Below, in pieces: positions 1 to 64,000 of a DNA stretch of 64,000 bases. Position numbers and translations under genes: made by a program. Source of the DNA: Utricularia gibba. Taxonomy: Eukaryota; Plantae; Magnoliophyta. The stretch spans positions 1,984,001 through 2,048,000 of the forward strand of contig NEEC01000017.1 in the NCBI GenBank assembly GCA_002189035.1. Reading direction: 5' to 3'. Each line of letters opens with the position of its first letter. Position 1 is the stretch's first letter. Below the pieces are notes generated by a model that was given only the letters and a program-made list of their open reading frames with translations, was not told the DNA's origin and did not search any database.

Positions 1-121
1 ACAGATAATAGAACATTGTACTTGTATTGGAGATCCAATAGATCGTTCATGCTACAACACAGAAATGAGGATTCTCTCTGGATTCAATTGTTAGCGATAC
101 CCTGAGAGAAGTGTAGCCCTC

Positions 122-1983
122 CTATGAAGATGACATGCTATCTCTCATGCGAGTGATGAGCTTGAATTTCTCCTCAGCTTCGACCTGCTGCCGAATCTCA
201 AGGCGTGATGCTCGGTCGGGGTGGAATGCCAGAAGGGCTTTCTTGTAAGATACCAGGACCTGCAACAAGCAAATTACATATGGCACTCCACTTTCTATCA
301 AAAGCAACCTTGTTTCTTGAGCATCAAAACATAACAGTGAGTAGTAGTTTCAGTAAGATGAAAACTCGAAGACAATGTAATGAACCTGTTGCGGTGATGG
401 TGTCGGCCAACCTGCAACGGAGATCCCTAGTTCGTGCAGCAGAGAAGCCATGTCCTTTTTGCATGCCATCTCAAGCAAAGAGAGTTCCTTCTGAACTTCA
501 GCACGAATTTCCTCTCTCAAGTTAAGAGTTTCCTCTTCCTGAAATATAAATATGCTTGTTTTAAAGCAATATATAATTATTGCCGCATCTAAAGCTATCA
601 GAGTGAATTAGTCGTGAATTCTAAACGTTTGAAAGGACCCTTTAATGGTGAGAACCTTTTTCTGAGAATTCCGAATTTCCTCTACCCGCTCCTTTTGTCT
701 TCTTTCCATGTCCATTAAACGCATAGTCTCAGCCTTCCTTCTCTTGGCTAGCATTCGGAGTTGTTTTGCTTCTTGAGCCTAGAAAAGGAATCAAACACAT
801 TTACATGAAAAATAAACCCACATCCTAGAGTGCACGAAAAAAGAAAACTCATAGGAATTGGGATGCACGAGTTAGTAATATATTCACTAATTGAATGTGC
901 AATGCTCATTAAAAAAGGATAGAGTCAACAGAGCAGAACCTGAACTCTCAGTGCTTCTTGCCGAGCAGCCCATTCTTCCTCCATTGCCATTTTGTATTCA
1001 TCGGTTTCCTTGATCTTTTCACGCTCATGAAAAATAGAGTCCTGTTCTGAAACCAAAGCATCCTTGCACATAATTTGGGTGTTGTCTATTTCGTTGTCCC
1101 ATTGTTTGCTAACCGAAAAGGAAGCAACATTTGTTTCATGCATCTCATCATCATCATTAGTTTGCAGAAATGGCCTAGATTCTGACTGCCCTGGTTCCTG
1201 GGCAACTGCACACGGCTTCACATCAGAATCTGAACCCCTTACTCGATCTGTGGTTCCTGAAGCTCCAGTGGCTTCATTTAAATCACTGGAAAAACAACTA
1301 GGTAATACATCCTCAGACAGAGGAGATTCCACATCAGAAGAAGGCTTGTTGATATCCAAAAACTGATCTTCTCCCACAGCACACCTAGAGTTATCAACCC
1401 CATCATTAACTGGTGGACTGATGCTGTTAAACCCCGATTCACAATGACCAGTATCCAACTTAGCACTTGAAGAAAAGCCTTTCGTCCACTTCTCTTGAAT
1501 CTTCCCAGAAGAATCCTCAAAAATTTCACAGCAACAAAAATCAGATGGAATGTTTTCTAGGCCAATATCTAAACCGTGTACGTCTCCAAAAGAAGCATTG
1601 GATGAATAGGTACGCTTGCACTTGGATAATCTCACTGGTGTTACATTATCCTTGACAAATTGGGCTTTAGCAGAAGTATTTGAAGGACCCTCGAAATGCA
1701 TACCTAGGTGGCCAGATTCTGCCCTCGAAGAAGTACCCGTGTTTTCATCAGCATCATCATCATCAATATGTATGACATTCACGTACCGCCTTCTCTTAAC
1801 TTTAGGGACATCGATGATAACAACTTGCTCATCATAAGCTTCTTCATCAACATCTATAAGTATCACATGTTCGGATCCCTCACGAATGAGATGCCTACTA
1901 AACCCTCTCCGTGTAGAGCAGGGTCTGGAAGAAGGATGATCCAGAGATACTTCACTCATTGCAACTGAAAGAGAATCAGGCAA
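122..1983 (-). CDS. Uncharacterised plant protein with disordered acidic N-terminus, coiled-coil and C-terminal J-domain-like (HPD) segment; 4 coding exons (approx. 1983-940, 778-654, 538-388, 259-122)
   Basis: 352-aa ORF ends at a CAG|GT donor (940). Downstream AG/GT-bounded exons read AQEAKQLRMLAKRRKAE..., EEETLNLREEIRAEVQKEL... and VLVSYKKALLAFHPDRASRLEIRQQVEAEEKFKLI...stop. Confidence 0.8.
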
Positions 1984-2571
1984 TAGCTACCTAAAAAGGA
2001 AATTTAGGAGAAGCGATTAGACATAAATATGGCCCCAGTTAAGTAGCAACAAACGAAACCACCTGGGACAAAAGGGGTACCATCATATGCTTGTCCTAAC
2101 ACAAAAATACGCTTTGAACTCGTAAAATCCTCTGAAATGTCAGCTGCGATCCACCCTGAACAAAAAAAAATATTATTTGAAACTTTCACAATACCAACAT
2201 ACAAAAACTCAAATTATCAGCAAAGTAAAGGTTGATACCGAGCAAAATCCAGCACACAGACATAACACATGAAAAATAAGCACAGAATAACACACGAAAA
2301 CAAAGAAACCCCATGTAAGAAGCGAGATGAAAAACCCTAAAAAGAATTACGATCACACACGCATATTAGCAATACCGAGATCAAAATTTCAAGAAAAAAA
2401 ACAGCATCATTGGACATGTAGGAACACAAACCCCTCTGATCGTGAAGAGCCCAGAAAAAAACTACGAAGAATGACGACGAACGGCTACAAAATCAAATGT
2501 CAAAATGCTATCTTTACTGCCGTTGCGAGGGAGCCAGGGAGGTGAGAGAAACTTGTTAGCGGAATCACAAT

Positions 2572-2666
2572 TGGGCCTTCCCGCCACATGCCCAAGAGTG
2601 AAAGTCATCAACATAATTGGGCCCTCACTCCAACGATCGGCCCAGTGTATGTGGGGCCCGTGGGCC
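2572..2666. promoter_or_regulatory. Cluster of site II (TGGGCY) elements upstream of the minus-strand J-domain-like gene
   Basis: TGGGCC at 2572, 2618 and 2661, and GGCCCA at about 2639, just beyond the putative 5' UTR exon. Confidence 0.55.
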
Positions 2667-5378
2667 GCCATAATCTTACAATATCAGTAATAATTCCGAC
2701 AAATATACGGCGAAAATTGCGCAGAACAAATAATTAAGGTCCAGAATATATTAATTAATTTACCGAAAATTTGTGAACACGCGGCAAGGGGGGCCCCTCT
2801 CTATTAATGATGCCCGAATCTTATTTTCTGGAAATAAAATCTCATAATTGTCTCTGGAATTTAATTTCATGTGGTGTTGGTAGATGGTTTGGTTGACCTA
2901 CTTATTTCAATCCACTGCTATTTCCATTTTTTCATACTTAATTTCCACTAATTAGTAAATATTTTATCCAAAAGTTACTGATCCATCTATAAATACCAAT
3001 GTGAGGTTTTGTCACTAGTGAAATATCTCAGTGACAGAAGATATACTTAAATAAAGTATCATTCCAATTTTGTATTATACATTTTCCTTAGAAGTGGATA
3101 AACTTTTTGTGAAATGGTAAAATATAAAATCATAAAAATTAGATACACAAAACATATAATATCGTACAAAATGAATATGAGTCATAATATATGGTATATA
3201 TGTATATACAAAAAACCATAAAATCATAAATGTTTGTATGGTATAACGTTTTGATATGCTCGATACTAATATAAATAATATTAATTTATACAAAAAGTAT
3301 TGATTTTAAAAATATAAATATGTTTAAGAGAATATTATGAAAAAATTACTGATAAAAGTACAAGGTCAAAAAGCTAATGACATTATTCTATATTGTTTAC
3401 GAATGAAATAAATGACATGCTTAAATAGAATTAAGCTTATTATCTTGTATTAGTCTTTCTTTTTTGGAATGGAATAATGTGTAAAGTCATGATAATTTAA
3501 TGTTCAAAACAAATAATATCATATGAGAATAATATTGCTTATGACATTGATATAATGTTTCATAATTTAATTTATATATAATATTATTGAAACATACAGA
3601 ATACATAGTCATAATAAAAACTTTATTGAAATGTAAAGAATAATATTATATTTTATGATTATGAGATTCATTAAACTATATTTTATTATAAATGAAATAT
3701 TAAATAAAATAATTGAGTAGATATTTAATATATAAAACAATTTTTAATATAATGACAAACGAGCTCTCGGATTAAATTAAACCTAAATAATTTATAAAAT
3801 AATTGTTATTTGATTTTAAATGGAGGAAAAAAAAGGGAATAATTTCAAAGAAAAATGAAAACGAACATTAAATTCCAAAGCGCTGTCTGGTCATAAATAG
3901 GAGCGGTCTCTGTCTGTGTGTAAGTAAATGTATGTATATCCTCAACTTCATCTTCACCTGTGCGTTCAATGCGAAGTCAAAACGTTTTCAATCGGCCAAC
4001 GGGGACTCGTACCCGAAGCCTCTACGTTGGAACGGGAAAAATTTATGGCCTTTCTTGGGCAGCCATAAATTTTGCAACGCAAATGGAGCTCACAAAAAAC
4101 CTTCTCTCTCTTTCAACTCTCCATTTGCTAATGTGTAGCCGGCGTGAGTTGTGTCTGTCGCTGAATATGAATACACTTTTGTGGGTGTAAGGCATTTCCC
4201 ACTTCCCTTTTGGATCTCCTTTCTTGGATGTGGCTATCGTCTTTCCACTGTTTGGTTCACAGAAGTTTCTGGGTTTCGCTTTTTTATTGAAGATTTTGGT
4301 TCTCGTCAGAGGGAAAGGGGGAGAGTTTGCAGAAGAAAAGGTGATTCAGTTTTCTCAATTTATCTTTAGTGGATGATGTTTGCTATACTATATGCTTTCC
4401 TTGTTCTGTCGAGGAACTGTGCTTTTAGGGATCCGATCAAATCGTTTCTATTTGCCTCGATTACGTTTTTCCTTCTCAACAAGTTCTAATCTTTTTTAAG
4501 TAGATCTAGAAGATAGGGGTGTTAAGCCTGTTTTTGTGACATGGGATGCACGAAATCCGAGAAAGGGGGTTACCCATGATGTGGAACAGAGGCAAAGGAC
4601 AAATGAACCGGATCAATCAAAGAGTATATAGGTTAAAAAAGAGTGCACTTTATGCTGTAGATGTTTAGCGGTTTGTTTGGAAAGGGGTGGCATGTTCTTG
4701 TCTTCTTCCTTCAAACATTGGACAAAAGAAAATTCTCGTGCCACTGTTTTTTGTTCTTACATTCTTTCATGTGTGCAGACCTGGTTTTTACCCACCAAAC
4801 ATTAGCAAGTATATTTTTATCGCCATCATTGGTAGACCTCCCGGGTATTCCAAACTCGCGTCTTGTTTACTATTTGGTGCTTCTGTTTAAGAGAATTATC
4901 ACTGGATTACCGGTTGGTTTGCCCCCTTTTTCTGTGTGGCTCGTGTTGCTGTTGTGTTGTCTCTCTGTTGATGATGCAACTGGGTAGAGAAGTTCCTTTT
5001 GAGTTTGAAAATGGGCTCACTGTTGAAAAGTAAAATCTGTAGATAGCAGATGTAAAAGAACATCTCTTTTCATGATCCCTTTACTCTCTACAGAAGCATG
5101 CCTATGTTTTTGAAACTCATGCTTGCCTTGCCTTTATGCCTGAAGGTGCTGATTCATTCCCGGAGATAATTCTCATACTCTCATCCCAGTGAATGTCCAC
5201 CTCACAACTCCTGCAGATTCTGCCCTCTCTCCCGAGAGATGTGAAGCAAAATTCAAGGTAATTATCTTCTGTTTCGATGTTTTGGTGTGATGACTGTGAC
5301 TGTTTATTTTACATTCTCAAGATTTACTCTCTGGATCATAACAGCAGCATCTACGATCCTGCTGAACAAGACACCAGG

Positions 5379-6623
5379 ATGAATGGAAATCACAACACAA
5401 TGCTTTACAATCATGGAAACTATTGGGGGGAAGTGAATTCTCCTACTTCTGAGGGTAAGGGAGCATACCAGTTAAATGATGAACGTAATGAGCGAGTGTT
5501 TGTTCCGTTTATCGAGTTTGGAAGAAGAGATGCGGCGAGATGGAACCCTTTTGTTGATAGCTTTTCTGTGGGCATTGAAAATGGAAGTAAAGATTCTTCA
5601 GAAACTGAATATCCGAACGGAAGATTAAACAGTCTGGATTCAGGCTCATTGTTTTCAAAGCTGAACGAGGAATTTCACCATAGGAGTAGTCCAGAGGCCA
5701 AGAATGGACTCAAAGAATCCACAATTGCTGCTGCGAGAGACGGCAAAGATTCTAGGAGACCAAACCCTGGCTACTTGGGTACGTGTATTACAGATGCCAA
5801 CTCACTCAGCTGCAAGAGAAAAGTACAATGTGATACAGTGGATGCGATAGACCCCAGCAAGGAGGCAAGTGATCGAATCCCAGAGGATCTACCTGCGGAT
5901 AAGGAAAGACATGACAGCATTGAGGGTGGATCTCTCAAGCTTCCATTGTCAGCTCATTTAGCAAACTTGTTGCTCGAGGACACCGATCCCGATGATAATG
6001 GGAGGAGCAATGGCAGCATTGATGGGCAGTTGAATACTCGAAGAAGTTCTGATCCTCAAGAAGGAAGGCCTGCTGACCAATGCACCAATGTGGAGAAACA
6101 CGAGTTGAACTCCGGGCTGGTCCCTGGTGATGTCTCCGGCGGTTTGAGAAAGGATGCATTCTTATCCAGGAAGCTTCCAGATCAAGAAGATGAAAACCAA
6201 ATCAGAGCTGCGGCAACCCCCTTGGATATAACCAAACATTTTGAAGACCAGGTTCCTGCTTTCAAGGTTGCACACAAGGGAAGCGATCCAGCTTCCAATC
6301 CTGACGTGGGAGAGCGGAGCTTCTCAGCCGCGAGTCTCATATCCTACAGCGGTCAGCTGGCCCGTTCCGGCAGCGTCTCCATGCGCTCAGACGGCAGTAC
6401 AAGTGCAAGATCCTTCGCTTTCCCGATGTAAGAAGCTTCCCTTTTCATCATCTCCACCCCTTCCAACTCCCTATTCCTTCTCTGTCACCAACAAAACTGC
6501 CCATTTGCTTGCAGACTACCCTCCGAGTGGAATAGCAGCCCGGTCAGAATGGCGAAAGCCGATCGTCGAACCTACCGGAAACACAGAGGATGGAGATCGG
6601 GGTTCTTCTGCTGCGGATTTTAG
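5379..6623 (+). CDS. BASL-family / 'gar2-related' protein with C-terminal SFAFP...WNSSPVRM...CCxF domain; exons 5379-6427 and 6515-6623 (start codon uncertain)
   Basis: Splicing GT(6428)..AG(6514) gives RSDGSTSARSFAFPILPSEWNSSPVRMAKADRRTYRKHRGWRSGFFCCGF*, the conserved C-terminus of BASL-like proteins. Confidence 0.85.
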
Positions 6624-7682
6624 TCTCTTTTTCTAGGCTCATTCGCTGTAGATATAACGTTGAGTTGATAGAGAAACCTCCAAAATCCGTATTGCTATGG
6701 TATTATAAATCCAAATAATGTCAAATTTATTATTAAATAATTTAAATAAATAATAAAATGTGGGCCAAGTGGCCAGCCTTTCATTGGAATAGCCCAGTGA
6801 ATAGGCCCCATCTAGCACACAGCACCCAAGCAAACCCACGTGAATTAGAGATAATGTCTTTTCCACCAATTTTATTAAGATTTTATTTTTTAATATTTAT
6901 TTTTTGTTTAGATAACTCAAGGGCCCAAATTCTTTTATTAATTATACCTAAAAAAATTGTGTAAAGAGTAAATCATTGTTTGTAGAAGGAAATTGATCTA
7001 ATACGAAGTGTTCAATCCATCTAATTGATTAATCGATGCGTAATAATGTAATTAGCCACACCAATTTATAAGAAAAGTGGACAAATAAAACGTTATGAGA
7101 AATAAAATTATTGAAAACTTAAAATCTACTTGATATAATTTTTCAAAAAATATTTTTTGAATTTACAATCTATTTGAAATAGTTTTTTTGCTAACGTCAC
7201 ATAAATAATTTTGTTATCAAATTCGAATTAGTTCTATTTTAAAAATTTGGAAATATTTATTATTTTTAAGAAATACAAATTTTTAAAAAATAGTACAAAA
7301 AATATGAATATATAATTCATTGGTTCTATTTTTTAAAATTATTATTTAAGGGGAAAATTTCATTTTCGCTTGGGATGGTGTATCATGCACCGTGGCCCTA
7401 CGTTGACGATCATCTATGGGCGCCACCACCAGGCCTCCCACTGATTTCTGTCTTGGAATGCCGCACTACACTTTGGTTATTATTTATATTTTTATTATTT
7501 AAAAGATTTTTCATACAATTATTAAATAATAATGACTTGAAAAAAGGAGATGAAAATATTAAATTAAAATAAATGGGTTGCTATTTTTAATAGAATAAGA
7601 CATTTAAAGGGGGAAATATAGAAGGCGTAGCAGGACTGGAAGGAAATTTGAGTCAAATGAATGGAAACGGAACTTGACCTTT

Positions 7683-7701
7683 GACACGTCATCGACGTGT
7701 C
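7683..7701. promoter_or_regulatory. Inverted pair of ABRE/G-box-like elements upstream of the PI4K gene
   Basis: GACACGTC-atc-GACGTGTC: perfect 8-bp inverted repeat, each half containing ACGTGTC. Confidence 0.45.
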
Positions 7702-8965
7702 TGTCAACGGGATTGACGGTTACGATGCGTTGAAGGGAGAAAATCGGACGGCGGAGATCTCGAATTCTAGACGGTTCTGCGAATTCATGGAATCCTAACT
7801 CGAGCTTCGGTTAAAACTAACCATGGTAGAGTTACAATTTCACGTTTCTTGGGATAAAGGAGAAGCGTCCATTTATATAAAGGCGCGTGTGCGTACGAAT
7901 GGAGTAGCATAGAATGCATCCGGTGTCTATTGCACTGGGACAAAGGAGCAGTTAGCGTGAGCCGGAGAGTGGTGGAGAGGGTTTGGGTGACGCCGCACCG
8001 GGAATAGCTTGCGGGAGTCGGATCCTAGCCGTTGGTTCTTTTTGCTCTATTCACGCCGGAGAACTGTTAGTTCCCCTGTGTTGGAAGCGGGACGGGAAGA
8101 GGAGTAGAAGCATGGATTTTTTCAGATCTGGCTAATCCGTGAGTTGGATTTTCAGGTTATTGCTTGATTCTTTTGAATCCTGGATTTTCTGCCTCATTGA
8201 TTTGATTGGAGTTCGACAGTTGTCTGATCTTGTATGCGGATACGTGATTAAGGCGATTAGAACGATGTAGGCTTGGGCTGCTGTAATGAGGGGTGGGAAA
8301 GGTAGTAAAGTTTCGTAATTCACTTTGAACAGGTTGGATCTGAAGAATTACGGTGTGTTGCGTGTTTTAGTGGTCTAAGTGTTGAGTTTTTCCGTTTGTT
8401 TATTCAGTTTTGTGAGCGTGTTACTGAAATTCCATTGATCGTTTAGGGAAAAGTCTCTTTTGATTTTCAACGTTGACAAAAGTCCTCTATTATTCCACTG
8501 TCCTTTGATGCTTTCATAATGAACAAATAACTTTCGCCGTGAAGCATAAGAGGAAGCTAATCATGACAAGAAACGTGGGATTTGAGTGAAATAGACTTTC
8601 ATTTGTGTTTCCTTTTAAAGTCTCAATGAGTTATTATTCTTCTTTTTTGATTCTGACAATCGGGGTTTGTTTCGGATTGCAGATTGTGATTGGAGGCATT
8701 TCTGAAATCGTTCATGACCTTCTCAATGTAGTTATCTTAGTTCCTTTCTATCTCTCTCTGGGCTGTTGAAATTTTTTAGCGTCTTGCGCATTTTTCTGGT
8801 TTCAGAGAGTGGTAGTTTATGCTATTCATTTATTGTCGAATGACTACAATCAGCATCTGAGCGAGGAGTTCGGTTTCAGAGAGTGTGAACAAACTCTCTA
8901 CTTTTTCGTCTTAGTTGCCAGCTGTGGAGGCTGATAACTAGTTCTGGTTCTCTGTTCATCATTTC

Positions 8966-10882
8966 ATGTCTCGGAAGTTCGATAGCCCTGTACAGACTGA
9001 GATGGCTGTTGCTGTTTTAAAGAATCCACTTAGCACCGGGGATTACCCTGGATCCAGCAGGTTTGAAGGCAAACCGACTGGTAGAAGAAGAGTTTTTGTA
9101 CAAACTGAGACAGGCTGTGTTTTGGGTATGGAATTGGACAGGAATGACAATGCTCATATGGTGAAGAGGAGATTGCAGGTTGCTCTGAATTTCCCTATTG
9201 AGGAGAGTTCGCTGACTTTTGGTGATATGGTTCTGAAAAACGATCTTCGTGCCATTCGGAATGATTCTCCTCTCCTATTGACTAGGAATTTGATCCATAG
9301 AAGCTCTTCAACTCCCTGTCTGTCACCCACAGGCCGGGACATCCAGCAGAGAGATGAGAGTGGCCCGATTGAGATATTAGGACATTTGAAACACATTTCC
9401 AAGACAAAGAAGCTGGTCAAGGAAATTGTCAAGGCAGTGAAGAATGGAATTGATCCTATTCCAGTTCATAGTGGGCTTGGGGGTGCATATTATTTCCGAA
9501 ACATCAGAGGAGAAAGTGTAGCAATCGTGAAGCCTACAGATGAGGAGCCTTTTGCACCGAATAACCCAAAGGGCTTTGTTGGTAAAGCTCTTGGGCAGCC
9601 TGGCTTGAAACGATCTGTGAGAGTTGGGGAAACAGGTTACAGAGAGGTGGCTGCTTATCTGCTTGACTACGACCATTTTGCTAATGTCCCCCCGACTGCA
9701 CTTGTGAAGATAACTCACCCAATCTTCAATGTGAATGGTGGTGTGAATGGAATTATGACTCAGGATAAGAATTTGTGCAGCAAGATTGCCTCCTTGCAGC
9801 AGTTCATCCCCCATGATTTTGATGCCAGTGACCATGGAACATCAAGTTTCCCTGTTGCAGCTGTTCATCGAATTGGAATCTTGGATATCAGGATCCTTAA
9901 CACAGATCGGCATGCAGGTAACCTTTTGGTGAGGAAGCTCGACGGTGTAGGGCAGTTTGGTCAAGTGGAACTGATCCCGATTGATCATGGTCTTTGCTTG
10001 CCTGAGAGTTTGGAGGATCCTTATTTTGAGTGGATCCATTGGCCTCAGGCTTCAATCCCATTCTCGGATGATGAGCTGGAGTACATTGCCAACCTTGATC
10101 CTAGTCGCGATGCAGAAATGCTGTGCTCTGAGCTTCCCATGATCCGTGATGCTTGTCTCCGAGTCTTGTTCCTCTGCACGACATTCCTGAAGGAAGCTGC
10201 TTCCTCTGGGCTTTGCCTTGCTGAAATCGGTGAAATGATGAGCCGAGAGTTTCGAAACGGTGAAGAGGAACCCAGTGAACTGGAGCTAGTATGCATTGAG
10301 GCAAAAAGACTGGTTGCCGAGGAGAAGCATCATCTTAAGCATGGGTCTGATTTGGAGGACTTCCAATTTGACATCGACTGTGAAGCTGATTCTTCTCACT
10401 CCAACGGAAATCCTCCTCCTCCTCCACCTCAAATCCTTTTCTCGGGATACAACTTCCATGTCAGCTCCAATGGAAGTGTCACTGGTCGTAATCCTCTTTT
10501 CAAACTGGAGGAAGAGGAGGAGGAGAACAAAGAAGCCAAAGAAGCGAAAGGCATAATGTGTGCTCTGCTTCAACCAAAGATCCCTGCCGTTTCAAAACTC
10601 TCCATGTCCCTGAAGAACACTAGCTTAGGTGAGATGAAGCATAAACAACAACACTCCTATGGAAATAAGCCCGATTCCGGGTCTTCCTCGGGACACAGGA
10701 GCGCCAACGACCCACTCCCCCCCAGCACCACCTTCGTGAAGCTGACGGACATGAGCGAAGACGAATGGGGGCTGTTTTTGGACAAGTTTGTTGATCTCCT
10801 CGCCCCGGCATTCGCCAAGCGCAAGGCTGCAACCGTCGGCCAGAAGCAACGACAGAGGCTTGGGACTTCTTGCAGGTTTTGA
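8966..10882 (+). CDS. Type II phosphatidylinositol 4-kinase gamma (PI4K-gamma5/6/7 clade), single coding exon, 638 aa
   Basis: N-terminal ubiquitin-like segment (RRRVFVQTETGCVLGMELDR), GLGGAYYF, KPTDEEPFAPNNPKG, DIRILNTDRHAGN, PIDHGLCLPE and C-terminal RLGTSCRF. Confidence 0.95.
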   Translation: MSRKFDSPVQTEMAVAVLKNPLSTGDYPGSSRFEGKPTGRRRVFVQTETGCVLGMELDRNDNAHMVKRRLQVALNFPIEESSLTFGDMVLKNDLRAIRNDSPLLLTRNLIHRSSSTPCLSPTGRDIQQRDESGPIEILGHLKHISKTKKLVKEIVKAVKNGIDPIPVHSGLGGAYYFRNIRGESVAIVKPTDEEPFAPNNPKGFVGKALGQPGLKRSVRVGETGYREVAAYLLDYDHFANVPPTALVKITHPIFNVNGGVNGIMTQDKNLCSKIASLQQFIPHDFDASDHGTSSFPVAAVHRIGILDIRILNTDRHAGNLLVRKLDGVGQFGQVELIPIDHGLCLPESLEDPYFEWIHWPQASIPFSDDELEYIANLDPSRDAEMLCSELPMIRDACLRVLFLCTTFLKEAASSGLCLAEIGEMMSREFRNGEEEPSELELVCIEAKRLVAEEKHHLKHGSDLEDFQFDIDCEADSSHSNGNPPPPPPQILFSGYNFHVSSNGSVTGRNPLFKLEEEEEENKEAKEAKGIMCALLQPKIPAVSKLSMSLKNTSLGEMKHKQQHSYGNKPDSGSSSGHRSANDPLPPSTTFVKLTDMSEDEWGLFLDKFVDLLAPAFAKRKAATVGQKQRQRLGTSCRF

Positions 10883-11363
10883 TCATCCCATGATGGACTA
10901 AGCTAGAGAGAAGCATCCTAGTTACTACAGTGCTACTACCCGCCTACGCTATCGACGGAAATGAAATAAGATCTGCAGCAGGTTTGTTGAGTGACGGTTG
11001 GTTTGTAGTTAGTTGTAGACGTGTGGGTATGTGTTGCTCCCTCCCCTGGAGTTGACTTAGTTTGTAAAAACAACAAAAAAGGAAAAACTTCACCCCCAGT
11101 TATTATGTGTAAATATTCTTTCGTTCTTCCCTGAAGGTTTTTCATCAGGTTTCTCTTGTGTGCAAAGACTACCATGAAGCGCATGATGATGCGGTTGACA
11201 TAGGAGGTGGAGCCACGTCCCTGAGTCGAGTGGGTGCGGGGTTTTAAAACTTGGAGTAAAGAGATGGGGTGCAAGTGTTGGTTCAGGTGGGGTCGGGTCT
11301 GTTCTTGTGTGCTTGTCATGTCACAATCGCCGCCGCGCCGGAGTGCTGGGTGGTGGTGGTGAT

Positions 11364-12271
11364 TAGAGGTGGGTTCGGTTCGAATCGGAACCGCGGTTTC
11401 GGTTCGGTTCCAAGAGATGGATGTCTGTACGGTTCCAATTCCGGAACATGGTTCCGAACCGAAACCATCGGTTCTGAACCGAAAAAAATTAAAAAAAAAT
11501 TAAAAAAATTAAAAAATTAAAAAAATAAATAAATGTATATGATTTCATACATCCATGGAAGTGGACGTCTCTTAAGGATGTGGGTGTCTGGAAAATGATC
11601 TCAGAAACACCTTTTCACAAACATCCACATCCTTAAGAGACGTGAAATATGTGATGTTAATTTTGAAAATGCAATGTATTTAATACTTCTAATATTTTGT
11701 TTTCAAAATATATGAAATAGATGTTGTTTTATTTTAATTTGAAAAATACATAATACTTATAAAAGATTATATAAAACAACCATATAAACATCTTCATTTT
11801 AAAAAAATAAATATATAAATAATAATTCTATTCATTTTATATGATTTGTAATCTTGTTGTATTTGTTTTTAAAAATTTAATTTTATCAAATATATATTCA
11901 AATATTAATAATTTAATTATTTATTTTATTTATTTAAGTCATAAATTATATTGATTTTAATTATATTTTATTGAGATAGTATATCAAATAATTTAAGTTA
12001 TAGTTTTTTATAAATTAATATAGTATATTACATAATATATCTAGTTAAATACAAAAATTAATATTATTAAATATATTATTTGATAATATTTAAATATAAA
12101 AAATAATTATTATTACAAATTTCATTACCATACACCCACAATGATTCATATGGGTGCCTGGAAAATACCTATAAACAGTAACCGATCGGTTTCGGTTACG
12201 GTTCGGTTCCCGAATCTCGGTTCCGGTTCCGAACCCCGAAACCGTACGATTCTGAACCGAACCCAGCTGTA
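11364..12271. mobile_element. Non-autonomous hAT-type DNA transposon (908 bp)
   Basis: Left end TAGAGGTGGGTTCGGTTCGAATCG versus reverse complement of right end TACAGCTGGGTTCGGTTCAGAATCG; 8-bp flanks GTGGTGAT / ATGGTGAT (7/8); dense AACCG/CGGTT subterminal repeats; AT-rich non-coding interior. Confidence 0.85.
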
Positions 12272-12369
12272 ATGGTGATGGGGTTTCTATTTAATTCAGG
12301 GTGAGCCAAATCCCAAGATTGCTTTATAAGTAGGCCTTCGTGAGAACTGAGGGGCTGGATCATATTCTT

Positions 12370-12512
12370 AGCCCAACCCAGGTTAATGAGCCCTTTAACT
12401 GGATCTCGATACAGAGGTGATGGGCCTTCATTTGCATAGCCCAATAGCACTGACGAATCTTCATATCAACACGGAGTAGCAACTGGCAAATCAGTTCTCC
12501 CGGAAGCCCTAG
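12370..12512 (+). promoter_or_regulatory. Site II elements plus a telobox-like motif, putative promoter of the snoRNA cluster
   Basis: AGCCCA at 12370 and 12438, TGGGCC at 12421, AAGCCCTAG at 12504 (telobox AAACCCTAR with one mismatch). This motif combination is typical of plant snoRNA and ribosome-biogenesis promoters. Confidence 0.5.
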
Positions 12513-12813
12513 CTGCTTTCCGAAGAAACCTTGCTGCGGAACTCTATGGATTCATGCTTGATTTCACGCATCCGTTGTTTTAGCGAGATTTTGGGTTTCT
12601 GGTAGTGGATGGATTTATTAATGTTATTTTTCTTTATATACTCGGGAGCAATGCTGCACCGAATAAGCCCTTCGCAGCTGTGAAGAGAGTATGGGGTTTA
12701 TGTCGATTTGGTCCTTAAATTTTATGGCTGGTAGATAAGGCCAAAAGTTGTTGGAATTGCCGCAAATTTGCCTGCCTAAATGTTTTTTTTTTTTTTCAAT
12801 TTCGGAGGTGACT

Positions 12814-12893
12814 AGCAAAATGATGAGAACTGGGTGGCTGAACTCCAATGTGGAATCTTTTCCAATAATGGCCTTCAAAGTTCTCTGATTGCT
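12814..12893 (+). ncRNA. Box C/D snoRNA, copy 1, predicted guide for 25S rRNA 2'-O-methylation
   Basis: Terminal stem AGCAA/TTGCT; C box ATGATGA at 12820-12826; internal CTGA (D'); D box CTGA at 12885-12888 preceded by GGCCTTCAAAGTTCT, complementary to the 25S segment AGAACUUUGAAGGCC (recalled). Confidence 0.85.
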
Positions 12894-12940
12894 GACTTTA
12901 TTTCTTGGATCATTGTATATACATTTTTCAGAGGTGACAC

Positions 12941-13021
12941 GCAAATTGATGAGAACTGAGTATCTGAATTCCAGTGCTGAATCTTTCACTCCAATAATGG
13001 TCTTCAAAGTTCTCTGATTGC
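12941..13021 (+). ncRNA. Box C/D snoRNA, copy 2 (tandem paralog)
   Basis: Terminal stem GCAA/TTGC; C box TTGATGA at 12946-12952; D' CTGA; C'-like TGCTGA; D box CTGA at 13014-13017 preceded by GGTCTTCAAAGTTCT (the C>T change keeps a G-U pair). Confidence 0.85.
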
Positions 13022-13654
13022 CGTCTTTGTTTTCTGGGTATTGCATCCTTACATCAAATTCCTTGCTTTTTTTAGTTGGCTTGCATTTCCCTCTATGTCG
13101 GATTTCATGTTTGGAATCCCAGTAGCCAGGCAGAGGAGCAGCTCGAAGCAATGCATTCTGCTCATACACATATTCTGCTGGATGTAGTCAAGCTGAATCT
13201 CTCTAGAGACACAGGCACAGGCACCATTTTGGAATTCCATCTTGTGCTGTTTTGCTGAATCTAGTGAAGCGTAACCAGTCAGTGTCTTGGAATTTTTGTT
13301 GTGGTTCTTATTTAACCCAACAGAGCCACCATTCTGAAGTAGTTGCCTCATCAGTAGCAACCCCCAGGGCTTCCTTCCATAGGCATCTTCTTCTACTCAT
13401 AGGGGCTGGAAAAACGCACTGTTCTTCTTGTTTTGCACCACTCTTCGTAGTCCCTAAAGATGTTGGTGTGGGCCATACAAGCCTGGTACTACATTGATTC
13501 ACTGCTCCTCTTATGGTGCTACACGAAGACACAACTGAGTTTTCAAGGCCTTGTCTTTTTGTTCAGTGTTACTGCCCGCAATGTTCAAGAGAATTTTCAA
13601 TGCTTTGGACTGTTTTAGGCTTGATCGGTTTTTGGTGATTTTTTCGACCGTTTT

Positions 13655-13681
13655 TAATAATAATAATAATAATAATAATAA
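13655..13681. repeat. (TAA)n microsatellite, about 9 units
   Basis: Direct reading of taataataa... at 13655-13681. Confidence 0.9.
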
Positions 13682-14206
13682 TATAAAATCGATTAAACGG
13701 TTCTAATAAATAAAATGGATTTAATTGAAAGATTATTCTAGTTTAAATTTGTGTTTAAAATCGATTAAATGGAGCGTTTTTCTCATGAATTTTTTTAATT
13801 TGATTTTCGTAATTTTTAATTTAGATAATATTATATTTTTAATAATTATTTTAATTTTTGTAATATTTTTAGAATGTATTTAATTTGATTTATTGAACAT
13901 GATTTTAGAAGGAATATATGTTGAATTTTAAAAAAATCAACAAAATCGAAATCCAATCGTGTTAGAATAGAGTGATCATTCTTCGAATAGTCATAGAATA
14001 ATAGAATTAATTACTGGAACATTGGAAACCACAGAGGGTCGCCCCTTGACAACAGTGCACTTGCTCATGGTTGACCAAGCTTGCCTTTTTGAGATCCAAC
14101 TGCTCTGCGTGATGCATCTTACTGTTTAAGAGACACCCATTGATGCCTCTGTCCATAATCTTGGCTGTTGGATTTTCAAGAAGTAAGGTTTCTCCATTGA
14201 ACGGCG

Positions 14207-15903
14207 ATGAGTTTACTTCTGTGGGTGAATTCGGTTGACTGGGAGGAGGAATCCTATCCGCAGTACCAGGATTTCGCGTTGCTGCCCTTTTTCGCTTTCT
14301 TCTTCCCCACATTTCGGTTTGTGCTTGACAGATTCGTCTTTGAGGTGCATTTTTGTTTTGAATATCTGGGGTTTTTTTTTTGAGTGTGATTTGTTATGAT
14401 TTTGTAGTTCATGGCTTGATGGGGTCCGATTTGTAGTTTGGGGATGTGGTCATTTGATGGGTATTTGTAGTTTACTGTAAATACTGAGCCTTTATGAATG
14501 TTTTTATGATCCCTGCGTTATCTTTTTGCTGGTCAGCAACATTATTAGCTCTGTATCCTCAGGTTGGCACCATTTTTCAGAAATTTCCAGCGTTTATTAT
14601 TATCTTTTCCATGGGTTCTTGAATAAAGAAATTAATGTACCCCACTGCTGCTGATTTCTTATCCAGTCTTTCTAAGTTGAAATATTTATGAGCTTCAACA
14701 AACTCCATATATTTAATGCCTCTACATGCATATAACGTGCTGCAGACAGTAGGAAGGAAGCTCTTGTATGGATGGGGAAACAAAGTGGCTGATAATGAAG
14801 AAGTGCAAAGCAGAAAGCTAATGAAGCTCAAGGAGTCAGCTTGGAAATGCGTGTATTATCTATCCGCTGAAATTCTAGGTCTTGTGGTTACATACAACGA
14901 GCCCTGGTTCAGGAAAACCATATACTTTTGGGTTGGACCCGGAAACCAGGTCTGGCCTGAACAGAAGTGCAAGTGAGACTTCATTTCCTTCTTCTTGTTG
15001 AAGTTTTTGTTATGTTCGGCTGCGATACCTTTTTTGTTTCTGAACTTATGCTTAAGATTCTGCTTGATGATGGATTTGGATGTCATTCACCAGGCTGAAA
15101 CTGAAGGGACTGTACATGTATACTGGTGGATTTTATTTGTACTCCATCTTTGCTCTTATCTTCTGGGAAACAAGACGATCAGACTTCGGGGTTTCGATGG
15201 GCCACCATGTTGCAACCTTGACCCTCATAGTGTTATCGTACTTATTTAGGTGCCCTTCCAAAAAAGAAACCATCTTCAATTCTGTCATGAATCTCTATCA
15301 AGCCTTCTTCATACTTTATGTTTCTGCAGATTTGCCCGTGTTGGTTCAGTTGTCTTGGCTCTGCACGATGCCAGCGATGTGTTTCTTGAAGTTAGCAAGA
15401 TGTCAAAATACAGTGGAGCTGAAGTTACGGCTAGCTTTGCATTTGTACTCTTCGTGTTATCTTGGATCATCCTTCGTCTCATATATTACCCCTTCTGGAT
15501 ACTCTGGAGCACCAGGTGCGCTCTGAATGTGCTTTTCAACCACATCTTAAGCAATGTATCCACGACTGAATGGTGTTTTTACCTAAAAAATGCAGCTATG
15601 AAGTTCTTCAAACACTAGACAAGCAGAAACACAGTGTGGATGGGCCAATCTATTACTACATTTTCAACTTCCTTCTCTTCAGCTTGCTTGTGCTTCACAT
15701 ATACTGGTGGATCTTAATGTACCGGATGCTCGTCAGGCAAGTACAACAACGAGGCCGGGTCAGCGATGATGTTCGATCCGGTAAGCAAAACCATCAAAGC
15801 AGAGCGTGCATTTCACCATCATTTTGCAGTACAGGTTCGGCTTCTGAATGGCTTCACTTTGTTGCTTGCAGATTCGGAGGACGAAGGCGAGCATGAAGAC
15901 TGA
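14207..15903 (+). CDS. LOH1: Ceramide synthase, LAG1/LOH1-LOH3 type; 6 exons (14207-14344, 14746-14972, 15094-15249, 15330-15515, 15596-15780, 15872-15903)
   Basis: Spliced product has [49 protein letters not shown] (Lag1 motif) and ends [11 protein letters not shown]; all junctions GT-AG. LOH1 versus LOH3 orthology is not resolved. Confidence 0.95.
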
Positions 15904-17626
15904 AAGGAGGAAGCGTTGTTCATTGAGTGACAAACAGAGCAAGAGCACCATTCTTTTGTCCCAAGTACAAGACTACTCTACCTCTTGTTGTACATTCTAC
16001 ATTATAACTTTTAGTGACCTGCCATTCCATAGCCTTTGATCTTCTTCTCGATATATTCAAAGGATCGGATTTTCGAAATGTCAATTTCTTCATACTCCTA
16101 AAGAACAATCTCATCATGGTGTCGAGAGAATGAGCTTGCTGCTTCATGGATACTTAACTGGTTTGGTCCCCCTGCCCACAAACTAGAAGGGGAAATAAGC
16201 CTTAAATGAGAAAGTACTCGAGTGGTCACGATTAGGATAACCTTCTTCATGTCCCCCACAAAAAAAAACATCTTTTCTTAGAAATGAAAAGAAACAAAGT
16301 TGGCTATAGCACATTAGCGTGCACAGACAGAGGGCTGTGGAGCACTTCCTATGTCGTCATCTTCCTAGGAAAACGGAAATATCGGATTCAGTTTATAATA
16401 TCTATACATAATTTATCCATTCGGTTTCCAGATAGGGTAGGATATCAACACAGCTTAAGAACAAGTTGATTCATATGGTGGGGGTGATTCTTTGAGAAGG
16501 TGAAGAACAACAAAACGTATCATGCATGTTTCTCTTTAGTGATACGGTCTATGTTTTTTTGGGGTGAAATTTTGTTGGGTGGAGAGTGACAGAGGAAGAA
16601 ACAGACAAGCTAACGTCTTGTCTTGAGCTGTCCCTGAAGTTGTATTTTGCTATCATCTTTAGTTTTCTTCTACTTGATAGTGCGTACTGGGAATATTTTT
16701 TGTGAGTAATTGCGATCAAATATCTTCAAACTTCAATGTTATGGTTTATCGAGTCAAGGTCTTGGGTAAAAAATCGCATCTTTATGAAAATTTATGGCGT
16801 CGCGATCAACGATTCCCCATTCAAGAAAAAGGTTATCATCTTCAATCTTGGGGTTGACGGTACAAAAGGAAACAATTGAATCACATAAATAGAAAATCAG
16901 GAACAGTGATTTCGTTCAAATTTGTAAACTTTCGTCTGTAATCAGAAGAGGGCCTCCCTTTTCCATTAATTGCGCTGGCTGTTGTTGAGTCCCCACCCCA
17001 CTAGGAACTAGAAAGCAGCGTATCATCTGGGGGTCACTGCTTTTTCGCTCACATATATATGTGTGATGTATCGGGACACCCCTTTCTATCTTCCTTTCTT
17101 CAGCCTTTCGTTTTTCGTTAGTTGATTATTTGGGTGTTCTTGTTTGTGCTTAATAGCAAGAACATTACAGAATCTGGGACGTTTTCGAATCCTCGATTGT
17201 GTTAAATGTTATGAAATTGTGTCATTTGTGTTCTTGCTTTTGTTTTCTGGTAATCTTTACTCCGATTATGTCTCTGTTTCTGGTTTTTTGTTCTTCGATA
17301 TCATAATGGCGATTTCTTTTGTTGACTTTTTCCGAGTAGGCTACTCTCCGCTGCTGCAGGGGCTAAGTTTCTTCTCTGATCACAGAAGACTTTCTCAGGT
17401 ACATCGCTGTTCCACCGGTTTATGCGCTTTTTCTTGCATCTGGATTGGTGGGGTGGATGTTATTCGATGCAAGATCCATCTGATTTCGAAAATTCAGATG
17501 AAATGTCTTGAAAGGACTGAGCATCAGTGACTTGATATGTGGATTTGTTGTGAATTGTATCCAAGGCATGCAATGTGGTGAGATGATTGTTGTTCTTTCC
17601 CTACTCATTTTCAGAAGGGTAGTTAA

Positions 17627-20486
17627 ATGGAAAAAGATAACAGCATCGAGGAGTCCCATCGGAGGAATGGTCTACTGAAAGATCAAGTTCGAATCTTGAA
17701 GAGGAAGGATTCGGACCGCTACGAGATTGCACCGATTCATGACAATCTGTCATTCGAGAAAGGCTTCTTTGTTGTGATTCGTGCATGCCAACTTTTAGCG
17801 AAGAAGAATGAAGGAATTATAGTAGTAGGCATTGCAGGTCCCTCTGGTGCTGGAAAGACTGCGTTTACCGAAAAGTTACTGAACTTTATGCCGAGTATTG
17901 CTGTGATTTCAATGGACAACTATAACGATGCAAGTCGAATCATCGATGGAAACTTTGATGGTAGGAATCCTTGGACTTCACTTGTATGCTTGAACGTTTG
18001 CATCTGTGGTTGTTGTCTGAGAATCTGCTTACTTGTGTATAACTCTAAGTTGCCTGGTTGTTACTTGAAAACAGATCCTCGCTTGACAGACTATCATACT
18101 TTGCTGAAGAATATCCAAGGTCTGAAGGAAGGGAAACCAGTTGAAATCCCAGTATACGACTTCAAAACGAGCACCCGCACCGGTTATAGGTATCGTTATT
18201 TTTTTTCTTTGCCATATGAGAACCGAATTTGAACTCTTAATCAGCCCATTAGAAACAATGTCATCTGATCATGTCACTCAATTTGGCATTCATTGGTTCC
18301 GCAAGGCTGATTTTGTTTACATGCTTGAAGTATCCATGGTTCTCTGACTGATGATATAGTGTATGATCTTGTCAGGACACTTGAAGTGCCAACCTCCCGC
18401 ATAGTTATCATTGAGGGCATCTATGGATTAAGTGAAAAACTGCGCCCTCTACTGGATCTACGTGTATCAGTGACTGGTGGTGTTCATTTTGATCTGGTAA
18501 AGCGAGTTCTGCGCGACATAGGACGTGCTGGACAACAACCAGAAGAAATCATACAACAGATATCTGAAACAGTTAGTATTCCTTAATTAGCTCTAACCTG
18601 TTTTCACGTTGAAAGTGAGGATGATCTTCCTCTTTGACAGGTTTATCCAATGTATAAGGCGTTTATTGAGCCTGATCTCCTCACTGCACATATAAAAATT
18701 CGGAACAAATTTAACCCTTTTGCTGGTTTTCAATCTCCCACTTATGTCCTAAAGGTACCCTTTATTACAATCAGGTGGCTCTTGTATTTGGCAGTTTGCT
18801 TAGCTGCTTGATGATATACATATTTTTTTTTTGTTTTTTTAGTCTTCAAAGATTCTTACCGTGGAGCAAATTAGTCACGTTATGTCTGAAGATCATACAG
18901 AAAGCAAGGAACAGACGTATGACATCTATCTTCTCCCACCTGGTGAGGATTCAGACACATGCCAATCTTATCTCAGGATGCGGAATAAAGATGGAAAATA
19001 CAATCTCATGTTTGAGGTACAATCCTAGCATCCCATTTCACCTTTTTCTTGGAACTGCATCTTGAGTTATGATCTTTTGAACTGCTGTAAGATGTAAACT
19101 AAAATTTCAAGCTCCAATACTGTGCAGGAATGGGTCACTGATCCTCCATTTGTCATAGCTCCGAGAATAACCTTTGAAGTCAGTGTGCGACTTCTTGGTG
19201 GACTTATGGCCTTGGGATACACTATAGCCACCATACTCAAGAGAAACAGCCATATCTTCTGTGATGAAAGGGTCTGTGTAAAGATCGACTGGCTCGAGCA
19301 GTTGAACCGGCACTATGTTCAGGCAAACACAATTTTTTCTGGTGTTTCTTTTAACCTCCTTTACTGCTATAGCTTCTCTTTTATTTCCTGGTTTTAGGTT
19401 CAAGGACGAGACCGTCTAGTTGTAAGCTGTGTAGCAAAGCAGCTTGGATTGGAAGGTTCATACATTGCGAAAACTTACATTGAACAGATTCAACTGGAGA
19501 AGCTGGTACATGATGTTATGGTAAGTATAAAACTAGACCATCTTCACCTTTCAACGATAGAAGCTGATGTTGGTCTCTCTCCACAGGCGCTGCCGGAGGA
19601 TCTGAAGACCAAGCTTAGCATAGATGAAGACTTTGCAAGCCCAAGGGAAGCCATTTTCAGAGCCCCCTTCAACAGGGTTGTGACTAACCGCAAGAATCAC
19701 AGGTGCATAGACTCTTTTCTGTGTTTTCACATGCTATGTAGTAAAGGGTTTCTAAAACCTGTTTGTCCTTGGAAACCAGAATCTCGCATTCTTATTCAAC
19801 GATCAGGGATATAGCACTGCCAACTCTGGATAGGAAGTTTGAGGAAAGGGCCACAGAGCCGCATATTGAAACAAACCAGGTATGTAGTTTGATCACTTTC
19901 TTGGCATTTTCACTGAAACAGACATAATCACATAGCAACATTTTTGACAGGGGGCTGCTGCGCATCTCTCAGAACAAATCATCACATTGAACGAGAGAAT
20001 GGATGACTTCACATCTCGAATTGAAGAGCTGAACTCCAAGCTAACAGAAAAACGAGAATCCCCCCTGCCTCCCAAAATGCAGAACCCCGTAATGGTTCGA
20101 TTTCAACTTCATATTTCCTGTCTGGTTTGGAGAAGGGATCCTTAACCATGATGCCAAACTCCATGTCTTCTCCACAACTAGCTACAGATGCAGCTCTGAT
20201 CGAAGAGGTACCATATCAGACCTTGTTTCCTCCCCCTACTGTTTCATTCTCTCTGTAACCATATTATTGTGCTCAGCTGTCGAATGTGGGACGTAGCCAA
20301 CGGCAGGTTATGTATCAGCTGGAAGGTTTAAGCAGACTTTTACGTGAAAACTCGAGGCAGAAACGGAACAACAAGAATGTGAATGAGAACCCACAACAGA
20401 TAATGTTGATCATTTTTGGATCATTAGCAGTTGGTGGATTGGGAGTTTTTTTGCTCAAGACTGGACTTTTATCTCGAGGTGCTTGA
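17627..20486 (+). CDS. TTM2: Triphosphate tunnel metalloenzyme TTM1/TTM2-like (uridine-kinase-like + CYTH domain + C-terminal TM anchor), multi-exon
   Basis: P-loop [36 protein letters not shown], and hydrophobic tail [19 protein letters not shown] before the stop at 20486. Confidence 0.92.
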
Positions 20487-21701
20487 GAAAAGTTTTGGCA
20501 TTTTATTTGTTCAAGCATCTGACTTCCTCGAGCCCCAATTTTGTAGCTTCTTAGGATCATTTCTGAGAATGAGAAAACGTTTTTATCTTGTCAGTGAGTT
20601 GATGATGATCATATTGATCCATCGGGACAACGGTTGGAAATTTCTCTTTCGGAAATACGATGATTATAACAATAGTATGCTTTGGTACAATTTTCTTTTT
20701 GTATGCAAAGCGCACACTTTAGTTCTGCTCTTTGTAAATAAGGAATGATAAATCAAACACCCTGTTTCTCAATCTTGAAATCTACAATGATTACCCTTTT
20801 TTCTTCTGGGGTGCTTGTCTCTGTGATGACTACGTGATATCCCCCATCCCCATGTGCACTGCCATTTGGAACCCAGAGAAGAGGAAGCTGGATGGAAACC
20901 AGGATTTTCACAGGCCACTAGCTGCAGCTATGTTGGAACAGAGATGGTTCAGGTCTTTAGAATGATTTCAGTACAATGATTTTTCACTCCATTCAGATTC
21001 TTGCCATCGCCTAAGGGTAATGGATAGTGCTCTTTCTGTTGTGCTAATTGGTGCTTTATGGTTGCCTTTGTAGATTGGAAGGAAATTCTCTTCAAAAAGC
21101 TAGCATCCCTGGGATCATCTTTGCTGGATTCTAGAAATTCAGAGGCATATACCTGAAATCTATTGACTTCCTCTTCCTGGTCTTCAACATGATGCTTTCC
21201 AAGATCAACATTGTGCCATGTGACTTCCAGCTATATATGGCGGCGAGATTCTACTTGTTGAACTTGTTTCTTCATGGACCCTTGGCTTCTTTATGGAGCC
21301 CGGCATCACAGAATCCCCACATCTGTATCACCGGCTTCCTAGAGTGCTTTGTGTTTATCTGGATCATTCAAACTCCTGTGATGACTAAATGTGAACGATG
21401 TGCTCGTGAACTCCTGACACATCATGGCAAACTGTGTAGTAGAATATCTTGGCATGTATTTAGAACCTTGTTTCAAATCCATATAAGGGGTTTTAGCTTC
21501 CATAAAAACTGCATATGGTTTTACATAGCTAATCCAACTGCATAAAAACTATGCCATTCTTCACATACAAGCAGGGACATCTGCTGGTTGGAAACTGGTT
21601 CTCGATGAGGGAATCCGGAGTAAAGGAGAGTAATAGAGACTGGTAACTACAAAATGTAAAGGTGACCTCAAGTTTAAAAAGAGAGGTATGGAAGTGATTG
21701 C

Positions 21702-24700
21702 TCAAGCCTCTTTCCGCGTTATCCTGCATAACACGGATTTTGCAGAATGTAAAGTTATTCTTTGATGAAGAATGGATCGAGGTCCAGTCTTAGTAAGCAA
21801 TTTTACCTGAAGCAGTATATCCCAAGAGCTGACGTTATTTCATGAATAACTGATGTAGCGAAATGCAGATAAAGCACCGCTGGAATTGACAAGCGCAAAG
21901 AGGAGTATTAGCAAATGCATGTAGATATAGGGTTTTGATGTGGTATAAATCATACCCGTGTAAGCACAATACCCCAAAAGAACCCAAAGTTCATCAACTA
22001 ATGGCACCCTGCAAACAAAACAAATATAGATCTCAAGTTTTGATAAGCGGAAGTGGAAAATTTTGAGTAAGCATAATAACAGACAAAGCATACCCATCAT
22101 TCAGCTTGGCGGTGAGTGAATTTGCAATAGCAAAGGGAAGATAAATCAGCGACTGAAAATCGGAAGACGGGCATTAGTGGTGAGCTTAGTATGCCGAGAT
22201 GTGGCAAGGAATATGTTTCATGATCTCAGAAAACTTGGGCTACTTGATACAGTATCAGATTCTAGTTTTTTACAAATTTTGTGTAAACATTTTATGAAGA
22301 GTTGAAATATGCGTCTTAAAAGCCCAAAATTTTAAGGAAACTTTTGTAGAAATTCTGAACACAGCCTTATAAATCAATCTTACCAAGCACATGTTTGTTT
22401 TTAAGCCCTTGGGTTCATCGCATAGATGTGCGAGAATCATGCGTCCCTGAAAAAGAACTTTCAAATCTTGAAAAGCTGATCATGTTTACTAATGTGTATA
22501 CTGATATATATAAACAACATAGAAAAAAAAAGCTTTATTAAACAATTCCAGAAAACCACAAGAGCTGAGATGATCCCCAAGGAAACTGAGCTGAGTAATT
22601 CCATGGAATCAAGATTTTATAGTATAATCCACCAGAAAAACTTACCACAAGAAATCCAAATGCAAGCCCAGTTCCCACTACTACCAGGTGTGGGTAACCG
22701 GCAAACAAATCAATGGGAGACACATAATCCCTGCAAGGTTTCACTCAGGATCCAGAAATCAAAAAACAGCAAACAAATAAAGTAAAAAAGACATACCACA
22801 AAACAACTCCACCCACCAGCACAACAAACGGATAAAGCTGCCACAGATCATGAAAAGTTTGTATCACATCATATAGATGATATTGGGAAAGCAAGGAAGA
22901 AAAACTTGTGTGAAACAATGAACGGTGGTGGAAGACCCTTGAATCATGCATAAAAATCAGAGCTGAAACTTTAAGAAATGAAAAAAACAGTGTAGCTCTG
23001 GTTATCCATACAAATAAGTTGATGAAAATCCCAAGCATATCAAAAAAACATAAATCGTAAAATCACATAAAAAATGACATGGTGATATGATTCCCCTCGA
23101 ACAGATCCATTTGACAGAAAAAATAATGAACCATAGGTGGCTACCTTCAAGGGTTTATCACAACATGCACTAATCAGACTTACCATTGCCAACGCCAATA
23201 TCATGTTTCCGTTTCTAGATTTAATAATCTTATGAACATTCTGTATGCTGCAGATAACCAATAAAGCGAGCATAAATAAAGTTAGCCTTAAATGAACTAA
23301 TTTCCAAGTAAAGCTCACTCACTTGAATATCACTGTTGGTATCATACCAAAAACCACCATGCAGAACAGAACAACAAATGACACTGTGATTTCTGCATTG
23401 AGAAAGAGAAATATTATTGAAAGCAATTATCATTTTGCTGCATTGGAATATGCAACAATTTGAAAAGAATGTTCAACAGCTATGGGCAGCAGGCTTTCAA
23501 ACTTAGCAACAATTACCGTTTGAGAATGGTATCCAATTAAAAACAGGGACCGACTTTCCAAATGGCTGAGCCCACCATTCAGCACCTGAAGTGAGGTTTT
23601 TTTTTTATTTAAACCCAATATTTGATGAAGAAAAATGCTTGAATAGACTTTATTTCGAGGAGAAGCAAGGGTGGAAGCACAATACCAACGAAAGATGTAA
23701 AGATGTGGGCGAGATAAATTATCATGAGGCCCTCGGTGGGTCCATTTATAACAGGAAGAATGAGACAGCTTGTAAAATAGCTGTACAAGAAATACAATAG
23801 AGAGTTACAAAAACGAGAGTAACATAGAGGGTGTTTCACTCCATCTATTAGAAGCTATTTCTAAATATTAGATAAATAAGCCAAACCCGCAAGAAATCGT
23901 GAAACTACTTTCAATCATAATATATTACCTCAAACAAAATACAAAATTAAACAGTTCAAGTAAACGTATAATTTTCACAAACCCCCGATTGATTTACTTA
24001 TAATTTTACCTCCAGTTTTAATTACAAGAAAATTTTAAATACCCTTTGCTTCTAAGCTTCAAGAGTAACCACAACAAAACAAAAGCACAGACGACTCAAA
24101 ATATCCTCATGAAAAGCAAAAGGCCAAAGAGTCGCACAGCATATATTTATATGAAAAAGAACATTGGCTTACTACTCCCATGTAGCACAGTAGAAAGTGA
24201 TTGCTGATATAAACCATAAGAAGAAAGTATTCCTGCCGCACATCATCATGTTCCCAATGGCTAAGGCTTCAAACTATAAAATTTTGAAGATCAGGCGTCA
24301 AACATATCTCACATCTTCTCTAATTAAAAACGAAATATGAGAATGAACATACAGCACAGGCAAGAGCATCACATCCTGCAATTTTACATGAAAGAAAAAT
24401 GAAAAGACTGCCACAATAAAAATACGGAAAGATCTCAAGCAAGAGAAAAATAGTGGTCAATCTGACCATGATCAAAAAGTTCTCCTAAAGGACTAGACGA
24501 ACTTGTTCTTCGAGCTTGCTTTCCATCTACAGCATCAAATGTCTGGAATTTTTTAAAGCAAACAAATAAGATAAATACTCAAATTAAGGCCATTGTCTGC
24601 AAAACCAATGTAATTAAATTCACACAAAACCAATTGTAAAACTCAAAATTGACACTTTATAAGAATAAAGATGCATACTTGATATAGAAAAAGAAGCACA

Positions 24701-25590
24701 CCATGGGCAAACAGAACCCATCTTGGTGGAGATGTGTCCAGATGAGGTGAATATACCTGCAAACGCAAATATACACATAGATAAACAAATAAATTCACAT
24801 GGAAGAAATCGAACAATTGCAAGGAGTGGAGGGATGTTTTATGCTCACATAACTAAGTGTTGACGAGAGCACCACAAACATGAACCCCATAAGTGTAATC
24901 TGAAGTTCAAAGAAAAAGTAGGAATTTTAAATAAGGGTCTGTGAAAAATTATGCCAACAGCTGTGATGGTAATATTACCATGTTTGGCCTGCAATCAATT
25001 CGTGCACCAAAAGCCCAAAAAAATATTAGAGACTGTTAACATAAACATCTGAAGGTTGTCGGGCATCATAAGAAAAAGGCAGTAAATAGAGTGTTCTGGG
25101 AATATGCACTCTATGTGTTAGTACATGTAATACTGCTATCCGCTGCTCTGCCCACTGTCAGAACCAATGTCACTCAGTTTGTTCATAAAATGGAAAATAC
25201 CTCCGGTACACCGATCGATGACCAACTATTTTTTATGAAACACGAGCTTACCAGTCAAAAAAGTTAACACAAGCTCCGTTTCTTAGGATTAAGAATGAGC
25301 GTTCGAAATGTCTTGCCTACGAGTTCACAATCCTTACAAATGTAAGGCAAGTTTACGAAGATTTCGAAAAACATATTAACCTCAGCTGATGAAATCCATG
25401 GAATGAAACAACTTGACCAAAATACATATATTGATTTAAAATTAAGAACTTACGGCATCCAAAGAGGGAAAAAGTTAACACAACTTCTCCAAAACGGCTG
25501 CAGAACATATTTTGCCAGGTATGAGTGATCCACCCCGCTGTATTTGTACCTATGAAGAGCTGCAATTCCATGTTCTCCAATATACCCCAT
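21702..25590 (-). CDS. AAPT1: Choline/ethanolamine phosphotransferase (aminoalcoholphosphotransferase), multi-exon
   Basis: Start [34 protein letters not shown]; CDP-alcohol phosphotransferase motif [25 protein letters not shown]; end [23 protein letters not shown]|ITRKEA*. Confidence 0.93.
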
Positions 25591-26596
25591 TTGATTCCTT
25601 CACCACTAAAGATCTTCCCAGAGTTTGCCGTCAATCTCAAAAAGATAAATTCAACAAACTCCTACAAGCAGCATCAAGGAAACAAGGTTACACGGTACCA
25701 CACACCATTCCTTGATCGCAAAGCAACAACATAACAAAGGAACGATCTGTAGCACGAAAACACAAACACCAGCTAAGCAACACTAGGAACTCGCAGCTAC
25801 AAATATGAAACAACAATGAATACTCAGGTCACCGAAAGCGGAAAAAATTCTTCCAAAACCTGAAAAGCAAAGATACTTCGATTCTCCTTTTATTCTCCCG
25901 CCTCAACACACACACGGTGGCAACGCGATTTAACAGCACCAGTCAAACCATCCTCCCCAAAGAGGTTGACTTTTTGCTGAAAAGTTCACATCAATACAAA
26001 GGGCCTGTAACCAGTGGGCCCAATATTACTGGAAAGATGGGCCAAACCAATAATATATTATTTTTAGCCCATGGTCTGCAGGGTACGGGTGGCCCGCTGG
26101 AGCCCCGTTTCCCATACCGGGACGGGCCGGGCTTACTCGTGGGCCCCTCTAACCAACAGTTCCCCTGGTTTAATAATATACTTTATACTGTATATTTTTT
26201 ATCATATTAATCATCATGATTCATTATTCATTTACATGATATTGTTTGTTTCATACACTAAATTCTCACGATTTTACATTCTTCAATTTCAAAGAAAAAG
26301 CCTCATATGTAATTAAAAGAACACCTCTAATTAAATACATATCTTGTCTTATATCCATAATCAATATGAGATTTCGTAATAATAACAAGAACTCTGTACT
26401 TATATTAATATTATTGTAATTTTCTAATTTTTTTGATAAAAATTAAATAATTTTCAAATTTTGAATTAAAATAATAATTTAAAATATATAATGATAATTT
26501 GGAAACGGGAGGCTCTCCGGCGATCCGGAGGTGTGTCGTCGTCTCTGTCCATTTCGCATTCTCTTCTATCGAGGAACTGTTTCCTTCTCCGTTTCG

Positions 26597-27096
26597 ATGG
26601 CGACGGCCAATGCGGATGACGATCAAATCCAGCAATTGAAAGACATTTTCAATCGCTTCGATATGGACCGCGACGGCAGCCTCACCCACCTCGAGCTCGC
26701 CGCCCTCCTCCGCTCTCTCGGCCTAAAACCTACCGGCGACCAAATCCATTCCCTGCTCGGAAACATTGACGCCAATGGAAACGGATCCATCGAGTTCGAT
26801 GAATTGGTCGTCGCCATTCTCCCCGACCTCAATAATCAGGTATTGATGGAATCATCCGTTAGTTTATATATTTGTAAAAGGGACTAACTGGGTGTTTTTC
26901 TTCTGCACTTCAGGTGTTGATTAATCAAGAACAGCTCTTGGAGGTTTTCCAGTCGTTCGACCTTGACAGAAACGGATACATTACCGCGGCGGAGCTCGCC
27001 GGACATCTCTACATCATGGACATCAGCTTTAATGAGTTCGCTAACATCATGGGCAAATCTGCTACTCAGTATCTGGGGCTCCCTGTTTCCTCCTGA
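26597..27096 (+). CDS. CML16: Calmodulin-like protein, CML15/16 type, 141 aa, exons 26597-26839 and 26914-27096; fourth EF-hand degenerate
   Basis: EF loops DMDRDGSLTHLE, DANGNGSIEFDE, DLDRNGYITAAE; C-terminus ISFNEFANIMGKSA..YLGL; 74-nt GT-AG intron. Confidence 0.88.
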
Positions 27097-27298
27097 TTTA
27101 ATCCATTCCGCTACAGTTACAGTACACAATTTCATCAAAATCTTGAGATACCCAGTTTCTTGACAGTAGCCTTCCCGCCGGTTTCTATTTCCGGTGGGTC
27201 GGGAAAACATCAATGGTTTACAAAACGAAGAACGCGTGTATTAACGTAATTCTCAAAAACAATCTTATTAAATACAATCTCCCTTCTACTTTTATCGA

Positions 27299-30200
27299 TC
27301 AAAGACGAGTTCTTGCCAATGCCCGTGCCGTAGAACCGACGGTGGACGGCCTTATCGACCGCTGCCTGACTAAATTGCAGTACTCGGGATCATCGGTACG
27401 GCCGTCGTGGATCATCCACTGAATCATCCCATGGTACATCGGAAATAACCTCATCCTCAGCGCCTTGTACAGGAAATAAGGCACCAGGGAGGTGATGACC
27501 ACAAGCACAGTGACAATGTAGAAGGAAGGATCAGGCGCCAGAGATTCCACAAGAACCATGTAACCTGTCGTCGAAATTCCCGGGGAGAGAGCTCCGTATA
27601 CCAAGAGAAAAAGATACCACAGAGCGATTCCCCCCCAGATGAAGATGTGTTGGATCATCGTGAAGTAGCTGATAGCAAGAGCCATTTGGAAGTTCACGAC
27701 GCAGACGGCGCAGGTATACATCATGGCTCCGAATATCTGGGAATCTGCAAGTTCGCCAGCTCTGTTGAATCCCTGAGGAGTAAGTGCGTTCATACAGAAG
27801 ATGAAGATGATAGCAGCACCGCATAAGCCGTTGAGCATCCAACCGAGGATCCGGGTCGAGCTGAATAGCACGTTTTGCACTCCTTCTTGGTACAGCAAAG
27901 GGAACTGTCAACATTGATCAAGCAAACCAGTGAGGATAACAATGCATCTTTGATGAAGGAGCGCCCAGGGAATCTTATACCTTGAGACACAAGCTAGCAG
28001 ACACATCTTGGTCGAAGACCCCCATGGCGATCACTGGTAGTGAAGTGAAGAAGACGTTGTAGAGGGACAAGAACCAGTCATTATAGGCTGGTTGTCCGGA
28101 AAAGGATGTGTAGGCTTCGTACATGAAGAGAGTAAAACCGAAGGTGATGTTCTTGTAGAAAAAGTAGCATATCTGCACTTAACCATGAACACAAGCTGAA
28201 AACTTGAAAAAGTGCTTCGTTAAGAGAGTGATGTAAGAATCACCATCGAGGAGATCCTTCTGTAGCACCAATGCCCATGTACTAGAAGCAAGCGCTCCAG
28301 GAATCGAAACTGAGCTATGGCAATGTCGCTGGACATGACCGCCTGTGCATTCCAAACGAGAAGAGGAAATGGGGTTTATTTATCATGAAAAGGGATTCAA
28401 ATGATGTGGCACCTGCATTCCCTCGACGCCACTGATCCCGATTCCGATATCTGCTTCTTGAAGCATTCCAACATCATTTGCTCCATCTCCGATAGCCAAT
28501 GTCGTCTTGTGAGTAGCTTCTTTTACTACTCTTGTAACCTGCATGGTTCAAAATAATGTCTCCTTCTTCCACCAAAAGAAACAGGCATTGGAAATGGAAA
28601 TCTGCCTCACCAGTGCCTTCTGTTTAGGAGATGTTCGACAACAAATTACTGATGCACAGGAAGTTGCAAGTTGAAGAAACACTTTCTTGGCTTCATCTTC
28701 AAAAGCATATATAAGAGACTTTCCATCAATGACCAAACCAAAAGCATCAGAGCTTGACTTTATAACCTGATTCCTTGCTTCGGTTATCTGCCGGATAACA
28801 CTTTGTTTCGAGGCCTACAGAAACCATAGATCAGTTATTAGCTCATCAGTGATGGTTCACAGAGAACTTACACACAAGCATTGACTCACGACCTCTCACA
28901 CGCTCAGAGACTTTACCATAGAAATTGCATCCTTCACTCTGGTTTTCTCAACAGCTATGATGTCTGGATTATCAAGAGTAATTATAATCTGTTTCATTCC
29001 TTGTCTGAGCAAGCTACAGGAATAGCTGCAAAGTGAAACAATATAATCGAGAATCATCATTGTATCCATTTGCATGTCCAGATAAAATGAAGAGAGATTT
29101 TACCAAGAATGTACCCAACATTGATGGCAGTTTCCATCTTATCACCAGTTAGAACCCATATTTTTATTCCTGCTTGTGTTAGCTTGTCAATACACTCAGG
29201 CACCTGCTCAAAACAGCAACACTGAAATATCAGGCAATTTTTTATGCAGATTTGACTATTTAAACAAAGTAAGAAAACCAGTTCAAAATGGGATATCTAG
29301 TATGGCGCAGACATCATCAACTCACTCCATGTTGGAGCCTGTCCTCAACTGCTGTGGCACCAAGAAGAATCAGATTCTTTTCAATGTCATCAATCGCTTC
29401 ATCAATGAAAGCATCACGGTCAGCACTCATAGAATTGTTTGCTTGTGATATTTTTTCATTAAAGATTTTATATTCCTCTTCATCGAGTTCTCGATAAGCC
29501 AGAATCAAGGTCCTGAAACCTGCATCAGCATACTCATTAACATGTTCCCTGGTTTGCTCCTCAAACTCACTTCCATTGTTAGCCAGCCTTTCAAACATGA
29601 CACTAAATCCGAAAATAAAACCGTTGTTAATATGAATCATCCACAGGAAAGATATGAGTTTTCAAAGCCTACCAACCTGTCAGCTCCTTTAGAGAGCAAC
29701 AACAACTTCTCCCCTTCATCCTTTACAATAACAGACATTCTCTTTCTTGAACTACTAAACTCTAGAACATTTAATAGTGTGTATGATCTGAAAAATGAAA
29801 AGTAATTGTCTTTTGCTTTGATCAAAGTCTCTAAATATAGGCAGAAACACTGTCCATATGTAGATTCATACTGACCTCTTCACATGTTCACCCAACGTGG
29901 GGTCTAACTCCTTGACAGAAACCGACGCTTGAGTTCTTTGAAAGAACTCAAACCCAATTTCTCTAGCGGCAATGACAAATGCTGCCTCATCCGGTGACTC
30001 TGCCTCATAAGTTACTTTCCCTGTATTTTCATCAGTCTCTGGAATAGCTGTGTGGCAGATTGCTAGCAGACGAAAGAATTTCTGAATTATTTCCCAGTGA
30101 GTTTCATTTATCCAGTTTCCATGCATAATTCTTGAATCATCAAAACTGAATCCTTTTAAAGAAGGCTTTGCAGAACTAGCAAAAGGCTCAGTGGCAACGG

Positions 30201-31862
30201 ATCCATAAGCAATACCAGCCACAGAGCATTTGATGAACTCCATTGAGTTACACGTCAAAGTGCCTGTCTTGTCAGAAAGAATAGTATAGACTTGGCCAAG
30301 TTCCTCATTCAAATTTGATGTTCGTGGGAGAGCTGATCTGTCGGTTTCTTCGTAGTACATATGAACATCTTGGTTAATGAAAATGCTCTGAAGGATCTTC
30401 ACAATTTCAATAGAAACGTACAAAGATATAGGTATCAGGAAGCTATAAAGCAGCAGAGCCGTCAGAAAATGGTATATTGCAGCAGCTGGAGCCCTTTGTG
30501 AATCATATAAAGCATTAGCACTATCAAGTTGGAGATACCACCTTCTGTGACCATCTGCTTTCGTAACTACACCAAAGTAAACTGATCCTACAAATGCCAT
30601 CAAGAAGAGAGTGCCAAATAAAAAGTAGACAATCTTATCCGTTTTCTTCTCAATCTTGCTTCTCTTTGATGGAGGTTTGGTAGAGTTTTGAATAACTTTT
30701 GTGTCATGGCCTGTAAAGATAACTGCTCCAAGAATGTAATCAGTGTTCCTGAGTTTAGAGTCCCTTAACAATAGCTGCCGCAGAGAAAGCGAATACCTTT
30801 GACTGTTTTCTTCCATGCATCCCACAAAGCTATACAAATTGGCATTAGGATCTTCACATTTAACAACAGCCCTGAAATCTTTGAAGTCCTCTTCTCTCAA
30901 TGATGATGTAACTTCCAGTGCTTGCTTGAGTTTGAGATTTGTTTCACCGTCGAGGTTCATGGTCTCGACATAGCAGACAGAATCTTCGTAGCTTGATGAA
31001 AGAAGAAGCAAATCAGCAGGAAAATATTCATCCTTTTCCACCTTTACTATATCCCCAACTTTAAGATTTTTCCACTCAGTTTGCTTGAAGCTACCAGAAC
31101 CTCGATGCACATTAACCTTCCGATTGTTCACCTCAATATCCTAAAATCCAAGCAGCAACTCAGCAACCAAAATAAATTACAAAGATCCAAGAAATAAATC
31201 CGCATGTAAACATTTTGTATAACTATCAAGATTCCTTTTGATTTTGTGGAAAGCTTTTGTTTGGATGAAAGAATGCAAAACAAGCACTATGTGATTCTAC
31301 AACAGAAAAAACATAATGATGCTCCACGTGCAAAGGAATCATTATGTAACCAAACAATGCAGGCTTCCAAAAAGTGAAGTAGGTGGAAGCAATGACATTA
31401 AATGGAAGAACAATACTCGCTCATGTATAGAAAACAGGAAAAGATTTCAGCGAGATTACTTGCCTGCTGATTTCGTTTCCAGTCTTCGAAACCATCTTTA
31501 ACCATTGTTGCTCCAATGACTAAAAAGAGGGGAACAATAGCAGTATCAGCAGAATAAGGAGCAACAGGAGTGAAAGACAGGATACCAGTTACAAGAAAGT
31601 AGAAATTTGCCACTCTTCTAAACTGCTCAAACAAAGATTTTGGAAAGAAACTAGCAACAGTGTACTTGGTCGTCCTAACATAGTTGGACACATAACCCCT
31701 AATGCTGCTTTGTTTCAAGCCCAAGCCCTCTGGTTCATTGCAATGCACAACCCTTGAAAAACCAGGTCCCCCAATCCGTGAATTCACCTCTTTTGATCTC
31801 TTTCGACATTTGAAAGAGTAGATTTTGCTAAATTTCAACTTTCCCTTGATATTTGAGCTCAT
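27299..31862 (-). CDS. ALA10: P4-type ATPase phospholipid flippase, ALA9-12 clade, multi-exon
   Basis: [61 protein letters not shown] motifs in order. The exact ALA9/10/11/12 ortholog is not resolved. Confidence 0.95.
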
Positions 31863-32795
31863 ACTAACTCCGAAATTCAACACAATACACCTCAAGTGCT
31901 GAGAAGCAGCACCAAGAAAAAGAGAAAGAGTAACATCAACAGGTTGAAGGGCACAAAGAAGACAACTTTTCTTTGATCTTTCAGTTCAATGCTCAAACAA
32001 ATACAATAATTTCAAATAACGATCGGCATAAAATGAGCACTATCAATAATAAGAAACCCGGGGAAGAAAAAAAAAAGGGAACTTTGGCATTAAACATTAT
32101 TTCCAATACAGATTCTCAAAATATCAATGCCGATTCCCCAGTCGTCCTGAAGCGGGCATTGCTCGTATTCCATCAGAAGTGTTTTTTCACCGAACAACAC
32201 TACATTTGCATGCATTGCACGTCTCGGTGTTTCGCCGGAAAAAGCTGCCCTTTTTATGGAGAAAGACCGTTTGGCAAAATTTATGGAGGAGAGACAGCAT
32301 CGGACGTACATTTGTTCTTGGTTAAATTTTTAAGTGTTCTCGAGAAAACAAAAAATACGTTAAAGCCACCGCGTGGATATCTTACCTTCACGAGCATGTG
32401 ATTCGGGATTTAGGTTCCCACCGGAGGAAGAACATCATCGTTTAACTTCCGCTGCACAGTGAGATTAGAAGCTTCTTTAGAAGCCCTAATCAAATTATTT
32501 AGTCATAAATCAGCATATCCCTAGCCCTAGTTATAACCCCAGCAATCAAATGCAGGCGCCAGAGCAAGGGTAAACAAGAAGAGTAGACTAACCATTGTTC
32601 AACAGGCGAGTTATGAAATTCAGACGCCCAGAAAGGATTATTCATTAGTGCTCTCTGCTGTCTGATTTTAAGGTGAAAAAAAGATCACCTTTCACTGGGT
32701 GCTTGTTTTGTTGAAACTTCTGACGCTTGCTTGGACTGCTAACAGGAGGGGTGTCCAGGGTAGTTTTCCAAGGCACCTTCTTGAACTATTGTACC

Positions 32796-35700
32796 ATGTC
32801 TTTTTCCGTTTGTTTGCCCTCAAAAATCCCGTTTTCGCTGCGCAACCGTCTCAGATTTGGCTTCTACAGCAACCCATCATCGTCCATTCTTCAAAATCCA
32901 ACTCGCCTTTCATTATCTGCATCACATGCAGAGAGAAACCCAGTTCTTGATTTGTCTTTGATCTCATGGGGAGATGTTACTTCGACTGAGTATAATGGAT
33001 GGGACATCGAGGACTCTGCTTTGGAGCCTGCGAATAGGAATGGTGAACTAATTTTACTTCAGTCCCTTCTTTCCTTGTATGGGGGAAGATGAAATGGCAT
33101 TTTGTTGAAGTGGGTATTTTTTATAGGTCTCAATGCAATTCCAGTTTTTGTGGCTGCCGCTTCAATTGCTGGCGTCTTTGGGTTGATTTTTTGGTTCCTT
33201 ATTCGTGGAAAAGGTTGAGTTTGTTTGTGTTTTTCACTGTTCTGTGATGTTGCATCTGGATGACCTTGAGACCTGAGGTTTTGATTTCTTGCAGTTTATG
33301 GTTTCAAAGCTGCGCTTAATGGCGCTCCGCGTGAATTTTCGGTATCTTCTGTCAACGGTGAGGAGGGAAACAAAAATGAAGAAGTTGGTGCTGATGAGCT
33401 ACGGGAAGATGCAAGAACGGTGGCAACTGGTGATTCGCATATCATTTGATGTTGATCTGTGAATGCTTAGAAACACTAGCAGTTAGTGAATATTAGTTTT
33501 TAGTTGTGAATAACCTCAGGGTAGTGTTTTCATTGTTTTGGTGGGGTGAAAACTGGAAAATGCACCGGTTCAAACGACATGTTTATGCCTTTTTTTGAAG
33601 TCTGAATTAGATGGATTTGAACTGCCATATTAAAAAAATACTTGTTGGTTATGGTCAGCTGTTGGCTGGTTAAATTCTTAAACTTCACAAACACTGCATA
33701 AGGTTTTTTTCTTGTTTCCGTGGGAAAATTAATGGTAGTTGACAGTCATCCATTCACTGTGTTTAGATACAGCTATCGAAGAATGGGGGGAACAAAAGCC
33801 ATCTGGAATATTTGTATCATTCACAGTGGATTCTGAACAACAGGAATCTCTCTTATTATTGAAGAAACTCAAGGTAAGCATATGCTACGTCAAGTGAATT
33901 CTGATGCTTGATTTGACTAGTGTGGTAGATTGGTTCCTAGTTGTTAGCCTCATGGATGAGAGCATGCTCTTTTTACTTAGTAGCACTGTTTGGTTTGTTT
34001 AATTGAACAGATTATTGAGGATGATGTTCGAGCTGTGGAGCTTTGCACAAGGAGAGAATATGCAAGGTGGTTAGTTCGAACAAATTCACTTCTAGAGAGG
34101 TAGTTTTCATTTTTCCCACTCCTATTTGTAGACTCTTCTCGTTTATTATAATCCTGGTTTCTGATGCCTCATCGGGCTAATAGAAGGAGGAAGCACCAGA
34201 TTAACATGTGTGCTGCACTTTCGTGCTCTTCAATCAATGCCTTTGATGATGTCGGATCCAATGATCCTGATTTTGTATTCATTCAGTGTAAGCCGCCCTT
34301 TATTAGTATATCAAAAGGAATGTGTATTTTGATTTATCTTTGTTCATTTATAGCTTTAGCTGAAGTGGGTGCCATCAGAAGCAAACTCTTCATCCCTTCA
34401 GATATGGATTCTCTTGGAGGTGAAGGCCAGATATGTTTTTTTCCTGATAGGTAGACACACTTGACATACACCATATTTGCTTCAATGTCAGATGCATTTC
34501 ATGTCTTTTTCTCATTTTTCTATACATCAGGTATTTATCTCGAAAAGATTTGGTTTCATGGAAGGGGAGGTTGGAGTATGAACCCACTCTCCTAAATCAT
34601 GTCGAGGTAGAAGTGATGCCGATGATCATTTCAAGATGTCCCAGAATAATGCCTTTTCAATTCTTCTTTCTATAACCTGAGTTTCCTTGCAGTTCAGATG
34701 TCAAGGATGACCACTGGTTTTCTCGATGTGAGGGAAACTTCTGCAGATGAGTCTATGGAGCTTCTTGTTGACTTGCTGGCTGATGACAACAGTATAATAA
34801 GAAGTGTTTTTGGTACTTTAACTGCTTTCTGAACGCTTCCTCGGTCTTTCTATAAACTTCATCATAAAACTCGTTTTTTGCATTGAACTTGGGGAAATAG
34901 CTCCAGTCATGGTCGGTTTAAAAAGCTCAACTATTTCAAAATGGTTGCTTTAGTTTTATCTGGTGTTCAACTAGTTTCTAAAGCTAGTTGGAGCACTTTG
35001 CGAAACAATGCCTCCTGATGAAAGATCTCCATGCTTTGGCATCTGCAAATGGATTGCTGCTAGTGACTTTATCAGTAAGTTGTATTGTTACAGGACACTG
35101 CAGAAGATTACAACCCAAAAAACCTTGCTCGAAGGGTCAGGCTGCAGTTGCACTGATGAGTGGACAAATGAGAGAATTCGTTCGTGCAGAAATCTCAAAA
35201 CTTGAAGCTGAAAGCCTGGCTCAGCAGGATGAGAAGGAAGAAATTCTGTCTGAACTTTTGGAGAAAGGTAGTATACAGAACTACTGGGTACAAAGGATCC
35301 GGGAAGAACAGACTAATGGCATGCAAGTCGAAGTAGAATATCGTTTAGCTTCTACTGCACTGGAACGAGAGAAGAGTTTAATGGAGAGCAGCTTGCTGGA
35401 AATGGTAAAGCAAAGGGCTTCTTTGCTTTGTCAGAAAGAGTTGGTATCCAGCATAAGAGAAGAAGTGATGCAAATGTCTGAGAAACTCTCTTTGGAGAGA
35501 GCCAAGTGCATCGATGAACAGCATGGTATACAAGATACACGATCTGAAATAGAGGAAAAACTTGAAAAACTACATGATGCTAAATCGGTACTCGAAGCTG
35601 AAGTAGAAGCAGTACGCATACTTCGGTAAGGGGAATGCTGTTCACTGACCTCTTCATTATTTTTGGCTTTCCATCATGGTCCTTGGAAGCAAGCTAATGC

Positions 35701-35805
35701 CATGTATGTCTTTACAGGTCATGGGTTGAGGAAGAGGCAAGGAAAAATCAAGCTCGTGCCAAAGTTTTGGAAGCAGCGATTCAGAGGTGGAAATGGGATG
35801 GTTAA
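32796..35805 (+). CDS. Plastid-targeted S-layer-homology (SLH)-like domain and coiled-coil protein, multi-exon
   Basis: Ser/Arg-rich transit-peptide-like start, TM segment, VDSEQQESLLLLKKLK|IIEDDVRAVELCTRREYARW, FDDVGSNDPDF, RRLQPKKPCSKGQAAVAL, coiled coil, and SWVEEEARKNQARAKVLE..RWKWDG*. Confidence 0.85.
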
Positions 35806-36072
35806 ATTTTCTTACCCAAGCTTAGATTTTGTGTTCTCTCTAGATGGGATTTGCAGGGAATTTCCAAAACAGAACCAGATTTTGCTGTTGAGTGCAATGT
35901 TGCCTCATGAATATCTTGAATGCTCACTACTCGCACAAGTCTAGATGCAGTCATCTCCATTCCTTGTTTAATCCCATTGAAAAATGGAACCATTCGCTTG
36001 TTTGTGATGGTTCAGAAGAAAGTATCTCCTTTATACATGTGTTGATCAGATTCGCTGAAGTTTGTGTCCCTC

Positions 36073-38174
36073 TTAACGCATGGTGATGATGAGACTTCTA
36101 TCTGCATATTTTGCACCACCGACTCTGCCCTGTATTTTATCAGGAAGGTGTATTACTCTTCTTTGATCGCCTGCTTCAACTAGAAGCTCTGATCCACCTC
36201 TGAACTGCAGTTGAAGTGTTACAAGCGACTTGAATTCATCTTGCTGCGAAGAAAACTGACGAACTTACTTGGTAAAGCTTGATTTCCGATTTGTCGAAAC
36301 CGGGTACGAACAGCTTCACAGTCTTGCTGGATAGATCAAATTCCACTGAAGAAGCTAGATTCTTGTCGGCAGTTCTGGACAGGAGATCTCTAGCATCTTT
36401 GCTGTGATCATGCAACATGATCTCAGTCCAACTATCACGCTGTGCCGGTGATGTGAGATGCGGAATCAGTGCAACCGGCAATGGTGAGAAGTTGGTCTGA
36501 GTTTCAGGCGAATATGGCGTAGTTAACAGGAATGCACCGGATACGTGTGCTCCAGATTGAACTGCGCAGCCCCAGTAGCGCAATGCAGAGCTCTGTGATA
36601 CAGGGTTGCTCGGATCCATCACCAGGTAGCATCCAAAGGTCTTCGGTTCAGCGAACACAGACGATCCTTTCTAAACAAAGAAGTTAGCCATGTACCAGAG
36701 AAACGCTCATTTGCAGAAGATGTGACAATAGCTTTGAATTGACTCACTTCCAGTATTTGATCTACGAAATCCCATGTTTCCGAACTCGTTCTGCTCGTGC
36801 TCGTTCCAGTTGGGACAAGGGCATCATCCACAAGCCTCAAGATTGATGGACCAGCCAGCCTGCCAAGATCAGTCCCTTCTGCCAGGCTCCGGAAGTGTTT
36901 CAAGTATAATCTTTCAAAGATCAGTAGCACAGAACATTAGCAAATGAAGGTGAAGAATGCCAAGAACATCAGCATACATACTTGGCCTTGTTGGTAGAAC
37001 CGATGATCCGGAGAGTTTCTTCGGAGCTTATACCATCATACACAATGATATCGTACTTGCCCTTTTGCTGTTTAGTCTGATGAAGTGAAGCCAGAAATCC
37101 CGTAAGGCGTTCGAGTTCCAAGATAGCAAATATAGAATCCATACCAGGTAAAACACCAAGCTCCTCACCCACTACCTGCAACATCATTGATCACGCTCAA
37201 AAAAGTCTTTCCTACGCAGCTCTTGATCATGAAGACAGTGATTCAGCTCACAAATCAATATACGATAGAAAGAAGAGAAGACATGTTTGCACAGCTACCC
37301 CTTCTAGGACACCTTGTGTAAGATTGAGGCGTGCATCTGCTTGTTTAAGACGCTTAAGAGGTTCAAGAATCATCTGCATTTGACAAAAACAGGGCACCAA
37401 TATCACAAAAGTAATTGATCTATTGAAATCTCATAGAAAAAACAAGTGGAGGAACCGGGAGAAGATCAAGGAAAGCACGCCTTTGTTGTCTCCAGTCTCA
37501 CAACTGAAAGATTATCGCTGAGTTTGATAGGAGATGGCCCGATCTTCGTATCGAGAAGATACTCAACCATACGGTCTTGAGAATGTATCACCAGACACGT
37601 GTTCAACCCTGTAAGTGCATAATGCTGAAGGAAAATGAATCAGGCATTCCGGTAGGAGAACTACAGAAACAAAGTAACGATAAAGCAACCGAATTCAGAT
37701 ACGAGTAAACGAAAGCTTGGAATTTGGATGATGAATCAGCTGATAACCAAACACCACCCACCACAAAATCCCAAATTCCTTCAAGGGCACAGAAAGGAAT
37801 CAGTATGCAACCAATTACTCCATTGTAACCATACCCTCCCTCTACCCATAAACCCTAAACAATGAGTAGTTATGAAGCATGTGATACTTGCGAAAACACA
37901 CAATAGCGTATTTGCTTATGCAAATAGATACCTGAGCAGCGAAAACGGAGGCTGTAGTTTTTCCGGAACCGCCTTTACCTAAAAATGTGACCAGCTTTGT
38001 CTTAATATTATCGCCAATTTCATTTCTTGAGACATTTGCAGCAGCAGCCGAAATCCAAGCTCCACGTTTCTTCAGTTTGATTCTTCTCTTAACTATTTTC
38101 GCAGAAAAAGATTTCGGGGATTCTGTAACAGGAAAAGAAGCAGGCGCGGCGAGTGCTAACGTCCGGAGCGACAT
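36073..38174 (-). CDS. GET3D: Plastid ArsA/GET3-like ATPase with C-terminal alpha-crystallin-like domain (Get3d / At1g26090-like)
   Basis: [19 protein letters not shown]|[46 protein letters not shown]|...[12 protein letters not shown], stop at 36073. An alternative upstream ATG lies at 38237. Confidence 0.88.
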
Positions 38175-40018
38175 TGACCGGCGCGGCTTTTCCGGCAGTA
38201 CTGCTCGCCGGTGGGAATGGTTCGATCCAACGACCAATTAGGCAGTTGTATAAATCGCTCTTTTCTACACCTTTTTCGCTGGCGACTCCTACTCTACGTC
38301 ATAATAAAATATTATTGTAATTAAATTTAATTGAGTACTTTTCTTAACATCATCTTTAATAAAAAAAACATACATTATCATTACAATCACAATTATTTAC
38401 ATTTCATGATACTCAAATAATAAAAATTTATAACATGTGTGCCACCTGATAATGAGGGAACCTGGTGTGGCATGTATATTTGTAATTGAATATCTATAAC
38501 TTTTTAAGAATAATAAAAAAATTCCATTTTTTGTTTTTTAATAATAAAATTGATTATGAGGTAATTATTCAAAAATAGAAATTGTTTCAAATAGAGTATA
38601 AGTAAAATTTATACAACTTTTCTAACTAAATGAATATAATTTTCTCATTTTTCAAGTAGTTTGTTTAAATAGAAGGAATATGGATTATTATTTAGTGATT
38701 AAAATAAATAGTTATTAATGTATTATTGCTTGTATAACATCATTTTATGCTTTCAATGTGCCAAACTTTTGAAATAACCAGGCATCCTTTCCATCTATTT
38801 ATTTCAATTTTCATGCACTCTTAAATATCGTGTTATATTTAGTATCAAAGCGATATCGTAGTATTGTATAATAAAAAATATAAAATATTGAGACTTTATT
38901 TAAAACTATAACTATTTTAATATTTTTTTAGACAAGAACGTGATGCACATTTTGTACCATTGAAAAATAAAACAAATGTATCAATTTCGGCTGGTGTTTA
39001 TTTATTAAAAAAAATAATCAGGATAAATAAAAGACAGAATAGTCAAAGTCGAAAAGGACCGGGTACGGCCCAATGTCGGGTGGCGCATTGAATTCACTCC
39101 TCTTGCATTTATGTTTCATTATTATATTAATTTTTTTAGTAGAGAATAATTATAAAGAATTGGGATAATTATAAATTAAATGTGTTATTTGATATGTGGA
39201 TTAAGATTCAAAGGGTATTTTTTTTAGTAAAGAGTTACGTTAACATGAAAATAAAATTTGGGGATTTTATTACAAAACATGTGGAACCAAACACATGTCT
39301 TGTATTTTAATAATAAATTCAAAGATATGAGTGTTTTTTTTTATCCAGGAAAATAATTTTAAATATCATTCTTTTTTCTTTAATATTGTCATGGGTGATG
39401 CAGGTGTGTTGTTAGAATAGAAGACTTAACTTAAAGAAGATGACAAAAGTGTCTCCTTTGATACGATGTGAAAGATTGCTTTATATTAGATAACATATCT
39501 TAATAACACGTCACGTTTAGTAAGTAGTGTTATATAACACCATGTATTAGATATTTTGTCAAATTTCTTATTTAATACTTTTTTATAGTTAAATACGATA
39601 TTATTCGTTTCTTTTTCAATCATATAATAAATTATATATAAATGATTAATTACGTATATTTTACTAATTTATATATGAATTCAATTATAAAAATTTATAT
39701 TAAATATGTGATAAATAATCTTTTATTAACTTTTGGAAGATGAAATTTGACCCAAAACGTGGTGCTCATCGTTACAAGAAGCAATGCACACTGCGAAAGC
39801 TGATCAAGAATCGAAGAGGGGGGATTCAATCATTTACAGCCGGAAATTCAATGAGCCGCTAGTCATCAAGTGCCTTGATAATTGGTGTCTCTGGTTTGAT
39901 GAAAAACAACAGATTCAATATCGGATCAAGAATTATTCAGGAAAACAGATAGGAATTCAGAGCTCTGGCAGCTGATACCTTGAATGATTTACACATACCT
40001 GAAGAATTACGCCAACCA

Positions 40019-40974
40019 TTATGGATGTAACCGCCCGGCGCCTCTGGGTTTAGTCTCCCGGAATGGGTAAACGAGAGTCGAATTAGTGGGGGGTGAAGCG
40101 GGAGCACTGCTTGTGGATCCTCCTCTTTCATGGGTAGTGAAAATGTCCCAACCGAGAAGTCCCATGAAGCTGATGTTTGGATCCATGTAAGTAACCCAGC
40201 TGAAGGGATGATCCATGGATGAATCCGGAATTCCGAGGAGCTTTTCGATCGTTCCGCAGTCGGCTGGTTGTTGTTCGAGCGAAGTGCAGTCTACCCCATA
40301 CGGTAAATTTCTTGCATTGTTGAGAAAAACTGGATCTTGATTAATGTTTGAAAACCCTAAATCCTTGATCACCCTCTTCTTTTCTTTGGCTCTTCTCGCC
40401 TTTTCTTTGTTGCCCTCTTTCAAATCGCTTCTGGGCGGGAGTGTTTGAGCTTCTTCCATCACGGAAACCACTTCACAATCCGATGCAAACGAGTTGCTAA
40501 TGTTGAGGGATTGCTGGTTGCTGCTGCTGATGTTGAATGTGAGCTCCTTGATGGCCTTCCCGGACTTCGTAAACAGCCACTCGATCGTGTTGCTCGCCTT
40601 ATCGTAACCCAGCATGTCCTGGAGATCGAAGAACTTACGAGCTACTTGTAGAGATAACCGCATTCGACGATCACGAATCCCTTGCGCCGTGCAAATCTTG
40701 CTATGTCTATCCTTTTTCCCAGGTCTCCTTCTTGGTACCGCTCCGAGGCTTCTTCTTCTTACAGCACCACCAGCACTACTAGGATCAACTTTCTTAGGGT
40801 TTCCATCCCTCTGATCAAACAGATTCCCAAAGATCCACTGATTCTGCTCCGGCACCGGATGATGATTCATCGGCATGTCGCTGCCATCGAGAAGATGGGG
40901 TCCCCCTGTTGAGAACTAGGGTTTTCTCCCCATGAGAAGGAGCTTGAAGCTCGCATGGATGATGGATGAAACAT
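40019..40974 (-). CDS. Class II CYC/TB1 TCP transcription factor (BRC/CYC-like); probable true start at 40974 with a 1-nt frameshift near 40904; main ORF 40876-40019
   Basis: [51 protein letters not shown]-like SDCEVVS, degenerate R domain [11 protein letters not shown]. Confidence 0.9.
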
Positions 40975-43094
40975 TTCAACTGGGGGAGCTCTAGATTCCA
41001 ACCAACTGACACAGATTGGAAATGGGAGCACAGAGGAGGGAAAAAAGAGAATTTTTGCAGCACAAAAGTCAGAGCTCCAACGTGCTGAATCCCTCCAAAC
41101 AATCATGCAAACCTACATGTCGAGAGGAGTTGAAATGCAGTGCCAAGTGAGAGTGACTCGACGCGAAATCGACCACTGATGGAGATACCGCACACAGTAT
41201 CTACCCACATGCGTACCAGCAGCAGCTGCATCTGCATTATATATACAAAAAGAGATATTTTTCCCCACTTTTATCCTCAATGCTAACACCACCTACTTCA
41301 TTTTCATACTTAGAGAACCTGTGATTTAAAAACCCCAGTCCAACTGATTTTATGCACACTCAAGTAAAATGGCCATTTTCACATTCTCTTATATGCACAC
41401 TCAAGTAAAAATTTTTAATTAACTATAACTAATTTTATTGATATCTAAATTTATAATACACTAGTGAACTGTTCATCAGTTCAATAACTACTGTTGTCCC
41501 TTCAATCATAGAGACTTGACCAACGTTGACTAGCTTCTCCATCTTTGACACCCCTAGTTTATAACAATCTTGGACCATGATAACATTCCAGAAATGTTGA
41601 TTTCGAGCTATGTGGACTATGTGATCTTATATTATATGTGTGCATGATATACTTCTGTATTTTTTTTTTGAAGGTAACACTACAGGCTATGGTAGGGGCA
41701 TATGTGAGCATTTAACTTAGCTTTATTATGTCCATTCAAGGCCATGTCTTCTTTGACCGATTCAAGCTTGGGTCATATTCGTTTTAGTCCCCAAAAATTC
41801 CCATATTTGCGTATCTCCACCACCAAGCTATGAATAATTTTCATAATTTTTTTAGGCACGTACATGTCTTTTACCAAGGCAATTAGGCAATGCACCCCGG
41901 AGGAATTAGGTTGCATTTCACTTTGCGTTTAGTAGACTTATTTGGTTATTACTTCAAAATATAGCACATTTAGACTATTAGAACAAACAATATCATATCG
42001 ATATTTAAATAAATTGATGCACGGTAATAAGATTGTTTTTGGTAACTATATCGGTATAAATTTATTCTGATAGAAGATATAAAAATAAGGATAAGTGTTG
42101 ATATTGACAATTTTATGCTTTGTAGATAGTAAAAAAATATTACTAAAAAATTTAATACTGATTACCAAATATATTATTATTATTTCAAATGTTGGGATAT
42201 TACATATTATATTTATTACTAAACACTGCCTAAGTATGAGCCAGTTGGGGTCAACCTACTACTCATTATACACTATAAAGATCATATCTTTGCTTACGTG
42301 CTTCAGTTTACTGAGATGGCAGCAGGATTTTCTAGCCGTAAAGCAGAACGCGTGAATGGAAGGTGTTTCTCATGGCCGGAGACGGAGGCTGCCTTCTGGG
42401 GCGCCGAGAGGCCATTGACTGCTGCCTGAAAGACAATTTGCAGGAGTGCGAACCGGAAGCCACACATCAACTGCCCCCAACGGGACCCGCCGTACACACG
42501 CGAATAGTAATCTCTCACCATGACGCAGCCCACAGCTTCTCTCTGTCCATACATCACACCTCTCCACCGGTCGGTCGGCCGGTCAATCTCTGCCCTAGAA
42601 CGGCTACAATGCACAATCATATATTGAAAAATGAAATGATCAAAATTATATAAGAAATTGTATATAACAATTAATTAATTGGATATAATTTTTTATATCT
42701 TGATCTACGTTTTTTATGTATTTGAGTTTCATATGTGCGTTCAACCGACCTCCATTGTATGAAAGTAACCATTTTTCTCATACAATGTCTGATATATGTC
42801 TAAATTTCTAATTCATTCTCATCACAAATGATTGTACAATGCACACTAAAAATCATTTGTGTTGCACAGTAATTTGGAGTCCAAAGATAAAATATTTGCT
42901 CCTCTCATAAAAAACATGTTTTATTATCAAATATAATTTATTTATGTTATAAAATATCTAATGAAATTTATAAAATATTTAAAAATTTAAAAATGTTTTT
43001 TTTATTTTAAATTTGGAAAATCATTTAATATTTTCGTTCCTCTTTTATAAATTTATGGGTGGTATGACAACTGGTGTTCCGCGACGACCAGACG

Positions 43095-43643
43095 ATGAGT
43101 TGCAATGGCTGCCGTGCTCTCCGCAAGGCCTGCGCGGAAGACTGCGTGCTCAGGGATTCCCTTCTGCTGATAGAATCCCCGATGGCTCAGGCGAACGCCA
43201 CCCGGTTTCTTGCCAAGTTCTACGGCCGGACTGGCCTCATGAACCTTCTCAAACAAGCCGCCGCCGATCTACGCTGTCGTAGGTTTTTAAGGAATCTTTG
43301 TGATCTGTATTTTTCATCATTGAAGAACTTTTGTTTTGGTTTTATTTCAACAGATGTTTACCTTTCCCTGCTGTCGGAAGCCTGTGGGAGGGCCATAAAC
43401 CCCATCGAGGGATCCCTCGGGTTATACGCCGCCGGCGAGTGGAAACGCTGCGAGGATGCGGTGCAAGCGGTTCTCGACGGGGGACCGTTACTGAAGCAGG
43501 TAACTGAGGATGGCAAGTCAGAGTGGCAGTTTCCAGTGGTGTCCCTCGGCGGCTGTGAAATCCGTAATGTCTCCAGGGGCGTCGGTTCTTCGTCGGGGAG
43601 CCAAAACAATTTTGCGCAGAGGCGACGGCGCGTGAAAGAGTAG
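43095..43643 (+). CDS. Class II LOB-domain protein (LBD40/41/42-like), divergent; one intron at about 43279-43353
   Basis: CX2CX6CX3C motif (CNGCRALRKACAEDC), QANATRFLAKFYGRTGL, SLLSEACGRAINP. Confidence 0.88.
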   Translation: MSCNGCRALRKACAEDCVLRDSLLLIESPMAQANATRFLAKFYGRTGLMNLLKQAAADLRCRRFLRNLCDLYFSSLKNFCFGFISTDVYLSLLSEACGRAINPIEGSLGLYAAGEWKRCEDAVQAVLDGGPLLKQVTEDGKSEWQFPVVSLGGCEIRNVSRGVGSSSGSQNNFAQRRRRVKE

Positions 43644-44146
43644 TAATTCGCACCACCCCACCCATCTTCTTCTTTTCACGCCGAGTATCATCTCTCTCGA
43701 AATTCACATTTCAAAACGAATGAAATCCCGGAATCTGTGCTCCTATTTTTCTTCTCTCAAACATGCTATTTCCATCTCCAACAAAAAGGGAATAATAATA
43801 TTAGTTACATAAATCAAAACGGTTTTTTGCCCGAGCCAGCCATAGCCACTCAAACTTGACGAGTCGACATAAAAAATACAAATTGTCAAAGATGGGTATC
43901 ACGAGTTGATTCCGGTTAAATATTTAAAATACAAACATCACGTGTACTCCAAACAATGTTTGTCATAACTTGCAAATATAAATAACGTCGCAACTTGCAC
44001 AACATTGCATTTTTATTAATTGATACTTATCATATATAGTGAAAAAATACTAAATTATTCGAATTAAACTTGAATAAAAAATATTTGTCTCGATTCATAC
44101 TCATTTTGTATGAGTATCAATACCCATTTTATACGAGTCACCTTAA

Positions 44147-44398
44147 AGCTTTGTTTGGTTAGTATGTTTAGATATTAATGAATTTAAATTATTTGAATTT
44201 AGATAAACCTAAATATGTAGATATAAAGATACATATAGTACTCTTTATTGATATACATATATTCATATATGAGGATATTATACAGATATAATGATGATTA
44301 TACTCATATATAAGTCATAATTATACCTACATATCAAATAACATAATTTTATTAAATTTATCATAAACCAATTTTATACATTCATATCAAACAAAACC
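44147..44398. mobile_element. Degenerate Tourist-like (PIF/Harbinger) MITE
   Basis: AGCTTTGTTTGGT versus reverse complement of right end GGTTTTGTTTGAT (10/13), TAA on both flanks, AT-rich 252-bp interior. Confidence 0.55.
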
Positions 44399-44460
44399 TA
44401 AAAGTTACTCAGTTAACTAATATTCATATGGATGACTATTGTAATAAACAAAGAAAAAAG

Positions 44461-44552
44461 TGGGCCAGTGAAAAGTCCATTGGGCCTAACCCACAAAAAC
44501 CAGATACCCCAACGGCAAACAAAAGGCCGGACTCAATTATGGGCTCGGCCCG
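44461..44552. promoter_or_regulatory. Site II (TGGGCY) cluster not adjacent to any recognised gene start
   Basis: TGGGCC twice, TGGGCT and GGCCCG within about 90 bp. Confidence 0.4.
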
Positions 44553-46361
44553 AAAGCTTCTCTTGAAAATGCTTCTACCAGTGATACTGATATCCCACTT
44601 CAGAACTGGAAAAACAGACAGGTAAATGGAAATGAATGACTGTCCTAGAAGACGCAGACACCTAAAACGGCTTTGTGATCACTTGCAGCAACAGAGAGGG
44701 CTTCGACGCCCCAGCCCATCTCAGCTACCACATGATTTAGTGAAAAACGGTAGGCATGTCGCGGTATGAGTATTATGTGCACTGGGCACACCCGCTTCCG
44801 CCTGTATTTTACTCTGCGCTGCTGGTTTTTCCAGCCATGGCGTTCCAAAAAGACAACCAACTTATGGATTTTGCTAACTTGCACAGTTGGGTGGGTTCGA
44901 GACCAGAGAATTCATTCATTCAGACACAGCCAAGGAGCACCGAACCAGTCTTATCCACACAAAACTGCAGAGACGTCATCATCCCTCCTCCGTCCATTCG
45001 TCTGTCTTTGTGAGATGTCAGACAACTTGCTTCTGCATAGTTGCGAAAGCAAAGGAGATCAGATCAGACCATCATTCATTCATTCACGGTCTTAGCTTCC
45101 AAACTTCAAATGATTGATAATAGTAAATAAAAAAGAAACATAAATATTAGATCCAAATTAGACACATAATGAATGGGTTTCCCTAATTTTTCTAAATGAT
45201 CATATTGTATTTATTCATCATGATCAATTTTTTATATATATGATGATTATTTTTATAACATATAAATACTTCACCTACCATCATGCCATTGAATATCACA
45301 ATTTGGTGTGTGTGTGTGTGGTGTGGTGGTTTACAAAATGGGAAATGCATCATTTACAAATCTAACCATCCCCTCTATATCTTGTATACATTAAAAGTTG
45401 TCAATTTTTTCACACACATATCATAAGATGATCAGATTTGGAAATAATTTTCAACCCCTCATAGTTTTCAACAAAATAATACAAACAAAAAAAGTAGAAA
45501 GGAAAAAGAGGGATGTGCAATAATTTTATTTTCATGGTTCCCACTGCAGAAAAAGAAAGACTTGTCACTTGTCAACAAGTGCAACAAAACTGCCTCAAAG
45601 TTGACAGTCGCCTGTCTTTATCCTTTCCATCAACACACATTAAATAAAGAAATTAAATAATGAAAAATATTATTATCATATGGTCACTCTTTCCCTCTCA
45701 ATATGGAAATAGGAAAAAAAATTGAATTATTTTGTGAAGGTGCATGTGGGGTGAATTATTAAATAGTAAAATAGTTGGGGTTATTTAATAAATAGGGAAA
45801 CATCTGGGGGTTTTTTTAGGTAACCTCTATGATGCCGGAAATTAGGCAGCCTACATGTTCAGACTTTTGGATTAGACTACACATTCAGTCACCAAAAGCA
45901 CGTTATTTTCATCTCAATTAAAAATATCCCACATGTGTCCGACTTTTTTTATTAAATATATAATTACGTGTTCGCACAATAATTGAATTGATGGATAATT
46001 GAATTTTGATCATTCAATTTTCACGATTTTATATTTTTATTTTAAATGAAAAAAACATAGCTTGTGGAGGGATTGTTCCACTATGGGGATTAAAGATGGC
46101 AAGAGTGGTATTAAGAATACTTGAATCAAGTGAATGCACAACACATTCCTACTATTTGAGTTATACCATACATCATATGTAGTAATCTATGTTGTCGTGT
46201 TTATATATTATATTATTTGTTTTGGATATCTAATAATTGTGATATTATAATAAAAAAACACATCAAGATTGTGATATTTCAATGCAATTAGATTGGTGTA
46301 GTGGAGAAGATCGTCAAATCTACACATTGTTGAAGTTGATTTTCAAGATCTGGATCACTTA

Positions 46362-46580
46362 GGCTGTGTTTGGTAGCTGGTATAAGTAAATATAAGCATA
46401 GATATATATGGTATTGGAATACATAATGCGTGTTTGGTAACTGATATAATTTTTTACTGATACATTTATTTAACTTACTATAATCATATATTTATTCCAT
46501 ATAACATCCCTTTTGATTCTAATATCATGGATAAATTTATACTGAGATAATATATACCGTTATAGCTACCAAACACTGAC
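46362..46580. mobile_element. Tourist-like MITE (219 bp)
   Basis: GGCTGTGTTTGGTAGCT ... AGCTACCAAACACTGAC (15/17 inverted match), TTA target-site duplication on both sides. Confidence 0.85.
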
Positions 46581-49100
46581 TTAAGGATCCATTTATATTC
46601 AAAATGTTGTAATTTTTCTTTCAAACAGTAAGATAAAACAAATTATATTAAAGATAATCAATTTTGTCACATGTATATACAATTTTTAAGTCACATGTGT
46701 TAAATGATTAATAAGTTTTATCCGAAGAGATAGAATTGCAATTTGGTTGCTGTTGGATGGGAGTTAATTTAGACAAAATAGTCTTCCGTACATTTTATGT
46801 CTTAAAAAATTTCGTTTTTGGTCCAAATTTCTAACACAGGTTGAATGGGAGGTTAAGGACAGTCAGATTGGGTGACTTTGATGGCATCAATAATGTGGAC
46901 TGGAAACGGCGACGTGGAAGAAAGTGGAGATCGGGATCGGACAAACGAGAGCAGCACGCTGTTTTAGGAAGACGACTTTTTCTGGGTTTCCCTGTAGACA
47001 CGCACCCGTAGGTGTTATCCGTGTGCGGGCACATTCATTCTTTAATGAAGTAAATGCGAGTGTCAAAAAACAGCAGATTGGGAGCAACAGTTTTGGATGA
47101 AACCGGATGCAGACGACGACTCCGCTCTAAATGCGCTGTCCCCAACACATGCTGCCTATTCCTATTCCTATTCCTTGCTACTTTTACGGCAAAGGAAGCT
47201 TCTAAACATAAATGTGCGTTGAACTGGGTGGGTGTCTCTCTCTGTCTGTCCATCATATCAGGAAGGGAGTCTCCAAACCTGCAACCCCTGCTGTGCTGTG
47301 GGTGAGGACGACGACGAGTCAGCAACAGTATGGCTTTGCGAATGTGTTGTGTTAAAGCTGGGAAAGGCGACATTGTGGGCAAGAGGGCCATGTGGTCTGC
47401 AACTTTCCCTTGATGCTCTCTTCCCCTTCGCTTTGGGGAAAACTAGGCTTTTTTTTTACCTTGTGTTTGAATCCGCAGCCAAGCTGCGAGTATCAGAGAT
47501 TAACATAATCCAAATCATTATCCTTGAGATTTCCCATGTGGTGCTTCCTGCTTGCGGGGGCAGCTTTTGGTAACCCAGGTTTTAAAGATTCGAACACATT
47601 TGTACTCACCAATCCCCACATTAGAAATAGAAAGGAAGCATCCTATTCCCGTCCAAGTGGTGGGTTCATTCACATCAGTTTAGTATCTTGAACTTGAACT
47701 TGCAGCTCACCGCATTTCGAAGGGCATCTAGTCTTTTTATTAAGCTTCAGAAGGGCAGTTCTTAGTTGCCACAGACTCCAACCAGACAAGCTAACAAGAA
47801 CATTAATAATACTGTGATGTTACTGTACGTGAACTAGTCATCAACAACTGAGCCAAAACCCTGCTGGGTTGAGGAGGAAGGAAGCATCATCATTGTCATC
47901 ATCATGGGGCTGCTCTGTCTGTCCTTGGCCCGCATCCCATCCCTAGCCTACAACTCTCACCAGCAAAAAAAGTGAGGAGTTTAATTGCACGGGGCCGCTC
48001 CATGGTGTCAGCTAATGACTAACCTCATGTGAGATTGTGTGCAGAAACAAAAGTGGTAAAAACTACTCAGACAAAAGAACGAGGTCCAACAATGGTGTTT
48101 GGAGCAGTTGAGAATGTTGCAAGCATTCTACCTTGTAAATTGAAGCGAGAGCTACTTAAGCCATGGCAGTTGATTTATTCGTGTCATGGGACCATTCCCA
48201 CTTCATTTATTCTCGGCATCCTTCCACGTTGTTCGATGCGAATTCTTTAAAGTAACCATGTGACCCCACTCTATTTGGTGAAACTTTGAATACGATTTGC
48301 TTGGAGCATCAAAACTCTACCTAAAAAGTAAGCAGCAGCAGTAACTTGAGAAACAGCATGATCTGGATGAAGAATTTTATTTTGAGTCTTTTGTCTGGTA
48401 CTGTTTGCTAAATAGGGGCATTGGGAGTGGGGGGAGGTGAAAACTGACCTGAGTGATGCAGAGACATAAGAAGATAAAAAGGAGGCCATGCTGGTTGGTG
48501 ACAGCAGAAGTCAGGGGAGACGAATGTCTGTGGAGGTCCACTCCTCATGTGAATCCTCTCACAACTTGGCTTCATTTGTGTCAAACTTATGAATCTTCCC
48601 TCCTCCCTTTTTATCTTAGGGTTGACCCACTCCTCCTTTTCCCTTTTCATTTTTATCTCACATCTCTCTGCAACCATCCCCCACTCTTGCTTTCTTTTCC
48701 CTTGTTGGACCCTAAAATTCACTGCTTTTTGATGGGGTTGTGATTATTGAATACAGAAGGTATTGATTTCTGTTGTTTAGATTTTGGGATCAAGATCTTG
48801 CTGAGAGTACAATAAAACACTGTCTAAACTTGTGGATGTGGTTTCTGATGACATTATTACATTACCGTGTATTGGATATTGTACGCTGGTTTCCTCATCC
48901 TCAAAACTTTCAACGCGCTGTTTTCTCTTCTCTGTCGGTGGCTCCCTGGTTGTTTCGTTTATATAGGCGTCTATCTTCCCATTCTAAAACCATTTCCTCT
49001 TCTGCCTTTTTTTGGTTCTGGACCAGAACTTCTGGTTGCTTGGTTTAAATAGGTAAACGCACCTGTCTGTTGAGGGGTTACCTGGGATTTGGTTAGAGAG

Positions 49101-50120
49101 ATGGAAGGGAGTTGTGGGGAGGAGAGTTCGTCTTTGGATTCGAAGGTGTCGCCGGAGAATGGGGCGGAGGCGGAATCGAGGAAGCTGCCGTCGTCGAGGT
49201 TCAAGGGGGTGGTTCCGCAGCCGAATGGGAGGTGGGGCGCGCAAATCTACGAGAAGCATCGCCGTATTTGGTTGGGGACTTTCAACGAGGAGGAGACGGC
49301 GGCGAGAGCCTACGACACGGCGGCCCAGAAGTTCCGCGGCCGCGATGCGGTCACCAATTTCAAGGCCCTCTCGGAAGATGAAATGGAGGCGGCCTTCTTG
49401 ATCGCTCATTCCAAGGACGAGATCGTTGATATGCTGAGAAAACACACGTATCATGATGAGCTTCAGCAGAGCCGGAAAACTCTCATCGCCGCTAAAAACT
49501 CCCCTTGCTGTTCCCGTTTTCCGCCGTCCGCCCCCCGGAGGACTGCCGCGAACAGCTATTCGAGAAAGCCGTGACCCCTAGCGACGTCGGGAAGCTCAAT
49601 AGGTACGGACGCATACTTTTGATCAACAGTCTCTACTTTCCCAGATTAATTAATGTTTCAATCCAATCTCCTACTGTAACACAGGCTCGTCATTCCGAAA
49701 CAGCAGGCCGAGAAGCATTTCCCGTTACAAAACGGCGGCAACTTGAAAGGGCTGCTGTTGAATTTCGAGGACACCGGAGGAAAAGTATGGAGATTCCGGT
49801 ACTCGTATTGGAACAGTAGCCAGAGCTACGTCTTGACAAAAGGGTGGAGCAGGTTCGTGAAGGAGAAGGACCTACGAGCTGGGGACATCGTTTGCTTTCA
49901 AAGATCAACGGGGCCGGAGAAGCAGCTCTTCATCGACTGGAAACCTAGAAGCAGCGCCGGAAACCCGCCTGCGATCCAGATGGTGAGGCTGTTCGGGGTA
50001 AACATCTTCGAGGCGCCAGCCTGCGACGGCGGCGGCTGCGGCGGAGGTAAAAGGATGAGAGAAATGGAGGTACTGGGGCTGGAATGCAGCAAGAAACATA
50101 GAATCATCAACGCCTTGTGA
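49101..50120 (+). CDS. TEM1: RAV/TEMPRANILLO AP2-B3 transcription factor; 82-nt intron 49603-49684 and an apparent 1-nt frameshift between the AP2 and B3 domains
   Basis: AP2: [23 protein letters not shown]; B3: [16 protein letters not shown]|[13 protein letters not shown]...[17 protein letters not shown]; repression motif RLFGV. RAV1 versus TEM orthology is not resolved. Confidence 0.92.
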
Positions 50121-51789
50121 CATTTTGGAATGATGCATTCGTTAGCTTTTTGGGGTTGCCTTTTTTCATCCTGTTATTCTGAAAGTGTATAGCTTTTGAG
50201 GTGGCAATCAAGATCCCAATTCCAAACACCTCATAGTTTCGCAGAAGGTGGAATTGGATTCTGGTTTTCAAACTCTTGATCGCTCTCCTGCGCCTATCCA
50301 TCAGGGTGGATGGAACAGGAAGAAGAAGACTTGTCCACCATTTCCAATGGATATTTTTTTTCTTTTTTTGTCTTAATGCCCTATACCTAACTTTTGCAAG
50401 AAAAACCCCAGTGAAACAAACTCATCAATAACTACCAAACACCACTCTACTATCCTCCACACCATTCCCTTCTACTTATCCCTAGTTTTACTTCTCATAC
50501 ACAGAATCCCAGTCTTAGTTTTCTACGGTCATCACACTTTCGATACACAATAAGTGTTTAAATTAAAGATCTAAGTATACAACGAGCATACATGAAATTC
50601 AAGTATATAATAAACATACATCATATTAAAAAAGATTATATATAATCTATTATACACTTAACTATTTCAATTTCATTTTCTAACATGAAATTGTATGTTA
50701 CAATAAGAAGTATATGGGGCCATGAGGGTATCCACCATGATCCCACATACCAAACTCAAAACCATTTCCAAGAAAGTTTACTTTCATTTGGATCTGTTTA
50801 TTTTCCGATATGTGATTGTTTGTTCAAAACCACTTTCATTTTCCGATGATGGATCTTCACATGGACGTGTGGACAGAAGCGAAGCAGATGCCGGGGTAGT
50901 CCTTATCCCAATCTGCATCATCATCTGGGGCTGTGACCACGACCACATAAAATAAATATGGGAGCTTACTTTCTCTGCTTATTCCAAGCTGCTGCTGGAG
51001 GGCTTCAACCCTCTACTCTACTCCCGCAAAGTAAAACACATCAGGCTACCCATTGATGCTACTCAGGGTGTTCCAGATATTTTTGTAACATTTTTAATGA
51101 TAGATTTTGGTGGGGAGAACTTCCCTGGGAAAATCACCATAAACTGCCCTCGGACTGCACATAGGAATGCAAAAGGCGTTGCTGGTTTTGTGGGCGTTGG
51201 AAAAAAAAAAACATGGGAATATTCTTGTTTATTAATTATTAATTTAAAAAGGCTCTTTGGGTTGATATTTTAACACATGTAAATATTTTTTGCTTAGCAG
51301 CAGATGCAAAACGTGGCGGATATTTTTTAATTTTGAAACAAAAAGAAAACCGATATATTTGATGATAATTAACTCTATTTGGTAAACGTGTTTTTGACTT
51401 GTAAGACGATTATAAGGGTTTTTTAAAAAGGAATATTTTAGTTTTTTATATCTATTTTAAATATAATTATTTAATTAATACATGTAAGTTTGAATATGAA
51501 TTATAAATTTTTAATACAAAAATTCAATTTAATTATTGACCAATTATTATTTAAAAAGAATTCAATTATTAAGTCTGGGTTGAATTTAAATAATTTATGC
51601 GACTGGGCTTTTATTTGCGAAATATGGGCCGGCCCACTTTTAGTACTAACGGAGCCGTCAAGCTCGCCGTTAATTTGGTGTGTGTGAATTTCATGTACGT
51701 TGTGTAGTGGAGTGAGTGTTGCCTCACATCCAATCCATTTGCGGTATCTGCTTCCCCATTCGTTTTCTGGAGTTTTTGGATCAGCTGCT

Positions 51790-54144
51790 ATGGCGACTGC
51801 GAGCTTTTTGCAGTCTCCAGCGGTAGCGTCGGAGAAATTTTCAGCGTCGATGGCGCATGGTGATGTGGTTATCTCCGCGTCTTTTTCCAGTCAATTCATG
51901 GGCACACGAATCGCTTATCCACTTGGAAATTCTCCAGTCCATTGTATGTGCAGCGTTTTTTTTAGTTTTTTTTTTTCAGTGAATAGCTTAGACTGGCGTT
52001 AGAATTAGGGTTTTATCTGAATCTTTTGTCGGTGCGCATGTTGGGAGGTTTTGGACATCTTTTATTTAGCTTCGTGTGTTTTTAAGATTCCGTTGTATGG
52101 ATATGGTGTAATTTTTAAATGTTATCAGATTCGCAAGTTAGGCGGCTTGCTGTCTACTCGAAAAGATTACAGTTCCTAGAGCAAGCTATCCAGCTAAGGA
52201 GGTACTTTTTTCTTGCTTTCATATGGCTGCTTTATTAGTGGAGCTTTGTCAAGGTGTTGCGTTGGGAAAAGTTAAGTGGGGTATGTTTTCAGTTAGCTCG
52301 AGTTTCTCAGTAGTGGCGGTGTTTGAGTGTACTATCTTTTTTCACTGTGATATTCTTGAAGATCAAGTGTATCTTTCCTGATATAATTTTCTGGAGAATC
52401 TTTCTAGACCTGTAACCTGTTGCGATTATTGTACGTATCTGTTCTTATCATAATGTTAATGGAATAGAACTCTCAACTTGTTGACTAAGAATTATTGTAT
52501 CATATTGCTGTTGAGATAGGGAGAGAGAGCTCCGAGCATCGCCTTCATCTAAAAGATTGCCCCCACTGAGGCGTGGAAGGGTATCACCACGACTTCCGGT
52601 GCCCGATCATATTCAGAAGCCTTCTTATGTTAGTTCAGAATTATTGCCTGATGTTTCAAGTGAACACCAAATTCATGATTCTGAAGGGCTTGTTAAGATG
52701 AGGGCTGCCTGTGAACTCGCTGCTCGAGTGCTAGATTATGCTGGAACCCTTGTTAGGGTGAGAGTTTACACTGATGGAAGCATCCTTTTTCCAATATGTA
52801 GTAAATGGCTTGGGTAATTTCCACTTTTCAGCCATCGGTAACAACTAATGAAATCGACAAAGCGGTGCACCAAATGATTATTGATGCTGGTGCATATCCC
52901 TCCCCTTGGGCTATGGTAGATTTCCGAAGAGTGTGTGCACATCAGTCAATGAGTGTATGTGCCATGGAATACCTGATTCACGGCAATTGCAGGTTTTCCA
53001 TATTTTCCCTGAAACCAGAATTTGCATTGATAGTCTTCGTTTTTCATCTGCATATGCTCTTTTTGTTTACAGGATGGTGATATAATAAACATTGATGTGA
53101 CCGTCTTTCTAAATGTGAGCTTTTAGACTATCATCGTAACGTAACCTGATGCAGATTCCTTTGATCTAGTCCATGTTGTTTACACTACTATGTTTGGCTG
53201 CCCTTTTCAGGGTTATCACGGTGATACATCTAAGACATTTTTCTGTGGTAATGTGAATAATGCGATGAAGCGCCTTGTGAAGGTCTTTTATTTTGAGCAT
53301 AATATAAGTACTGCATTTCTTTTTTTTTTTTTTTTGTCATTCACTGGTTACATCATTTTTCAGTTATGTATGCCAAATTGCAGGTCACGGAAGAATGCAT
53401 GTACAAAGGCATTGCTGTTTGCAAAGATGGTGCACCATTCAGGAAAATAGGGAAGAGGATCAGGTTCTCAATTTTTCCTTTCCTTATACAACATGATGAC
53501 ACTTGAACACTGCGATGCCCACGCCATAAAGATAGAGCTTACAGCTTTCCCAGCATGATATTCCAGTGAACATGCCGAGAAGTTTGGTTTCGGAGTTGTG
53601 GAACGGTTTGTCGGCCATGGCGTAGGAACGATTTTTCACTCAGAACCCCTCATATTCCACAATAGTAAGCAGAAATCTTTTGCCTAATTTAAATGCTGTT
53701 TGGACGAGTTTATAACTTTGATCTCGTTAAAACGATGTTTTTGGTTAAACACAGGGAATAACATGCCAGGCCATATGGTTGAAGGGCAAACGTTCACCAT
53801 AGGTGAGTTCCTTCATACTTATGAGAGTTTTTTTTTTTTTTTCCTGAGCGTGTTCTCTTTCAATTTATTCAAGCGCATTTTTCCTTGGGTTTTTATTCAT
53901 TACTGCAACATAACAAATTTGCTTCTCCTCAGTAAAATCTTAGATGTTTAAAGAGCAGCTCTTCATCTGTTTTGCAGAACCAATTCTCACGCTGGGAACC
54001 ACAGAATGCATCACTTGGGAAGACAATTGGACGACCCTCACTGCAGATGGAAGCCCCGCCGCGCAGTTCGAGCATACCATTCTCATTACAAGAACCGGTG
54101 CTGAGATTCTAACAACTGTACCAGAGACAAGTGTAAAAGCATGA
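51790..54144 (+). CDS. MAP1B: Plastid methionine aminopeptidase 1B/1C-like, multi-exon, with a 1-nt frameshift near 52904
   Basis: [83 protein letters not shown]. Confidence 0.93.
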
Positions 54145-55609
54145 AGTAGGAGGGGAATACGGGTTTAAGTTCACGCTGCCCGTATCCCAACTCATTCCAA
54201 AACCAATTTTTGAGACATAGTATATGGCCATGATGGAAGTTGTCAAACTACTAAAGCAATGTGCCTCTGTGGATACGCAGGAATGAAGTTCCTCTGCTTC
54301 ATGCTGATCACCCCTTATCTTTTGGCCCCTTGAGAAACCTTCAAGCGTGGCAGAATTTCGTTCCCTGGCCTCAGTAAGTGCATGCTGAGGAGGTTCTTCC
54401 ACTGACTTCCTGGCACATAGTGACTTTCTCCATCTTCGCTATGTAGTTGGTGAGCTGCAGCATATTATTGAGATCATACCCTGTGACTTGCGTTCTGTAC
54501 AGTGACCTTGCATCATGAAGAATGGTCTTATCCATAGTAAGAAGATAGGCTTCTGCATACTGAAACTGTAGTATTGGAATGCAGTGTTTGTGTACAGGGT
54601 GTATGAAGAGCCCGTCTTGGAACCCAAAGAAACTGCGAAACAGGATAAGGAGCCACCTGTATCATTTAAACTACGTTCTGCGGTTCAAGAACTGGACCCT
54701 TTTTCTATCAGAAAAACCAGTTCTTGAATTCTCATTACCCTACGCCCTCTTCTCCTGGCGTCACTCCATCAGGAATGTAACAGGCAGTTACCGAATCGCC
54801 GGTCGTCTTCTCGACCCGAGGCTCCATTCCACGCATGGTTGGCCTTTCTGTGTTTGGGTCATGGCCGGATAATTCAGGGAACTCGTCTGCTCCATTCCTG
54901 CGTTCGACACCTTCTTCGATTTTCCGATCGCCACTGCCAGCCTCAGGGGTTTCATCCGTGCTTCTGCCTCCATTGTGTCCCTATAATGAATTCGCGATTC
55001 TTCGTCAACAGGTGGCTGACTCGTTGATCTCCACTCTTCTTCCCGCCGTGAGCCCCCTGCTGGCCACGAGATCTTGCCGTGTTCGAGACAACGGGGATGA
55101 ACTCGTCGCCCGGAGTTTTCAGAAGGGCGCCGAATATATAACCCTTCATCGCAGGAAACCTATCGCGACATGCCTGTTTCCGTTTAAACTTGATGAGATC
55201 TGTTCAACGCCTCTGCATCATCAACCGATGGTGAACCGTTAGATCGAAAAGGGCACAATCGATAGCCGATGGAACCCAACCGTGAAAAATCTTCTTCGCC
55301 ATGGAGATCATCATCGATCGTTCCCAATGGGACTCCAAGCTCGCTCACCCCATTGAAATGGGGGATTTTATGGTCTCACAAATATTTTAAAATATTTAAC
55401 AAATGGATTGATTACTAGTAAACATGAAGCACAGCTGAATGGGATGTCTGCATGGTGGTGCATAAGCTTGTTTATCAGCGGCTTAGACTCAGTCCATATG
55501 AACACATCAAACAGCAGCAGCTGAGGATCAATACTAGGGACCAAGCGCAAGCATCCAACTACACCTCCGGCCAGCATTGTGAATATATGAATGAGAAAGC
55601 CTACCAACC

Positions 55610-57456
55610 TCAGGAGACAGTCGAGAGCAACGACTGAATGCCGAAAACGATGAACAGGGCTCCTCCAGATAGCGCAATCTGTGACCAATGGGTCAAAAAA
55701 GGCAATTTTTTTTGCATTGGGTAAATAGAACTCACAATTTTTTCAGATATTTGAGTTGCCAGCTTTTTTCCTCCCATCACGGCTGCAGTAGTGCACAAGG
55801 CTTGACCACTGATGAAGGAAGAAGAGAGTCAAGCCATGGAGCGGGATGAATCTCCTTAAGCATTTGTCAAGATACAAAGATGGTTGTTTTAGACGTACAG
55901 GATTCCACCGAGAACAACTCCCAGTGGATTTGCATCTGCTGCTAAACCGATTGTAGCAAGCTGAAAGAATACATTGTTACAAGCTCTAAGTGTGTGTGAA
56001 TTGAGAAGATGCTGTTCATGCTCATTATATAATGTGATCTCTCACCTGGCTCTTATCACCCCATTCGCCAAAGAATGTTATTGAAAATGCCTGTGTAAAA
56101 ACATGGAACTCGGATAAGAAGGATGCTGATGCTGTACAATCAACATAAATAAACAAGTATAACCTTGAGAAAGATGGGGGAAAAGAAGTAAGTGAGGAAG
56201 TGTCGACTCTGTTTTTTGAAATCATCCGCATCCTAAAACAGCAAATCGAGAGGAGTAATCAGGTGATATGGCAAACTATTATATACGAAAACATATTAAA
56301 ATGCTGCCTGAAGCCATGGATTTTCATAATTTGTTTTTGCGTGAAACTTAGAGAACACCATACTTGTTGCCCCACCCTAGCATCCTTTACTCCAGTACTT
56401 TTACTATCCGCATTCTGAAACATTAAAAGGAAAAAAAATAATTTAGAAGTGAACTTCAGATGCTATTTTCGATTCAGATTGTAGAAAAACAGACTGACCA
56501 GTTCCTTTTCAACCTCACCAAACTCGTCACCGTCCCTAAAGAGGAACAAAGTATACATGTTGCATTTACTCGAAGATATACCAGAAAAATATTGCAATAT
56601 TCATTAACTTACTCGTCATTGAATGCATCCCGTAGAGACCAAATGCCGAACCCCAGAAACAAGAATGTAGTTATGTGATGCGTCCACTTACGCGGTATCT
56701 TCATGAAAAAATGCAGTAAACATATGTTGAGTGAAAACCGTAAAAAATGGATCCTTGCAAATAATTACAAGAAACAGCTTACAAGATTAGGAGCTGCCCA
56801 TCCAACAACTGCAGATAAGATGGTCATAACCTGGAAATAGCAACATCCACGGTCAAATTCAGATAAACCATTTTAACAAAACTCAAAGACAGTACCAAAA
56901 GATGCCACTAAATAACTTACAATCAAAGCTCCAAGGCAGCCTGAAAGCACCAATCTTCTAGGGTGACGCATAGCCAGGATCTACAGAATGCATTGTGGTG
57001 TCGTTAATTAAGCTCCACAAGCGCAATATCAATCAAAATCCTATTTTTAAGCTGTAATTTCACAAGTGACCAAACACAGCATATTCATAACATTCACCTT
57101 TAACATGCACGTAATGTAATCACCCTTTTTTTCTTGTTAAAAAAAACAATACCCAATCCCAGACCCCATCCGCTGCTTTTTGTGTAACGATTCTGATTCT
57201 TTAACGGTTCTCCCCACATGACTAAACCCTGAGCAGCTCCCCAAGTAAAAACGTCTCACTATGCGTATAAAACAGTGAATCTTACAGCTGCCGCAAAAAA
57301 GGTCTTATCTCCAATTTCTGACAAAATCGTCATCGCCAGCGACTTGGTGAAGGCCTGGCAGATTCACCAAAACAAAAATCAAGAATCCGAAAACCCCCTG
57401 GATTTAAAACAAGCAATAACCGCACTCGTCTTTACCTGGACAACAGGGAGATCCAT
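55610..57456 (-). CDS. GDT1/UPF0016 (TMEM165) family Ca2+/Mn2+ transporter, GDT1-like 4/5 type, about 11 exons
   Basis: Two family signature motifs, SEIGDKT and GEWGDKSQ; start MDLPVVQ|AFTKSLAM; end GGALFIVFGIQSLLSTVS*. Confidence 0.92.
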
Positions 57457-58449
57457 TGCTCCTATCCTTTTCTGAAAAAAGAAGAAAAACAGGCTCCAGT
57501 TTCAAAAAATCACAGAGCCTCGAAACACGGCGGCACAGAGATGCGACGAGAGTTGAAACAGAGCTCCAGGTCGGATTCCTAGTCTTACCGGCGGCGACCT
57601 CCCGAGCTCCGGCGGTAATCTCGGATACAAAGAATGCGAATCAGATCCGTTATTCCTCCTGTCGATTACAGTTTATTCGGGTTCAGATTCTGTAAATCAC
57701 ACGGATTATGAGGTTTAGTTTTAACAGAACACATCACTTTAAAAATAATAAAAAAATGAATTATTGATTGGAGATTAGTTGACAATTATCTTTTATTAAA
57801 AATTGATTTCATCATTACCACACAAATTAAATTATTATTTATTTACTACACACCAACTACATAAGCTGACACCAAATAACATATTATAATTCTTTTATTT
57901 CATTATTTTATTTTGCATTTTTTCACCCCAAAATATGAGATATCACTTCCTAAAGTAGAAAATTTAATATGACTTAGGAGATAAATGTAATTTGAGATAT
58001 ATCCTATGTTATATGCATCGTTACAAAATATTTCAATTCAATGAGAAAGGTGAAAAAAATTAAATAATATAATAAATATTAAGATACCGTTTTGAAGCTC
58101 GTTTCGAACTGATCACTTTGATATAATTCTTTTTTCTAAATATCATCAACTATGATTGATGATTTGTCACTCCCGCTTCCTGATTTGGAGACAAACATAG
58201 GTGTAATCACCCAAGATTTTTAGGGAATTAAGTCAACAATGATGCTCCATAGCGTTTAAATGCTCTATGGATGAGCAATTTATAATGCACCACTAGGCCC
58301 ATTTTCAGTCCAGCCCAGATCCGTTTGTATAGGCCCATAATTGGTCCGGCCTTTCTCACTTTTTAAAGCGTGATATAATATTATCAAAATGAAATATTAT
58401 TTTACAAAAAAGGAAAAAGAAAAAAAAAGGCAAGGCTCCAGAATCCAGA

Positions 58450-59714
58450 TCACCTTCCGTGGAACCTCAGTGTTCTCACCGAAGTTGGGGTCCTCGGGAT
58501 AGTACTCGGAGCCTCTGAGATTTCACTGCTGTTGCTGCTTCCGTCAACCGTTGAATTCCCCATGTTTTTATCTTGATCATTTCTAGTTGGCTTTTCATCT
58601 TCCTTGACTCTTGCCGTCCATTCCTCCGGGCGTCTAGGGCCACCGGAATGACCACCCCGAGACAACTCGACTGCCGCCCTGGCCGCGGCGGCTGCGTAAG
58701 CAGCTGACTCAAACGCTTGCTGGGCTGCGTCTGCCACATCCTTGTATTTTCCCCCCATTTTCGGACTCTCTCCTTGCTCTCCCTGTTTCGTCTTCTGGGT
58801 CTGCTGATTAAGCGATGGCCAAATTGACATCAATTCTCTGTAAATACGGAACATAATCAGAAGCTACTTGAACATTGCTTGCATACCAGTTCTGGGTGGG
58901 AAGAGGGTGTGTTTTCAGATGGGAGATCAATGTTTTCCTCATCAGCAATCTTCTTCAACATCCTCCTCCTGTTTTCCGAGCTGGGAGCCGCAGTTGAAAG
59001 CAGCTGTACAATCTGAAAAACAAGGGGAATTTCACGAACTGCAGTAGTGATGAGGTGATGGGGGTGAAGGTTGGCTGACCCTGGGACTAACTCCGCAGTT
59101 ATTGCGCAAGTCAACAGCTCTGGAAGCGAACTCCTTCCCATAACGAGAAGTGAAAATAGAGCGGATTTGAAGAAGTTCTGGGAAGTCGCCAATTCTCGCG
59201 GATGCAAAAATCAGAGTCGAAACAGCTTCATTCAGTTCATCAGGACAAGATCTGCGGACAAAGCAACTTTGTAAGGAAACACAACTCCATGAATCAACGG
59301 AAAAGCTAACAGACTTGGGAATCATGATAAGAAAACTAACTTCTCTTGTTGTATAAGATTGACGCTTTCCGTCAACAAATTCAAGTAGCTATCCAACGCA
59401 GCTAGCGCATCCAAGCCATTCTGTAGCCTAATCACCTGCTCAACCTGAAACCACCGAGTTCATAAAAGCACAGTTGGTGAATGATCGATCAATCTATCAA
59501 ACGAAGGGCCAGAGGAGCACAATACCCGAATAAGAGCCCTATCGTGGAAACCCATTTTGAGGATATTCACGACGTCGGATCGCGCAACGGAGACCCGCGC
59601 CTGGCGCAGGTTTTTCAGCACCGCCGACCGGGAAACCGCCAGCGACGCAGCCGCCTGGAGTTTAGTGACATCGGAGCGTCTCCTGGTCAGTCCGAGCGCT
59701 GACCCCAAGCCCAT
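58450..59714 (-). CDS. IST1-like protein (regulator of Vps4 / ESCRT-III), copy 1, 5 exons, apparently intact
   Basis: KLQAAASLAVSR..RQARVSVARSDV, VEQVIR, CPDELNEAVSTLIFASARIGDFPELLQIR..RYGKEF, KYKDVADAAQQAFESAAYAAAAARAAVELSR. Confidence 0.9.
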
Positions 59715-60774
59715 ATCGCCAACCGCAGATTCGATTCCTTCGAGGAGAAGGATCACAAAAATAAAAAATGAAACAAAACCCACGACTCTGAGAACCAGCA
59801 GCAGTAGCACGGAGCTCGTTTATACCTTTCAGCTGCGACGGGGTTTCCGAGATCCGCGTTCTGCTTGCACCAACGCGGCTGCCCTGCTGCCCTTCTGGAA
59901 ATTATCATACTATTTTTACCCCAGAAAATAAATATAAAATGCAAGTTTGTCATTTTTTATTATTATTCAAGAAAAATAATCAAATCATGATAGTTTTTTA
60001 ATTATTTTGATTAGTAGGATTTTTTTTACTTGGACCCACAAAAACATAGACCCAGACTGATCCTTAGACTATTATACCCATGGATATTATGACACCAATT
60101 CAACAGCACTTTGAAATTTTGTAATGATTTTTACAATCAAGAATTATATAGGCATAAAATGTATCAAGTTGAATTTGTCTAACTCGATTTCATGAAGAAT
60201 TTTGTCATGAATACAATTATTTAATAAAAATATATTTTATTTTATTTTACTAAAAATAAATCATTCGAGAGTACTTTTACACCAAAAGCCATGTAGCGAC
60301 AAAGTCTTCATTCAGGTCAACTACCAGGGATTGAACTGCAAGGGTGTATGATCATTTTGAATTAAAATAATATTTTAATTATAGTATAAATTAAAAACGG
60401 AATAAAATAAAACATTTTTCAAGGTAAAAAAACCAAAGGGGCTGGCCCATATGAATTAAGATTGGTCACCCATCGATGATTACTAGACCAAGTTGTGCAC
60501 ATTGGGGCCTAATGTCTTAAATAGTAGACACTAGGAACGCAACTTATCGACACAACCACCACAGGCTTGAATTTGCATTTACGTATATATATATATTTAT
60601 TTATTGTATTTGTAAAAAAAAAAAGCTTTCAAAAATCTGAAAATTTAAAAAAGGATTTTCATATAAATTTATTCATTAAGGGTGACATGAAAGAAATCAT
60701 TATTAAACTAAAGCTGATGTAGTGGTCATGAACAATGTGCACTAATGACAATGAAAATACTAACAATAGTAACT

Positions 60775-62926
60775 TTAGCCTTGAGTTATCAAGTGAGCCT
60801 TGTACTTGCTAACGGATCCATCATGATTCAATTTGATTTTATACACCTAACGACACCCTATTGATTTCTTCACAAATGGGAAATTAATCACTTCCCAAGT
60901 GTTATTACGAGTAAGCGCAGCAAGTTCATCCGCCATTCAACGAGGATTTGCTTCCTGATAAGAACTTGGTTCTTCAAGGTCATCAAGAACTGTTATGAAA
61001 GCTGTATGTTGTGAAGCACTGTGATACTTATAATCGACAAACTGATTGAGTGGGCAATGGATACGTGAAATTTGTGTAACTGGTGGGATGAATGGTGCCC
61101 TTGGAAAATGTGGAGTTGAGCATCAATGTTAGAATTAACATCTAAAAAGCATTCCCCATAAGACTCAAAATCTCCCTCAGAATCAGCATTTGGTGAAGGT
61201 GTCGGATCAAATGTAGATGGTGCACCCGACATGGAGTATAGAAGGGAGACTCGGATGGAATAGTAGATAAGGTGATGTCGGGCATTGGCACGGGCACTAT
61301 GTCATATGGTGAAAAAATAGACTGCAAGTATTGGAAAAACCGATGAAGAAGTCCGAGAAAATATATCCTCATGAAAAATAACATCACGAGCAACAAAACA
61401 TCGTTTAGCATGCAAGTCAAACAAACGATAATTGCATGAGATCAAAGTATATCCCAAGAAGATTGATGTAATGGATCATAGAGCGAACTTATCTTTATGA
61501 AGGATGTCATATGGTGTTTTCCATTATAGCACTACATTAGGGGATAGGATAGGTATAGCACTACATTAGAGCCAAATCTGCCAAGTACCAGTGTTTGCCT
61601 TCTACTCACCTGTTTTGTTGTACTGAATGAATACAAATAGGATTATGTAGGATAACGCTGGTGGCAAACAGAGCCTCACAAGTATGATTGATAAATTCAT
61701 ATCCATTGTTTGAGCAAACTTTTTTGACCATTTTCTAATATTGAACTTTGATCATCATAAGAAAATTGGTAAATGTGATTAGGACCTATGATTTATCTTT
61801 GAGCAAGTAAATCCATATTGCACGAGAGTGATCATCAATAAGAGTAAAAAATATATTTTGCATCAATGCGAGAAGGTATTTAGTATATTCCTAGATATGG
61901 CATGATGAATGATTTTGAAATTTGTTCAAAAAAGAATGTGTCTAAAATGGTTGTAGAAGCATGAATTAAATGATAATGCCATTTGTCAAAACTGCTCATA
62001 CAAGAAACATTAGCAAGATTGAGAAAACCAATCTTATTTTGAGAATCAAAGAGGAAATAGAGTCCATTATGAACATGACGTCAGGCATGTGTCGGTCCTA
62101 CACAAAACACTCATCTAAAGCAAAAACTGCTCATAGGATCCCTTTCCTTATCATACAATATACAGATGCCACATTGAAATGAAATTAAGTAACGTGGAGC
62201 ACACCAGATAAGACCAAGTCGGATTGTAGACGAAAATCTCCAGTTGCATTAAAGGATAGTAGTATCTTATTTGGCAAGAAAAAATCCAAATCTGAGTGTG
62301 GTTTTTTCAAGTTGAACAAATGTGTGTTTTCCCATACATGAGAAGTTGCTCCAATCTAAAATCCAATTATGAATGTTACGAATGAAACAGATTGTAATTC
62401 TCCATGAAGTTGAAAAATCTGAGGCTTCATGGAAGCCCTAAATCATTGCTGGATCTCAACCCACAAGCTATGTGCATCTAAAATCCAAATCCCAGTTGAG
62501 AATTAATGTCATCATCTGATAATATGTTCTTTTTTCACTCTTATAATAGTTTGGGAAGCTTCCCAAGCATTCATAACTGTTGTTGTCTTTTCTCTTATCA
62601 AGGATGAGTTTGGGACCCAAAGTGGGGGCTGCTTTGATTATGTCAATATGACCTAGTAGACCATGCTCATCCAAACCTATCATTAAAGCCTTCAACCAAC
62701 CAACATAATTCTGGCCATTGAAAAAGTGGAAATGAGAGTTGGAGAATTCTTCATCTTTCATTCATACAAAGAGGGTATTTATACATTATATGAGAAGCAA
62801 TGCAGTGAAAACTACAATCTATAAGCTAGGGTGTGAAGGAACTACTATGTACAATAATAGGAAACTGTCATAATGAGTAAAGTAAGAAATAAAGGAAGGT
62901 ATTTCAACAGTGAAGATATTTCAACA
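60775..62926 (-). mobile_element. Decayed, 3'-truncated Ty1-copia retrotransposon: LTR-like 5' segment, then gag, protease, integrase and start of RT
   Basis: Minus-strand fragments with stops and frameshifts: NGQNYVGWLKAL..GLLGHID (gag), IGATSHV (protease), TLIDDHSRAIWIYLLKDKS and FLGY..YRLFDL..FVARDVIFHEDIF (integrase), ELAALTRNNTWEV..SIGCR*VYKIKLNHDGSVSKYKAHL (RT), in copia order. Confidence 0.88.
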
Positions 62927-64000
62927 TTATCTTCATCGTTTCGAGTTGCCTTTTCATCTTTCTTGATTCTTGGCGTCCATTTCTCGGGGCGTCTAGGGCC
63001 ACCGGAATGTCCAGCCCAAGACAACTCGACTGCCGCCCTGGCCGCGTCGGCTGCGTAAGCAGCTGACTCATACGCTTGCTGGGCTGCATCTGCCACGTCC
63101 GTGTAGTTTCTCCCCGTTCTCGAACTCTCTCCTTGTTCTCCCTGTAAATTGCCAAATTGGCATGGATTCTCTGTAAATACGGACGACTAATACATAATCT
63201 CAAGCTACTTGAACATTGGTTGCATACCAGTTCTGGGTGAGAAGAGGTGTGTATTCAAATGGGAGATCAATGTTTTCCTCATCAGCGATCTTCATCAACA
63301 TCCTTCTCTTGTTTTCCAAGCTGGGAGCCGCAGTTGAAAGCATCTGTACAATCTGAAAAAACAAGGGGAATTTCACAAACTACTACAAGTGGGCAGTGAC
63401 AAAACAGTCTTGAATGCAGTAGTGATGAGGTGATGGGGATTAAGTTTGGCTGACCCTGGGACTAACTCCGCAGTTATTGCGCAAGTCAACAGCTCTGGAA
63501 GCGAACTCCTTCCCATAACGAGAAGTGAAAATAGAGCGGATTTGAAGAAGTTCTGGGAAGTCGCCAATTCTCGCGGATGCAAAAATCAGAGTCGAAACAG
63601 CTTCATTCAGTTCATCAGGACAAGATCTGCGGACAAAGCAACTTTGTAAGGAAACACAACTCCATGAATCAACGGAAAAGCTAACAGACTTGGGAATCAT
63701 GATAAGAAAACTAACTTCTCTTGTTGTATAAGATTGACGCTTTCCGTCAACAAATTCAAGTAGCTATCCAACGCAGCTAGCGCATCCAAGCCATTCTGTA
63801 GCCTAATCACCTGCTCAACCTGAAACCACCGAGTTCATAAAAGCACAGTTGGTGAATGATCGATCAATCTATCAAACGAAGGGCCAGAGGAGCACAATAC
63901 CCGAATAAGAGCCCCATCGTGGAAACCCTTTTTGAGAAGATTCACGACGTCGGATCGAGCAACGGAGAGCTGCGCCTGGCGCATTTTTTTCAGCACCGCC
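62845..64000 (-). CDS. IST1-like protein, copy 2 (5' end beyond the window); 3' end replaced by non-homologous sequence, 1-nt deletion in exon 4; possibly a pseudogene
   Basis: Direct paralog of 58450-59714 at about 4.37 kb offset; homology to copy 1 ends at 62927. Confidence 0.8.

Follow-up and report, generated by a model that had tools for sequence, protein, structure and literature searches.

A tandem pair of snoR160-family box C/D snoRNA units in Utricularia gibba, predicted to guide methylation of a known 25S rRNA cytidine

Introduction

The closest described relative of the units presented here is the Arabidopsis RNA snoR147. AtsnoR147 is an 83-nt box C/D RNA that was cloned from nucleoli and gave a northern signal at the predicted size. 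Its D guide forms 13 bp with 25S rRNA at Cm1471 (old numbering), a site reported to be unmodified in yeast or human, and its single gene is clustered with the H/ACA RNAs snoR163 and snoR95 (PMC2875012). The origin of snoR147 has been dated to the seed-plant ancestor (PMC5122169). The supplement of a RiboMeth-seq study equates Cm1471 with C1479; this position of Arabidopsis 25S is flagged there as Nm, with SnoR147 as its guide and a MethScore of ~0.86 (0.863 in the first sample column) (PMC8053127). Another box C/D guide, U24 (snR24 / SNORD24), acts on the same 25S stretch: its Arabidopsis sites C1447, A1459 and G1460 (PMC8053127) lie 19-32 nt 5' of C1479.

In Rfam, box C/D RNAs of the kind described below form the plant family snoR160 (RF00203). 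The Arabidopsis RNA called 'snoR160' is, in turn, a 139-nt H/ACA RNA guiding pseudouridylation (PMC2875012, PMC7464842). It has the name alone in common with the Rfam family, is unrelated to it and should not be confused with it.

Here, we describe two neighbouring box C/D units in a 64,000-nt stretch of Utricularia gibba DNA, hereafter the window. We consider them, with a probability of roughly 0.93, to be tandem paralogues of one known plant C/D snoRNA, that is, Rfam RF00203 snoR160 with the target of Arabidopsis snoR147. The pair is real and probably functional, and results from a lineage-specific tandem duplication.

Results and Discussion

Both units match a curated plant family over their full length

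A preliminary description of this locus had recognized two units of ~80 nt, each with a terminal stem, boxes C, D' and D and a 15-nt guide, and this organization was indeed found (Table 1). It had also named an Rfam search as a suitable check. At gathering threshold, the whole window yielded exactly two matches, both to RF00203 snoR160, for which the curated gathering score is 42 bits. Copy 1 scores 61.5 bits (E = 2.3e-08, whole window) and copy 2 scores 53 bits (E = 2.7e-06, whole window); in both cases the match covers model positions 1-80 of 80 and is not truncated. Judged by these full-length matches above the cut-off, both units are ordinary members of this curated plant C/D family. Since the matches reach the gathering score, routine Infernal/Rfam annotation would find both units. 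The pair, initially presented as hidden, is so for a reading based on open reading frames, but not for Rfam annotation.

The family name snoR160 reportedly originates from a rice snoRNA screen. The two units agree with the family in length, in the order of their boxes, and in terminal stem and D guide (consensus GGUCUUCAAAGUUCU + CUGA). Apart from standing here as two tandem copies, they show no essential difference: what varies is the spacer between C and D' and the loop, as is the case among all members.

Table 1. Coordinates of the two units, their elements, the surrounding features in the window and the sub-threshold units in metagenome contigs (contig:positions)
Feature	Position	Strand	Remarks
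snoRNA copy 1, box C/D, 80 nt	12814-12893	+	sequence and full-length RF00203 match
Copy 1 terminal stem, 5' arm AGCAA	12814-12818	+	pairs with 12889-12893 (TTGCT), 5/5
Copy 1 box C ATGATGA	12820-12826	+	sequence, Rfam match
Copy 1 D' spacer GAACTGGGTGG and D' box	12827-12841	+	D' CTGA at 12838-12841
Copy 1 C' box TGTGGA	12849-12854	+	degenerate; sequence
Copy 1 D guide GGCCTTCAAAGTTCT, 15 nt	12870-12884	+	complement of Arabidopsis 25S
Copy 1 box D CTGA	12885-12888	+	
Copy 1 terminal stem, 3' arm TTGCT	12889-12893	+	follows box D
snoRNA copy 2, box C/D, 83 nt	12940-13022	+	sequence and full-length RF00203 match
Copy 2 terminal stem, 5' arm CGCAA and 3' arm TTGCC	13018-13022 (3' arm)	+	4/5 pairs
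Copy 2 box C TTGATGA	12946-12952	+	first position not a purine
Copy 2 D' box CTGA	12964-12967	+	sequence
Copy 2 C' box TGCTGA	12975-12980	+	degenerate; sequence
Copy 2 D guide GGTCTTCAAAGTTCT, 15 nt	12999-13013	+	one G-U with target
Copy 2 box D CTGA	13014-13017	+	sequence
Intronless ORF, PI3/PI4-kinase domain	8966-10882	+	upstream neighbour
AT-rich insert	~11400-12260		bounded by CGGTTCGGTTCC / GGAACCGAACCG-type repeats
Three Site II motifs (TGGGCY)	12370-12443		within 74 bp, ~370-440 bp upstream of copy 1
TATATA, TATA-box-like	12635-12640	+	between Site II cluster and copy 1
181-aa ORF	12624-13169	-	GTG start, bacterial table; judged spurious
TLC-domain gene (TRAM/LAG1/CLN8; LAG1/ceramide-synthase-like)	14207 (ATG) to 15896	+	1.2 kb downstream
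Sub-threshold C/D units	L003:622-705, L008:891-972, L025:848-930, L047:19-105, L061:1753-1838		
Sub-threshold C/D units	L001:9074-9162, L062:1854-1942, L037:148-235		seven similar units besides L001:9074-9162
Sub-threshold array	L060:6773-7916		five tandem copies

Both copies carry box C near the 5' end and box D near the 3' end, brought together by a terminal stem that is complete in copy 1 (5/5 pairs) and nearly so in copy 2 (4/5). The element complementary to Arabidopsis 25S is 15 nt long and lies directly beside box D, where the C/D class has an antisense element of at least 10 nt. As for the internal boxes, D' is CTGA in both copies and C' is degenerate; among angiosperm-like homologues, D' is conserved as TCTGAA and the C' region as ATGt.GAt. 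Copy 2 departs from the canonical form at two points, as its outer stem pair is a C-C mismatch and its box C starts with U instead of a purine, and may be the weaker copy for these two reasons.

The guide fits a mapped 2'-O-methylated cytidine of 25S rRNA

The target sequence was taken, nucleotide by nucleotide, from a supplementary table in PMC8053127, in which Arabidopsis 25S runs G1474 A1475 G1476 A1477 A1478 C1479 UUUGAAGGCCGAAG, the bases 3' of C1479 being U U U G A A G G C C G A A G. Against this sequence, all 15 bases of the copy 1 guide form Watson-Crick pairs with positions 1475-1489 (G1474..C1489 region, AGAACUUUGAAGGCC). The guide of copy 2 differs from that of copy 1 by a single C>T, which turns one G-C pair into G-U. 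Counting five bases back from box D leads to G12880 in copy 1 and to G13009 in copy 2. By the D-box rule, both pick C1479, which is exactly 19 nt 3' of the U24-guided G1460 (Gm1460) and corresponds, by our own count, to about C1469 in yeast numbering. The preliminary description had anticipated each of these points: a perfect copy 1 guide, a tolerated G-U in copy 2, these very guanines at the D-box minus 5 position, the C of GAGAA-C-UUUG as the target, and a distance of about 19 nt from the U24 Gm site. That C is the one mapped by RiboMeth-seq (PMC8053127). The proposal that the guide fits an already mapped 2'-O-methylated cytidine is thus supported by base pairing, and the equivalent C would, by analogy, be methylated in this species.

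The comparison with snoR147 points in the same direction. Both are box C/D RNAs whose D guide leads to the same 25S cytidine by the fifth-base rule, and snoR147 has the length of copy 2. Homology between Rfam snoR160 and AtsnoR147 is argued from size, class and identical target, not from an alignment. The arrangement differs, since Arabidopsis has one gene beside snoR163 and snoR95, whereas a tandem pair is present here. U24, on the other hand, has other guides and other target bases, and the two units do not match the U24 family.

The D' spacer of copy 1 (GAACTGGGTGG) is not conserved among the aligned homologues. Since this spacer is variable and SnoR147 has only the one site in Table 1 of PMC8053127, D' is treated as having no conserved target.

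Established C/D snoRNP biology suggests how the units would act. Each RNA would be excised from a longer Pol II transcript, and boxes C and D, joined by the 5-bp terminal stem, would form a kink-turn able to recruit a 15.5K/Snu13-type protein, Nop56, Nop58 and fibrillarin. The 15-nt guide before box D would then pair with 25S rRNA at AGAAC-UUUGAAGGCC, placing the counterpart of Arabidopsis C1479 opposite the fifth guide base from box D, and fibrillarin would methylate the 2'-OH of this C. By analogy with the described relatives, we infer that both RNAs are expressed and processed in this species. As the family, its target site and the methylation there have all been published (PMC2875012, PMC8053127), the pair adds nothing new on mechanism.

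A check of the target that is independent of these papers came from a viral collection, in which a 20-mer around the target site is present in two contigs (L065 and L066). In the former, a segment of 389 nt (L065:4115-4503) matches Rfam LSU_rRNA_eukarya at 324.6 bits and contains the rRNA target string given in the preliminary description, with the U24 target string and the C1479-type site in the expected order. These 389 nt span model positions 1179-3401, most of the model being skipped, and the rRNA-like sequence ends soon after the target site. The second contig also carries a eukaryotic LSU rRNA fragment (L066:4181-4200). Such rRNA fragments likely reflect a chimeric or contaminated contig.

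The RNA bodies are conserved between species and their terminal stem covaries

To look at relatives of the two units, metagenome contigs were scanned with a pattern consisting of TGATGA, 35-65 nt and the last 12 guide bases followed by CTGA, for which a rough back-of-envelope estimate gives a few hits by chance. The scan returned 84 units, 51 of them distinct, in 64 contigs. The angiosperm-like units among them match Rfam snoR160 at 52-79 bits. Homologous units are 77-83 nt long, and their length differences are not multiples of three. An alignment was built from 43 units, leaving out eight doubtful pattern hits (L005, L006, L014, L015, L054, L055, L057 and L059) as well as L018 and the first copy of L021, whose stem register is shifted. 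Columns forced by the pattern are invariant in this alignment and carry no weight; this applies to TGATGA, which is invariant but was demanded by the scan.

Across the 43 homologues, 94.9% of the terminal-stem cells are paired, and all five pairs show compensatory changes on both sides, with variants such as AGCAA/TTGCT, TTCGG/CCGAA, AAGGA/TCCTT, AGCAG/CTGCT and GTCAG/CTGAC, among others. None of 500 shuffles reached the observed pairing or covariation, and slid stem registers of the same alignment were just 20-54% paired.

When positions 11000-15500 of the window were compared with all loci by blastn, the only aligned parts were 12812-12893 and 12935-13035. Between species, then, the RNA bodies alone are conserved within 11000-15500. 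A tblastn search with the coding pieces next to the pair matched none of the 64 loci, and no synteny was found.

Angiosperm-like loci usually hold two to six copies (two in each of L002, L009 and L029, six in L030). In view of these copy numbers at related loci, a multi-copy arrangement is normal for the snoR160 family.

Each copy has the other as its nearest relative

A repeat search gave a start-to-start spacing of 126 nt in the 5' part of the units and of 129 nt in the 3' part; the single spacing of 127 bp originally put forward holds as an approximation and is replaced by these two values. A local duplication of ~126-129 bp made the pair, both copies having kept all functional elements. 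When the pattern-forced columns are set aside, identity between the copies is 77%, and no other unit exceeds 66% with either of them. They are each other's nearest relatives among the aligned units, and the duplication is therefore lineage-specific.

Within the 80-nt body, the copies differ by 11 substitutions and one 3-nt indel. These changes are unevenly placed: boxes D' and D have none, box C has one and the guide one in 15 positions, whereas three of the 11 nt of the C-to-D' spacer have changed, the same contrast of diverged spacer and conserved remainder that had been noticed beforehand. In the 32 nt after the 3' stem, 17 positions differ. The low level of change in boxes and guide, compared with this 3' spacer, points to maintenance of both copies. 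In this lineage, the plant guide for 25S Cm1479 is present in duplicate, and constraint apparently acts on either copy.

A decayed third copy upstream was also considered and rejected, as its local alignment score of 24 was not significant against shuffles (mean 17.6, maximum 25). The resemblance involves 12341-12360, similar to the part from box C to D', and 12421-12436, similar to the guide. Within 12333-12436, GGCCTTC...TGAGAACTGAGGGGCTGGAT and ATGGGCCTTCATTTG are faintly like the guide and the box C-to-D' part, and one of the three Site II motifs (12421-12426) falls inside this resemblance.

Alternative readings of the locus

The minus strand of the region could be taken to encode a 181-aa protein, with the snoRNA-like motifs being incidental: the frame is open across both units, and both repeat periods, 126 and 129 nt, are divisible by three. 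The frame, however, begins with GTG under the bacterial table, yet lies in a plant nuclear context (its first ATG would leave ~139 aa), and a Pfam search assigned it to no Pfam family. Substitutions between the copies are distributed over its codon positions 1/2/3 as 11/7/12, with no third-position excess. Moreover, 18 of the 19 orthologous angiosperm-like units, taken with 40-nt flanks, have stops in all three antisense frames; the length differences of orthologues are not multiples of three, and a gap-free invariant run of 22 nt ends exactly at the RNA boundaries. It is this positive evidence, namely codon positions and stops in orthologues, and not an absence of relatives, on which the frame is rejected. 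The 181-aa ORF is an accident of this sequence and is spurious, as the preliminary description had already maintained; a coding role is extremely improbable and is refuted for practical purposes. For annotation, the value of the locus lies in two snoRNA genes where an ORF caller sees a 181-aa protein.

Even more improbable, indeed negligibly so, is that short box motifs co-occur by chance in AT-rich intergenic DNA. Box C and box D are brief sequences, and CTGA is a frequent one, but the whole-window Rfam E-values of both copies, a 15-nt rRNA complement exactly beside box D, cross-species conservation limited to the units and a covarying stem led us to reject it. A reading of one or both copies as decaying snoRNA pseudogenes, the guide being supplied by another locus, is less improbable, though still unlikely. 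In copy 2, box C reads TTGATGA and not RTGATGA, the stem has 4/5 pairs and the Rfam score is the lower one (53 bits), and Arabidopsis manages with a single gene (PMC2875012). Against decay, neither copy has lost a box (C, D' or D) or any part of the guide, while the 3' spacer has diverged at 17/32 positions, suggesting selection; both copies are above the gathering score; TTGATGA also occurs in two aligned units of another locus (L060c and L060d); and related loci are as a rule multi-copy. Two maintained members of one known snoRNA family therefore remain our preferred explanation of the pair.

Genomic context and possible transcripts

In plants, Site II motifs and the Telo-box mark promoters of polycistronic snoRNA genes, for which TATA variants are also listed (PMC4660826). 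The Site II cluster and the TATATA upstream of copy 1 (Table 1) make a possible promoter of a snoRNA transcript. Elsewhere in the window there are several further Site II clusters. No exact Telo-box (AAACCCTA) was found near the locus, and the one-mismatch form AAGCCCTA at 12504 is at chance level. Since the Site II motifs are not accompanied by an exact Telo-box, this promoter reading is a weak one. Just upstream of the putative promoter region, the AT-rich block looks like a transposon or MITE insertion. It contains an 87-nt near-perfect hairpin (11561-11647) with sub-threshold miRNA-family matches on both strands.

Another source of the transcript is suggested by splice-like signals around the units. 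Each unit is preceded by AG/GTGAC, which resembles a 5' splice site (12804-12812 and 12930-12938), and followed by a pyrimidine-rich stretch ending in AG (12920-12931 and 13063-13076). Given this arrangement, the units could lie in an intron, for example a 5'-UTR intron of the downstream TLC gene, or in two mini-introns made by the duplication. The TLC domain of this gene was found in two ORF pieces searched separately (15080-15523 and 15570-15893).

A permissive Rfam search of 9000-17000 revealed no third snoRNA, its other matches being sub-threshold miRNA-like ones at 11561-11647. Folding z-scores of the flanks are +1.34 (12540-12805), -0.73 (13030-13330) and +1.69 (13330-13640), and give no sign of an H/ACA partner like Arabidopsis snoR163 or snoR95. 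Thus, compared with the snoR147 cluster, the locus here has neither another Rfam snoRNA nor a significantly structured flank. A sigma-70/terminator scan, irrelevant for a plant locus, gave nothing of note.

Sub-threshold units with the same guide

Besides the angiosperm-like units, the metagenome scan uncovered contig groups whose units stay below the Rfam snoR160 threshold but have box C, the same D guide with box D, and a 5-bp stem with compensatory changes that keeps the same register (Table 1). These are an AT-rich group with the stem TTCGG/CCGAA, another with AAGGA/TCCTT, and GC-rich arrays such as the one in L060. The guides of these units extend as AGUCUUC, which fits a GAAGACU variant of the rRNA and not the plant GAAGGCC.

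These units lie outside the window and are the one mildly new point of this work, hinting at a range wider than the seed-plant origin given in PMC5122169. That the guide family is much older and wider than described, reaching beyond seed plants, has in our view somewhat less than an even chance, as judged from box, guide and stem similarity. Should the contigs in question stem from bryophytes, algae or other protists, this C would have been methylated already in the ancestor of a far larger clade, and yeast and human would have lost the modification.

Among the angiosperm-like loci, some snoR160-family arrays far exceed the pair in the window in size: six copies occupy ~3.2 kb in one contig (L030:312-3478), and the same arrangement is seen in another (L046).
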